Origin: a virus
Lineage: Duplodnaviria; Heunggongvirae; Uroviricota; Caudoviricetes
Reading direction: 5' to 3' (one strand)
Virus record (IMG/VR): IMGVR_UViG_2695420728_000019
Location: 1-8,992 of that record
DNA: 8,992 nt
Shown: positions 1 through 8,992 of the stretch, piece after piece
How the letters are laid out: each line of letters starts with the position of its first letter
Position numbering within the stretch: position 1 is the first letter of the stretch
The notes under the pieces: generated by a model
Told to the model about the DNA's origin: nothing
Database searches by the model: none
The model's input: the letters and a program-made list of their open reading frames with translations, nothing else
Program-made: the position numbers and the translations under genes

Positions 1-534
1 CCAGCGGCGATTATCCGCACGCGGCATTTTTTCGGGGTGCTGCTCGTACAGGGAGCGGCGGGCCAGCTCCACGCCGGAATCAGGGTAAGCCGGTACGGAT
101 GTGACGGTAATTTCGTACAGTTCCGCAACCAGCACGGTGCGCACGCATGGATCTGTTGTGGTATCCCATACATCCTTACGGGAACGAAAGCCAAAGCTCA
201 TGCCGGATATATCACCACGCTTAACCAGTTCGATAACGTCCCGCCCTGTACTGGTATCCGGTGGCGTCAGTTCAAAGCGTAACCCTGTGTCGTCCTCTTC
301 CAGTTTCAGCGATCCGGAACGGGTGCGCCCCAGTAACATGCTGTGGTCATGCTCATACAGGCCGCGAACGTCATTACCCGCCGCAAGCCACTCAGTAAAC
401 GCCCCCCGCTGAAATTTTTCGTAAAACTCACCCCATAGCAGATCAGAAAGGTTATTCCAGCGAACAACGTAACCCGTCAGCGTGTTGCTGGCGCTGGTGG
501 TTATTTCCGATGACCGGATTTCCATACTCTTCAT
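1..534 (-). CDS. HK97-family prohead (head maturation) protease, N-terminal 178 aa; 3' end truncated by the window edge
   Basis: Minus-strand frame is open from ATG (revcomp of 532-534) to base 1, verified codon by codon; it is absent from the ORF track only because no stop lies in the window. Translation MKSMEIRSSEITTSASNTLTGYVVRWNNLSDLLWGEFYEKFQRGAFTEWLAAGNDVRGLYEHDHSMLLGRTRSGSLKLEEDDTGLRFELTPPDTSTGRDVIELVKRGDISGMSFGFRSRKDVWD... has the His-containing YEHDH block and the G.S.GF serine block typical of Peptidase S78/U35. GGGTGA lies about 9 nt upstream of the ATG. Confidence 0.75.
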   Translation of the reverse strand, partial: MKSMEIRSSEITTSASNTLTGYVVRWNNLSDLLWGEFYEKFQRGAFTEWLAAGNDVRGLYEHDHSMLLGRTRSGSLKLEEDDTGLRFELTPPDTSTGRDVIELVKRGDISGMSFGFRSRKDVWDTTTDPCVRTVLVAELYEITVTSVPAYPDSGVELARRSLYEQHPEKMPRADNRRW

Positions 535-559
535 AATTTTTTTCACCCATAAAACACTA

Positions 560-579
560 AAGGGGCTTTTTAGCCCCTT
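560..579 (-). terminator. Stem-loop between capsid and protease genes (8-bp stem AAGGGGCT/AGCCCCTT, TTTT loop); possible attenuator or weak bidirectional terminator
   Basis: Perfect inverted repeat 560-567/572-579, 11 nt after the capsid stop codon (590-592). On the minus strand it is followed by TAGTGTTTTATG, which is only partly U-rich. Confidence 0.35.
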
Positions 580-589
580 CTGTATGCTG

Positions 590-1747
590 TTAATCGTCGT
601 CCTGTGGCAGTTCCAGAATCTTGATCGCGTTCGAATCCACCACGCCACCGCCTAAATATTTCTGCGTGAAAATTTTGATAAAGCCCGGCTCTGTCAGGTT
701 GTCCGGTCTGGTGCGCACGCCCGTTTCATGATCAACGATGTAATAACCGCGTTTGAAGTCACCCAGGGCGATAACGTTATCCGGCATAAATTCCAGATAC
801 TCCACCGGAAGCCCCAGCAACGTATCAGGATCACCCGCCTGTAAACGGTCGCGCCAGATGTAATCGCCGTTCGCGTTCTTCACCTTCTGAAGTTTTGCCG
901 CCGTCGTGGAGTTAACCACCCAGACCGCGTTTTTGCGGTATTTTTTACGTAATGCAAATTTCAGGTCGATCAGCGGGTCCGCAGATGTCCACGCCAGAGA
1001 TTCGGAAGGTTTAATTACCTGCAACGTACCAAAATCACGCTCTTTGTCGTTCTTCTCTGCACGGGGTACGGATAAAAAACCTTTTGCTTTTTTGTCACCG
1101 TCGCCCACAACCAGATCGCTTTCTTCGGTTTCCGTGAAGGTGTCGCCAATCTCACCCGTCAGCCATGAAAGGATGTCCACATCGGAAAAATCCACGATTT
1201 CCTGTGTGGTGCGCGGGTACGCATAGACCGGATACAGCTTAATGCTCACCTCGTTAATCTGCGGGGTGCTGGTCTGTTCGCGTGTCTTACCCTCTTCACC
1301 GTGGTTAACGGTCGCACCGCCAGCGGAAACAAGCTGCTTAAACTCGTTGCTGCTGATTTTCTTCACGGTACAGATGCGGCGCATGGTGGATTCATCCGTC
1401 AGCATTCGCATGATTTCGGTGTTCAGTTCGGGGATAACGGTATAACCACCATCAGCGGGAACGCCTGTACTTAATGCGCGGGTTTCACCTGTCAGAATGT
1501 AGTTGCGTAGTTCTGCGGGGTCAGTGGTCTGGCTGCTTTTACCTGGCTTGCTGCGCTCTTCGTCTGCAATGGCTTCAAGGCGGGAAATGTCTTTATCGAG
1601 GGATTCAGCTTTAGCGCGTAATTCGTCAAATTTTGCGCCCTCAGCATCGTTAAGACTGCGGTTTTCTTTTTCCGCGTTCTCCAGCATGTCGCGCATCTGA
1701 TTTTTAATGGCGGTTTTCTGCTGGCGTAATTCGATTATTCTCGGCAT
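590..1747 (-). CDS. Major capsid protein, HK97 fold (385 aa from ATG at 1745-1747)
   Basis: N-terminal coiled-coil delta-domain-like segment (ELRQQKTAIKNQMRDMLENAEKENRSLNDAEGAKFDELRAKAESLDKDISRLEA), followed by blocks typical of the Phage_capsid family (GGYTVIPELNTEIMRMLTDESTMRRI; LVVGDGDKKAKGFL; AVWVVNSTTAAKL; GDPDTLLGLPVEYLEF; IALGDFKRGYYIVDHETGVRTRPD). The track ORF begins at a GTG at 1795; the ATG at 1747 has AGGA 8 nt upstream and is preferred. Confidence 0.85.
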   Translation of the reverse strand: MPRIIELRQQKTAIKNQMRDMLENAEKENRSLNDAEGAKFDELRAKAESLDKDISRLEAIADEERSKPGKSSQTTDPAELRNYILTGETRALSTGVPADGGYTVIPELNTEIMRMLTDESTMRRICTVKKISSNEFKQLVSAGGATVNHGEEGKTREQTSTPQINEVSIKLYPVYAYPRTTQEIVDFSDVDILSWLTGEIGDTFTETEESDLVVGDGDKKAKGFLSVPRAEKNDKERDFGTLQVIKPSESLAWTSADPLIDLKFALRKKYRKNAVWVVNSTTAAKLQKVKNANGDYIWRDRLQAGDPDTLLGLPVEYLEFMPDNVIALGDFKRGYYIVDHETGVRTRPDNLTEPGFIKIFTQKYLGGGVVDSNAIKILELPQDDD

Positions 1748-1783
1748 AAAAAAAGTCCTGGGGTTAAGTAAGGAACTCCAGGA
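1748..1783 (-). promoter_or_regulatory. Stable hairpin (11-bp stem with one G-T wobble, 8-nt loop) followed on the minus strand by T6 and then directly by the capsid ATG; terminator-like or translational control structure
   Basis: Arms 1754-1764 and 1773-1783 (GTCCTGG.../...CCAGGAC core), with 1748-1753 reading TTTTTT on the minus strand. The AGGA Shine-Dalgarno of the capsid gene lies inside the 3' arm. Confidence 0.35.
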
Positions 1784-1836
1784 CGCGGCAAACACTCAAC
1801 CGTTTTTCATAAGGAAATCAGTAATCGCACCGATCG

Positions 1837-1886
1837 TTTTCCCGCCTGGTAATGAATATTGGCGAGCACATTAACAGGCGGGAAAA
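1837..1886. promoter_or_regulatory. Perfect 12-bp inverted repeat TTTTCCCGCCTG / CAGGCGGGAAAA separated by 26 bp, in the intergenic region upstream of the capsid operon
   Basis: Arms at 1837-1848 and 1875-1886 read directly; the spacer is AT-rich (GTAATGAATATTGGCGAGCACATTAA). Lies between the PerC-like terminator and the capsid gene. Confidence 0.35.
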
Positions 1887-2006
1887 TGGCCCCAGCGTCC
1901 TGGCACCACGGGCGAGAATAATCATGATTCAGGTCGGGTAAAATATGCCGTTCCGGTCAGCGAGCAACGTGGAACAACCACGAACAAATAATTTACAAAA
2001 CATGAC

Positions 2007-2027
2007 AAAAAGCCGGATTGCTCCGGC
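2007..2027 (-). terminator. Rho-independent terminator downstream of the PerC-like gene
   Basis: Minus strand reads GCCGGA-GCAA-TCCGGC followed by TTTTTGTCATGTTTTG. Stem 2012-2017/2022-2027, U-tract from 2007-2011; 8 nt after the stop codon at 2035-2037. Confidence 0.55.
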
Positions 2028-2034
2028 TGTGTGA

Positions 2035-2307
2035 TTATCTGTCCTGGTAATTTCGCCATATTTCATCGCTTACACCATCTATACCCATTTCAGCATAAGT
2101 GCGATCTACTGCCTTTCTCAGGTCTCCGAAGTTATCCGGCGGCTCCGGTGGCTTCTGTGCCTTCCTGGAACATTCCAGCCGTCGCATCGTAACCTGATGC
2201 CGTTCCTTGTCTGTCTCCACCAGCAGCATGACTTCACCCCATCGCGCCGCCGCCCTCCGGTAAAAGCCTTTCGCCTCGAGTTCTTCCGCTATGCGGTCAT
2301 GTACCAT
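2035..2307 (-). CDS. PerC-family-like small transcriptional regulator (90 aa from ATG at 2305-2307)
   Basis: MVHDRIAEELEAKGFYRRAAARWGEVM...PPEPP...AEMGIDG matches my recollection of the PerC-family signature (IAE.LEAKG.WRRAA.RW). Strong RBS GAGGGGGTGG 5 nt upstream of this ATG; the longer track ORF (to 2427) would overlap ssb by over 100 nt and is rejected. Confidence 0.55.
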   Translation of the reverse strand: MVHDRIAEELEAKGFYRRAAARWGEVMLLVETDKERHQVTMRRLECSRKAQKPPEPPDNFGDLRKAVDRTYAEMGIDGVSDEIWRNYQDR

Positions 2308-2317
2308 CGCCACCCCC

Positions 2318-2728
2318 TCAGAACGGAATACCGTCACCGTAAGGGTCATCGCCTCCCGCTGGTGGCTGATTACCCTGTGTGCCTGTGGTTTTGCGTCTGT
2401 TCCCGCCAGGACGTGCCGCACGGGCACTGATTACGCTGTCTGCAATAACCTGATAACCCTGCCGCGTTTCCCCGTTCTGTCCGGTCCACTGGCTGACCTG
2501 CATCGTGCCGGATACGCTGGCAACGTCGCCTTTTTGGTGTTTAGCCAGGAAGTCGGCCTGCTTACCAAATGCGATGACCGATAGCCATAACGTAGCCTGC
2601 CCATCCTGCGCCTGACTACATGGCAACGATACCGCCATACGTGCCAGCGTCATTGGTGTGCCCTTGCTGGTCTGTTTTACCTGCGGGTCGTCCACCAGCC
2701 GCCCGTAAGCTGCTATCTGTGCTGTCAT
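2318..2728 (-). CDS. ssb: Single-stranded DNA-binding protein (136 aa)
   Basis: OB-fold blocks align with E. coli SSB (IAAYGRLVDDPQVK ~ VILVGNLGQDPEVR; WLSVIAFGKQADFLAKHQKGDVASVSGTMQVSQWTGQNGETR ~ [43 protein letters not shown]). Gly/Pro-rich linker and acidic C-terminal tail DDPYGDGIPF (compare ...DFDDDIPF). RBS GAGGTGG upstream; ATGA overlap with the upstream ORF. Confidence 0.8.
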   Translation of the reverse strand: MTAQIAAYGRLVDDPQVKQTSKGTPMTLARMAVSLPCSQAQDGQATLWLSVIAFGKQADFLAKHQKGDVASVSGTMQVSQWTGQNGETRQGYQVIADSVISARAARPGGNRRKTTGTQGNQPPAGGDDPYGDGIPF

Positions 2729-2976
2729 GATTCCACCTCTCCGGTTTTAACGTTGATGGTTGTCACCTGTTCAGCTTCCGCAATCTCCCGCTCTGTCAGC
2801 GTGGCAAAATTTGCCGCCGTCGTGGTCATGAATGCGCTTATCAGTTCGGGATGTGCTTTCGCGTATCCTTCCCCCGCGTGGCGGTCTATCGTTCTGATTG
2901 CCACCTTTAAGGCGTGCTCTGTCATGTCTAACGCTTTATATTTTGGCTCTGTTCTGTCTCTGTGTTTTTGAGTCAT
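2725..2976 (-). CDS. Hypothetical small protein (83 aa from ATG at 2974-2976), translationally coupled to ssb
   Basis: ATG preceded by GAGGTGG. The longer track ORF (to 3108) would read through the iteron array and is rejected. No recognisable family. Stop overlaps the ssb start (ATGA). Confidence 0.4.
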   Translation of the reverse strand: MTQKHRDRTEPKYKALDMTEHALKVAIRTIDRHAGEGYAKAHPELISAFMTTTAANFATLTEREIAEAEQVTTINVKTGEVES

Positions 2977-2978
2977 TT

Positions 2979-3181
2979 GCCCACCTCTACCCACTTTTTT
3001 CGCCCACTTTTTACGTTTTCCCACTTCGTCCAACGTGGGAAATTTGGGATTTATATCATCTTGTTTCATAGGTATTTTTTTAGTGCCCACTTTTTGGGAT
3101 ATATACACGTGGGAAAGTGGGTAATTTTGTTAAAATTCCGTTAAATCGCCCACCTTTCCCACTTTTAATGCCCACTTTTTA
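2979..3181. repeat. Iteron-type replication origin: about 11 copies of a CCCAC core (8 direct, 3 inverted) flanking an AT-rich stretch
   Basis: Direct CCCAC at 2980, 2990, 3003, 3020, 3086, 3149, 3158, 3171; longer form (G)CCCACTTTTT at 2990, 3003, 3086, 3171. Inverted GTGGG at 3035, 3109, 3117. AT-rich candidate unwinding element 3048-3083. Sits immediately 3' of the replication gene; the last iteron overlaps its stop codon. Confidence 0.6.
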
Positions 3182-4579
3182 CAGTGGTCCTACATCATCA
3201 CCGTCAATGTAGATCACGTCGTCTTTTTCCAGTTTGGCTAACCATCGTTTAAGGTGTTTTGTGTCATACCCCAGCTTTTTCATATCGTCACGTAACAGCG
3301 GGATCGTGCACTTGTCGCCGTGCTGTGTGCGTGAACGTATGCATCCCCATAGCGCGGTATGGTTTTCCGTCTTGTTCCCTGCCTCCTCGATGCGCTCCAG
3401 TTCAACAGGAGGGCGCGGATCATCCACCACCACCAGCGACGTGATTAATTCACCGTCAGCGTCGGTAAAAAGCTCCACCACGCGTAAGTCATATGCGGCT
3501 TCTTTGAGTTCCTCCGCGTCCTTCATTTTGGTGCATGAGATAACCAGCGCTTCGCTTCCTGCGTCCTCCCTGCGTATCCGGTATTCAGCATCCAGCGAAG
3601 CACGAAATGCACTGGAACCGCGCGCGCCTTTCGTCTCATCCTTGCCGGAATGGTGAACCACCAGCACCGTGGCCCCTGTGCGTCGTTTCAGTTCGTCACA
3701 ACCACGGATAAACGCCCCCATATCACGGGAATCATTTTCATCATTCCCACCAAAGCAACGCGCCAGCGTATCCAGAATAATCATGCGTACAGGTTTACCC
3801 GTTTCCCGCTCCACCTGACGGGCAGCGATAACCATTTCATCAACATCAAGCGGGGCAGCCGGAAAGATGGGGCGGTTTACCAGATACAGATTTTTCACCT
3901 GCTCATCGTGCACAACCTCCCAGGCTTTTACACGACGCGGAACACCTATACCGCCTTCACCAACCACATAGAGAACCGCACCATGTGCAACCCTGCGGCC
4001 TCCCCACTGGCGACCAGTGGCAACATGGCACGCCCACGATCCGGCAAGGAATGATTTATAGGACCCGCTAGCCCCGTATATGCTGCATAGCGATACCGCC
4101 GGAATAATCCCCTTAACCACGTAATCCAGTTGCGTGTCGTATCCGGTAGATCCAACGCTCATCGGTAGCGTGGTTTTTCGCTGGTGGTTTTTTTCTTCCG
4201 CCGGCTCTTTCCCGCGCACCCGTTCCAGGTATTCGCGCCAGTTCTCCCGCATATGGCTGTGCATCCCTTCGGGGTAATAATTCGCATCAGTTACACCCGC
4301 CGCCGCCAGCTTGTGCGCAATGGCATTAATATTTGATGGCCTGATGTGGCCTGCCTTGTACAGCCGGACACAATAGCGCCCCTCGTCGATGATTCTCAGG
4401 TCTGCCAGTTCATCCAGTTGATCATCAGCCAGCACAACGGGAGGCACATTATCGCCAGCCAGTCGCCCGTCCTGTTCCTGCCACTGTTTCGCATGTGCCC
4501 AGGCATCACTACCCGCAAAAATAATGACTTCGGTCATCTTGTCGTAAGGCTGTTTTTTTAAGTTCGGTGCGCTTTTCAT
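3179..4579 (-). CDS. Replication initiator/helicase, AAA_25 (RepA-like, RecA-fold) ATPase with ~190-aa N-terminal domain of unknown fold (466 aa)
   Basis: P-loop region SIYGASGSYKSFLAGSWACHVATGRQWGGRRVAHGAVLYVVGEG, Walker B-like MIILDTLARCFGG, and VLVVHHSGKD block typical of RepA/AAA_25 helicases. ATG with AGGGG RBS; ATGA overlap with the upstream ORF. Confidence 0.8.
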   Translation of the reverse strand: MKSAPNLKKQPYDKMTEVIIFAGSDAWAHAKQWQEQDGRLAGDNVPPVVLADDQLDELADLRIIDEGRYCVRLYKAGHIRPSNINAIAHKLAAAGVTDANYYPEGMHSHMRENWREYLERVRGKEPAEEKNHQRKTTLPMSVGSTGYDTQLDYVVKGIIPAVSLCSIYGASGSYKSFLAGSWACHVATGRQWGGRRVAHGAVLYVVGEGGIGVPRRVKAWEVVHDEQVKNLYLVNRPIFPAAPLDVDEMVIAARQVERETGKPVRMIILDTLARCFGGNDENDSRDMGAFIRGCDELKRRTGATVLVVHHSGKDETKGARGSSAFRASLDAEYRIRREDAGSEALVISCTKMKDAEELKEAAYDLRVVELFTDADGELITSLVVVDDPRPPVELERIEEAGNKTENHTALWGCIRSRTQHGDKCTIPLLRDDMKKLGYDTKHLKRWLAKLEKDDVIYIDGDDVGPL

Positions 4580-4875
4580 TTCTTGCCCCTGAATCCGTTA
4601 ATCATGGTTTTCAGCTTCTGGATGTTTGCCCGTGCCCTGGCGTTGCTGGTGGGCACGTTATGCGGCGCGGTCTGTACCAGAGAAAAATCACGCCGGAACT
4701 GATAAACAGGCATCACGCAATCATATTCGTAACCTTCACGGCGGTAAGTTACGCACCGTCCCGCCACGCCCTTAATCATTACCGTGCCGCCGTACTGGTC
4801 GCGGTAAATATCACCGCGCGTAAATTTAGGGTGAGTGTTGCCACTGGCAGTTAAGCCAGAATATTTAAGTTTCAT
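4576..4875 (-). CDS. Hypothetical protein (99 aa), translationally coupled to the replication gene
   Basis: ATG start, stop overlaps the rep ATG (ATGA). Basic, mixed composition unlike the antisense artefacts; no family recognised. Confidence 0.5.
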   Translation of the reverse strand: MKLKYSGLTASGNTHPKFTRGDIYRDQYGGTVMIKGVAGRCVTYRREGYEYDCVMPVYQFRRDFSLVQTAPHNVPTSNARARANIQKLKTMINGFRGKK

Positions 4876-4880
4876 TATTT

Positions 4881-5114
4881 TTATTCTCCGGTGTGCTGTT
4901 CTTTATATCTGTCGTGCAATAGATCTATTTCTTGCAGTTCCATTATTACAGGCTCAAGAAGCGTTATTAATGCCGTGGCAATTCTTAATTTTTGTTTGTC
5001 GCGTTCATTGTCGCCAAGTGTTTCAAGCCATATGCGCAATATTTCGTACATACCTTCAGCGTAAGCAAGGGCACTAAATGCGCGGTCTATTGTTTCAAGA
5101 TAAATATCACGCAT
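4881..5114 (-). CDS. Hypothetical small protein (77 aa, predicted helical)
   Basis: ATG start; 5-nt gap to the downstream ORF and 1-nt gap to the upstream ORF; same strand and packing as the rest of the operon. Confidence 0.45.
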   Translation of the reverse strand: MRDIYLETIDRAFSALAYAEGMYEILRIWLETLGDNERDKQKLRIATALITLLEPVIMELQEIDLLHDRYKEQHTGE

Positions 5115-5115
5115 A

Positions 5116-5337
5116 TTAATCCCCGTCCGTTGTTTTTCTTAAAACAGCTTCTGTCACGAAATCAGCATAGTTAGCGGCAATATCAAGAATATTTAGCCCT
5201 GTACCTCTGTGCTCATCAGTGCAAAGAAAGAAAAAAGCCACCCGCATAATTTCAGATATTGACGAAAGCGCATCAGCCGCATCATCAGGAACGCCGGAAA
5301 ATTCTTGTTTCAGGGAATTAAAACGATCATCACGCAT
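5116..5337 (-). CDS. Hypothetical small protein (73 aa)
   Basis: ATG at 5335-5337 preceded by GGGGAGGGGGGG RBS-like tract; tightly packed in the operon. Confidence 0.45.
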   Translation of the reverse strand: MRDDRFNSLKQEFSGVPDDAADALSSISEIMRVAFFFLCTDEHRGTGLNILDIAANYADFVTEAVLRKTTDGD

Positions 5338-5555
5338 AACCCCCCCTCCCCATTTTCACAATCAGCAACAAGAATATTTTTAGCGTCATTCAGCGACCGC
5401 GTGGCGGTGTATCGGATACATTCCAGGGCGAACAATGTGTATTCTTCCCGTTCTTCCTTTTGTGCAAGCCCTGCTGTGCATTCAATATCAATAAGCGCAT
5501 GCATCAGCGTAGTGAGCGCGGCGGCGGCTGCGTCCGGCGTGGTTTTATTGTGCAT
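5310..5555 (-). CDS. Hypothetical small protein (81 aa from ATG at 5553-5555)
   Basis: Track ORF starts at a TTG at 5585; the internal ATG at 5555 has AGGGGGA 8 nt upstream. Overlaps neighbours by 11 and 28 nt; start uncertain. Confidence 0.35.
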   Translation of the reverse strand: MHNKTTPDAAAAALTTLMHALIDIECTAGLAQKEEREEYTLFALECIRYTATRSLNDAKNILVADCENGEGGLCVMIVLIP

Positions 5556-5718
5556 AGGTTTCCCCCTGACGAATACGGGCGACAAAAATCAGATGTGCGT
5601 GCGGCAGCTGGGCGCGGGCTTCGCGTTCTGTTGCTGCCGTGACGGTAAAGAGTGAGGTTTGTTTTTCCTGGCACTGCATAAAGCGCCAGACAAAATAAGG
5701 GCGTGCGGATACAGCCAT
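5545..5718 (-). CDS. Icd-like (host cell division inhibitor-like / Ash-related) small protein, paralog 2 (57-aa core; the frame is open upstream to an ATG at 6012 giving an alternative 155-aa product)
   Basis: YFVWRFMQCQEKQTSLFTVTAATEREARAQLPHAHLIFVARIRQG fits the W.F....I.V.A.SE.EAR......F.AR signature I recall for Icd-like proteins of P4-like elements. ATG at 5716-5718 has GGGAG upstream. Confidence 0.5.
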   Translation of the reverse strand: MAVSARPYFVWRFMQCQEKQTSLFTVTAATEREARAQLPHAHLIFVARIRQGETYAQ

Positions 5719-6004
5719 GTGAAAGGCTCCCAGATGAATTTTAAGGAGTCTCGCTACTACGCTGTCAAACATGGTGGCGAGACGTAACAGGGTTGACAGA
5801 CTGGTCATCTGGAAACCAGCGAGCACAAAGGCTCCCCCGTTACGCCCCGCCATAATGCGGGTATGGGTAGGTTTACGGACACAAAAAAACCGCTTATCGG
5901 ATGTGGGCGGCTGTCCGCCAGATGTATTCAGGCTGTCAAACCCGGTCGCCATGTGGGCGACGGGGGAAGCATACAGCCCCGTGATAATTTTTTGCAAGCG
6001 GTTT

Positions 6005-6208
6005 TTACGCATGATGTGACCCCTGACGAATACGGGCAGCGAATACCATCACGCAGCCAGCCGGAGATTGCTGGCGTGCTTCCTGTTCGCTGGTGGCCTC
6101 AATGGTAATCACGCGCGGTTGTGCCGTGCTCAGGGCGATAAAACGCCAGATGTATTTATTCAGGTTGTACGAGTCCCGCCCTTGCGGGTGTATGGTATGA
6201 TTTCTCAT
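6005..6208 (-). CDS. Icd-like small protein, paralog 1 (67 aa from ATG at 6206-6208)
   Basis: YIWRFIALSTAQPRVITIEATSEQEARQQSPAGCVMVFAARIRQG, same signature as paralog 2. First gene of the leftward operon, downstream of a candidate promoter at 6316-6344. Confidence 0.5.
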   Translation of the reverse strand: MRNHTIHPQGRDSYNLNKYIWRFIALSTAQPRVITIEATSEQEARQQSPAGCVMVFAARIRQGSHHA

Positions 6209-6306
6209 AGCTGCCTCGATACTCTCGTTATCGTTGGTGGTTAGACGCCCCGTATGTGTTTCCGGCACTGCGGGGCGTTGCTCTTTGTATTTCAACAATC
6301 CTTTCG

Positions 6307-6339
6307 GTGTGTTTCATGTTATGAGCGCATGAAACACAC
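6307..6339. promoter_or_regulatory. Operator-like perfect palindrome GTGTGTTTCATG-N9-CATGAAACACAC overlapping a minus-strand promoter (-35 TTGACG 6339-6344, 17-bp spacer, -10 TAACAT 6316-6321)
   Basis: Arms 6307-6318 and 6328-6339 are exact reverse complements. A third copy of the half-site (TGAAACACAC, 6375-6384) lies at the -10/+1 region of the divergent plus-strand promoter. Confidence 0.5.
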
Positions 6340-6346
6340 GTCAAGG

Positions 6347-6384
6347 CTTTTTGTATTTCTTTTTTTGTGTATACTGAAACACAC
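6347..6384 (+). promoter_or_regulatory. Candidate promoter for the plus-strand gene at 6406: TG-adjacent -10 TATACT (6370-6375) with a weak T-rich -35; operator half-site at 6375-6384
   Basis: TGTATACT read directly; AGGAG RBS at 6393-6397, 8 nt before the ATG at 6406. The -35 is poor, so the assignment is tentative. Confidence 0.4.
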
Positions 6385-6405
6385 CGATGATTAGGAGTTT
6401 CAGAA

Positions 6406-6711
6406 ATGGCAACGGCTAACAAAAACGCAAAATCACAACTGACAACTGTCAGAGTCCCACTAGATGTTATGCAAGGGATGGAATCCGTTAAGCTGGACGG
6501 CGAAAGCAATGCCGGATTTATCGTAACCGCCATGCGCGGAGAAATAGCCCGCCGCCAAGCAGAAGGCAGCGGAGAAAATCCCCTTGTGTCGTCACTGGAT
6601 GCCCTGGCTAAGGTCGAACAAATCGGCATCAAAGCAGCGGAAGAAATCGGGCAGCTTGTCACCGTTGCACGCGAAGAACTCCAGCGTCGCAAGACCAAAG
6701 AACCAGAGTAA
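6406..6711 (+). CDS. Small regulator candidate with ribbon-helix-helix-like N-terminus (101 aa); divergent from the leftward operon
   Basis: Strong RBS AGGAG. N-terminal TTVRVPLDVMQGMESVKLDGESNAGFIVTAMRGEIARRQ has the strand-helix-loop-helix pattern of Arc/MetJ/CopG-type domains (inferred by eye); C-terminal half is helical and charged. Only plus-strand gene in the island core. Confidence 0.6.
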   Translation: MATANKNAKSQLTTVRVPLDVMQGMESVKLDGESNAGFIVTAMRGEIARRQAEGSGENPLVSSLDALAKVEQIGIKAAEEIGQLVTVAREELQRRKTKEPE

Positions 6712-6768
6712 TCACCATCAGCGCCGTGGTGTGAGGTATTACGGCGCATTGCTATGCAGGACAACACA

Positions 6769-6942
6769 ATGACCGATAAAGAATTGACCAAAACATTATC
6801 ACCGGCACGGAAAAGACGGCGCAGAAAGATAGAGCATGAATCAGAAAGATTCGCGCCATGTGCTTTTGCCCTTGAGCAATTCCTTAAAGAGTACAGGGAA
6901 AAGCGCTCATTGCAGGCATGGCAACGAACTGAACCAGACTGA
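6769..6942 (+). CDS. Possible small basic protein (57 aa, contains KRRRRK); low confidence
   Basis: ATG at 6769 with AGGA 8 nt upstream; lies between the RHH-like gene and the terminator at 7038. No family recognised; could be non-coding. Confidence 0.25.
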   Translation: MTDKELTKTLSPARKRRRRKIEHESERFAPCAFALEQFLKEYREKRSLQAWQRTEPD

Positions 6943-7037
6943 TAGCATTGCCCACCAGCCTGATAGCGGCTATCATCCCCGTGCTTATGTTTGGGATCAC
7001 ATACACATAAGGCGCAGCGGGTTATCTGTTCAGAAAG

Positions 7038-7065
7038 GCGGCTCCATTTCGGGGCCGCTTTTTTT
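7038..7065 (+). terminator. Rho-independent terminator (GCGGCTCC-ATTTC-GGGGCCGC then T7), probably bidirectional between the convergent plus-strand unit and alpA
   Basis: Stem 7038-7045/7051-7058 with one G-U wobble, T-tract 7059-7065. An A-tract precedes it, so the minus-strand transcript also gets hairpin plus U-run. Confidence 0.6.
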
Positions 7066-7211
7066 ATGCCTGAAAAACCCCAATTTTGTGGTTTTCCAGT
7101 CTCACCAGGGCGAACGAATCCCCGCCCACGTTCTGGCGTATATTCAATCTTCATGGTTATAGCTCTGTGTTCAGATGATTGATGTGTGGCGGCTGCGTGC
7201 CGCCAGCGTGA

Positions 7212-7400
7212 TTAATGAACTGCCTTGCAGCTATCCTTCCAGGCCAGAACCTCGGATAAAGACCAGCCAACGGAACGACCGCCAAGTTTACGACGTGATG
7301 GGAATTGTCCGGCCTTTTCCAGGCGGTAGCGACATGTACGGCTAAGGCCGGTTAGTTTTTCGCATTCTTTTTCACGTATAAACCGATCAGTGCTTAACAC
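7212..7400 (-). CDS. alpA: AlpA-family transcriptional regulator / excisionase-like protein (62 aa)
   Basis: LTGLSRTCRYRLEKAGQFPSRRKLGGRSVGWSLSEVLAWK matches the AlpA (Phage_AlpA) helix-turn-helix signature. Start is a GTG at 7398-7400 with AAGGGGG RBS 5 nt upstream. Lies immediately downstream of int. Confidence 0.8.
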   Translation of the reverse strand: MLSTDRFIREKECEKLTGLSRTCRYRLEKAGQFPSRRKLGGRSVGWSLSEVLAWKDSCKAVH

Positions 7401-7559
7401 TATTGCCCCCTTTCGTTTCTTAAAGAGTTATTTCGTGTTCTATTGCGTTGGGATGTGTCTGATTGTGTCAGGATGATTCAGAGTTGGCAAATGTTGAGGT
7501 CGTATGGTTTACAGAAACAGGAATAATCAGGATAAAATCATTTAAATTCATGTTAATAT

Positions 7560-7588
7560 AAAGGCATAAAATATTGTTTCATGCCTTT
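7560..7588 (-). terminator. AU-rich hairpin (AAAGGCAT-N13-ATGCCTTT) about 190 bp downstream of int; weak candidate int terminator
   Basis: 8-bp inverted repeat 7560-7567/7581-7588 in a very AT-rich intergenic region; flanking runs of A/T on both sides. Confidence 0.25.
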
Positions 7589-7741
7589 TTTCTCGCTATT
7601 TAAAGAGTGATTCGCTAGTGTATAAAAAACCAGTAACACATTAAAAATCAGCTACTTATAAATCCGTACACTTTTTCGCCTCTTGTTCGTAGTTGTTCCG
7701 CATTGTTGCTCATTGTTGCATGTTGTATCTGTTCGCATATC

Positions 7742-7757
7742 CAGTATGCGCATACTG
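7742..7757. promoter_or_regulatory. Perfect 16-bp palindrome CAGTATGCGCATACTG just 3' of the int stop, adjacent to phased TTGTT repeats (7683-7725)
   Basis: Sequence equals its own reverse complement. No flanking T-tract in terminator geometry, so more likely a protein-binding site. Confidence 0.35.
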
Positions 7758-7774
7758 AAAAAACACGAAAAAAA

Positions 7775-8992
7775 TTATTTTCTTCTGGCTACTGGTAGCG
7801 TGGTTACGTTTTCATGTGTTCCCGCCAGTATCCCTAACCGCTCCGTCCACATATCCAGCGCATTGCGTTTAGCATCCAGATAACGGGAATGATTATAAAC
7901 TCGCTGCATTCCTGGCATCTGATGACCTGTAAGCTGCTCCACGACATGCGGATCAACGCCTAAATCGTTCAGCATGGTTGTAAAGGTGCGCCGGATGTCA
8001 TGCAGTGACCAGTGAGGATGATTAAGCCTCCTGTGCGCTAATCTTCCATACTGCGATACGCTGGCCTCCTGTTTCGCTTCCCCCAGCAATAAGCCCGTGT
8101 GCCTGTTCTGCTCCACCAGCTGCGTGACGAACGGCAGGATCGCTTCCGGTATGGGCCGGAATATTGCGACCTTCGTTTTGCTGTGCTCCTTCGGAACGGT
8201 CCATAGCATTTCCGTAAAATCCCACTCCCCGATCTCCGATAGCCTCAGTTCTACCGTCCTGGCTCCGAAGACAATCAGGAGGCGGATTAACGCGACGTAG
8301 TAAGGGGAAAATATTTTTTTGTCCAGTGCCTGCAATAATTCGCCAAGTTCTTTGTTACTTAAGACACGTTCGCTTATATCCGGTTTTTTCCCAACGTCCG
8401 CCACGTTCAGATCGTCCAGAACGTTGCTGATTGCATAGCGCCGCCTACGGCAAAACTTAAGCGCCTGTTTGCACGCCTGTAGCACGAATCCGGCAGTAAC
8501 AGGCGTTCGCTTTGCCACCTGGTCAAAACAGGCCAGCCAGTGCCGTAGCTCGCATTTATCCAGCGGCATAGCACCAATCTGCTGTATTACGTGATTATTA
8601 AGTCGCCTTTTCAGGGCGATATAATCCACGCGGTTTTCCTTTACGTAATACTCAAGCCAGTAGGTGAGCGCATCGCCAACCGTTACGGGCTTTAACGCTT
8701 CCTGTACGGTGTAATTCATCTCATGACGTGGATTTTTCCCCTCAGCCAGCCATGTGCGACACTGTGCGGCTTTTTCCCTGGCTACTTTCAGGCTCAGATC
8801 AGGATAACTTCCCAGCTTAATGCGTTCGGGTCGTGTCTCCCTTCCCGTTCCGGCCCTGTATGTGAAATACCAGGTCAATTTCCCTGATGTTAAATATTTC
8901 ACGCTCAGGTTTCCGCCATCACTATAAAACGTGTTTTTCTCCGCTGGCTTACCATGAAGTTTCCTTAGCAAGGTATCGCTCAGTTTGTTCAT
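7775..8992 (-). CDS. int: Tyrosine-type site-specific integrase, P4-like (405 aa)
   Basis: N-terminal arm-binding-type domain (LSVKYLTSGKLTWYFTYRAGTGRETRPERIKLGSY) and C-terminal catalytic blocks (HDIRRTF, GHQMPGMQRVYNHSRY with the catalytic Tyr). The ATG is the last three bases of the window (8990-8992). Confidence 0.9.
   Translation of the reverse strand: MNKLSDTLLRKLHGKPAEKNTFYSDGGNLSVKYLTSGKLTWYFTYRAGTGRETRPERIKLGSYPDLSLKVAREKAAQCRTWLAEGKNPRHEMNYTVQEALKPVTVGDALTYWLEYYVKENRVDYIALKRRLNNHVIQQIGAMPLDKCELRHWLACFDQVAKRTPVTAGFVLQACKQALKFCRRRRYAISNVLDDLNVADVGKKPDISERVLSNKELGELLQALDKKIFSPYYVALIRLLIVFGARTVELRLSEIGEWDFTEMLWTVPKEHSKTKVAIFRPIPEAILPFVTQLVEQNRHTGLLLGEAKQEASVSQYGRLAHRRLNHPHWSLHDIRRTFTTMLNDLGVDPHVVEQLTGHQMPGMQRVYNHSRYLDAKRNALDMWTERLGILAGTHENVTTLPVARRK

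Follow-up and report, generated by a model that had tools for sequence, protein, structure and literature searches.

The window, the whole stretch of 8,992 nucleotides analysed here, carries its core genes on the minus strand. A P4-type tyrosine integrase is encoded at its right end (7775-8992, minus strand; Pfam Arm-DNA-bind_3, 6.4e-18, and Phage_integrase, 1.3e-16), with an annotated GTG start that falls, in E. coli contig L002, 12 nt outside the window edge. Next comes alpA (7212-7400, minus strand; Pfam Phage_AlpA, 5.4e-17), with a hairpin lacking a U-run just 3' of its stop codon (7187-7205, minus strand; -13.9 kcal/mol, z = -3.3). For comparison, we located EcCIEDL933, the prototype capsid-forming phage-inducible chromosomal island (cf-PICI) of E. 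coli O157:H7 EDL933 (Alqurainy et al., 10.1101/2022.09.08.507074; He et al., 10.1101/2025.02.11.637232), in EDL933. The integrase shares 91% amino acid identity with that of EcCIEDL933, and AlpA, the activator needed for PICI induction, is 100% identical; mutation of alpA abolishes EcCIEDL933 induction (10.1101/2022.09.08.507074).

The early and replication genes occupy the middle of the window. A 466-aa RepA-family replicative helicase/initiator (3179-4579, minus strand; Pfam AAA_25, 3.5e-44) matches phrog_2850 (2.4e-262) as well as primase/helicase PHROGs. The start of repA is overlapped (ATGA) by the 3' end of a DUF4222 gene (4576-4875, minus strand; Pfam DUF4222, 2.1e-23), which precedes the replicase in all related loci, and the early operon also includes three small ORFs of 81, 73 and 77 aa (4881-5555, minus strand) belonging to PHROG families of unknown function, with no Pfam, NCBIfam or PADLOC match. 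Repeat clustering and direct reading placed an origin of replication at 2990-3178, where two AAAGTGGG iteron sets surround an AT-rich spacer. Nine of the 13 window-wide AAAGTGGG matches (at most one mismatch) cluster there, immediately 3' of the repA stop codon, a layout that agrees with PICI origins as described in PMC6092414. Beyond the origin, on the minus strand, are a conserved 83-aa ORF (2725-2976; phrog_1231, 6.5e-52; 89% identical to an EcCIEDL933 ORF), the gene for a single-stranded DNA-binding protein (SSB; 2318-2728; Pfam SSB, 4.2e-17; 100% identical to EcCIEDL933 SSB) and an accessory gene for a PerC-family regulator (2035-2307; Pfam PerC, 1.3e-44; 98.9% identical to the EcCIEDL933 copy). 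An intrinsic terminator, seen by folding and by direct reading as a 7-bp GC-rich stem followed by UUUUUG (2005-2028, minus strand), closes this early/replication operon. The Rep, iterons and SSB named in the original prediction are confirmed.

The late genes fill the left end of the window. The HK97-fold major capsid protein (590-1747, minus strand; 385 aa; Pfam Phage_capsid, 2.6e-61) is identical to the EcCIEDL933 capsid protein at 385 of 385 residues and matches 9gyi_B over its full length (residues 1-385; E = 6.9e-257), PDB 9gyi being the EcCIEDL933 capsid structure. The HK97-family prohead serine protease (1-534, minus strand; Pfam Peptidase_S78, 1.7e-47; 97.8% identical to that of EcCIEDL933) runs off the window about 23 nt short of its stop, leaving the last 7 or so codons outside. 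Phage_capsid, Peptidase_S78, Phage_AlpA and AAA_25, the four families named beforehand for profile searches, all matched, and the ORF list and Pfam agree with the earlier statement that the window has no tail, lysis or large-terminase gene. No tRNA gene was found in the window.

The block had also been described as co-oriented, which holds for the core genes but not for two plus-strand ORFs. Between alpA and the replication genes, on the strand opposite to the core genes, lies the gene for a 101-aa YlcI/YnfO-family protein (6406-6711, plus strand), whose N-terminus is predicted to adopt a ribbon-helix-helix (RHH) fold. A 62-aa ORF in the same frame (6754-6942, plus strand; ORF list) had no family match in profile searches and shows 98% amino acid identity to the equivalent strand of EcCIEDL933. 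This ylcI-orf62 unit converges on alpA and ends at a strong intrinsic terminator (7033-7065, plus strand), a 13-bp stem then U7 of about -21 kcal/mol that none of 200 shuffles equalled in folding. In the divergent control region (6304-6387), a repeat search detected three operator-like TGAAACACAC copies, at 6304-6316, 6328-6340 and 6375-6387; the operator-repeat 10-mer occurs three times, and 0 of 1000 shuffles did as well. The copies bracket the -10 and -35 elements of a sigma-70-like early promoter, TTGACG-17-TAACAT (6316-6344, minus strand; 9/12 in the promoter scan), and come after the ylcI promoter's own -10 (TATACT), both promoter calls being consensus matches only. Among eight YlcI loci, the operator motif differs by YlcI allele at constant positions and co-varies with the N-terminal strand of the protein, and the eight include two independent pairs sharing both strand and operator. 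For the L003 allele, the operator repeat alone was not significant (153/1000 shuffles; 96/500 in a rerun). The YlcI/YnfO-family protein is a candidate repressor of the early promoter.

Adjacent to this unit is a second regulatory locus. It encodes a C4 antisense RNA like those of phage P1/P7 immI and P4 CI (5770-5857, minus strand), which matched Rfam RF01695 with 72.6 bits against a gathering score of 45 (E = 4.5e-14), folds at -47 kcal/mol and, from a1 to a2, shares 78% nucleotide identity with the P1 c4 locus. Its target sites, a1/b1 (5925-5974, minus strand; Rfam c4-a1b1, 46.8 bits against a gathering score of 46.7) and a2/b2 (5726-5770, minus strand; a2 at 5761-5770 and b2 at 5726-5738, from alignment to P1 and duplex energy), align with the annotated P1 sites. 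The b'-b2 duplex (-14.5 kcal/mol) was matched by none of 500 shuffles; the a'-a2 duplex was not better than shuffled sequence (77/500). A base-by-base alignment with the annotated immI region showed that b', b1 and b2 have all switched together relative to P1. Direct reading identified an intrinsic terminator (stem plus U7; 5883-5912, minus strand) between a1/b1 and C4, corresponding to the 3' end of an IsrK-like match (Rfam isrK, 35.2 bits, below the gathering score). Two Icd-like ORFs complete the cassette, one of 67 aa (6005-6208, minus strand; NCBIfam phage_ICD_like, 1.4e-19) and one of 57 aa, icd2 (5545-5718, minus strand; 2.9e-15); the GGAG ribosome-binding site of icd2 lies within b2, and direct reading showed the icd2 stop codon overlapping the next ORF's ATG. 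The original prediction had excluded a repressor/Cro pair. This is correct for a classical HTH CI/Cro pair; as a statement that the element has no repressor it is probably wrong, given the candidate RHH regulator with its operators and the C4 RNA.

The whole element is visible in two E. coli contigs, L002 and L005, which are 99.96% identical to the window over its full length. Set against the empty tqsA site of K-12, the element spans 14,836 bp between 9-bp direct repeats, ATAACAGCA, inside tqsA, with intact host sequence on either side. As anticipated, the element extends past both window edges, by about 5.66 kb on the left and only 188 bp on the right. The packaging genes expected on the left are there: after the protease come portal, a Phage_HCP head closure protein, a Phage_connect_1 connector, HNH and TerS (Terminase_4), then TerL and a 93-aa ORF, after which the element ends. 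The att site was rightly placed to the right, 188 bp past the edge; its target is not a tRNA or tmRNA but the tqsA coding sequence, with the 9-bp repeat as core. No tail, lysis or holin gene lies inside the att-bounded 14,836 bp of L002 and L005. A relative, H1, is 97% identical across the 95% of the window that it covers, with the same gene order (RefSeq annotation). The same organisation, 14-15 kb long, was found at three attB sites (tqsA, relA-barA and roxA-phoQ), and Shigella, Citrobacter, Erwinia and Gilliamella carry a syntenic packaging module.

Taken together, these results are best explained, with high confidence, by the window covering the integrase-proximal 60% of a cf-PICI of 14.8 kb that belongs to the EcCIEDL933 lineage and sits in E. 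coli tqsA. The profile matches, the att-bounded element without tail or lysis genes and the prototype-identical capsid bear out the proposal of a cf-PICI-like satellite. Since EcCIEDL933 has the very same capsid, SSB and AlpA proteins, the element belongs to a known family, as a close mosaic relative of the type member; judged from sequence, the satellite call is correct and not new. Gene content, boundaries, near-identity to the prototype and the lack of tail and lysis genes were observed directly in this analysis, and induction, capsid formation and helper identity would carry over from EcCIEDL933 by analogy.

It is unlikely that the element is a chromosome-fixed cf-PICI relic, no longer mobilisable, with a decaying regulatory cassette. 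PGAP marks an Icd-like pseudogene in the corresponding zone of a relative, and the alpA-ylcI zone shows indels and no codon periodicity relative to L004. Against decay, the core ORFs all have the lengths of those of the functional prototype, the att repeats are intact, and near-identical copies are found in many genomes, 60 of 5,426 E. coli genomes covering at least 80% of the window. Moreover, C4 b', b1 and b2 have undergone a three-way compensatory change, which together with the co-variation of operator and protein indicates selection. Even less probable is that the window happens to cover just the early region and head genes of an HK97-like prophage, ordinary or defective. Phage homologues exist for capsid, protease, portal, HNH, TerS and TerL, and the original prediction counted contiguous tail, lysis and large-terminase genes as a prophage sign; TerL is indeed contiguous, but tail, holin and endolysin genes are absent from the element in L002, L005 and H1. 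Since all cf-PICIs carry TerL, its presence beside the block does not make a prophage, and the deciding feature is the absence of tail and lysis genes. The boundaries also contradict a prophage, with an att repeat 14.8 kb from the integrase and undisturbed host sequence on both sides, as do the recurrence of one unit at three attB sites and a capsid identical to that of an experimentally shown satellite. In capsid identity, full-size phage records (37-41 kb) do not exceed 40%; the four nearest 'phage' records have 58-65%, three of them being 3.8-16.5 kb long and the fourth a single 106.5-kb Klebsiella record (64%). Finally, the int-alpA-replicase left arm, C4/CI-type RNA and Icd-like genes, which the element has in common with classical Gram-negative PICIs and P4-like elements, would suit a classical PICI or P4-like satellite remodelling the capsids of its helper. 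This is scarcely credible here: capsid, protease, portal, connectors and TerL are all encoded by the element, its gene inventory shows no Sid, Psu or Delta homologue, and such a satellite predicts transfer dependent on the helper's rather than the island's capsid gene, the opposite of what EcCIEDL933 shows.

For a cf-PICI, the published work on EcCIEDL933 provides the cycle: alpA is switched on by a helper phage, the island then excises, replicates and makes its own small capsids, its DNA is packaged by its own HNH-TerS-TerL machinery, and tails are the only part taken from a phage. Because the element has no lysis genes, lysis would have to come from a helper. The idea that a helper supplies the rest thus stands for induction, tails and lysis, and fails for the large terminase, which the element encodes. 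The RepA-type helicase would drive replication at the iteron origin immediately 3' of its gene, and the early/replication operon would run from the promoter at 6344-6316 to the terminator after perC. We propose that two layers keep this operon off. In the first, the divergently transcribed RHH protein would bind its three cognate operators over the promoter; in the second, the P1-type C4 RNA would pair with a2/b2 and mask the icd2 ribosome-binding site, thereby blocking the translationally coupled genes downstream. This small regulatory cassette, the one less ordinary feature of the element, may be the satellite's own repressor switch.

The element (14.8 kb) and EcCIEDL933 (15.4 kb), both devoid of tail and lysis genes, share the gene order int, alpA, small ORFs, DUF4222, replicase, 83-aa ORF, SSB, PerC, capsid and protease, continued by portal, head closure, connector, HNH, TerS, TerL and the 93-aa ORF, and their packaging modules are 96.9% identical in DNA over 6,938 nt. 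They differ in attB, the tqsA coding sequence here and the roxA-phoQ intergenic region in EcCIEDL933, and in EcCIEDL933 an extra small ORF separates perC from the capsid gene. Replicase body and origin have been exchanged as one cassette (window 2987-4225): the 466-aa RepA/AAA_25 protein with AAAGTGGG iterons replaces a 710-aa DUF927 replicase, the resemblance being limited to the N-terminal 122 aa. EcCIEDL933 also lacks the YlcI/YnfO gene and operators (no tblastn match) and the C4 RNA. With another replication cassette and another zone downstream of alpA than EcCIEDL933, the element may also differ from it in helper specificity and regulation. The window fits the four ordered zones of Gram-negative PICIs, integration, dynamic, replication and late (PMC10111431), and several such islands match the Rfam C4 and isrK models; that study stresses Bro-N network proteins, none of which was found in the element, and makes no mention of the YlcI/YnfO gene and its operators. 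As with Stl/Rpr, the master repressors of Gram-positive PICIs (SaPIs), the regulator gene is transcribed away from the early/replication operon, and the control region separates the two (PMC6092414). Unlike Stl/Rpr, with which it has no sequence relationship, the element's candidate regulator has a predicted RHH fold and its gene points towards int/alpA; its DNA binding, its repression and any anti-repression by a helper protein are putative. The regulated operon leads to a replication gene, as in P4 CI RNA immunity. In order, the cassette resembles the P1/P7 immI region (c4-icd-ant): a1, b1, C4 RNA, a2, b2 and icd succeed one another identically, P1 and the element share the same a', a1 and a2 sequences, the icd ribosome-binding site is overlapped by b2, and translation of icd is coupled to that of the following gene. 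In contrast to P1, the element has no Ant/antirepressor gene after icd, a second Icd-like ORF upstream, and an IsrK-like terminator between a1/b1 and C4. The b' loop and b targets are also distinct, CCAGAUG/CAUCUGG in the element and CACUAAC/GUUAGUG in P1, and a separate immunity specificity is therefore predicted.

Nearly all of the real genes of the window lie on the minus strand. Pfam profiles identified there a P4-type integrase (7775-8992; Arm-DNA-bind_3, 6.4e-18; Phage_integrase, 1.3e-16), AlpA (7212-7400; Phage_AlpA, 5.4e-17), a DUF4222 protein (4576-4875), a RepA-family helicase (3179-4579; AAA_25, 3.5e-44), SSB (2318-2728; 4.2e-17), a PerC-family regulator (2035-2307; 1.3e-44), an HK97-fold major capsid protein (590-1747; Phage_capsid, 2.6e-61) and a prohead protease (1-534; Peptidase_S78, 1.7e-47) that continues past the left window edge. 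These matches bear out the integrase, AlpA, Rep, SSB, capsid and protease calls of the original prediction. Its description of a single co-oriented block holds for nearly all genes but not for ylcI and the 62-aa orf62, which lie on the plus strand. As it had also stated, tail, lysis and large terminase (TerL) genes are absent from the window, as judged from the ORF list, Pfam and NCBIfam. The small early ORFs matched only PHROG families of unknown function, neither they nor a 308-aa ORF had a match in Pfam or NCBIfam, and PADLOC detected no defence system among ten small or accessory proteins. The iterons were equally recovered: 9 of the 13 window-wide matches to AAAGTGGG (with at most one mismatch) cluster at 2990-3178, immediately 3' of the repA stop codon, in two sets around an AT-rich spacer. 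The same iteron layout has been reported for the origins of phage-inducible chromosomal islands (PICIs) (PMC6092414), and RepA would act on these adjoining iterons.

The RepA protein was found on many E. coli contigs, and two E. coli contigs, L002 (CP010238.1) and L005, matched the whole window with 99.96% identity, 4 mismatches and no gaps; we therefore took them as the window's own context. Comparison with the empty K-12 site defined an element of 14,836 bp that interrupts the tqsA coding sequence and is flanked by a 9-bp direct repeat, ATAACAGCA (L002, 5392-5400 and 20237-20245), with host genes starting immediately outside the repeats. The element runs past both window edges, as anticipated, attL lying 188 bp beyond the right edge and attR about 5.66 kb beyond the left one. 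Beyond the protease, where packaging genes had been expected, L002 and L005 encode a portal, Phage_HCP, Phage_connect_1, HNH, Terminase_4 (TerS) and TerL (TerL_ATPase/nuclease) proteins and a 93-aa ORF, while the gene inventories of L002 and of the related locus L001 contain no tail or lysis/holin genes between the att sites. Since the element has its own TerL and HNH, the idea that it borrows everything but the capsid from a helper has to be narrowed: a helper would be needed only for induction, tails and lysis. The tRNA or tmRNA target initially proposed was dropped because the attachment site lies in tqsA; a tRNA/tmRNA scan of the window was also negative.

A RefSeq relative, with 97% identity over 95% of the window and the same PGAP gene order, is likewise inserted in tqsA. 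The relatives at loci L006 and L004 lie between relA and barA, and the element of E. coli O157:H7 EDL933 lies between roxA and phoQ; these different insertion sites indicate that the unit moved as a whole. tqsA is the autoinducer-2 exporter gene. Its coding sequence is split by the insertion, the two halves being annotated in the RefSeq relative as pseudogene fragments, and carriers of the element presumably lack TqsA. A 23-nt repeat near both ends, CGGTGTAGTCACTGGTGTAGTCA, was rejected as the att site: it is conserved within elements whose attB sites differ and is hence an internal repeat. At each end of the element, just inward of the boundary, there is a tandem GGTGTAGTCA/GGTGTAGTTA repeat (L002, 5528-5550 and 20140-20162; locus L009, 1283-1303 and 16511-16531), likewise conserved across elements that differ in attB site. 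These end repeats are probably integrase arm-type binding sites rather than the att core.

We compared this inventory with the definition of capsid-forming PICIs (cf-PICIs) given by Alqurainy et al. (2022/2023) and with the SatelliteFinder model (PMC10085698). The integrase gene (Pfam) occupies one end, next to a specific att site (the tqsA repeats), and is adjoined by an AlpA-type regulator; the element further encodes its own replicase (the AAA_25 RepA helicase, by Pfam) with an adjoining origin, and its own major capsid protein and head maturation protease. The portal, head-tail adaptor/closure, connector, HNH, TerS and TerL genes lie outside the window, in L002 and L005. No tail or holin/lysis gene is present, and the size of 14.8 kb compares with a class range of about 10-15 kb. 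All eleven SatelliteFinder core components are present, the replicase component being assigned by Pfam AAA_25, and the forbidden ones are absent. For classical (non-capsid-forming) Gram-negative PICIs, SatelliteFinder forbids a portal, connector and adaptor of the cf-PICI type, and the full element carries all three. P4-like satellites have only the integrase/AlpA type and a CI/C4-type RNA in common with the window; searches of all ORFs of the window and L002 in Pfam, NCBIfam and PHROG revealed none of their hallmarks Sid, Psu, Delta or alpha-type primase. A temperate HK97-like prophage is contradicted by the host genes directly beyond the att repeats and by the absence of contiguous tail, lysis and lysogeny modules; a contiguous TerL, originally proposed as a sign of a prophage, is expected in a cf-PICI and is no evidence for one. 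The prediction of a cf-PICI-like satellite is thus supported. cf-PICIs are an established, abundant family, and for annotation the value of the assignment is that this region is not a defective prophage and that its insertion disrupts tqsA.

According to He et al. (10.1101/2025.02.11.637232), alpA is followed by a variable gene without assigned function. In the window the zone downstream of alpA contains the 308-aa ORF (6228-7154, minus strand), whose EDL933 counterpart is annotated by PGAP as a hypothetical protein, and which may be the gene drawn at this place in published maps. However, ylcI and orf62 are encoded on the opposite strand, in the frame whose wobble positions coincide with its own; of the three codon positions the second varies least in the ylcI frame, and not in that of the 308-aa ORF; the latter is broken by indels in L004; and a plus-strand terminator falls within it. 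These features make it probably an antisense artefact. PHROGs returned nothing for it. A minus-strand motif, ACTCTTTAA, occurs three times, with two copies in the AT-rich alpA promoter region (7413-7432 and 7593-7612) and one downstream of alpA (6880-6892). AlpA, IHF or a helper factor could bind there.

On the plus strand, ylcI (6406-6711) encodes a 101-aa YlcI/YnfO-family protein (NCBIfam, 1.6e-17; phrog_6522, 1.1e-63). It is followed by orf62 (6754-6942) and by a strong intrinsic terminator (7033-7065), so that the unit converges on alpA. Its product is a candidate repressor, at variance with the original prediction, which had seen no repressor/Cro pair. Three copies of TGAAACACAC are found in the 100 nt upstream of ylcI, a number equalled in 0 of 1000 shuffles. 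Two of them belong to a minus-strand promoter (TTGACG-17-TAACAT, 6344-6316), where one copy abuts the -35 and the other closely follows the -10; the third closely follows a plus-strand TATACT. At allelic loci the positions of the repeats are constant, at about -99, -76 and -30, and the repeated word differs: TGTCAGCCAC in L004, GAATCACA in L007 and TGAATACCA in L027, each in three copies, and CTTACA in L003, in four copies. An alignment of 42 homologues placed the variable residues of the protein at positions 2-15, just ahead of an invariant R-x-P-H-D. We then tested the prediction that the same N-terminal strand goes with the same operator. In Photorhabdus, an allele that shares the strand QLTTVRVP with the window shows three copies of GAAACACAC at the same positions, and in Klebsiella an allele that shares QSLTARIP with L003 shows three copies of CTTACAC. 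The repeat sequence co-varies with the N-terminal strand in eight loci (the window, L003, L004, L007 and L024-L027) from Escherichia, Klebsiella and Photorhabdus, and in all eight ylcI is placed alike, between alpA and the small ORFs that precede DUF4222 and a replicase of varying type. This co-variation supports DNA binding by the YlcI-like protein.

Ribbon-helix-helix proteins such as Arc, MetJ and CopG combine an N-terminal beta-strand with two helices and bind repeated operator sites. An AF2 model of the YlcI-like protein built from the alignment (pLDDT 81.9) displayed an extended segment followed by two helices, H19-28 and H35-54; the single-sequence model was poor (pLDDT 61). Foldseek of the AF2 model against the PDB gave no match, Pfam gave none for the protein, phmmer against the PDB returned nothing useful, and our literature search found no paper on YlcI/YnfO function. 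In a profile search, residues 45-86, in the conserved C-terminal half, weakly matched the helix-hairpin-helix domain of Hef nuclease (E = 0.0035), and this stretch may be a second DNA-binding or dimerisation motif. The YlcI-like protein would repress the early promoter and its own.

Further along the minus strand, between two Icd-like ORFs, icd1 (6005-6208) and icd2 (5545-5718), Rfam identified a C4 antisense RNA (5857-5770; 72.6 bits, gathering score 45) and its a1/b1 targets (5974-5925; 46.8 bits, gathering score 46.7), together with an IsrK-like match, below the gathering score, that ends in a stem-plus-U7 terminator (5912-5883). The organization is that of a P1-type immI: the a' and b' sites of C4 are complementary to a1/b1 and a2/b2, and b2 (5738-5726) overlies the GGAG ribosome-binding site of icd2, a 57-aa Icd-like ORF with its ATG at 5718 (NCBIfam, 2.9e-15). 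The b'-b2 duplex has a predicted energy of -14.5 kcal/mol, and 0 of 500 shuffles were as good. The segment is 78% identical in DNA sequence to the c4 locus of phage P1, and a', a1 and a2 are the same as in the annotated P1 immI (CUGUCAA / UUGACAG). By contrast, the b'/b sites are CACUAAC / GUUAGUG in P1 and CCAGAUG / CAUCUGG in the window, b', b1 and b2 having changed together. Compensatory change at all three sites speaks for an antisense system that works and has a specificity of its own.

The icd2 stop codon overlaps the ATG of the next ORF, and the operon continues with three small ORFs, DUF4222, repA, the origin, ssb and perC up to a terminator at 2028-2005. P1 immI regulates ant downstream of icd, whereas in the window the operon runs on into DUF4222 and repA; Pfam, NCBIfam and PHROG detected no Ant, KilA or Bro in the ORFs downstream of icd2. 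P1 immI and P4 CI RNA immunity are established antisense systems. By analogy with P1 and P4 (PMC10111431), C4 should block expression of the replication operon: it would stop translation of icd2 and, via coupling, of the genes that follow. Among the loci compared, C4 is absent from EcCIEDL933, the prototype cf-PICI of EDL933, and from L003 and L007. The a1/b1-C4-a2/b2-icd2 segment of about 470 bp (5550-6020) is present in the window and L004 and missing from L001 and L003. It is bounded by a 29-nt direct repeat (83% identical; 5563-5591 and 6020-6048) that corresponds to the 3' ends of icd1 and icd2, which suggests that the segment was gained or lost when the icd copies recombined. Gram-negative PICIs with C4/IsrK-type immunity RNAs have been noted previously (PMC10111431), and the C4 part is not new in kind.

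The existence of a master repressor in Gram-negative PICIs has been called "unclear" (PMC6092414). We tentatively propose, giving the idea slightly less than even weight, that a sizeable subset of Gram-negative PICIs and cf-PICIs, the window's included, carries a two-layer switch of the master-repressor type. In the first layer, a divergent ribbon-helix-helix protein of the YlcI/YnfO family would use its variable N-terminal strand to read an operator that is specific to the allele and present in three copies over the early promoter. In the second, limited to some alleles, a P1-type C4 antisense RNA would add its own loop/target specificity. Between them, the two layers would sort satellites into immunity groups and act as the gate on the replication operon; either a helper factor or alpA-driven convergent transcription, reading ylcI in antisense, could bring release. 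As a lead on the silencing of Gram-negative PICIs the regulatory cassette is modest; what is worth following up is its combination of a specificity-switched antisense RNA with a candidate repressor and an operator that vary together between alleles and genera.

To compare the element with EcCIEDL933, we located the prototype in the EDL933 chromosome. EcCIEDL933 is 15.4 kb long and carries int, alpA, rep, capsid, protease, portal, connector, HNH, TerS and TerL genes and no tail genes (10.1101/2022.09.08.507074; 10.1101/2025.02.11.637232). The packaging modules are 96.9% identical over 6,938 nt, the block comprising an 83-aa ORF, SSB and PerC is 96% identical and the int-alpA block 92% identical. 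The capsid, SSB and AlpA proteins are 100% identical, PerC 98.9%, the protease 97.8% and the integrase 91%. The packaging module is also syntenic in Shigella, Citrobacter, Erwinia and Gilliamella. All 385 residues of the capsid protein matched PDB 9gyi, the solved capsid structure of the prototype (E = 6.9e-257); the next solved structures were those of the Rhodobacter capsulatus gene transfer agent capsid (6tb9 and 6tba, E about 3e-46). Capsid identity was at most 40% in full-size phage records (37-41 kb). The four closest phage-deposited records reached 58-65%; three of them are 3.8-16.5 kb long, two being island-sized (15.3 and 16.5 kb), and the fourth is a 106.5-kb Klebsiella record. At the protein level the capsid was 65% identical in LR881103.1 (16.5 kb), 58% in OR544139.1 (15.3 kb) and 34% in PQ793804.1 (16.5 kb), and at least LR881103.1 and OR544139.1 probably represent cf-PICIs recovered when lysates were induced rather than phages. 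An 18-nt inverted repeat (1837-1886; 94% complementary) is situated upstream of the capsid gene, in a region conserved with EcCIEDL933. It is not terminator-like on either strand, since a U-run precedes the stem and an A-run follows it, and the packaging operon may be regulated from this site.

Two window segments, 2987-4225 and 4890-6714, are not shared with EcCIEDL933; the latter is the zone that lies downstream of alpA. Where the first holds most of the RepA/AAA_25 replicase and the iterons, the prototype encodes a 710-aa DUF927 replicase related to that of the window only in its first 122 residues (67%), indicating that the replicase body and the origin were exchanged as one cognate cassette; the DUF4222 proteins are 78% identical. 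Induction of EcCIEDL933 requires alpA and a helper phage, HK106 or HK446 (10.1101/2022.09.08.507074), and the island builds its own small capsids, packages only itself through HNH, TerS and TerL, and draws nothing but tails from the phage (10.1101/2022.09.08.507074; 10.1101/2025.02.11.637232). By analogy with this prototype, the window's element would undergo helper-dependent induction, form small capsids and be transferred by phage tails. As a satellite it brings no novelty: it is of an already known kind, very close to the type member, EcCIEDL933.

Follow-up and report, generated by a model that had tools for sequence, protein, structure and literature searches.

The 287 bases ahead of the capsid gene in this phage satellite most likely contain its own late promoter, a series of repeats that bind a regulator, and a folded mRNA leader in which the ribosome-binding site is hidden. 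They are thus a candidate on/off switch for capsid production, one that is undescribed in the literature we found. The window, by which we mean the whole 8,992-nt stretch of DNA that was analysed, is a capsid-forming PICI (cf-PICI), a satellite of E. coli phages, with 97% identity to an annotated E. coli island that carries int, an AlpA-type HTH gene, RepA, SSB, PerC, capsid, protease, portal, HNH and TerS/TerL; going by HK97, a cos site is to be expected between HNH and terS. cf-PICIs produce tailless capsids of their own and take their tails from phages, and the timing and amount of capsid decide their spread. We place somewhat more belief in than against a four-part model in which the packaging (late) operon of the satellite is controlled from the intergenic region between PerC and capsid. 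That a control region precedes the capsid operon, as the original prediction had it, and that this region is dedicated and conserved, is supported by comparison across islands: more than 100 related islands share one layout, consisting of four TTGT-type repeats, a weak sigma-70-type promoter and a 5′UTR of about 160 nt with three hairpins, although their leaders fall into three classes of very different sequence (A, B and C; the window's own leader belongs to class A).

Organization of the region ahead of the capsid gene

The minus strand is the coding strand for all genes of the window, so the control region reads from 2034 to 1748. Its features, together with a related array elsewhere in the island, are the following:

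2003–2028, minus strand: intrinsic terminator closing the early/replication operon (stem 2028–2011, U-run 2010–2006)
1958–2000, minus strand: four phased repeats, TTGTAAATTAT / TTGTTCGTGG / TTGTTCCACG / TTGCTCGCTG, a candidate array for AlpA or another island regulator
1937–1942, minus strand: predicted −35 hexamer TTTACC (TT[TG][AT]C at a fixed offset in 29 of 34 distinct variants)
1915–1920, minus strand: predicted −10 hexamer TATTCT (TAnnnT at a fixed offset in 34 of 34 variants)
1913–1923, minus strand: GATTATTCTCG, complementary at 11 of 11 positions to capsid codons 2–5 (1733–1743) and overlapping the predicted −10 hexamer
1892–1903, minus strand: CCAGGACGC(U)GG, 5′ strand of the alternative helix, formed by the 5′ arm and loop of P2
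1887–1908, minus strand: P2, predicted 5′-terminal hairpin with a GACG tetraloop (UGGU.CCAG-GACG-CUGG.GCCA, −13.1 kcal/mol)
1837–1886, minus strand: P3, inverted repeat forming a hairpin with a 14-nt loop and an 18-bp stem that has one mismatch
1778–1788, minus strand: CCGCGUCCUGG, 3′ strand of the alternative helix, formed by the flank and 5′ arm of P4 and mutually exclusive with P4
1755–1784, minus strand: P4, hairpin before the ATG, whose 3′ arm CCAGGAC holds the likely Shine-Dalgarno sequence AGGA
1748–1754, minus strand: U7 tract linking P4 to the start codon, which may serve as the U-run of a terminator, as a U-rich spacer between Shine-Dalgarno sequence and AUG, or as both
1745–1747, minus strand: start codon of the HK97-type major capsid protein (CDS 590–1747)
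7673–7726, plus strand: second phased TTGTTC/TTGTTG array, located between int and alpA in inverted orientation with respect to alpA

The capsid N-terminus downstream of class A leaders, MPRIIELRQQK, aligns with MKKLLELRQQK of the other classes. The leader is carried by 458 of 5426 complete E. coli genomes, is found in the experimentally used O157:H7 islands, and has relatives in many IMG/VR viral contigs, while a blastn search of 50,697 phage records with the leader returned no match. Scanning 1748–2034 with the Rfam 15 covariance models at a permissive threshold yielded only chance-level matches to a plant miRNA model (E 1.5–3.5). A leader from Gilliamella (L006; related loci are denoted by L and a number) is too AT-rich for interpretation.

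Six nucleotides past the stop codon of the PerC-family gene begins the intrinsic terminator, a G+C-rich hairpin of sequence AGCCGGA-GCAA-TCCGGCT (2028–2011) followed by TTTTTGT with its run of five U. It was detected by the terminator scan and folds with −12.7 kcal/mol (z = −4.3; 0/200 shuffles as good), confirming, with boundaries of 2011–2028, the terminator that had been predicted at 2007–2027 after the replication module. It is kept in leader class A even where a different gene lies upstream, and in L073 it is duplicated, its two copies flanking an inserted phrog_1957 gene. The upstream genes themselves vary among islands and include PerC, phrog_1957, ProQ/FinO and divergent genes. Of 139 related loci, only 51 have a PerC-family gene in the 1.5 kb upstream. 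PerC is thus not an obligatory partner, and the adjacent PerC-like regulator, proposed as a gate for the capsid gene, is ruled out as an obligatory cognate regulator.

In the cf-PICI literature, where we found no account of how the packaging operon is controlled, alpA figures as the master switch and is needed for induction. Particles of EcCIEDL933 were purified from a strain overexpressing alpA only (bioRxiv 10.1101/2025.02.11.637232), so that a helper-phage signal, originally suggested as the gate for capsid expression, is not directly required.

Predicted promoter and phased repeat arrays

In a gapless, anchored alignment of 34 distinct variants, the two predicted promoter hexamers are conserved at a 16-nt spacing while the spacer between them varies, as expected of a sigma-70-type promoter: the spacer occurs in 28 distinct sequences, with a mean pairwise identity of 0.52 as compared to 0.82 for the hexamers. 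The homologous class C site, TTTACA-16-TATGTT, was picked up by the promoter scan, whereas the window's own promoter scores 8/12, below the threshold of the scan, and hence went unreported. Judged by the position of the hexamers, transcription is predicted to start near 1908. In L004 and L005, the gene upstream lies on the opposite strand, and the same conserved box (see below), promoter and leader are nevertheless present, which implies that the capsid operon needs a promoter of its own within the intergenic region. The region thus most likely holds the satellite's own late promoter, in which case the capsid operon need not rely on a lambdoid-style read-through of the upstream terminator.

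The alternative, processive antitermination as in lambdoid phages, would dispense with a local promoter and have an alpA-dependent early polymerase read through both 2011–2028 and 1755–1748. It would account for the two terminator-like structures in series before the capsid gene and for the sufficiency of alpA alone for capsid production, and a Pseudomonas aeruginosa protein named AlpA is indeed a Q-like antiterminator (PMC7969949). However, a sequence search of the PDB with the island AlpA led to the AlpA-family entry 8c3t and to no antiterminator chain at E <= 1, which speaks against antitermination of the P. aeruginosa type and makes the shared name a coincidence, assuming that the P. aeruginosa structures (PMC9371919) are in the PDB searched. 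A Pfam scan of ten ORFs of the window, five of which had no match at all, likewise found no Q or other antiterminator family. Considering in addition the opposite-strand genes of L004 and L005, the fixed 16-nt spacing of the hexamers, and the fact that class B and C leaders lack a U-run at their last hairpin, we judge this reading to be improbable; the dependence on read-through that was originally envisaged gives way, on the comparative data, to a promoter within the region. Elements resembling boxA/boxB (nut-like) were considered by eye, with no convincing match.

Two further pairings involve this part of the region. The complementarity of 11 bp between the −10 region and capsid codons 2–5 recurs in L059 with one mismatch and one G.U pair (1913–1923 with 1733–1743), and has no place in our model. 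A long-range helix in class B, between a U-rich segment and the start codon, falls into the variable promoter spacer, is not conserved, and was set aside.

Upstream of the promoter, conservation across islands always begins at the invariant box TGTAAATT, whatever gene precedes it. This box is the first unit of the array at 1958–2000, in which TTGTAAA is followed by TTGTTC-type repeats at a spacing of 10–11 nt; a comparison of 56 distinct variants places TGT repeatedly at offsets 0, 11, ~20 and 31, and TTC at 13, 23 and 33. Both the distance from the box and that from the array to the promoter hexamers are fixed, the latter in all classes. The window contains no second copy of the whole box, and the informative unit is the TTGT repeat; matches of the 14-nt box alone to viral contigs are almost all due to chance and uninformative. 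By eye, the box gave no convincing match to sigma-54, CRP, IHF or Lrp sites, and these readings were set aside.

The pattern TTGT-N6-TTGT-N6-TTGT with at most one mismatch has 5 matches in the window (0.08 expected; 0/200 shuffles), all of them within two arrays, namely the one before the capsid promoter and the second one beside alpA. Over 24 bases, the alpA-side array (7673–7726) is identical to 1964–1987 at 20 positions. L434 and L435 keep the second array with constant TTGTTC units and varying spacers, and the phased pattern recurs in L434, L435, L354 and L357. Class B islands with 60–68% AlpA identity have GTTC repeats both beside alpA and in the array upstream of the capsid gene; when class B islands were tested for a second array by local alignment and shared 6-mers, it was clear only for the window, L357 and L356, with a few marginal cases, and in islands with type-2 AlpA (45–48% identity) neither alignment nor k-mer tests found a matching second array. 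The regulator's own locus and its putative target thus have phased direct repeats in common, and the near-identical array upstream of alpA points to AlpA as the activator that most likely binds at 1958–2000. A finding that counts against this assignment comes from a marine PICMI, where expression of alpA left satellite transcription unchanged (PMC10803314).

The two arrays of 10-nt phased direct repeats lie about 5.7 kb apart and bracket the alpA-rep-ssb-perC block, and could accordingly be read as replication-origin iterons flanking the replication operon, which would make the region mainly an origin element. Their analogues in satellite P4 would be the repeats of ori and crr (TGTTCACC), and the TTGTTC motif resembles the P4 type I iteron. 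The int and alpA genes of the island are P4-like as well (PMC3378721). Yet the repeats do not co-vary with the Rep protein, as P4-type iterons should: the same type of upstream array occurs with unrelated Reps, RepA-like as opposed to DUF927, in L354/L359 and also in L358/L364, and array type tracks AlpA type better than Rep type. Together with the constant distance of the array to the conserved −35/−10 hexamers in all classes, this leaves the iteron reading with very little probability, and AlpA-dependent activation of the capsid promoter as the preferred one.

A predicted three-hairpin leader with two competing folds

The region folds far more stably than shuffled sequences, both as a 311-nt stretch (z = −4.8) and when reduced to the predicted 164-nt UTR (z = −5.6). 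The succession P2-P3-P4 is kept in classes A, B and C as well as in L226, although the stems differ. In P2, for instance, the inner stem is CCAG/CUGG in the window, CUCA/UGAG in classes B and C and CUCC/GGAG in L226, around a constant G(A/G)CG loop.

The long inverted repeat that had been noticed at 1837–1886, with perfect 12-bp arms, is present and in fact extends to 18 bp with one mismatch (arms 1837–1854 and 1869–1886, with 94% complementarity in the repeat search). As an RNA, it folds into P3 with −24.0 kcal/mol (z = −6.2, 0/200 shuffles). Its loop length varies (14, 18 and ~9 nt), the mismatch is repaired in L059, and in the other classes its place is taken by at least five hairpins of unrelated sequence, with exchanges of GC for UA and of GC for AU. 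For these reasons, the repeat does not behave as an operator with fixed spacing; P3 appears to be kept as a structure rather than as a sequence, and to act as an RNA hairpin within the 5′UTR.

Nonetheless, P2 and P3 are good palindromes close to the predicted transcription start, and the 18-bp repeat arms are highly conserved in class A, so that they might act as DNA, being operators for a dimeric repressor or activator. A palindromic protein-binding site could equally produce symmetric changes in an inverted repeat, and symmetric half-site substitutions would mimic covariation. Formal covariation is not significant within leader classes because the helices barely vary within each of them, and the double changes in classes B and C all derive from the single L226 lineage. 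On the other hand, the spacing between the arms shifts while the arms are kept, unrelated hairpins occupy the same place in other classes, G.U pairs occur only on the capsid-sense strand, and the complementarity between P2 and P4 described below, about 100 nt apart, cannot be an operator. We consequently think it very unlikely that P2 and P3 serve as operators, and treat them as RNA hairpins in what follows.

P4, the last hairpin, has 11-nt arms (1755–1765 and 1774–1784) with one A.C mismatch and an 8-nt loop, and folds with −14.1 kcal/mol (z = −4.45, 0/200 shuffles); only its internal mismatch caused it to be missed by a simple terminator scan. The divergent L059 retains the hairpin, with a U-A pair instead of the A.C mismatch and with a different loop. 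In class A, the 3′ arm is the most variable part, its variants include G.U and A-U changes, and a few variants weaken the stem. The likely Shine-Dalgarno sequence is paired within this stable local hairpin, in line with the original placement of the ribosome-binding site inside the stem. The better candidate for it is the AGGA of the 3′ arm, which precedes the AUG by 8 nt, as compared to GGAG in the 5′ arm, which is 28 nt away. In classes B and C, GGAAACC or GAGAAAACC takes the corresponding place in the 3′ arm of the P4-equivalent hairpin. From these predicted folds, P4 appears to be conserved across classes and to hide the ribosome-binding site.

The predicted hairpin and U6 tract abutting the capsid ATG proved to be real, except that the tract comprises seven T and not six (1748–1754). 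The segment 1784–1755 plus U7 has the anatomy of an intrinsic terminator, with seven G/C-rich basal pairs directly adjoining the U-run, together with the internal mismatch and the 8-nt loop. All class A variants, including L059, have 7–8 U. As the U-run is missing in classes B and C, occlusion of the ribosome-binding site is presumably the general function of the hairpin, and termination at most a class-specific addition.

A segment far upstream in the leader can pair with P4. Between 1895–1903 and 1778–1786, complementarity is 9/9, and CCAGGACGC and GCGUCCUGG form an alternative helix of 9–11 bp. In class A, it comprises 11 pairs, 100% of which are paired in 22 distinct sequences, and is essentially invariant. 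In each lineage tested, the 5′-side strand of P4 ranks first among the duplex partners of P2, and the RNAalifold consensus of classes B and C is an equivalent 12-bp alternative helix. In L226, a change in one column is accompanied by changes in both positions with which it can alternatively pair. The two competing folds lie within 0–8 kcal/mol of each other, and an ON/OFF alternative pairing is predicted in every lineage examined. As in attenuators, a conserved helix is mutually exclusive with the terminator hairpin. The terminator-like leader structure of the original prediction thus stands for class A, where terminator anatomy coincides with a competing pairing of the antiterminator type, but does not extend to classes B and C with respect to the U-run.

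If the function of P3 or P4 were chiefly that of an RNase III site, cleavage would mature or stabilize the capsid mRNA, and no conformational switch would be involved. P3 is indeed a long, near-perfect duplex (18 bp, and longer in some class B leaders) between two shorter hairpins, and its sequence is free to vary so long as pairing holds. However, an 18-bp duplex with a mismatch is among the shorter RNase III substrates, and the conserved complementarity between P2 and P4 would be left unexplained. We regard such a role as the principal function as unlikely; processing by RNase III is compatible with our preferred model and does not exclude it.

A small protein or leader peptide could in principle be encoded by a 35-codon ORF starting with the ATG at 1925 (MIILARGART...). 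Its first ten residues resemble a 10-codon ORF of classes B and C, including synonymous-looking Leu and Gly codons. But the ORF has no Shine-Dalgarno sequence, its ATG lies in the predicted promoter spacer and is replaced by ATC in several variants of class B, GTG stands in its place in L059, where an in-frame stop is missing, and L047 has a 4-nt insertion within the ORF. The chances of this reading are close to nil, and the leader ORF is not conserved. A C4-like RNA of the island (5770–5857), considered as an antisense RNA against the leader, was set aside after a crude test in which the duplex energy was weaker than that of average windows.

Proposed control of the packaging operon and known systems

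The analysis shows a set of sequence features that are conserved and constant in spacing, a pair of repeat arrays and two folds in competition, from which we infer the following course of events. The intrinsic terminator at 2011–2028 would end the early operon. The four direct repeats, which precede the predicted start by about 59 to 90 nt, would recruit an island-encoded activator, most likely AlpA, which would turn on the weak TTTACC-16-TATTCT promoter near 1908; the helper phage would act upstream, through induction of alpA. The resulting 5′UTR of about 160 nt is expected to fold into P2, P3 and P4. By default, P4 would bury the Shine-Dalgarno sequence and block translation initiation, and in class A, P4 and U7 may also terminate transcription just upstream of the AUG. 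Pairing of the P4 5′ arm with P2 (CCAGGACGC with GCGUCCUGG), upon a trigger, would exclude P4, free the ribosome-binding site and remove the terminator.

If this model holds, it explains the formation of capsids from alpA expression alone, the leader represents a family of RNAs that is as yet undescribed, and the production of satellite particles could be engineered or silenced, for which the region supplies mutable targets in the repeat array shared with alpA, the weak promoter and the three-hairpin leader with its two folds. One can go further and ask whether the GACG hairpin and the competing helix constitute a true riboregulatory switch whose state is sensed by an assembly protein or by another protein that the island encodes. 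We consider this a long shot; its readers would be, for example, unassembled capsid/delta-domain scaffold, the phrog_1957 small protein or the upstream ProQ/FinO-family protein. Capsid synthesis would then be coupled to the state of assembly or the stage of induction, and class A islands would have a dual transcription-and-translation gate at the first gene of the satellite's capsid operon.

Leader switches are exemplified by the protein-controlled leaders of the bgl/sac type and by the translational com-mom hairpin of phage Mu. With attenuators and RBS-sequestering 5′UTR switches, the leader described here shares a hairpin at the start codon that hides the Shine-Dalgarno sequence, followed in class A by a U-run, and an upstream segment that pairs with the 5′ arm of this hairpin in a mutually exclusive helix. 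It differs from them in that it has no conserved leader peptide, no Rfam match, and a U-run in only one of three leader classes. The late control of lambda (pR′, Q, tR′) likewise places a late structural operon behind a promoter and a subsequent terminator-like leader hairpin. Unlike in lambda, however, we detected no Q-like gene, the island AlpA gave no antiterminator chain, and the hairpin, in contrast to tR′, abuts the start codon and contains the ribosome-binding site.

In P4, small DNA-binding proteins activate the late promoters Psid and PLL in trans, and the AlpA-like Vis modulates them. The island resembles P4 in being a satellite with P4-like int and alpA, and in having its morphogenetic genes on a weak promoter with upstream protein-binding sites, which are candidates in our case. 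The sites themselves differ, as we find four 10-nt phased direct repeats (TTGTTC) and saw no TGT-N12-ACA dyad by eye, and the activator is probably the island's own AlpA and not a helper-encoded zinc-finger protein of the Ogr/Delta type. A further parallel is found in TorI, which belongs to the same family of small winged-helix proteins and acts on KplE1 attL, where it binds blocks of three sites, 2 nt apart, with a similar site period of about 10 nt (PMC2951348). Unlike the TorI sites, the arrays described here lie away from the attachment site, one before alpA and one before the capsid promoter, which implies a role in transcription.

The gap upstream of the capsid gene

All long ORFs of the window lie on the minus strand (ORF scan), and the window aligns along 95% of its length, with 97% identity, to an annotated island of E. 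coli 2013C-4991 that sits in tqsA. The order of this island is integrase, AlpA-type HTH, Icd-like, several small ORFs, DUF4222, RepA helicase, SSB and PerC-family regulator, followed by HK97-type major capsid protein, prohead protease, portal, head-closure/connector proteins, HNH, TerS (P27 family) and TerL; Pfam matches in the window itself comprise AlpA (PF05930), PerC, SSB and DUF4222. The architecture is that of a capsid-forming PICI like EcCIEDL933 / CP-933C (bioRxiv 10.1101/2022.09.08.507074; PMC3378721). The gap studied here spans 287 nt of the minus strand, from the PerC stop (2035) to the capsid ATG (1747).

Other RNA elements occur on the same strand. Adjoining the Icd-like genes, at 5770-5974, Rfam reports above gathering score a C4 antisense RNA (5770-5857, 72.6 bits) and its a1/b1 target element (5925-5974), plus a sub-threshold isrK-like match; the presence of C4 and a1/b1 in a satellite's early region suggests an antisense-RNA immunity module of the P1/P7 type. 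A terminator-like hairpin, GAAGGGGCT-AAAA-AGCCCCTTT (559-580), separates the capsid gene (end 590) from that of the prohead protease and may determine the ratio of capsid to protease.

Repeat, terminator and fold scans of the gap recovered the terminator, the inverted repeat and the hairpin of the original prediction, and RNA folding added a further hairpin, giving the following features:

2028-2006, minus strand: terminator AGCCGGA-GCAA-UCCGGCU-UUUUU (-12.7 kcal/mol, z = -4.3, fold against shuffles)
1908-1887, minus strand: hairpin P2, UGGU.CCAG-GACG-CUGG.GCCA
1886-1837, minus strand: hairpin P3, the inverted repeat, with 18-nt arms (1837-1854 / 1869-1886, 94% complementarity) and a 14-nt loop (-24 kcal/mol, z = -6.2)
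1784-1755, minus strand: hairpin P4, beyond a 50-nt linker, 10/11 pairs (-14.1 kcal/mol, z = -4.45), then seven U, then AUG

The inverted repeat had been described as 12 bp with a 26-bp spacer; the repeat search does find 12 perfect pairs at 1837-1886, but these lie within the longer arms and the loop is correspondingly 14 nt. Likewise, a hairpin precedes the capsid AUG as proposed, with seven U instead of six and one of its 11 pairs unformed. As for the Shine-Dalgarno sequence thought to reside in the stem, AGGA in the 3' arm, 8 nt before the AUG, is the most plausible candidate; the 5' arm also has a GGAG, at a distance of 28 nt.

Related leaders, predicted promoter and hairpins

Capsid-upstream regions were gathered from several hundred IMG/VR contigs, from a number of complete E. 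coli genomes and, out of 12 loci with a close capsid relative, from five bacterial genomes; they fall into three leader classes. Class A, the type of the window, comprises E. coli and Shigella leaders and also the divergent L059, which shares 69% capsid identity with the window; class B stems from Rosenbergiella, Citrobacter and Erwinia genomes and many IMG/VR contigs; and class C, from E. coli, is class-A-like in its first 60 nt and class-B-like in the remainder. Depending on the island, the gene upstream encodes PerC, a phrog_1957 small protein or a ProQ/FinO-family protein, or lies on the opposite strand, and leader conservation begins at one motif, TGTAAATT, whatever gene precedes. No more than 51 of 139 loci have PerC in the 1.5 kb upstream; the PerC-like regulator, which had been put forward as a plausible gate of the capsid operon, is therefore not an obligatory partner of this region.

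The other neighbours merit mention in their own right. Genes of phrog_1957, absent in the window, immediately precede the predicted capsid promoter in 80 of the 139 loci. In the related locus L073 the early-operon terminator is duplicated (1510-1535 and 1865-1890), flanking an inserted 74-codon phrog_1957 gene as if this were a terminator-bounded cassette. In some class C islands (L072, 3201-3731, and seven other loci) a gene for a ProQ/FinO-family protein sits just upstream of the predicted capsid promoter. Proteins of this family are RNA chaperones, and a role as trans-acting partner of the structured leader is possible.

Since the gene next to the capsid operon runs divergently in two loci, L004 and L005, a promoter must lie within the intergenic region. 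With all distinct variants aligned gapless on an invariant tetraloop farther downstream, TAnnnT occurs at one fixed offset in 34/34 variants (TATTCT in the window, 1920-1915), and a TTTACn/TTTTCT hexamer exactly 16 nt upstream of it in 29/34 (TTTACC, 1942-1937). The 16-nt spacer takes 28 different sequences, with a mean pairwise identity of 0.52 versus 0.82 for the hexamers. In the class C region, the homologous TTTACA-16-TATGTT is the sole promoter-like site of a consensus scan; the copy in the window scores 8/12, below the scan threshold, and so went unreported there, which fits an activator-dependent promoter. From this comparative anatomy, we infer a transcription start near 1908.

The resulting 164-nt predicted UTR folds at -62.9 kcal/mol (z = -5.6) into P2, P3 and P4, an order kept in every class while the sequences differ. 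P2 retains its loop, G(A/G)CG; the inner stem reads CCAG/CUGG for class A and CUCA/UGAG for classes B and C, and the L226 lineage has CUCC/GGAG together with a change from GC to AU in the outer stem. The P3 position is filled in other leaders by five or more unrelated hairpins, which show GC<->UA, GC<->AU and CG<->UA exchanges and have a basal stem that is 98-100% paired; within class A the loop measures 14, 18 or ~9 nt, and a mismatch is repaired in L059. Such variation fits an RNA hairpin better than an operator of fixed spacing. P4 ends a few nt before the AUG in all classes, with a purine-rich candidate Shine-Dalgarno in its 3' arm; in L059 an A.C mismatch becomes U-A and the loop is replaced. 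G.U pairs occur on the capsid-sense strand. The U-run, of 7-8 U, is confined to class A, L059 included, which argues for RBS occlusion as the predicted conserved function of P4, with termination at P4-U7 a possibility in class A only.

Competing folds of the leader

P2 and the 5' arm of P4 are also complementary to each other; the class A strands are CCAGGACGC(U)GG (1903-1892) and CCGCGUCCUGG (1788-1778). Across the UTR this arm is the best duplex partner of P2 in 9/9 leaders, which represent five lineages: A, B and C as well as L059 and L226. For classes B and C, the consensus structure chosen by RNAalifold is the corresponding long-range helix of 12 bp, 99.6% paired versus 22-48% with the partner columns slid. 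In L226, U -> G at one position is accompanied by A -> C at each of its two alternative partners, one in P2 and the other in the P4 arm. Within class A, the 3' arm of P4 is the most variable segment, while the strands that also serve the alternative helix are invariant. Formal covariation within each class is not significant because the helices hardly vary: the number of double changes in class A, where the alternative helix is invariant, was reached by 439/500 shuffles, and those of classes B and C all come from one lineage.

The alternative helix and P4 are mutually exclusive, and enforcing the former costs 0-8 kcal/mol relative to the hairpin fold. P4, when formed, would bury the RBS and, for class A, also place a terminator-like hairpin-U7 before the AUG; formation of the long-range helix would undo both. 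Separately, 1913-1923, which overlaps the predicted -10, shows 11/11 complementarity to 1733-1743 in capsid codons 2-5 (minus strand), with one mismatch and one G.U in L059. This pairing would arise in read-through RNA only and would block the start region.

Phased repeat arrays and a candidate binder

From its first unit to the -35, the upstream array of the window reads TTGTAAATTAT TTGTTCGTGG TTGTTCCACG TTGCTCGCTG, a row of four TTGT units at 10-11-nt intervals. In the set of 56 distinct variants, the recurrent positions are offsets 0, 11, ~20 and 31 for TGT and 13, 23 and 33 for TTC; the first unit (TGTAAATT) is invariant and distinct from the TTGTTC units. The pattern TTGT-N6-TTGT-N6-TTGT (<=1 mismatch) has five matches in the window versus 0.08 expected (0/200 shuffles), all confined to this array and to a second one at 7673-7726, between int and alpA (TTGTTCGTAG TTGTTCCGCA TTGTTGCTCA TTGTTGCATG TTGT), which is identical to the first at 20/24 positions and inverted in orientation relative to alpA. 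In other E. coli islands, where AlpA is 94% identical, the alpA side retains five or six TTGTTC units with differing 4-nt spacers. Among class B islands, those whose AlpA is 60-68% identical have GTTC repeats in a 10- or 20-nt phase, within a hairpin right before alpA, and the array upstream of their capsid gene has GTTC/ATTC units to match; L354, for instance, carries ATTCATTAACGTTCG upstream of the capsid gene and, in reverse complement, GTTCATTAAAGTTCG beside alpA. Local alignment and shared-6-mer tests found no matching second array in islands with type-2 AlpA (45-48% identity).

Several further observations concern these arrays. The window and three identical loci have private substitutions at 1930-1970 (minus strand) relative to all other class A leaders, one of which turns the fourth unit from TTGTTC into TTGCTC. 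A perfect 16-nt palindrome, CAGTATGCGCATACTG (7746-7761), flanked by minus-strand T-runs, lies between the int stop and the alpA-side array. Class B alpA is itself preceded by a hairpin-U7-AUG, GCUCUCGAACCUUAACGAACGAGAGC-AUUUUUUU-AUG (L404, ~2095-2150; also L354, L362, L407 and L431), a design shared with the window's capsid leader; the hairpin contains two GAAC/GTTC units. Upstream of a type-2 alpA (47% identity), L384 has two other arrays of 10-13-nt direct repeats at 2750-2935, one built of GACACGTAAT / AGCACCTAAC units and one of GTTCAT units. In general, alpA seems to be preceded by repeat arrays, which vary in sequence.

The array motif resembles P4 ori/crr repeats (P4 here not being the hairpin), and the arrays might by this likeness be replication iterons; one array type, however, accompanies both RepA-like and DUF927 Rep proteins, which argues against this reading and makes it improbable. 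We regard AlpA as the best candidate binder, because alpA is required for induction (bioRxiv 10.1101/2022.09.08.507074), its overexpression alone yields EcCIEDL933 particles (bioRxiv 10.1101/2025.02.11.637232), AlpA is reported as a positive autoregulator (PMC11773190), and TorI, a structural relative, binds its sites in blocks of three with 2 nt between them (PMC2951348). In a marine PICMI, AlpA acted as an excisionase and left transcription unchanged (PMC10803314).

An Rfam scan of the region gave no family matches, blastn of the leader against 50,697 phage records found no match, and control of the packaging operon is not described in the cited papers on capsid-forming PICIs. While the structures originally noted before the capsid gene are thus real, their interpretation is supported in part only. 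In kind, the region is a predicted activator-dependent late promoter joined to a predicted RBS-occluding, attenuator-like leader, whose RNA architecture and shared repeat arrays appear undescribed, and it opens late-gene control in a newly recognised family of satellites to direct testing.

Follow-up and report, generated by a model that had tools for sequence, protein, structure and literature searches.

The locus analysed here raises the question of what is controlled by a PerC-family protein encoded at the junction between a replication block and a capsid gene. The stretch of DNA studied, referred to here as the window, is 8,992 nt long, and a reading made from its sequence alone had placed a PerC-like gene at positions 2035-2307. 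An open reading frame was found exactly at these coordinates, on the minus strand, which that reading had not stated, with the ATG at 2307-2305 and the stop codon at 2037-2035, giving a product of 90 aa from 273 bp. A longer mechanical open reading frame of 130 aa starts at GTG 2427 and runs into ssb; the Pfam match begins at residue 41 of this frame, encoded by the ATG at 2307. An HMM search upheld the proposed family, matching the 90-aa protein over its full length to the PF06069 PerC profile (profile positions 1-89 of 90, E = 1.3e-44, 150.8 bits, cut-off 22.6), and the coding sequence is 100% identical to RefSeq WP_000233300.1, labelled 'PerC family transcriptional regulator'. Together, the open reading frame list, the Pfam match, the RefSeq identity and the identity to PchE described below define a perC gene of the pchE type, which is real and already annotated. 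No NCBIfam model matched the 90-aa protein, the best PHROG was phrog_994 (function unknown) and weaker 'transcriptional activator' PHROGs matched residues 1-52 only. PF06069 was present in all 46 close homologues, and the family is small: a search of 1.84 billion proteins at E <= 0.001 gave 239 cluster representatives. Membership of the ANR family, an idea raised for EcCIMP1_025 (PMC11773190), was rejected, PF06069 being the sole Pfam family at E <= 0.01.

As had been read from the sequence, perC lies between the replication and capsid modules. Immediately upstream is ssb (2318-2728, minus strand; Pfam SSB, E = 4.2e-17), and 287 nt separate perC from the ATG of the downstream HK97-type major capsid protein gene (590-1747, minus strand; Pfam Phage_capsid, E = 2.6e-61), an identical copy of which is annotated in RefSeq. 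Direct reading of the sequence gave a Shine-Dalgarno motif for perC, GAGGGGG, at 2313-2319 (minus strand), overlapping the ssb stop codon (2318-2320), and the gap of only 10 nt between the ssb stop and the perC ATG suggests that the two genes are co-transcribed and possibly translationally coupled. perC is followed by an intrinsic terminator at 2006-2028 (minus strand; AGCCGGA-GCAA-TCCGGCT, then UUUUUGU), located by terminator scan and RNA folding (-13.2 kcal/mol, z = -4.0). Pairwise dN/dS values of 0.26-0.58 against nine homologues indicate that perC is under purifying selection.

The AF2 model of PerC contains five helices (pLDDT 84.8), and the protein is predicted to be small and all-helical, with a TPR-like three-helix N-terminal domain. 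An alignment of 16 sequences retained 34 invariant positions, most of them in the first ~50 residues, and the N-terminal motif AEELEAKGFYRRAAARW of the window protein aligns with EPEC PerC of pMAR7. Structure and domain analysis recognised no DNA-binding fold in PerC, nor a DNA- or RNA-polymerase-binding domain of the kind typical of known late regulators. Small proteins that turn on morphogenesis genes include the P4 Delta/Ogr zinc-finger activators, P4 Vis and lambdoid Q. PerC differs from these in showing no homology or domain match to any of them (Pfam, PHROG) and, in contrast to a core late regulator, in being dispensable in many islands; the parallel to P4 Vis is the excisionase-like AlpA rather than PerC.

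The window covers the left portion of a phage-inducible chromosomal island of the capsid-forming kind (cf-PICI). Its minus-strand genes follow the order integrase, alpA, Icd-like ORFs with C4, DUF4222/RgdR, RepA-type helicase, ssb, perC and capsid, and the start of a prohead protease gene ends the series. Among them are a tyrosine integrase (7775-8992), alpA (7212-7400), a PICI master activator and excisionase-family gene (Pfam Phage_AlpA, E = 5.4e-17; PHROG 'excisionase and transcriptional regulator'), the DUF4222/RgdR gene (4576-4875) and a RepA-type helicase (3179-4579), all on the minus strand. A 97%-identical island occupies a split tqsA gene in E. coli 2013C-4991 (gap about 14.6 kb), where portal, head-closure, connector, HNH, P27-type TerS and TerL genes come next and tail and lysis genes are absent. 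Islands of this class are characterized by int, alpA and rep, by their own capsid, protease, portal, connector, HNH, TerS and TerL genes, by the absence of tail or lysis genes and by a size of about 10-15 kb (10.1101/2022.09.08.507074), and the window genes taken together with the 2013C-4991 island display these features. Of the 5426 complete E. coli genomes searched, whole-window matches came from 1913 and perC-capsid junction matches from 1143.

The early region also carries genes and RNAs beyond those of replication. Rfam identified a C4 antisense RNA (72.6 bits, E = 4.5e-13), accompanied by a1/b1 target sites and a sub-threshold isrK-like match; these C4-related features lie at 5770-5857, 5925-5974 and 5883-5961, all on the minus strand, upstream of and overlapping the Icd-like ORFs, and therefore point to a P1/P7-type c4-icd immunity cassette inside a satellite. 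Part of a 155-aa ORF at 5545-6012, which overlaps these features, may be spurious. The gene at 4576-4875 encodes a 99-aa DUF4222 protein with the RGD motif KFTRGDIY, 96% identical to the OI-51 copy. It is homologous to RgdR/ECs1581, which E. coli PICIs encode and which has been published as activating LEE type III secretion.

Comparison of related islands showed that the replication/early gene block closes, at its 3' end, with an accessory slot of variable content, which perC occupies in the window. Across 70 IMG/VR loci with a homologous capsid gene and at least 2.5 kb of upstream sequence, the slot held PerC in 44, ProQ/FinO in 13 and neither in 13, so that PerC was absent from 26 of 70 related cf-PICI loci having complete packaging modules (capsid, protease, portal, connector, HNH, TerS and TerL). 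Annotated PerC-less examples also exist among E. coli islands, and an ssb-ProQ-small gene-capsid junction was found in at least 44 complete E. coli genomes. In two loci, L026 and L040, a deletion has fused ssb to perC beside a 99%-identical capsid gene; the deletions are in frame and join the SSB N-terminus to the C-terminal part of PerC, and the conserved PerC N-terminal domain is gone. The sequence-only reading had made perC the last gene of the early operon, which holds in the window, where the terminator follows directly, and fails in 51 of the 70 loci, where a phrog_1957 gene of 74-82 aa separates the slot from the capsid leader. The hairpin corresponding to 2006-2028 sits after this small gene in relatives, not after perC. 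The phrog_1957 gene has been deleted in the window, and O157 relatives have about 354 bp extra at the junction, containing it. This gene, of unknown function, was also seen directly upstream of the terminator and leader in L003 (3341-3565), L012 (3226-3474) and L016 (4250-4489), and downstream of PchE in OI-51.

Beyond the terminator, and outside perC, alignment of 56 distinct leaders together with folding defined a conserved capsid-operon leader at 1748-2005 (minus strand, as are all of its elements). The conserved block opens with a box, TTTTGTAAA, at 1992-2000, whose core TTTGTAAA is present in 69 of 70 leaders, followed by three TTGTTC/TTGCTC repeats spaced at a 10-bp phase (1962-1987) and by a -35-like TTTACC (1937-1942) and a -10-like TATTCT (1915-1920). 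The last two form a promoter-like pair, TTTAC(C/A)-N16-TAtnnT, in which the hexamers are conserved and the spacer varies. Hairpin 1 (1892-1903) has a conserved GACG loop and a stem with compensatory changes across leader types, hairpin 2 (1837-1886) has a 12-bp stem, and hairpin 3 (1755-1784), together with the U7 run that follows it (1748-1754), holds the capsid Shine-Dalgarno sequence directly before the capsid ATG. A consensus sigma-70 promoter scan of 1500-3300 returned no site at 9/12 or better; the leader element matches the consensus at 8/12 only, and was recognised solely via its conservation across diverged loci. Rfam found nothing in the capsid leader, its sole find being the C4 RNA cassette elsewhere in the window, and an attempt at a whole-leader consensus fold beyond hairpin 1 failed, since the leader types do not align. 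The arrangement resembles the lambdoid PR'-tR' control region, with a promoter, a structured leader of roughly 155 nt and a terminator. Where opposite-strand genes have been inserted upstream, the conserved block still begins at the same box, which argues for a promoter of its own rather than read-through. The box, repeats and promoter-like element are alike in islands with or without PerC. On these sequence comparisons, the capsid leader appears to be a self-contained control region with its own promoter-like element.

A repeat scan located a second TTGTTC-N4-TTGTTC array at 7683-7718 (plus strand), between int and alpA. The window holds seven matches to this pattern against 1.03 expected, and 0 of 200 shuffles reached seven. 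The pattern recurs near both island ends in L001 (6498-6513, 20846-20861) and L002 (4629-4644, 14221-14246, 15616-15631), whose insertion sites differ. AlpA is published to activate its own promoter region and downstream PICI genes (PMC6092414). Because of this self-activation, and because further copies of the repeats lie upstream of alpA and close to the island ends, AlpA or Int would be a more plausible repeat binder and capsid-promoter activator than PerC, and the repeats may be AlpA or Int sites that couple excision, alpA autoactivation and capsid expression. Their identity as replication-origin iterons was set aside: they stay with the leader despite differing replication genes (RepA helicase or DUF927 primase), and also occur beside int/alpA and near the island ends. 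Counter-silencing of H-NS at the capsid leader was likewise rejected because the leader has 47.5% GC; within the window, AT content peaks in the alpA control region (34-37% GC). A separate 21-23-bp tandem GACTACACC-type sequence is repeated near both ends of islands at different chromosomal insertion sites (L001 6459-6481, 20797-20819; L002 4592-4612, 15569-15589), followed by similar flanks bearing GAAACAA/GGAACAA motifs.

PchE, a group 3 protein of EHEC O157:H7, is the PerC homologue of the island next to phoQ known as OI-51, CP-933C or Sp7 (PMC3378721). It has the same size as the window protein and shares 91% amino-acid identity with it over 89 residues, and its gene likewise comes straight after ssb, within an island of the int-alpA-rgdR-repA type, and is followed by the same terminator. 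Synteny with OI-51 spans alpA, rgdR (DUF4222), repA, ssb and perC, with neighbours at 96-100%, and this shared neighbourhood together with the 91% identity places the window protein in group 3 Pch, as PchE. The islands differ in location, that of PchE lying next to phoQ and that of the window in tqsA, and in what follows: whilst the window island continues into an HK97-type capsid-portal-terminase module, homology to OI-51 ends at ~2007, just past the terminator, and the near-identical PchE fronts an unrelated capsid/decoration/TerS-like module without TTGTTC repeats.

More distant relatives differ further in context and effect. EPEC PerC, encoded by perABC on the EAF plasmid pMAR7, belongs to the same Pfam family with 40% identity to the window protein, and the two share the N-terminal motif (E/K)xLExKGFYRRAAxRW. 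The EPEC gene is likewise last in its operon, but is plasmid-borne behind the AraC-type PerA. The original test of PerC2 and PerC3 is said to be that of Porter et al. in 2005. LEE1/ler is activated by EPEC PerC, but no more than about 2-fold by group 3 proteins, the effect of PchE on ler::lacZ being <2-fold (PMC5931665). PchA/B/C (group 1, from EHEC lambdoid prophages) are small, horizontally transferred regulators of the same family, encoded by genes of 315 bp (PMC5931665) compared with 273 bp for the window perC; they are SOS-induced, strong ler activators with an effect on adhesion opposite to that of PchE (PMC6265319, PMC7369912), and class-1 Pch relieves silencing mediated by H-NS/StpA/Hha (PMC4764244). 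EcCIMP1_025 of the PICI EcCIMP1 is also a PICI-encoded PerC-family protein, regarded as accessory and ~40% identical to the PerC-like proteins of EcCIEDL933 and EcCICFT073; it silences LEE1 in Citrobacter rodentium, and EcCIMP1 is without structural genes (PMC11773190). PICI PerC homologues gave no effect or repression at LEE1/ler (PMC11773190).

Outside these cf-PICIs, PerC homologues were found in elements of Pantoea, Lonsdalea, Erwinia, Chimaeribacter, Buttiauxella, E. albertii and E. ruysiae with int and/or alpA, placed after a primase, ssb or ProQ-like gene. Downstream of them come ORFs whose N-termini resemble those of signal peptides or lipoproteins, and no copy of either E. coli capsid module was found beside the PerC homologues of these elements. 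Homologues occurred on 141 plasmid records and in 2 of 50,697 phage records, one of the latter in an IS-rich cargo region of a P1-like phage.

Taken together, PerC in the window is probably an accessory regulator of the PchE type, working in trans on promoters of the host or of other horizontally acquired DNA, not a dedicated activator of the capsid operon. Action on host genes, which the sequence-only reading had offered as its alternative, agrees with published work on PchE and other PICI PerC homologues (PMC6265319, PMC7369912, PMC11773190), and for the window allele is drawn from that likeness: its targets would be csgD/curli, other adhesins and flagellar genes, and ler weakly. Over-expression of PchE strongly represses csgD/curli, biofilm formation and HEp-2 adhesion, PchE induces flagella (PMC6265319, PMC7369912), and deletion of pchE slightly increases curli (PMC6265319). 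By analogy with class-1 Pch, and since no DNA-binding fold was recognised, PerC may work through protein contacts, remodelling H-NS/Hha-type nucleoprotein complexes, or else transcription complexes, at promoters that are AT-rich and belong to the host or to horizontally acquired DNA. It would then be a regulator of the lysogenic-conversion type, acting in trans on the host, whilst the capsid operon would be served by its own promoter-like element and phased repeats, more plausibly bound by AlpA or Int.

The sequence-only reading had instead favoured PerC as a candidate late-gene activator, and either an activator or an antiterminator acting on the leader just downstream would suit the position of perC in the window, last before the terminator and 287 nt upstream of the capsid ATG. 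The range 1500-3300 contains no strong sigma-70 promoter, and the 8/12 match of the leader element is weak enough that an activator could be needed. Leaders with hairpin 3 plus the U-run were, moreover, all linked to a PerC hit (35/35, two of these perC genes being disrupted, versus 9/35 other leaders, as raw counts). Linkage is the simpler explanation of this association, because the 35 leaders are essentially one lineage, two of their perC genes are disrupted and perC adjoins the leader. The island comparisons spoke against the proposal, which we now regard as distinctly unlikely: complete packaging modules persist without PerC in 26 of 70 islands, with the leader elements kept; an extra gene intervenes between slot and leader in 51 of 70; and two U-run leaders are linked to a deleted perC. 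One locus, L055, pairs a window-type leader with a PerC type of 59% identity, so that PerC type and leader type do not change together. The module that PchE precedes is unrelated and lacks the repeats, and further copies of the repeats lie where AlpA or Int act, in the alpA promoter region and near the island ends. To these may be added the near absence of PerC from phage genomes and its lack of a DNA-binding fold. Expression of pchE is basal and drops 2-7-fold on SOS/prophage induction (PMC6265319, PMC5931665), unlike that expected of a late-gene activator. A narrower version, confined to the hairpin-plus-U-run lineage, in which PerC might let transcription or translation past a gate hiding the capsid ribosome-binding site, working through RNA polymerase or the covarying leader hairpin, has a slim chance of being correct. 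Were it so, the PerC family would be satellite late-gene regulators and their effects on virulence genes side effects.

PerC could also serve the island life cycle in another way, through H-NS-type anti-silencing of an AT-rich control region, replication or tuning of helper-phage genes. We consider this unlikely, albeit worth weighing because satellites of several genera keep perC directly behind a primase, ssb or ProQ-like gene. The low GC content of the alpA control region, the anti-silencing activity of class-1 Pch (PMC4764244) and the purifying selection on perC would all be in keeping with such a role, but perC is often absent from apparently intact islands, nothing ties it to replication or a helper phage, the capsid leader is not AT-rich, and expression of AlpA alone triggers excision and replication of EcCICFT073 (PMC6092414). 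It is highly improbable that PerC has no function today, whether as a neutral passenger or as a remnant in decay; presence/absence polymorphism in the slot and the ssb-perC deletion fusions would accord with it, but the dN/dS of 0.26-0.58 over nine comparisons, the 34 invariant positions, the good Shine-Dalgarno sequence and intact frame, and the measurable phenotypes of PchE (PMC6265319) all oppose it. A PchE-type accessory regulator of host promoters thus carries most of our confidence, against three considerations: its fixed position after the replication block in distant genera suggests an island-related role rather than random cargo; the host effects of PchE come mostly from plasmid over-expression, the deletion phenotype being slight (PMC6265319); and the association of PerC with hairpin/U-run leaders could stem from function instead of linkage.

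Both the gene and its family, as well as its occurrence in PICIs, are already known and annotated, PerC variants of Gram-negative PICIs having been published (PMC6092414, PMC11773190), and perC is in this sense an ordinary kind of gene. What the comparisons would add is matters of detail, namely that PerC appears dispensable for the cf-PICI capsid module and that the leader seems to carry repeats of the type found in the AlpA region. In practical terms this negative directs the search for the cf-PICI capsid switch to the promoter-like element, the phased TTGTTC repeats and the covarying hairpin of the leader, with AlpA or helper factors as better candidates for the switch than PerC. The benefit that native PerC brings to the satellite bears on the ways in which satellites reprogramme adhesion, motility and virulence in their E. 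coli hosts.

The other recurrent occupant of the slot is a ProQ/FinO-family RNA-binding protein, encoded in the place of PerC in L013 (3451-3981), L056, L066, L090 and others, ~510-1090 nt upstream of the capsid ATG. With a structured leader and a C4 antisense RNA in these satellites, a role for this protein in satellite RNA control is conceivable. In the E. albertii and E. ruysiae elements, a ProQ/FinO-family gene adjoins PerC.

Follow-up and report, generated by a model that had tools for sequence, protein, structure and literature searches.

A CCCAC iteron array directly 3' of a RepA-family helicase gene as the probable replication origin of an Escherichia coli capsid-forming PICI

Introduction

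In PICIs, the replication origin is the region directly 3' of the initiator gene (PMC6092414, Fillol-Salom et al.). The rep-ori segment of EcCICFT073 maintains a temperature-sensitive plasmid, whereas rep or ori mutants do not, and in satellite phage P4 the C-terminal domain of the alpha protein binds short origin repeats (PMC6092414). In SaPIs, rep is followed directly by the origin, in which an AT-rich centre divides 6-12 penta- or hexanucleotide iterons; these are read by the C-terminal winged helix of Rep, a self-loading helicase that needs no ATP for origin binding and melting (PMC9371898).

The locus described here lies in a window of 8,992 nucleotides, the whole stretch of viral DNA that we analyzed (IMGVR_UViG_2695420728_000019:1-8992). 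With SaPIbov1, SaPI1 and EcCICFT073 it has in common the placement of the putative origin directly 3' of the initiator-helicase gene, the range of 6-14 short iterons (5-9 nt) in both orientations, arranged in sets that flank AT-rich DNA, and a helicase initiator with a C-terminal winged helix as the (predicted) iteron reader, each Rep allele having its own iteron. It differs from these systems in the motor, which has an AAA_25 RecA-fold core here as opposed to AAA+/SF3 in the SaPI Reps and D5_N/DUF5906/Pox_D5 in EcCICFT073, and in the C-terminal domain of Rep, which has no sequence similarity to its PICI and SaPI counterparts. The repeats are also different, CCCAC here and TCTACC in EcCICFT073, and are organized here in three clusters with two AT-rich stretches.

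Other systems provide further points of comparison. In classical iteron plasmids (pPS10, F, R6K and RK2), initiator-binding repeats adjoin an AT-rich unwinding element; the iterons are 17-22-bp direct, helically phased repeats recognized by WH1-WH2 Reps that lack helicase activity, the origins carry DnaA boxes, and DnaB is loaded by host factors. The present locus shares with them the multiple repeats adjacent to an AT-rich segment, but its short bidirectional repeats, its AAA_25 helicase and the lack of a DnaA box place it outside the classical oriV type. In the IncQ plasmid RSF1010, the origin is activated by iteron binding beside AT-rich DNA, three separate proteins act as iteron binder (RepC), helicase (RepA) and primase (RepB'), and the repeats are direct and ~20 bp long. 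The helicase core of the Rep studied here is homologous to that of RSF1010 RepA (PDB 1g8y). However, unlike in RSF1010, DNA recognition is apparently fused to the helicase, the repeat core is 5-8 nt long and occurs in both orientations, and no repC-like gene is present in the replicon cassette, which sets this Rep apart from the stand-alone helicases of the RSF1010/IncQ RepA family. Satellite P4 resembles the present island in being an enterobacterial phage satellite, and its replication protein is a multifunctional primase-helicase. P4 alpha is an SF3/D5-type helicase, and a second cis site, crr, lies several kb away from the P4 ori, whereas this island contains a single repeat cluster.

In the searchable literature, we found no experiment on this element or its Rep family and no mapped origin for a cf-PICI or for this RepA-type allele; the accessible cf-PICI papers, when searched for origin terms, did not map one. 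The origin layout itself is already established for PICIs, and the locus described here is a new allele of this known origin type.

Results and discussion

The window belongs to a capsid-forming PICI

Pfam and phrog scans combined with PGAP annotation showed that the window and a near-identical locus, L001, have the gene set of an E. coli capsid-forming PICI (cf-PICI) phage satellite. L001 is a 99.6% identical copy inserted in tqsA on the chromosome of E. coli 2013C-4991, where the full island is 18.7 kb long. Beyond the part represented in the window, L001 encodes a prohead protease, a portal, head-closure and connector proteins, an HNH protein, TerS and TerL, and no tail or lysis genes were found in the L001 island. 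The complete set thus comprises int, a gene for an HTH regulator, DUF4222, rep, ssb, perC, an HK97 capsid gene, protease, portal, HNH, terS and terL. Taken together, the window and L001 fit the gene content expected of a PICI (int, an AlpA-type regulator and a replication module, without lysis or tail genes) and the capsid-forming PICI architecture that has been described previously (10.1101/2022.09.08.507074). A megablast search of the whole window against a collection of deposited phages returned no matches, and the element is an island of the chromosome rather than a deposited phage.

All long genes of the window are carried by the minus strand. Protein-family scans identified a tyrosine integrase (7775-8992), a DUF4222 protein (4576-4875), a PerC-family regulator (2035-2427) and an HK97-type major capsid protein (590-1795), all on this strand. 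The rep gene (3179-4579, minus strand) is followed, in the direction of transcription, by a gene for an 83-aa protein (2725-2976, minus strand), which PGAP calls in this 83-aa form and which matches phrog_1231 (E 6.5e-52), a family with no assigned function, and then by a gene for an island-encoded single-strand DNA-binding protein (2318-2728, minus strand; Pfam SSB, E 4.2e-17). The SSB is likely an accessory of the replicon.

Several additional features of the window were observed. The intergenic region between int and the HTH regulator gene, the latter annotated in L001, is very AT-rich (7400-7775, GC 0.31-0.34), includes the 30-mer of lowest stability in the window (7532-7561) and presumably serves as the regulatory region of the island. 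A 308-aa open reading frame on the minus strand (6228-7154) overlaps a gene of the YlcI/YnfO family on the plus strand (6406-6711, phrog_6522), and the corresponding part of the near-identical genome carries the annotation of an Icd-like pseudogene. The gene of Sakai Sp7 that is syntenic to the PerC-family regulator gene of the window is annotated as pchE. Some PICI-encoded PerC homologues are reported to activate the LEE pathogenicity island (PMC6092414), and the PerC regulator of this satellite may influence the expression of host virulence genes.

Anatomy of the repeat array

A first-pass annotation of the window had reported about 11 copies of CCCAC, in both orientations, around an AT-rich stretch of 35 bp at positions 2979-3181. 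This description proved accurate, including its coordinates: 11 exact copies are located within 2980-3175 around a core at 3050-3084, and the array fills the entire 202-bp spacer, which is bounded by the rep stop codon (3179-3181), and ends 3 nt short of the ATG (2976) with which the next gene begins. Eight of these copies are on the plus strand (2980, 2990, 3003, 3020, 3086, 3149, 3158 and 3171) and three on the minus strand (3035, 3109 and 3117), with two degenerate CCCAA copies also on the minus strand (3044 and 3094). Counting the 11 exact and 2 degenerate copies, four plus-strand and two minus-strand copies lie to the left of the core, and four and three, respectively, to its right. The conserved core of the repeat is 5-8 nt long, and the spacings are irregular (8-17 nt).

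CCCAC occurs 22 times in the window, both strands considered, and half of these occurrences (11/22) fall within the array. First-order Markov simulations of the window (n = 1000) did not exceed 5 copies in any 200-bp segment, and in 5000 simulations with the dinucleotide composition of the spacer the mean was 0.77 copies and the maximum 5. The clustering is far above chance, and no second CCCAC cluster was found across the full 18.7-kb island L001.

The left iteron cluster (2980-3048) contains the CCCAC copies at 2980, 2990, 3003 and 3020 on the plus strand and at 3035 on the minus strand, followed by the CCCAA at 3044; the positions of these copies are kept in relatives, and the pair at 3020 and 3035 forms the inverted arrangement TCCCAC-N10-GTGGGA. 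The AT-rich core, a putative DNA-unwinding element (3050-3084; 35 bp, 80% A+T), contains the third least stable 30-mer of the window. It is followed by the middle cluster (3086-3121), with CCCAC at 3086 on the plus strand and at 3109 and 3117 on the minus strand and CCCAA at 3094, by a second AT-rich stretch (3122-3147; 81% A+T), and by the right cluster (3149-3178), with plus-strand CCCAC copies at 3149, 3158 and 3171, of which the last, with its T-run, adjoins the rep stop codon.

The extended consensus of the iteron is (T/G)CCCACTTT, with CCCAC as its core. The first-pass annotation was right about the pentamer but slightly generous in describing it as often extended, since the form GCCCACTTTTT occurs exactly three times (3002, 3085 and 3170). 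Each of these three occurrences sits within an 18-nt unit, TTTTnnTGCCCACTTTTT, and the units are spaced by 83 and 85 bp, or about 8 helical turns.

The leftmost CCCAC (2980-2984) overlaps the Shine-Dalgarno sequence of the 83-aa gene, GAGGTGGG, an element that acts at the RNA level. A longer open reading frame on the minus strand (2725-3108), of 127 aa from a GTG or 114 aa from an ATG, extends from the 83-aa gene into the array; it is open only in CCCAC-type islands and is probably a by-product of the repeats.

Scans for sites of host factors and for expression signals gave no matches: the region 2977-3178 contains no DnaA box (TTWTNCACA, with at most one mismatch), the spacer contains no IHF consensus, and no sigma-70-like promoter or terminator was found on either strand in 2600-3500, so that the spacer is probably transcribed through. 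A reading of the spacer as a structured RNA was dropped: an Rfam scan of 2700-3500 yielded only a sub-threshold snoRNA match (E 0.89), and the folding z-score of the spacer (-1.85) is in the range to be expected with inverted iterons.

Rep is a RecA-fold helicase with a predicted C-terminal winged helix

The rep gene encodes a 466-aa RepA-family helicase and putative initiator of the AAA_25, DnaB/RSF1010-RepA-like type. Pfam AAA_25 matches residues 148-315 (E 3.5e-44; 151 bits against a cutoff of 27), phrog_2850 matches the protein over its full length, and the RSF1010 RepA helicase (PDB 1g8y) matches residues 150-321 (E 0.006); PGAP names a homologue 'helicase RepA family protein'. The Walker A and B motifs of a RecA-fold helicase core are present, and the sequence GASGSYKS is invariant among the Reps. 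We also noticed a 563-aa E. coli protein (P0001) in which a head-decoration domain (PF02924) is joined to an AAA_25 domain; it is 97% identical to the Rep of the window and is probably a gene-call or assembly fusion.

The N-terminal domain (approximately residues 1-122; 4214-4579, minus strand) is shared with otherwise unrelated PICI Reps: the first ~125 residues are 67% identical to the N-terminus of the Sakai Sp7 primase and 62% identical to that of EcCICFT073 Pri-Rep. No Pfam or NCBIfam matches were obtained for the N- or C-terminal domain of Rep or for the 83-aa protein. The structural model of the N-terminal domain shows an alternating strand-helix fold at moderate confidence.

The full-length Rep model is poor (pLDDT 61.7), with pLDDT 84-92 over the last ~70 residues, and a fold search with it gave only weak matches to RecA-fold proteins (KaiC and RadA) that are uninformative for the end domains. 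When modelled alone with AlphaFold2, the C-terminal domain (residues 400-466; 3182-3382, minus strand) reached a pLDDT of 85.9 and is predicted to consist of three helices followed by a beta-hairpin wing. A Foldseek search with this model retrieved the winged helices of MarR/MepR, DtxR/IdeR, LexA and ORC with probabilities of 0.96-0.99 and TMq values of 0.6-0.8, the E-values being weak (~0.05) because the domain is small. In the model, the third helix (residues 443-452) would be the recognition helix, and K441, R445, W446, L447, K449 and L450, at or near this helix, are invariant.

Because the N-terminal domain is common to Reps with unrelated iterons, it is not the determinant of specificity. 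The C-terminal domain, a predicted winged helix, is the probable reader of the repeats, and the earlier proposal that the N-terminal domain be footprinted on them is therefore misdirected, given the 62-67% identity of that domain among Reps that have unrelated iterons.

The repeats are retained and change in concert among relatives

Of 5426 complete E. coli genomes, 1601 match a 701-bp region surrounding the spacer, 612 of them over at least 80% of its length. A further 159 loci encoding relatives of Rep were collected from species-representative genomes and IMG/VR; the genera represented include Xenorhabdus, Pantoea, Kosakonia, Kluyvera, Serratia, Pectobacterium, Morganella and Erwinia. In 122 of the 131 non-redundant regions compared, each covering 230 nt downstream of rep and taken from many genera of Enterobacterales, one pentamer (strand-collapsed) is present at least six times; in control regions, positioned within rep or 600 nt beyond, the median is 4 copies. 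Loss of the repeats from homologous islands that retain rep, which the first-pass annotation had named as evidence against an origin, is thus not the pattern observed. The few exceptions retain 1-2 iterons after the rep stop codon and then diverge.

Three loci, two from Xenorhabdus and one from Serratia (L027 3056-3300, L081 1555-1800 and L072 3041-3280), keep only 1-2 iterons; judged from their sequences, these are probably origin-truncated remnants in defective islands. An IMG/VR contig (L165 3092-3330) encodes a distant Rep relative with 38% identity, followed by 11 copies of TATCCGCC, so that the layout of rep followed by iterons reaches well beyond the close family.

In an alignment of the spacers from seven E. 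coli islands, the repeat positions are kept, and within each island every copy is either CCCAC or CTCAC. Among relatives, three repeat types were found, CCCAC, CTCAC and CGCAC, and all copies change in concert. By contrast, the block TGTTTCATA[A/G]G.ATTTTTTTA in the AT-rich core is constant over 43 origin variants with either iteron type.

This block (3062-3084) and a second non-iteron block, TATACA[C/G]GTG (3100-3108), are both kept across the 43 variants; one possibility is that they mark the actual melting site, another that a host factor binds there.

A single Rep residue tracks the iteron base

The base directly 5' of CAC in the repeat (CxCAC) is tracked by residue 442 of Rep, a candidate for the specificity determinant that occupies the N-cap position of the predicted recognition helix and is His in the window (codon CAC, 3254-3256, minus strand). 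His, Asn, Ser and Lys at this position correspond to C, T, G and C, respectively, and in the non-redundant loci the pairing holds for 36/36 His-C, 50/50 Asn-T, 6/6 Ser-G and 19/19 Lys-C cases. There are no contradictory loci; the remaining ones have too few copies to be assigned. The iteron consensus is (T)CCCCAC or nCCCAC with His442, TCCTCAC with Asn442, TGCCGCAC with Ser442, and TCCCCCAC, in which CCCAC lies within a longer C-run, with Lys442.

Across 50 distinct full-length Reps of the E. coli type, the mutual information between column 442 and the iteron type equals the entropy of the iteron type (0.99 bit), the next best column reaching 0.56; among the ~470 columns of the Rep alignment, 442 is the only one that fully predicts the repeat type. 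In two helix backgrounds, LGYEMK[H/N]FRRWLYKLE and LGYEMK[H/N]FSRWLRKLEKD, the exchange of His for Asn is the sole difference, and further switches were found in a third helix pair and in the genera beyond E. coli. The Rep of locus L002 is 98% identical overall to that of the window, yet it is of the Asn type and is accompanied by CTCAC repeats.

Contacts of His or Lys with a G:C pair and of Asn with an A:T pair are common among amino acid-base interactions, and the pairings of residue 442 appear to agree with these preferences. The association could in part reflect linkage, that is, hitch-hiking within recombining cassettes rather than direct contact, given that the codons of the C-terminal domain are located only ~75-200 nt from the iterons. 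However, linkage leaves unexplained the same substitution in ~10 separate copies.

The replicon is exchanged as a cassette

The boundaries of the exchanged unit were delineated by blastn comparison with other islands. Homology at the DNA level between the window and Sp7 extends over 1-2987 and 4225-4890 but not between these segments, and homology with EcCICFT073 extends over 2007-2928 and 4214-5550. Homology is thus lost at the outer edge of the array and a second time ~120 codons into rep, which implies that the helicase core, the winged helix and the origin are exchanged between islands as one cassette of ~1.2 kb (2988-4224, minus strand). Judging from these alignments, the N-terminal domain of Rep belongs to the island backbone, outside the exchanged cassette.

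The position of the cassette is occupied by different replicons in the two reference islands. EcCICFT073 encodes a 584-aa Pri-Rep with D5_N/DUF5906/Pox_D5 domains that is unrelated to the Rep of the window beyond the N-terminus, and the syntenic 288-bp spacer carries ~14 copies of TCTACC together with AT-rich DNA. Sakai Sp7 is a cf-PICI of the Sp7/EcCIEDL933 type that has in common with the window the backbone and the packaging module (96-97% DNA identity over 1-2987) as well as the gene order around the spacer, with rep on one side and the 83-aa gene and then ssb on the other. Its Rep, however, is a 710-aa primase-type protein of which only the first ~125 residues are shared with that of the window, and its syntenic spacer, of 370 bp, contains at least 12 copies of TAACCCGCA along with AT-rich DNA.

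We lean towards the view that the two sets of observations belong together, with one residue, 442 (His, Asn, Ser or Lys), setting the base that is read 5' of CAC (C, T, G or C), so that specificity would switch through one amino acid and the concerted change of ~10 repeats, while a 1.2-kb unit made up of helicase core, winged helix and origin would pass from one PICI to another, the N-terminal Rep domain ahead of it being conserved.

The array as a replication origin and alternative explanations

We propose that 2980-3178 is the vegetative replication origin of this cf-PICI, with a probability of roughly 85%, by analogy with the SaPI origins and the tested EcCICFT073 rep-ori, from which we also infer iteron binding, melting, self-loading and Rep-dependent replication. 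The first-pass proposal of a Rep-bound iteron origin with an unwinding element 3' of rep is accordingly upheld, as a functional inference, by the conservation of the array, its coupling to residue 442, the winged-helix model and the EcCICFT073 origin.

The array could instead be mainly a transcriptional operator or promoter for the downstream operon (the small gene, ssb, perC and the capsid genes), bound by Rep or another island regulator. It does fill the entire spacer before the next gene, its leftmost copy overlaps a ribosome-binding site, and autoregulation through repeats is frequent among the initiators of iteron plasmids. Nevertheless, we regard this as improbable: neither a sigma-70-like promoter nor a terminator was found on either strand of 2600-3500, the flanking genes are co-oriented with short or overlapping junctions, as fits read-through transcription, and the downstream genes vary among taxa whereas the repeats stay with rep. 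Moreover, the syntenic region of EcCICFT073 is required in cis for replication (PMC6092414). With no promoter or terminator signal found there, the suggestion in the first-pass annotation that Rep binding could regulate the next small gene is not supported, although Rep binding may have a secondary effect on read-through transcription.

Very improbable, in our assessment, is a role of the repeats as the packaging site of the satellite, that is, a cos or pac site with binding sites for the small terminase subunit. The island has its own HNH, TerS and TerL, and terminase-binding sites can be repeated, but the type of repeat varies together with residue 442 of Rep, and the Rep-repeat module recurs in a locus with a capsid and decoration gene (L002), in one with a different terS (L005) and in one with no packaging module (L004). 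Conversely, the packaging genes of Sp7 are 96-97% identical in DNA to those of the window, whereas the repeats at the corresponding position are unrelated. The same low likelihood attaches to an origin defined by a protein other than Rep, either the functionally uncharacterized 83-aa phrog_1231 protein, which is encoded next to the array, or a host initiator, for example DnaA. The core of the 83-aa protein is the same in CCCAC and CTCAC islands, unrelated genes replace the 83-aa gene in other genera that retain the repeats, the spacer has neither a DnaA box nor an IHF consensus, and the repeat type is tracked only by residue 442 of Rep. We give the least credence to chance low-complexity sequence or to coding repeats of the 127-aa downstream open reading frame (2725-3108), even though this frame crosses part of the array in His-type loci: the clustering far exceeds that in simulations, with copies on both strands, the extended frame is closed in Asn-type relatives while PGAP calls the 83-aa form, the concerted base change would alter the encoded residues, and the RNA folding is unremarkable, with no Rfam match.

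A model of initiation and its implications

If 2980-3178 is the origin, replication could proceed as follows. After induction, the 466-aa Rep of the island would be made, combining a RepA/DnaB-like hexameric helicase core with the C-terminal winged helix, and the winged helix would bind the CCCAC iterons in the three clusters, in both orientations, around the AT-rich segments. Crowding of Rep protomers on the iterons would then melt the AT-rich core (3050-3084) and allow the helicase to load itself, after which the island SSB and the host primase and polymerase would complete replication, yielding concatemers for the island's own terminase. As the motor of this Rep comes from a different superfamily than those of the studied PICI Reps, polarity and details of loading may differ, and self-loading is not simply transferable.

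To conclude, this analysis places the probable origin for a widespread group of E. coli and other enterobacterial satellites, including cf-PICIs with PerC-type virulence regulators. In this allele, a winged helix is combined with a RecA-fold, RepA-like helicase, a motor unlike those of the studied SaPI and EcCICFT073 initiators, and the breakpoints of the cassette show that replicons are shuffled among islands. The rule that connects residue 442 with the iteron is testable by one point mutation and bears on how such initiators read their origins and how satellites avoid cross-talk. If it holds, the compatibility of co-resident satellites would switch with residue 442 and the repeats, and the rule would represent a naturally occurring, readable code by which a self-loading helicase-initiator recognizes its origin, and would open a way to design orthogonal replicons.

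Follow-up and report, generated by a model that had tools for sequence, protein, structure and literature searches.

The immI operon of phages P1 and P7 consists of the c4 antisense RNA, icd and ant1/ant2, and the immunity region of phage P4 of PLL, vis, PLE, seqA, the cI/CI RNA, seqC and kil, the last being nested in eta. The C4 RNA of P1/P7 and the CI RNA of P4 are released from a longer transcript through RNase P processing. In the eta/kil mechanism of P4, translation of eta is said to prevent immunity-dependent termination. According to PMC10111431, which cites Forti et al. 1999, read-through by translation reportedly lets upstream transcripts of P4 escape immunity.

The locus described here lies in an 8,992-nt stretch of DNA (the window), with all of its features on the minus strand, and is surrounded by the gene content of a satellite island (integrase, AlpA, replication genes, and capsid), with a helicase gene at 3179-4579. 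Parts of this class of island are present in 1640 of 5426 complete E. coli genomes. The original prediction had described two tandem Icd-like genes, the second of which could be a 57-aa protein or a 155-aa protein with a novel N-terminal domain. Judged by its sequence, the supposed N-terminal domain before the second Icd-like gene is the immunity switch known from phages P1 and P4, which works through the C4/CI antisense RNA. The locus as a whole is probably an early-operon immunity switch of a phage-satellite island, resembling P1 c4-icd and P4 seqA-cI-seqC-kil/eta and including an eta-type bypass. Its features are collected in Table 1. Variation was followed in 25 unique related islands, and cassette duplication in an alignment of 27 related loci.

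Table 1. Positions of the features of the locus within the window
Feature	Position	Strand	Details
Icd-like copy A	6005..6208	−	67 aa from ATG 6208; NF033153 68.9 bits
Copy A, ORF form from TTG	6005..6298	−	97 aa
Icd-like copy B, short form	5545..5718	−	57 aa; in-frame internal ATG 5718..5716; NF033153 56.1 bits
Long ORF	5545..6012	−	155 aa; crosses the entire RNA cassette, with copy B as its end
Next ORF	5310..5555	−	81 aa; phrog_5146; start overlaps end of copy B
C4/CI-type antisense RNA	5770..5857	−	Rfam RF01695, 72.6 bits vs GA 45; E 4.5e-13
Upstream target element (c4-a1b1 / seqA-like)	5925..5974	−	Rfam RF03163, 46.8 bits vs GA 46.7
a1 TTGACAG	5939-5933	−	maps to annotated P1 a1
b1 CATCTGGC	5924-5917	−	maps to annotated P1 b1; extends just beyond the Rfam match
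Downstream targets a2/b2	5727..5768	−	duplex with C4 loop; b2 covaries with b' and b1
a2 TTGACAG	5768-5762	−	
b2 TCATCTGG	5737-5730	−	overlaps copy B Shine-Dalgarno GGGAG (5731-5727)
Terminator-like hairpin AGCCGC...GCGGUU + U7	5883..5912	−	U7 at 5889-5883; isrK model 35.2 bits
Upstream promoter-like site TTGACG-17-TAACAT	6316..6344	−	9/12 match
Leader hairpin ACGCCCCG / CGGGGCGT	6245..6278	−	8 nt, 100% complementary; upstream of copy A
Putative internal promoter TTGCAA-18-TATGCT	5968..5997	−	by eye, 8/12; under scan threshold
18-bp block, copy A	6020..6037	−	GCCCGTATTCGTCAGGGG on minus strand; encodes ARIRQG
18-bp block, copy B	5563..5580	−	3' CAGGGG(G) 6 nt from the ATG at 5555 that opens the following, overlapping ORF

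The presence of two Icd-like ORFs was confirmed, as both exceed the curated cut-off of 25 bits of the NCBIfam model NF033153 (phage_ICD_like). The same model gave 52.6 bits for P1 Icd and 73.9 bits for the Kil region of P4. The Icd half of the Icd/Ash relatedness that had been expected thus stood, but the Ash half did not: the 155-aa ORF failed to match Pfam PF10554 (Phage_ASH, threshold 26 bits), also when hits with E values as high as 10 were admitted. The two proteins are 41% identical over 49 aa, their DNA is 49% identical over the aligned codons (80/162), and copy B and P1 Icd share 50% identity. Among the 25 related islands, the variation of both copies is of the coding type. The third-position excess was 52/67 vs 35/67 and 36/67 for copy A (p=7e-4, odds ratio 3.1, 61% variable columns) and 32/57 vs 19/57 and 19/57 for copy B (p=0.005, odds ratio 2.6, 41% variable columns). 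It may be noted that the many mentions of 'icd' in PMC10111431 refer to the gene for isocitrate dehydrogenase, which serves as an integration site, and not to phage Icd.

The true start of copy A is likely to be ATG 6208, which has GAGG 5 nt upstream. The TTG start of the 97-aa form was rejected because the region before ATG 6208 is highly variable among the relatives. Copy B is the first gene after the C4 RNA and has its ribosome-binding site inside b2, like P1 icd and P4 kil; in sequence and in position, it is the counterpart of these two genes. Since the start of the next ORF overlaps the end of copy B, the two are probably translationally coupled. Copy A, as it stands in the window, is not the first gene behind a C4/CI RNA with its ribosome-binding site in a target. 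It is preceded by a C4 cassette of its own in four relatives according to Rfam, and in 10/27 related loci according to the alignment, the whole RNA-plus-icd cassette being duplicated there. The two Icd genes of the window are old paralogues, and would be remnants of a duplication of the whole cassette.

The match to RF01695 spans the full model (1-87), and by homology to P1 c4 the mature RNA would extend from about 5851 to 5773. It carries b' (CCAGATG, 5812-5806) in a loop and a' (CTGTCAA, 5799-5793) in a single-stranded part. The minimum free energy structure (−47 kcal/mol, z −6.5) has the consensus architecture of the model, an outer stem around two hairpins. The complementary sets a'/a1/a2 and b'/b1/b2 could be assigned, with targets to either side of the C4 gene. 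The score of the upstream target element is barely over its threshold, and the assignment is supported by the alignment to the annotated a1 and b1 of P1. On the downstream side, the C4 loop and the Shine-Dalgarno region of copy B form a 13-bp duplex inside a −22.5 kcal/mol RNAduplex interaction. Over about 190 nt (5949-5760), from a1 and b1 through the hairpin and c4 to a2, the DNA is 78% identical to P1 and 80% identical to the related phage D6; P1 carries annotated a1, b1, c4, a2, b2, and icd.

Between b1 and the C4 gene lies the terminator-like hairpin, which a simple terminator scan missed. Its fold and the isrK alignment hint weakly at a terminator. In the window, the isrK model (Rfam RF01394) stayed below its GA of 50, and it was passed elsewhere, by P4 with 60.8 bits and by the extra upstream cassette of relatives with 62–66 bits. 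A competing hairpin, GGCGG/CCGCC at 5919-5906, overlaps b1.

In the 25 related islands, the extension (the 98 codons upstream of the short copy B) has 15% variable columns and is near-invariant whichever codon position is considered, apart from three blocks, b1, the C4 loop, and b2, which vary in concert. The b1/b'/b2 alleles make up at least six pairing specificities: elements from one island form 7–10 contiguous pairs, whereas those of different alleles form no more than 5. A scan of a genome collection with the 16-mer TTTGTGTCCGTAAACC returned nearly all chance matches in unrelated organisms; 4/115 fit a loose C4 pattern and are doubtful.

The upstream promoter-like site was the only one found in the scan of 5400-6500, and such sites were no commoner there than in shuffled sequence. 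It may drive copy A and everything downstream, as an analogue of P4 PLL. Around the site there is an imperfect palindrome of 26 nt, with arms at 6293-6318 and 6328-6353, which may serve as an operator. In many relatives, the leader hairpin has kept its stem while its loop varies. The putative internal promoter would be analogous to P4 PLE and to P1 P1c4/P51b. Its start is predicted at about 5961, where the isrK-model match begins, and its −10 is 2–3 nt from the mapped position of the annotated P1 −10 (5976-5971). The 7-nt geometry between this promoter and the isrK match is that of a TATAGT located by eye in P4, and a similar motif, TTGATC-18-TATGAT, is found in the second cassette of one relative (L032).

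Extrapolating from P1 and P4, transcription from the internal promoter (~5997-5968), within the long ORF, would yield a transcript that is processed to the C4 RNA. Pairing of this RNA with b2/a2 would block translation of copy B, and the block would extend to the downstream replication genes by coupling or polarity, while pairing with a1/b1 would favour early termination. The island would thereby be kept silent and would have a type-specific immunity. If the upstream promoter (6344-6316) is active, translation of copy A would be followed by a re-start of ribosomes at ATG 6012, which overlaps its stop, and the RNA cassette would be read from end to end in the 155-aa frame. Ribosomes moving along this frame would keep the hairpin from forming and C4 from pairing, and we propose that the transcript would therefore escape immunity, as reported for P4 eta. 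The 98 extra codons would be a translated track and not a folded domain, with the 57-aa and 155-aa products both possible. The ambiguity noted in the original prediction is real, kil within eta of P4 being a precedent, but the choice between 57 and 155 aa need not be made: by the same analogy, both forms are likely to be produced, from different transcripts. The long ORF looks like an analogue of P4 eta, and the long form is likely to matter as an act of translation and not as a protein domain.

The frame that stays open for 98 further codons was found as predicted, its ATG (6012..6010) overlapping the stop of copy A (TAA 6007..6005) as ATGCGTAA. It is open in 24/25 unique relatives, being lost in the remaining one (L117) by a 1-nt change in a T-run. 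One may ask whether the 155-aa frame is a passenger that is never usefully translated, with function confined to the RNA cassette and the 57-aa protein, and we allow this a substantial, though minor, chance. The long frame could perhaps be open merely because the near-invariant RNA sequence barely changes. The extension shows no coding-type variation and matches no protein family, and the island family offers no more than about two independent cases of indel compensation. The same cassette occurs in P1-type phages with the long frame not open, and their loci function with the frame closed just past C4; at P4-type loci, the long frame is not open in 13/56. All cassettes, moreover, read C4 in the same phase, and openness may therefore be inherited. 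Against a passenger, the in-phase frame has no stops in three diverged cassettes, namely those of the window and of P4 and the extra upstream one of relatives, where the other frames have mostly 1–6 (one is stop-free in the relative L063). Over the extension of the window, the count is 0 in the long frame vs 4 and 7 in the others, and mononucleotide shuffling left the long frame open in 391/20000 cases (~2%). The distance from the long to the short ATG is always 294 nt in spite of −1/+1 indels, and by a rough count the spacers of the open P4-type loci vary in length in steps of three. The long ORF starts across the stop of copy A with the Shine-Dalgarno spacing of real coupled genes: CAGGGG-N6-7-ATG is found in front of it and also in front of the gene that follows copy B, which is not in doubt. 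Functional translation of P4 eta has also been reported, in PMC10111431. A 155-aa protein whose first 98 residues are a new functional domain fused to Icd, as first read, has very little probability. The ORF does exist, a 153–154-aa form is annotated by PGAP in E. coli relatives, and there is a PHROG family of 188 aa with an Icd-like end segment. Yet profile searches gave no protein-family match for the extension, and in the 25 related islands it lacks a third-position excess (9/83 vs 13/83 and 16/82). In L063, about 100 nt of the extension is read in another frame, so its residues are not conserved. The sequence is explained base by base through RNA elements that are common to P1.

The translated track, which we prefer for the extension, leaves the repeat shared by the two Icd copies to be accounted for. 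The 18-bp block, CCCCTGACGAATACGGGC on the plus strand, occurs exactly twice, as had been stated, although its second position was given one base off (6019-6036 for 6020-6037). It had been ascribed to duplication or gene conversion. A recent duplication or a continuing gene conversion between the Icd copies would account for an exact repeat beyond chance expectation (0/200 dinucleotide shuffles had it, mean 0.00 matches), and whole cassettes do duplicate in the island family; still, we regard this origin as improbable. The block is the sole exact stretch in an otherwise diverged pair of old paralogues, the low protein and DNA identities given above speaking against a recent event, and identity stops at the conserved ARIRQG motif. 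The relatives have synonymous variants within the block in both copies (CGT/CGC, GCC/GCT, GGG/GGA), but these are uncorrelated and not common to both copies of one locus, and gene conversion was rejected on this ground. The same codons are favoured outside the block too: the shared residues there use the same codon in 8/15 cases, so that a run of six identical codons, at roughly 2%, is unusual without being extreme. At its 3' end, the block has CAGGGG, which resembles a Shine-Dalgarno sequence before the next overlapping ORF in both copies, being 7 nt before the long-ORF ATG in copy A, and this second role also speaks against conversion.

A wider reading of the translated track can be put forward tentatively, and we hold it to be rather doubtful. 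The island family would carry one to two full antisense-RNA locks in series, differing in specificity, each followed by an Icd-like ORF; in some relatives, a truncated third Icd unit stands before the series. Each lock would be traversed by an in-phase ORF, and the ORFs would be linked start to stop. On transcripts from the upstream promoter, ribosomes coming from the first Icd gene might then open all the locks, and copy A might serve as a dedicated ribosome loader instead of, or besides, inhibiting division.

The practical value of these results is in annotation, since genome annotation usually misses this RNA switch. In E. coli relatives, PGAP labels the 153–154-aa ORF as an Icd-like protein with no RNA annotated, and the PHROG families matched by the long ORF are labelled 'transcriptional repressor'. 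That is also the product name, in the P4 record, of the 'cI' ORF that overlaps the C4/CI RNA match and ends in the Icd-like domain (73.9 bits). In P4, the match to the Pfam Ash family comes from translating the DNA of the immunity RNA and its targets. Recognition of the switch indicates how the satellite islands probably stay silent, why those that differ in loop type should not repress one another, and where the induction signal should be sought.

Three described systems may be set beside the locus. In isrK-orf45-anrP of Salmonella Gifsy-1, as proposed here, a short terminated RNA bears target sequences and a processed RNA of ~80 nt (STnc1160) is downstream; the ORF over that RNA is conserved in nucleotides but not in amino acids, and is translated and coupled to the next gene (PMC4825925). 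The window differs in its sub-threshold isrK match (35 vs 50 bits) and in its overlapping ORF, which ends in an Icd-like domain, whereas that of Gifsy-1 is a 45-aa peptide. With P1, the window shares the nucleotide and Icd identities given above, the position of b2 immediately upstream of the icd start, and CAGGGGG before an overlapping next gene, the icd-ant1 junction being CAGGGGG-N4-ATG. Differences in loop and target set the specificity (CACTAAC/GTTAGTG in P1 vs CCAGATG/CATCTGG in the window). P1, however, lacks an upstream Icd copy, and its long frame is not open, having 2 in-phase stops and closing just after c4; the downstream gene in P1 is an antirepressor, while the window has small ORFs and then replication genes.

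The differences from P4 are that its long ORF is fed by an AlpA-type vis, and here by a second Icd-like paralogue; that it is 197–199 aa, vs 155 aa here; that the RNA sequence of the window is nearer P1 than P4; and that the terminator hairpin is weaker in the window. Residues 22–146 of P4 Eta match Phage_ASH, named 'Ash protein family', with 82.4 bits and are the translated seqA-CI-seqC; the extension of the window occupies the equivalent position without matching the family. What is common to both is the order of an isrK-like target with a U-tailed hairpin, a C4-family RNA, targets over a Shine-Dalgarno sequence (that of the P4 kil ATG is inside seqC), and a short Icd-like gene, Kil of P4 being an Icd-like protein of 65 aa, with replication genes downstream. 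Both have a longer in-frame ORF that reads the RNA gene in the same phase and has an ATG overlapping the upstream stop; in P4, three start ATGs at 8767-8759 overlap the stop of the upstream gene. The nested kil/eta arrangement of P4, in which a short Icd-like gene ends a longer in-frame ORF spanning the immunity RNA, is thus present in the window, and the locus is an ordinary representative of a known regulatory system, of a kind already described in P1 and P4.

Both reading frames of the proposed Icd-like pair, the upstream copy A and the downstream copy B, passed the NCBIfam Icd-like model (68.9 and 56.1 bits; cut-off 25), confirming the original prediction on this point. The two copies are 41% identical over 49 residues (49% at the DNA level over aligned codons), and identity to P1 Icd is 50% for copy B and 32% for copy A. 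When the window was scanned against Rfam, all three matches fell inside the extension, i.e., the 98 codons of the long ORF (ORF155) ahead of copy B. The C4 stretch was predicted to fold into the consensus shape (-47 kcal/mol, z -6.5). A search of phage records matched the DNA at 5949-5760 to phage P1 at 78% identity and to its relative, phage D6, at 80%. For the P1 counterpart, the annotation resolves a1, b1, c4 RNA, a2, b2, and icd to the base, a/b being the C4 targets; alignment to P1 and coordinate transfer gave the positions in the window.

Features of the Icd-like locus in the window
Feature	Position	Strand	Remarks
Palindrome	6293-6353		26 nt, imperfect
ORF, 97 aa	6298-6005	minus	from a TTG
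Leader hairpin	6245-6278		perfect 8-bp stem
Copy A, 67 aa	6208-6005	minus	internal ATG; GAGG 5 nt upstream
18-bp block	5563-5580 and 6020-6037		
Long ORF, 155 aa	6012-5545	minus	ATG overlaps copy A stop as ATGCGTAA
c4-a1b1 target motif	5974-5925	minus	Rfam 46.8 bits, gathering 46.7
isrK match	5961-5883	minus	sub-threshold, 35.2 bits, gathering 50; ends with hairpin and seven U
a1	5939-5933	minus	TTGACAG
b1	5924-5917	minus	CATCTGGC
C4 antisense RNA	5857-5770	minus	Rfam 72.6 bits, gathering 45, E 4.5e-13
Mature C4 RNA	about 5851-5773	minus	
a2	5768-5762	minus	TTGACAG
b2	5737-5730	minus	TCATCTGG
Copy B, 57 aa	5718-5545	minus	in frame with long ORF

The Shine-Dalgarno (SD) sequence of copy B, GGGAG, is overlapped by b2, and the C4 loop CCAGATG formed a 13-bp duplex with the b2/SD region within a -22.5 kcal/mol RNAduplex interaction. 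In P1 the loop is CACTAAC and b1 is GTTAGTG; hence, loop and targets differ jointly between the two elements. Related islands were compared using 25 unique loci of the same type, obtained from IMG/VR pattern scans and two E. coli records. The extension was near-invariant save for three co-changing blocks, namely b1, the C4 loop, and b2. Six b1/loop/b2 alleles were present (e.g., CATCTGG/CCAGATG/CATCTGG, CTACAG/CTGTAG/CTACAG, and AAATTGG/CCAATTT/AAATTGG), with 7-10 contiguous Watson-Crick loop-target pairs within an allele and ≤5 across alleles. A GC hairpin at 5906-5919 (GGCGG/CCGCC) takes in the end of b1 and competes with a terminator-like stem (5883-5912). Speculatively, C4 pairing at b1 could free CCGCC and permit terminator formation.

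Variable sites at codon positions 1, 2, and 3 numbered 35/67, 36/67, and 52/67 for copy A (61% of columns variable; position-3 excess OR 3.1, p=7e-4) and 19/57, 19/57, and 32/57 for copy B (41%; OR 2.6, p=0.005). The corresponding values for the extension minus the three b blocks were 13/83, 16/82, and 9/83 (15%), with no position-3 excess. Hence, the extension is constrained as nucleic acid and not at the amino-acid level, whereas the mode of evolution of both Icd copies is that of proteins. Family searches found no protein-family match to the extension. The 57-aa and 155-aa frames put forward as alternatives are both present, but the new N-terminal domain envisaged for the longer one is not borne out; however the long ORF is read, the residues of its extension are not a conserved domain.

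We regard the long ORF, at slightly better than an even chance, as an analogue of the eta gene of phage P4. Alternatively, it may be a passenger whose open frame is inherited with the RNA, since the latter scarcely varies. C4 is read in one and the same phase by all cassettes, one relative has lost the frame through a shortened T-run, and the frame closes right after c4 in P1-type loci and is closed in 13 of 56 P4-type loci. By a rough count, the hairpin-to-C4 spacers of P4-type loci with an open frame differ by multiples of three. A mere passenger, however, sits less well with the stop counts in the window (0 in phase against 4 and 7 out of phase; 2% of shuffles stay open) or with retention of the frame in 24 of the 25 unique relatives. 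There the distance from the long to the short ATG is exactly 294 nt, and it is held although b1 has lost 1 nt, a loss made up by one extra nucleotide in either the hairpin loop or the C4 loop. P4 and the diverged second cassette of relatives also lack stops in this phase. In further support of an eta analogue, CAGGGG lies 7 nt ahead of the ATG at 6012, 6 nt ahead of that of the undoubted gene after copy B, and likewise ahead of P1 ant1; some relatives carry CAGGAGG at this position.

The identical 18-bp block occurs exactly twice (0/200 shuffles contained it); its second position had been given one base off. It encodes the most conserved residues, and its 3' end is the SD-like CAGGGG. Outside the block, the copies use the same codon at 8 of 15 shared residues. 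Synonymous variants inside it were seen in copy A and in copy B of relatives, but none common to both copies of the same locus was found among them. Gene conversion, originally read from the 18-bp identity, is not indicated, in view of these unshared variants, the codons common elsewhere, and the SD-like end. Duplication was upheld, as that of a whole cassette (target element, hairpin, C4 RNA, targets, and icd). Of the homologous islands, in which single or double copies and the extension were to be sought, some contained tandem double cassettes: Rfam found two full ones in L021, L032, L063, and L074, and an upstream alignment in 10 of 27 loci. In order, these comprise an isrK-type element scoring 62-66 bits and a first C4 scoring 75-79 bits (the a and b sequences being different), then copy A, whose SD falls within its own b2, and finally the second cassette and copy B. 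The complete extra cassette ahead of copy A (L032:2766-3190; also in the other three), with targets over the SD and different a/b, implies two different antisense RNAs in series. Given these tandem cassettes, the Icd pair of the window is what remains of a duplicated cassette, copy A being the older paralogue upstream; in place of the first RNA set stand a promoter-like site within a palindrome and a leader hairpin. In L032, L042, L063, and L124, the long ORF of the first cassette has a truncated third Icd-like unit (MVAVNHIPHLVHTQTAFVWRFLAL...) joined to it in frame on its upstream side, which suggests repeated module shuffling in the island family.

The palindrome, whose core halves GTGTGTTTCATG and CATGAAACACAC are separated by 9 nt, spans the promoter-like site that lies between copy A and the divergently oriented YlcI/YnfO gene (plus strand, 6406-6711); it may be an operator. 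Many relatives retain the stem of the leader hairpin (ACGCCCCG/CGGGGCGT) with a variable loop; no U-run follows the hairpin in the window. A 308-aa minus-strand ORF (6228-7154) opposite the YlcI/YnfO gene, across the promoter region, is probably spurious. The window also encodes an integrase, AlpA, DUF4222, an AAA_25 helicase-type replication protein, SSB, PerC, and an HK97-type capsid protein. Phage-inducible islands of the Gram-negative type are laid out in this way, and this one may belong to the capsid-forming kind. Among 5426 complete E. coli genomes, 1640 contained parts of the queried stretch (best match, 92.6% identity over 85% of the query). The PerC-family activator ORF and the end of the SSB ORF (2035-2427 and 2318-2728) overlap by ~110 nt in different frames; PerC translation probably starts internally.

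In two E. coli records (L001:3263-3724 and L002:3035-3499), RefSeq/PGAP names the long ORF (153-154 aa) 'host cell division inhibitor Icd-like protein', with no RNA gene annotated in the cassette. PHROG families 1743 and 6196, matched by the Icd-like ORFs (5545-6298), are labelled 'transcriptional repressor', a label that possibly goes back to the P4 'cI' ORF of that product name. This 137-aa ORF, annotated 'cI gene product'/'transcriptional repressor' in the P4 reference record, overlaps a C4 match (74.9 bits), has an isrK match just upstream (60.8 bits), and carries an Icd-like domain at its end (73.9 bits).

In P4, kil (65 aa) is said, after Forti et al. in 1999, to form the last part of the longer ORF eta (197-199 aa). 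The P4 sequence agrees with this description: the RNA is followed by ATTCACAGGAGG and the ATG of a 65-aa Icd-like ORF, and three consecutive in-frame ATGs further upstream (8767-8759) overlap the preceding gene's stop. The entire Pfam 'Ash' family model (Phage_ASH) corresponds to P4 Eta residues 22-146 (82.4 bits); within P4 8168-8767 it matches the translated seqA-CI RNA-seqC stretch. ORF155 gave no Phage_ASH match, so that of the suggested Icd/Ash relatedness the Icd part stands. According to one account (PMC10111431), a constitutive promoter within eta yields a P4 transcript that ends early via the sites CI and seqA; processing turns it into CI RNA, and Kil is translated upon occasional read-through. 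Translation of full-length Eta is described there as confined to transcripts from an upstream late promoter, as coupled to the alpA homologue that lies upstream, and as preventing termination; the Rfam C4 and isrK models are said to match several Gram-negative satellite islands (PMC10111431). The present locus is of value mostly for annotation and for the six specificity alleles. The finding is real and its explanation known: at this locus a satellite island carries an antisense-RNA immunity cassette of the P1/P4 type, whose nested gene pair resembles kil/eta.
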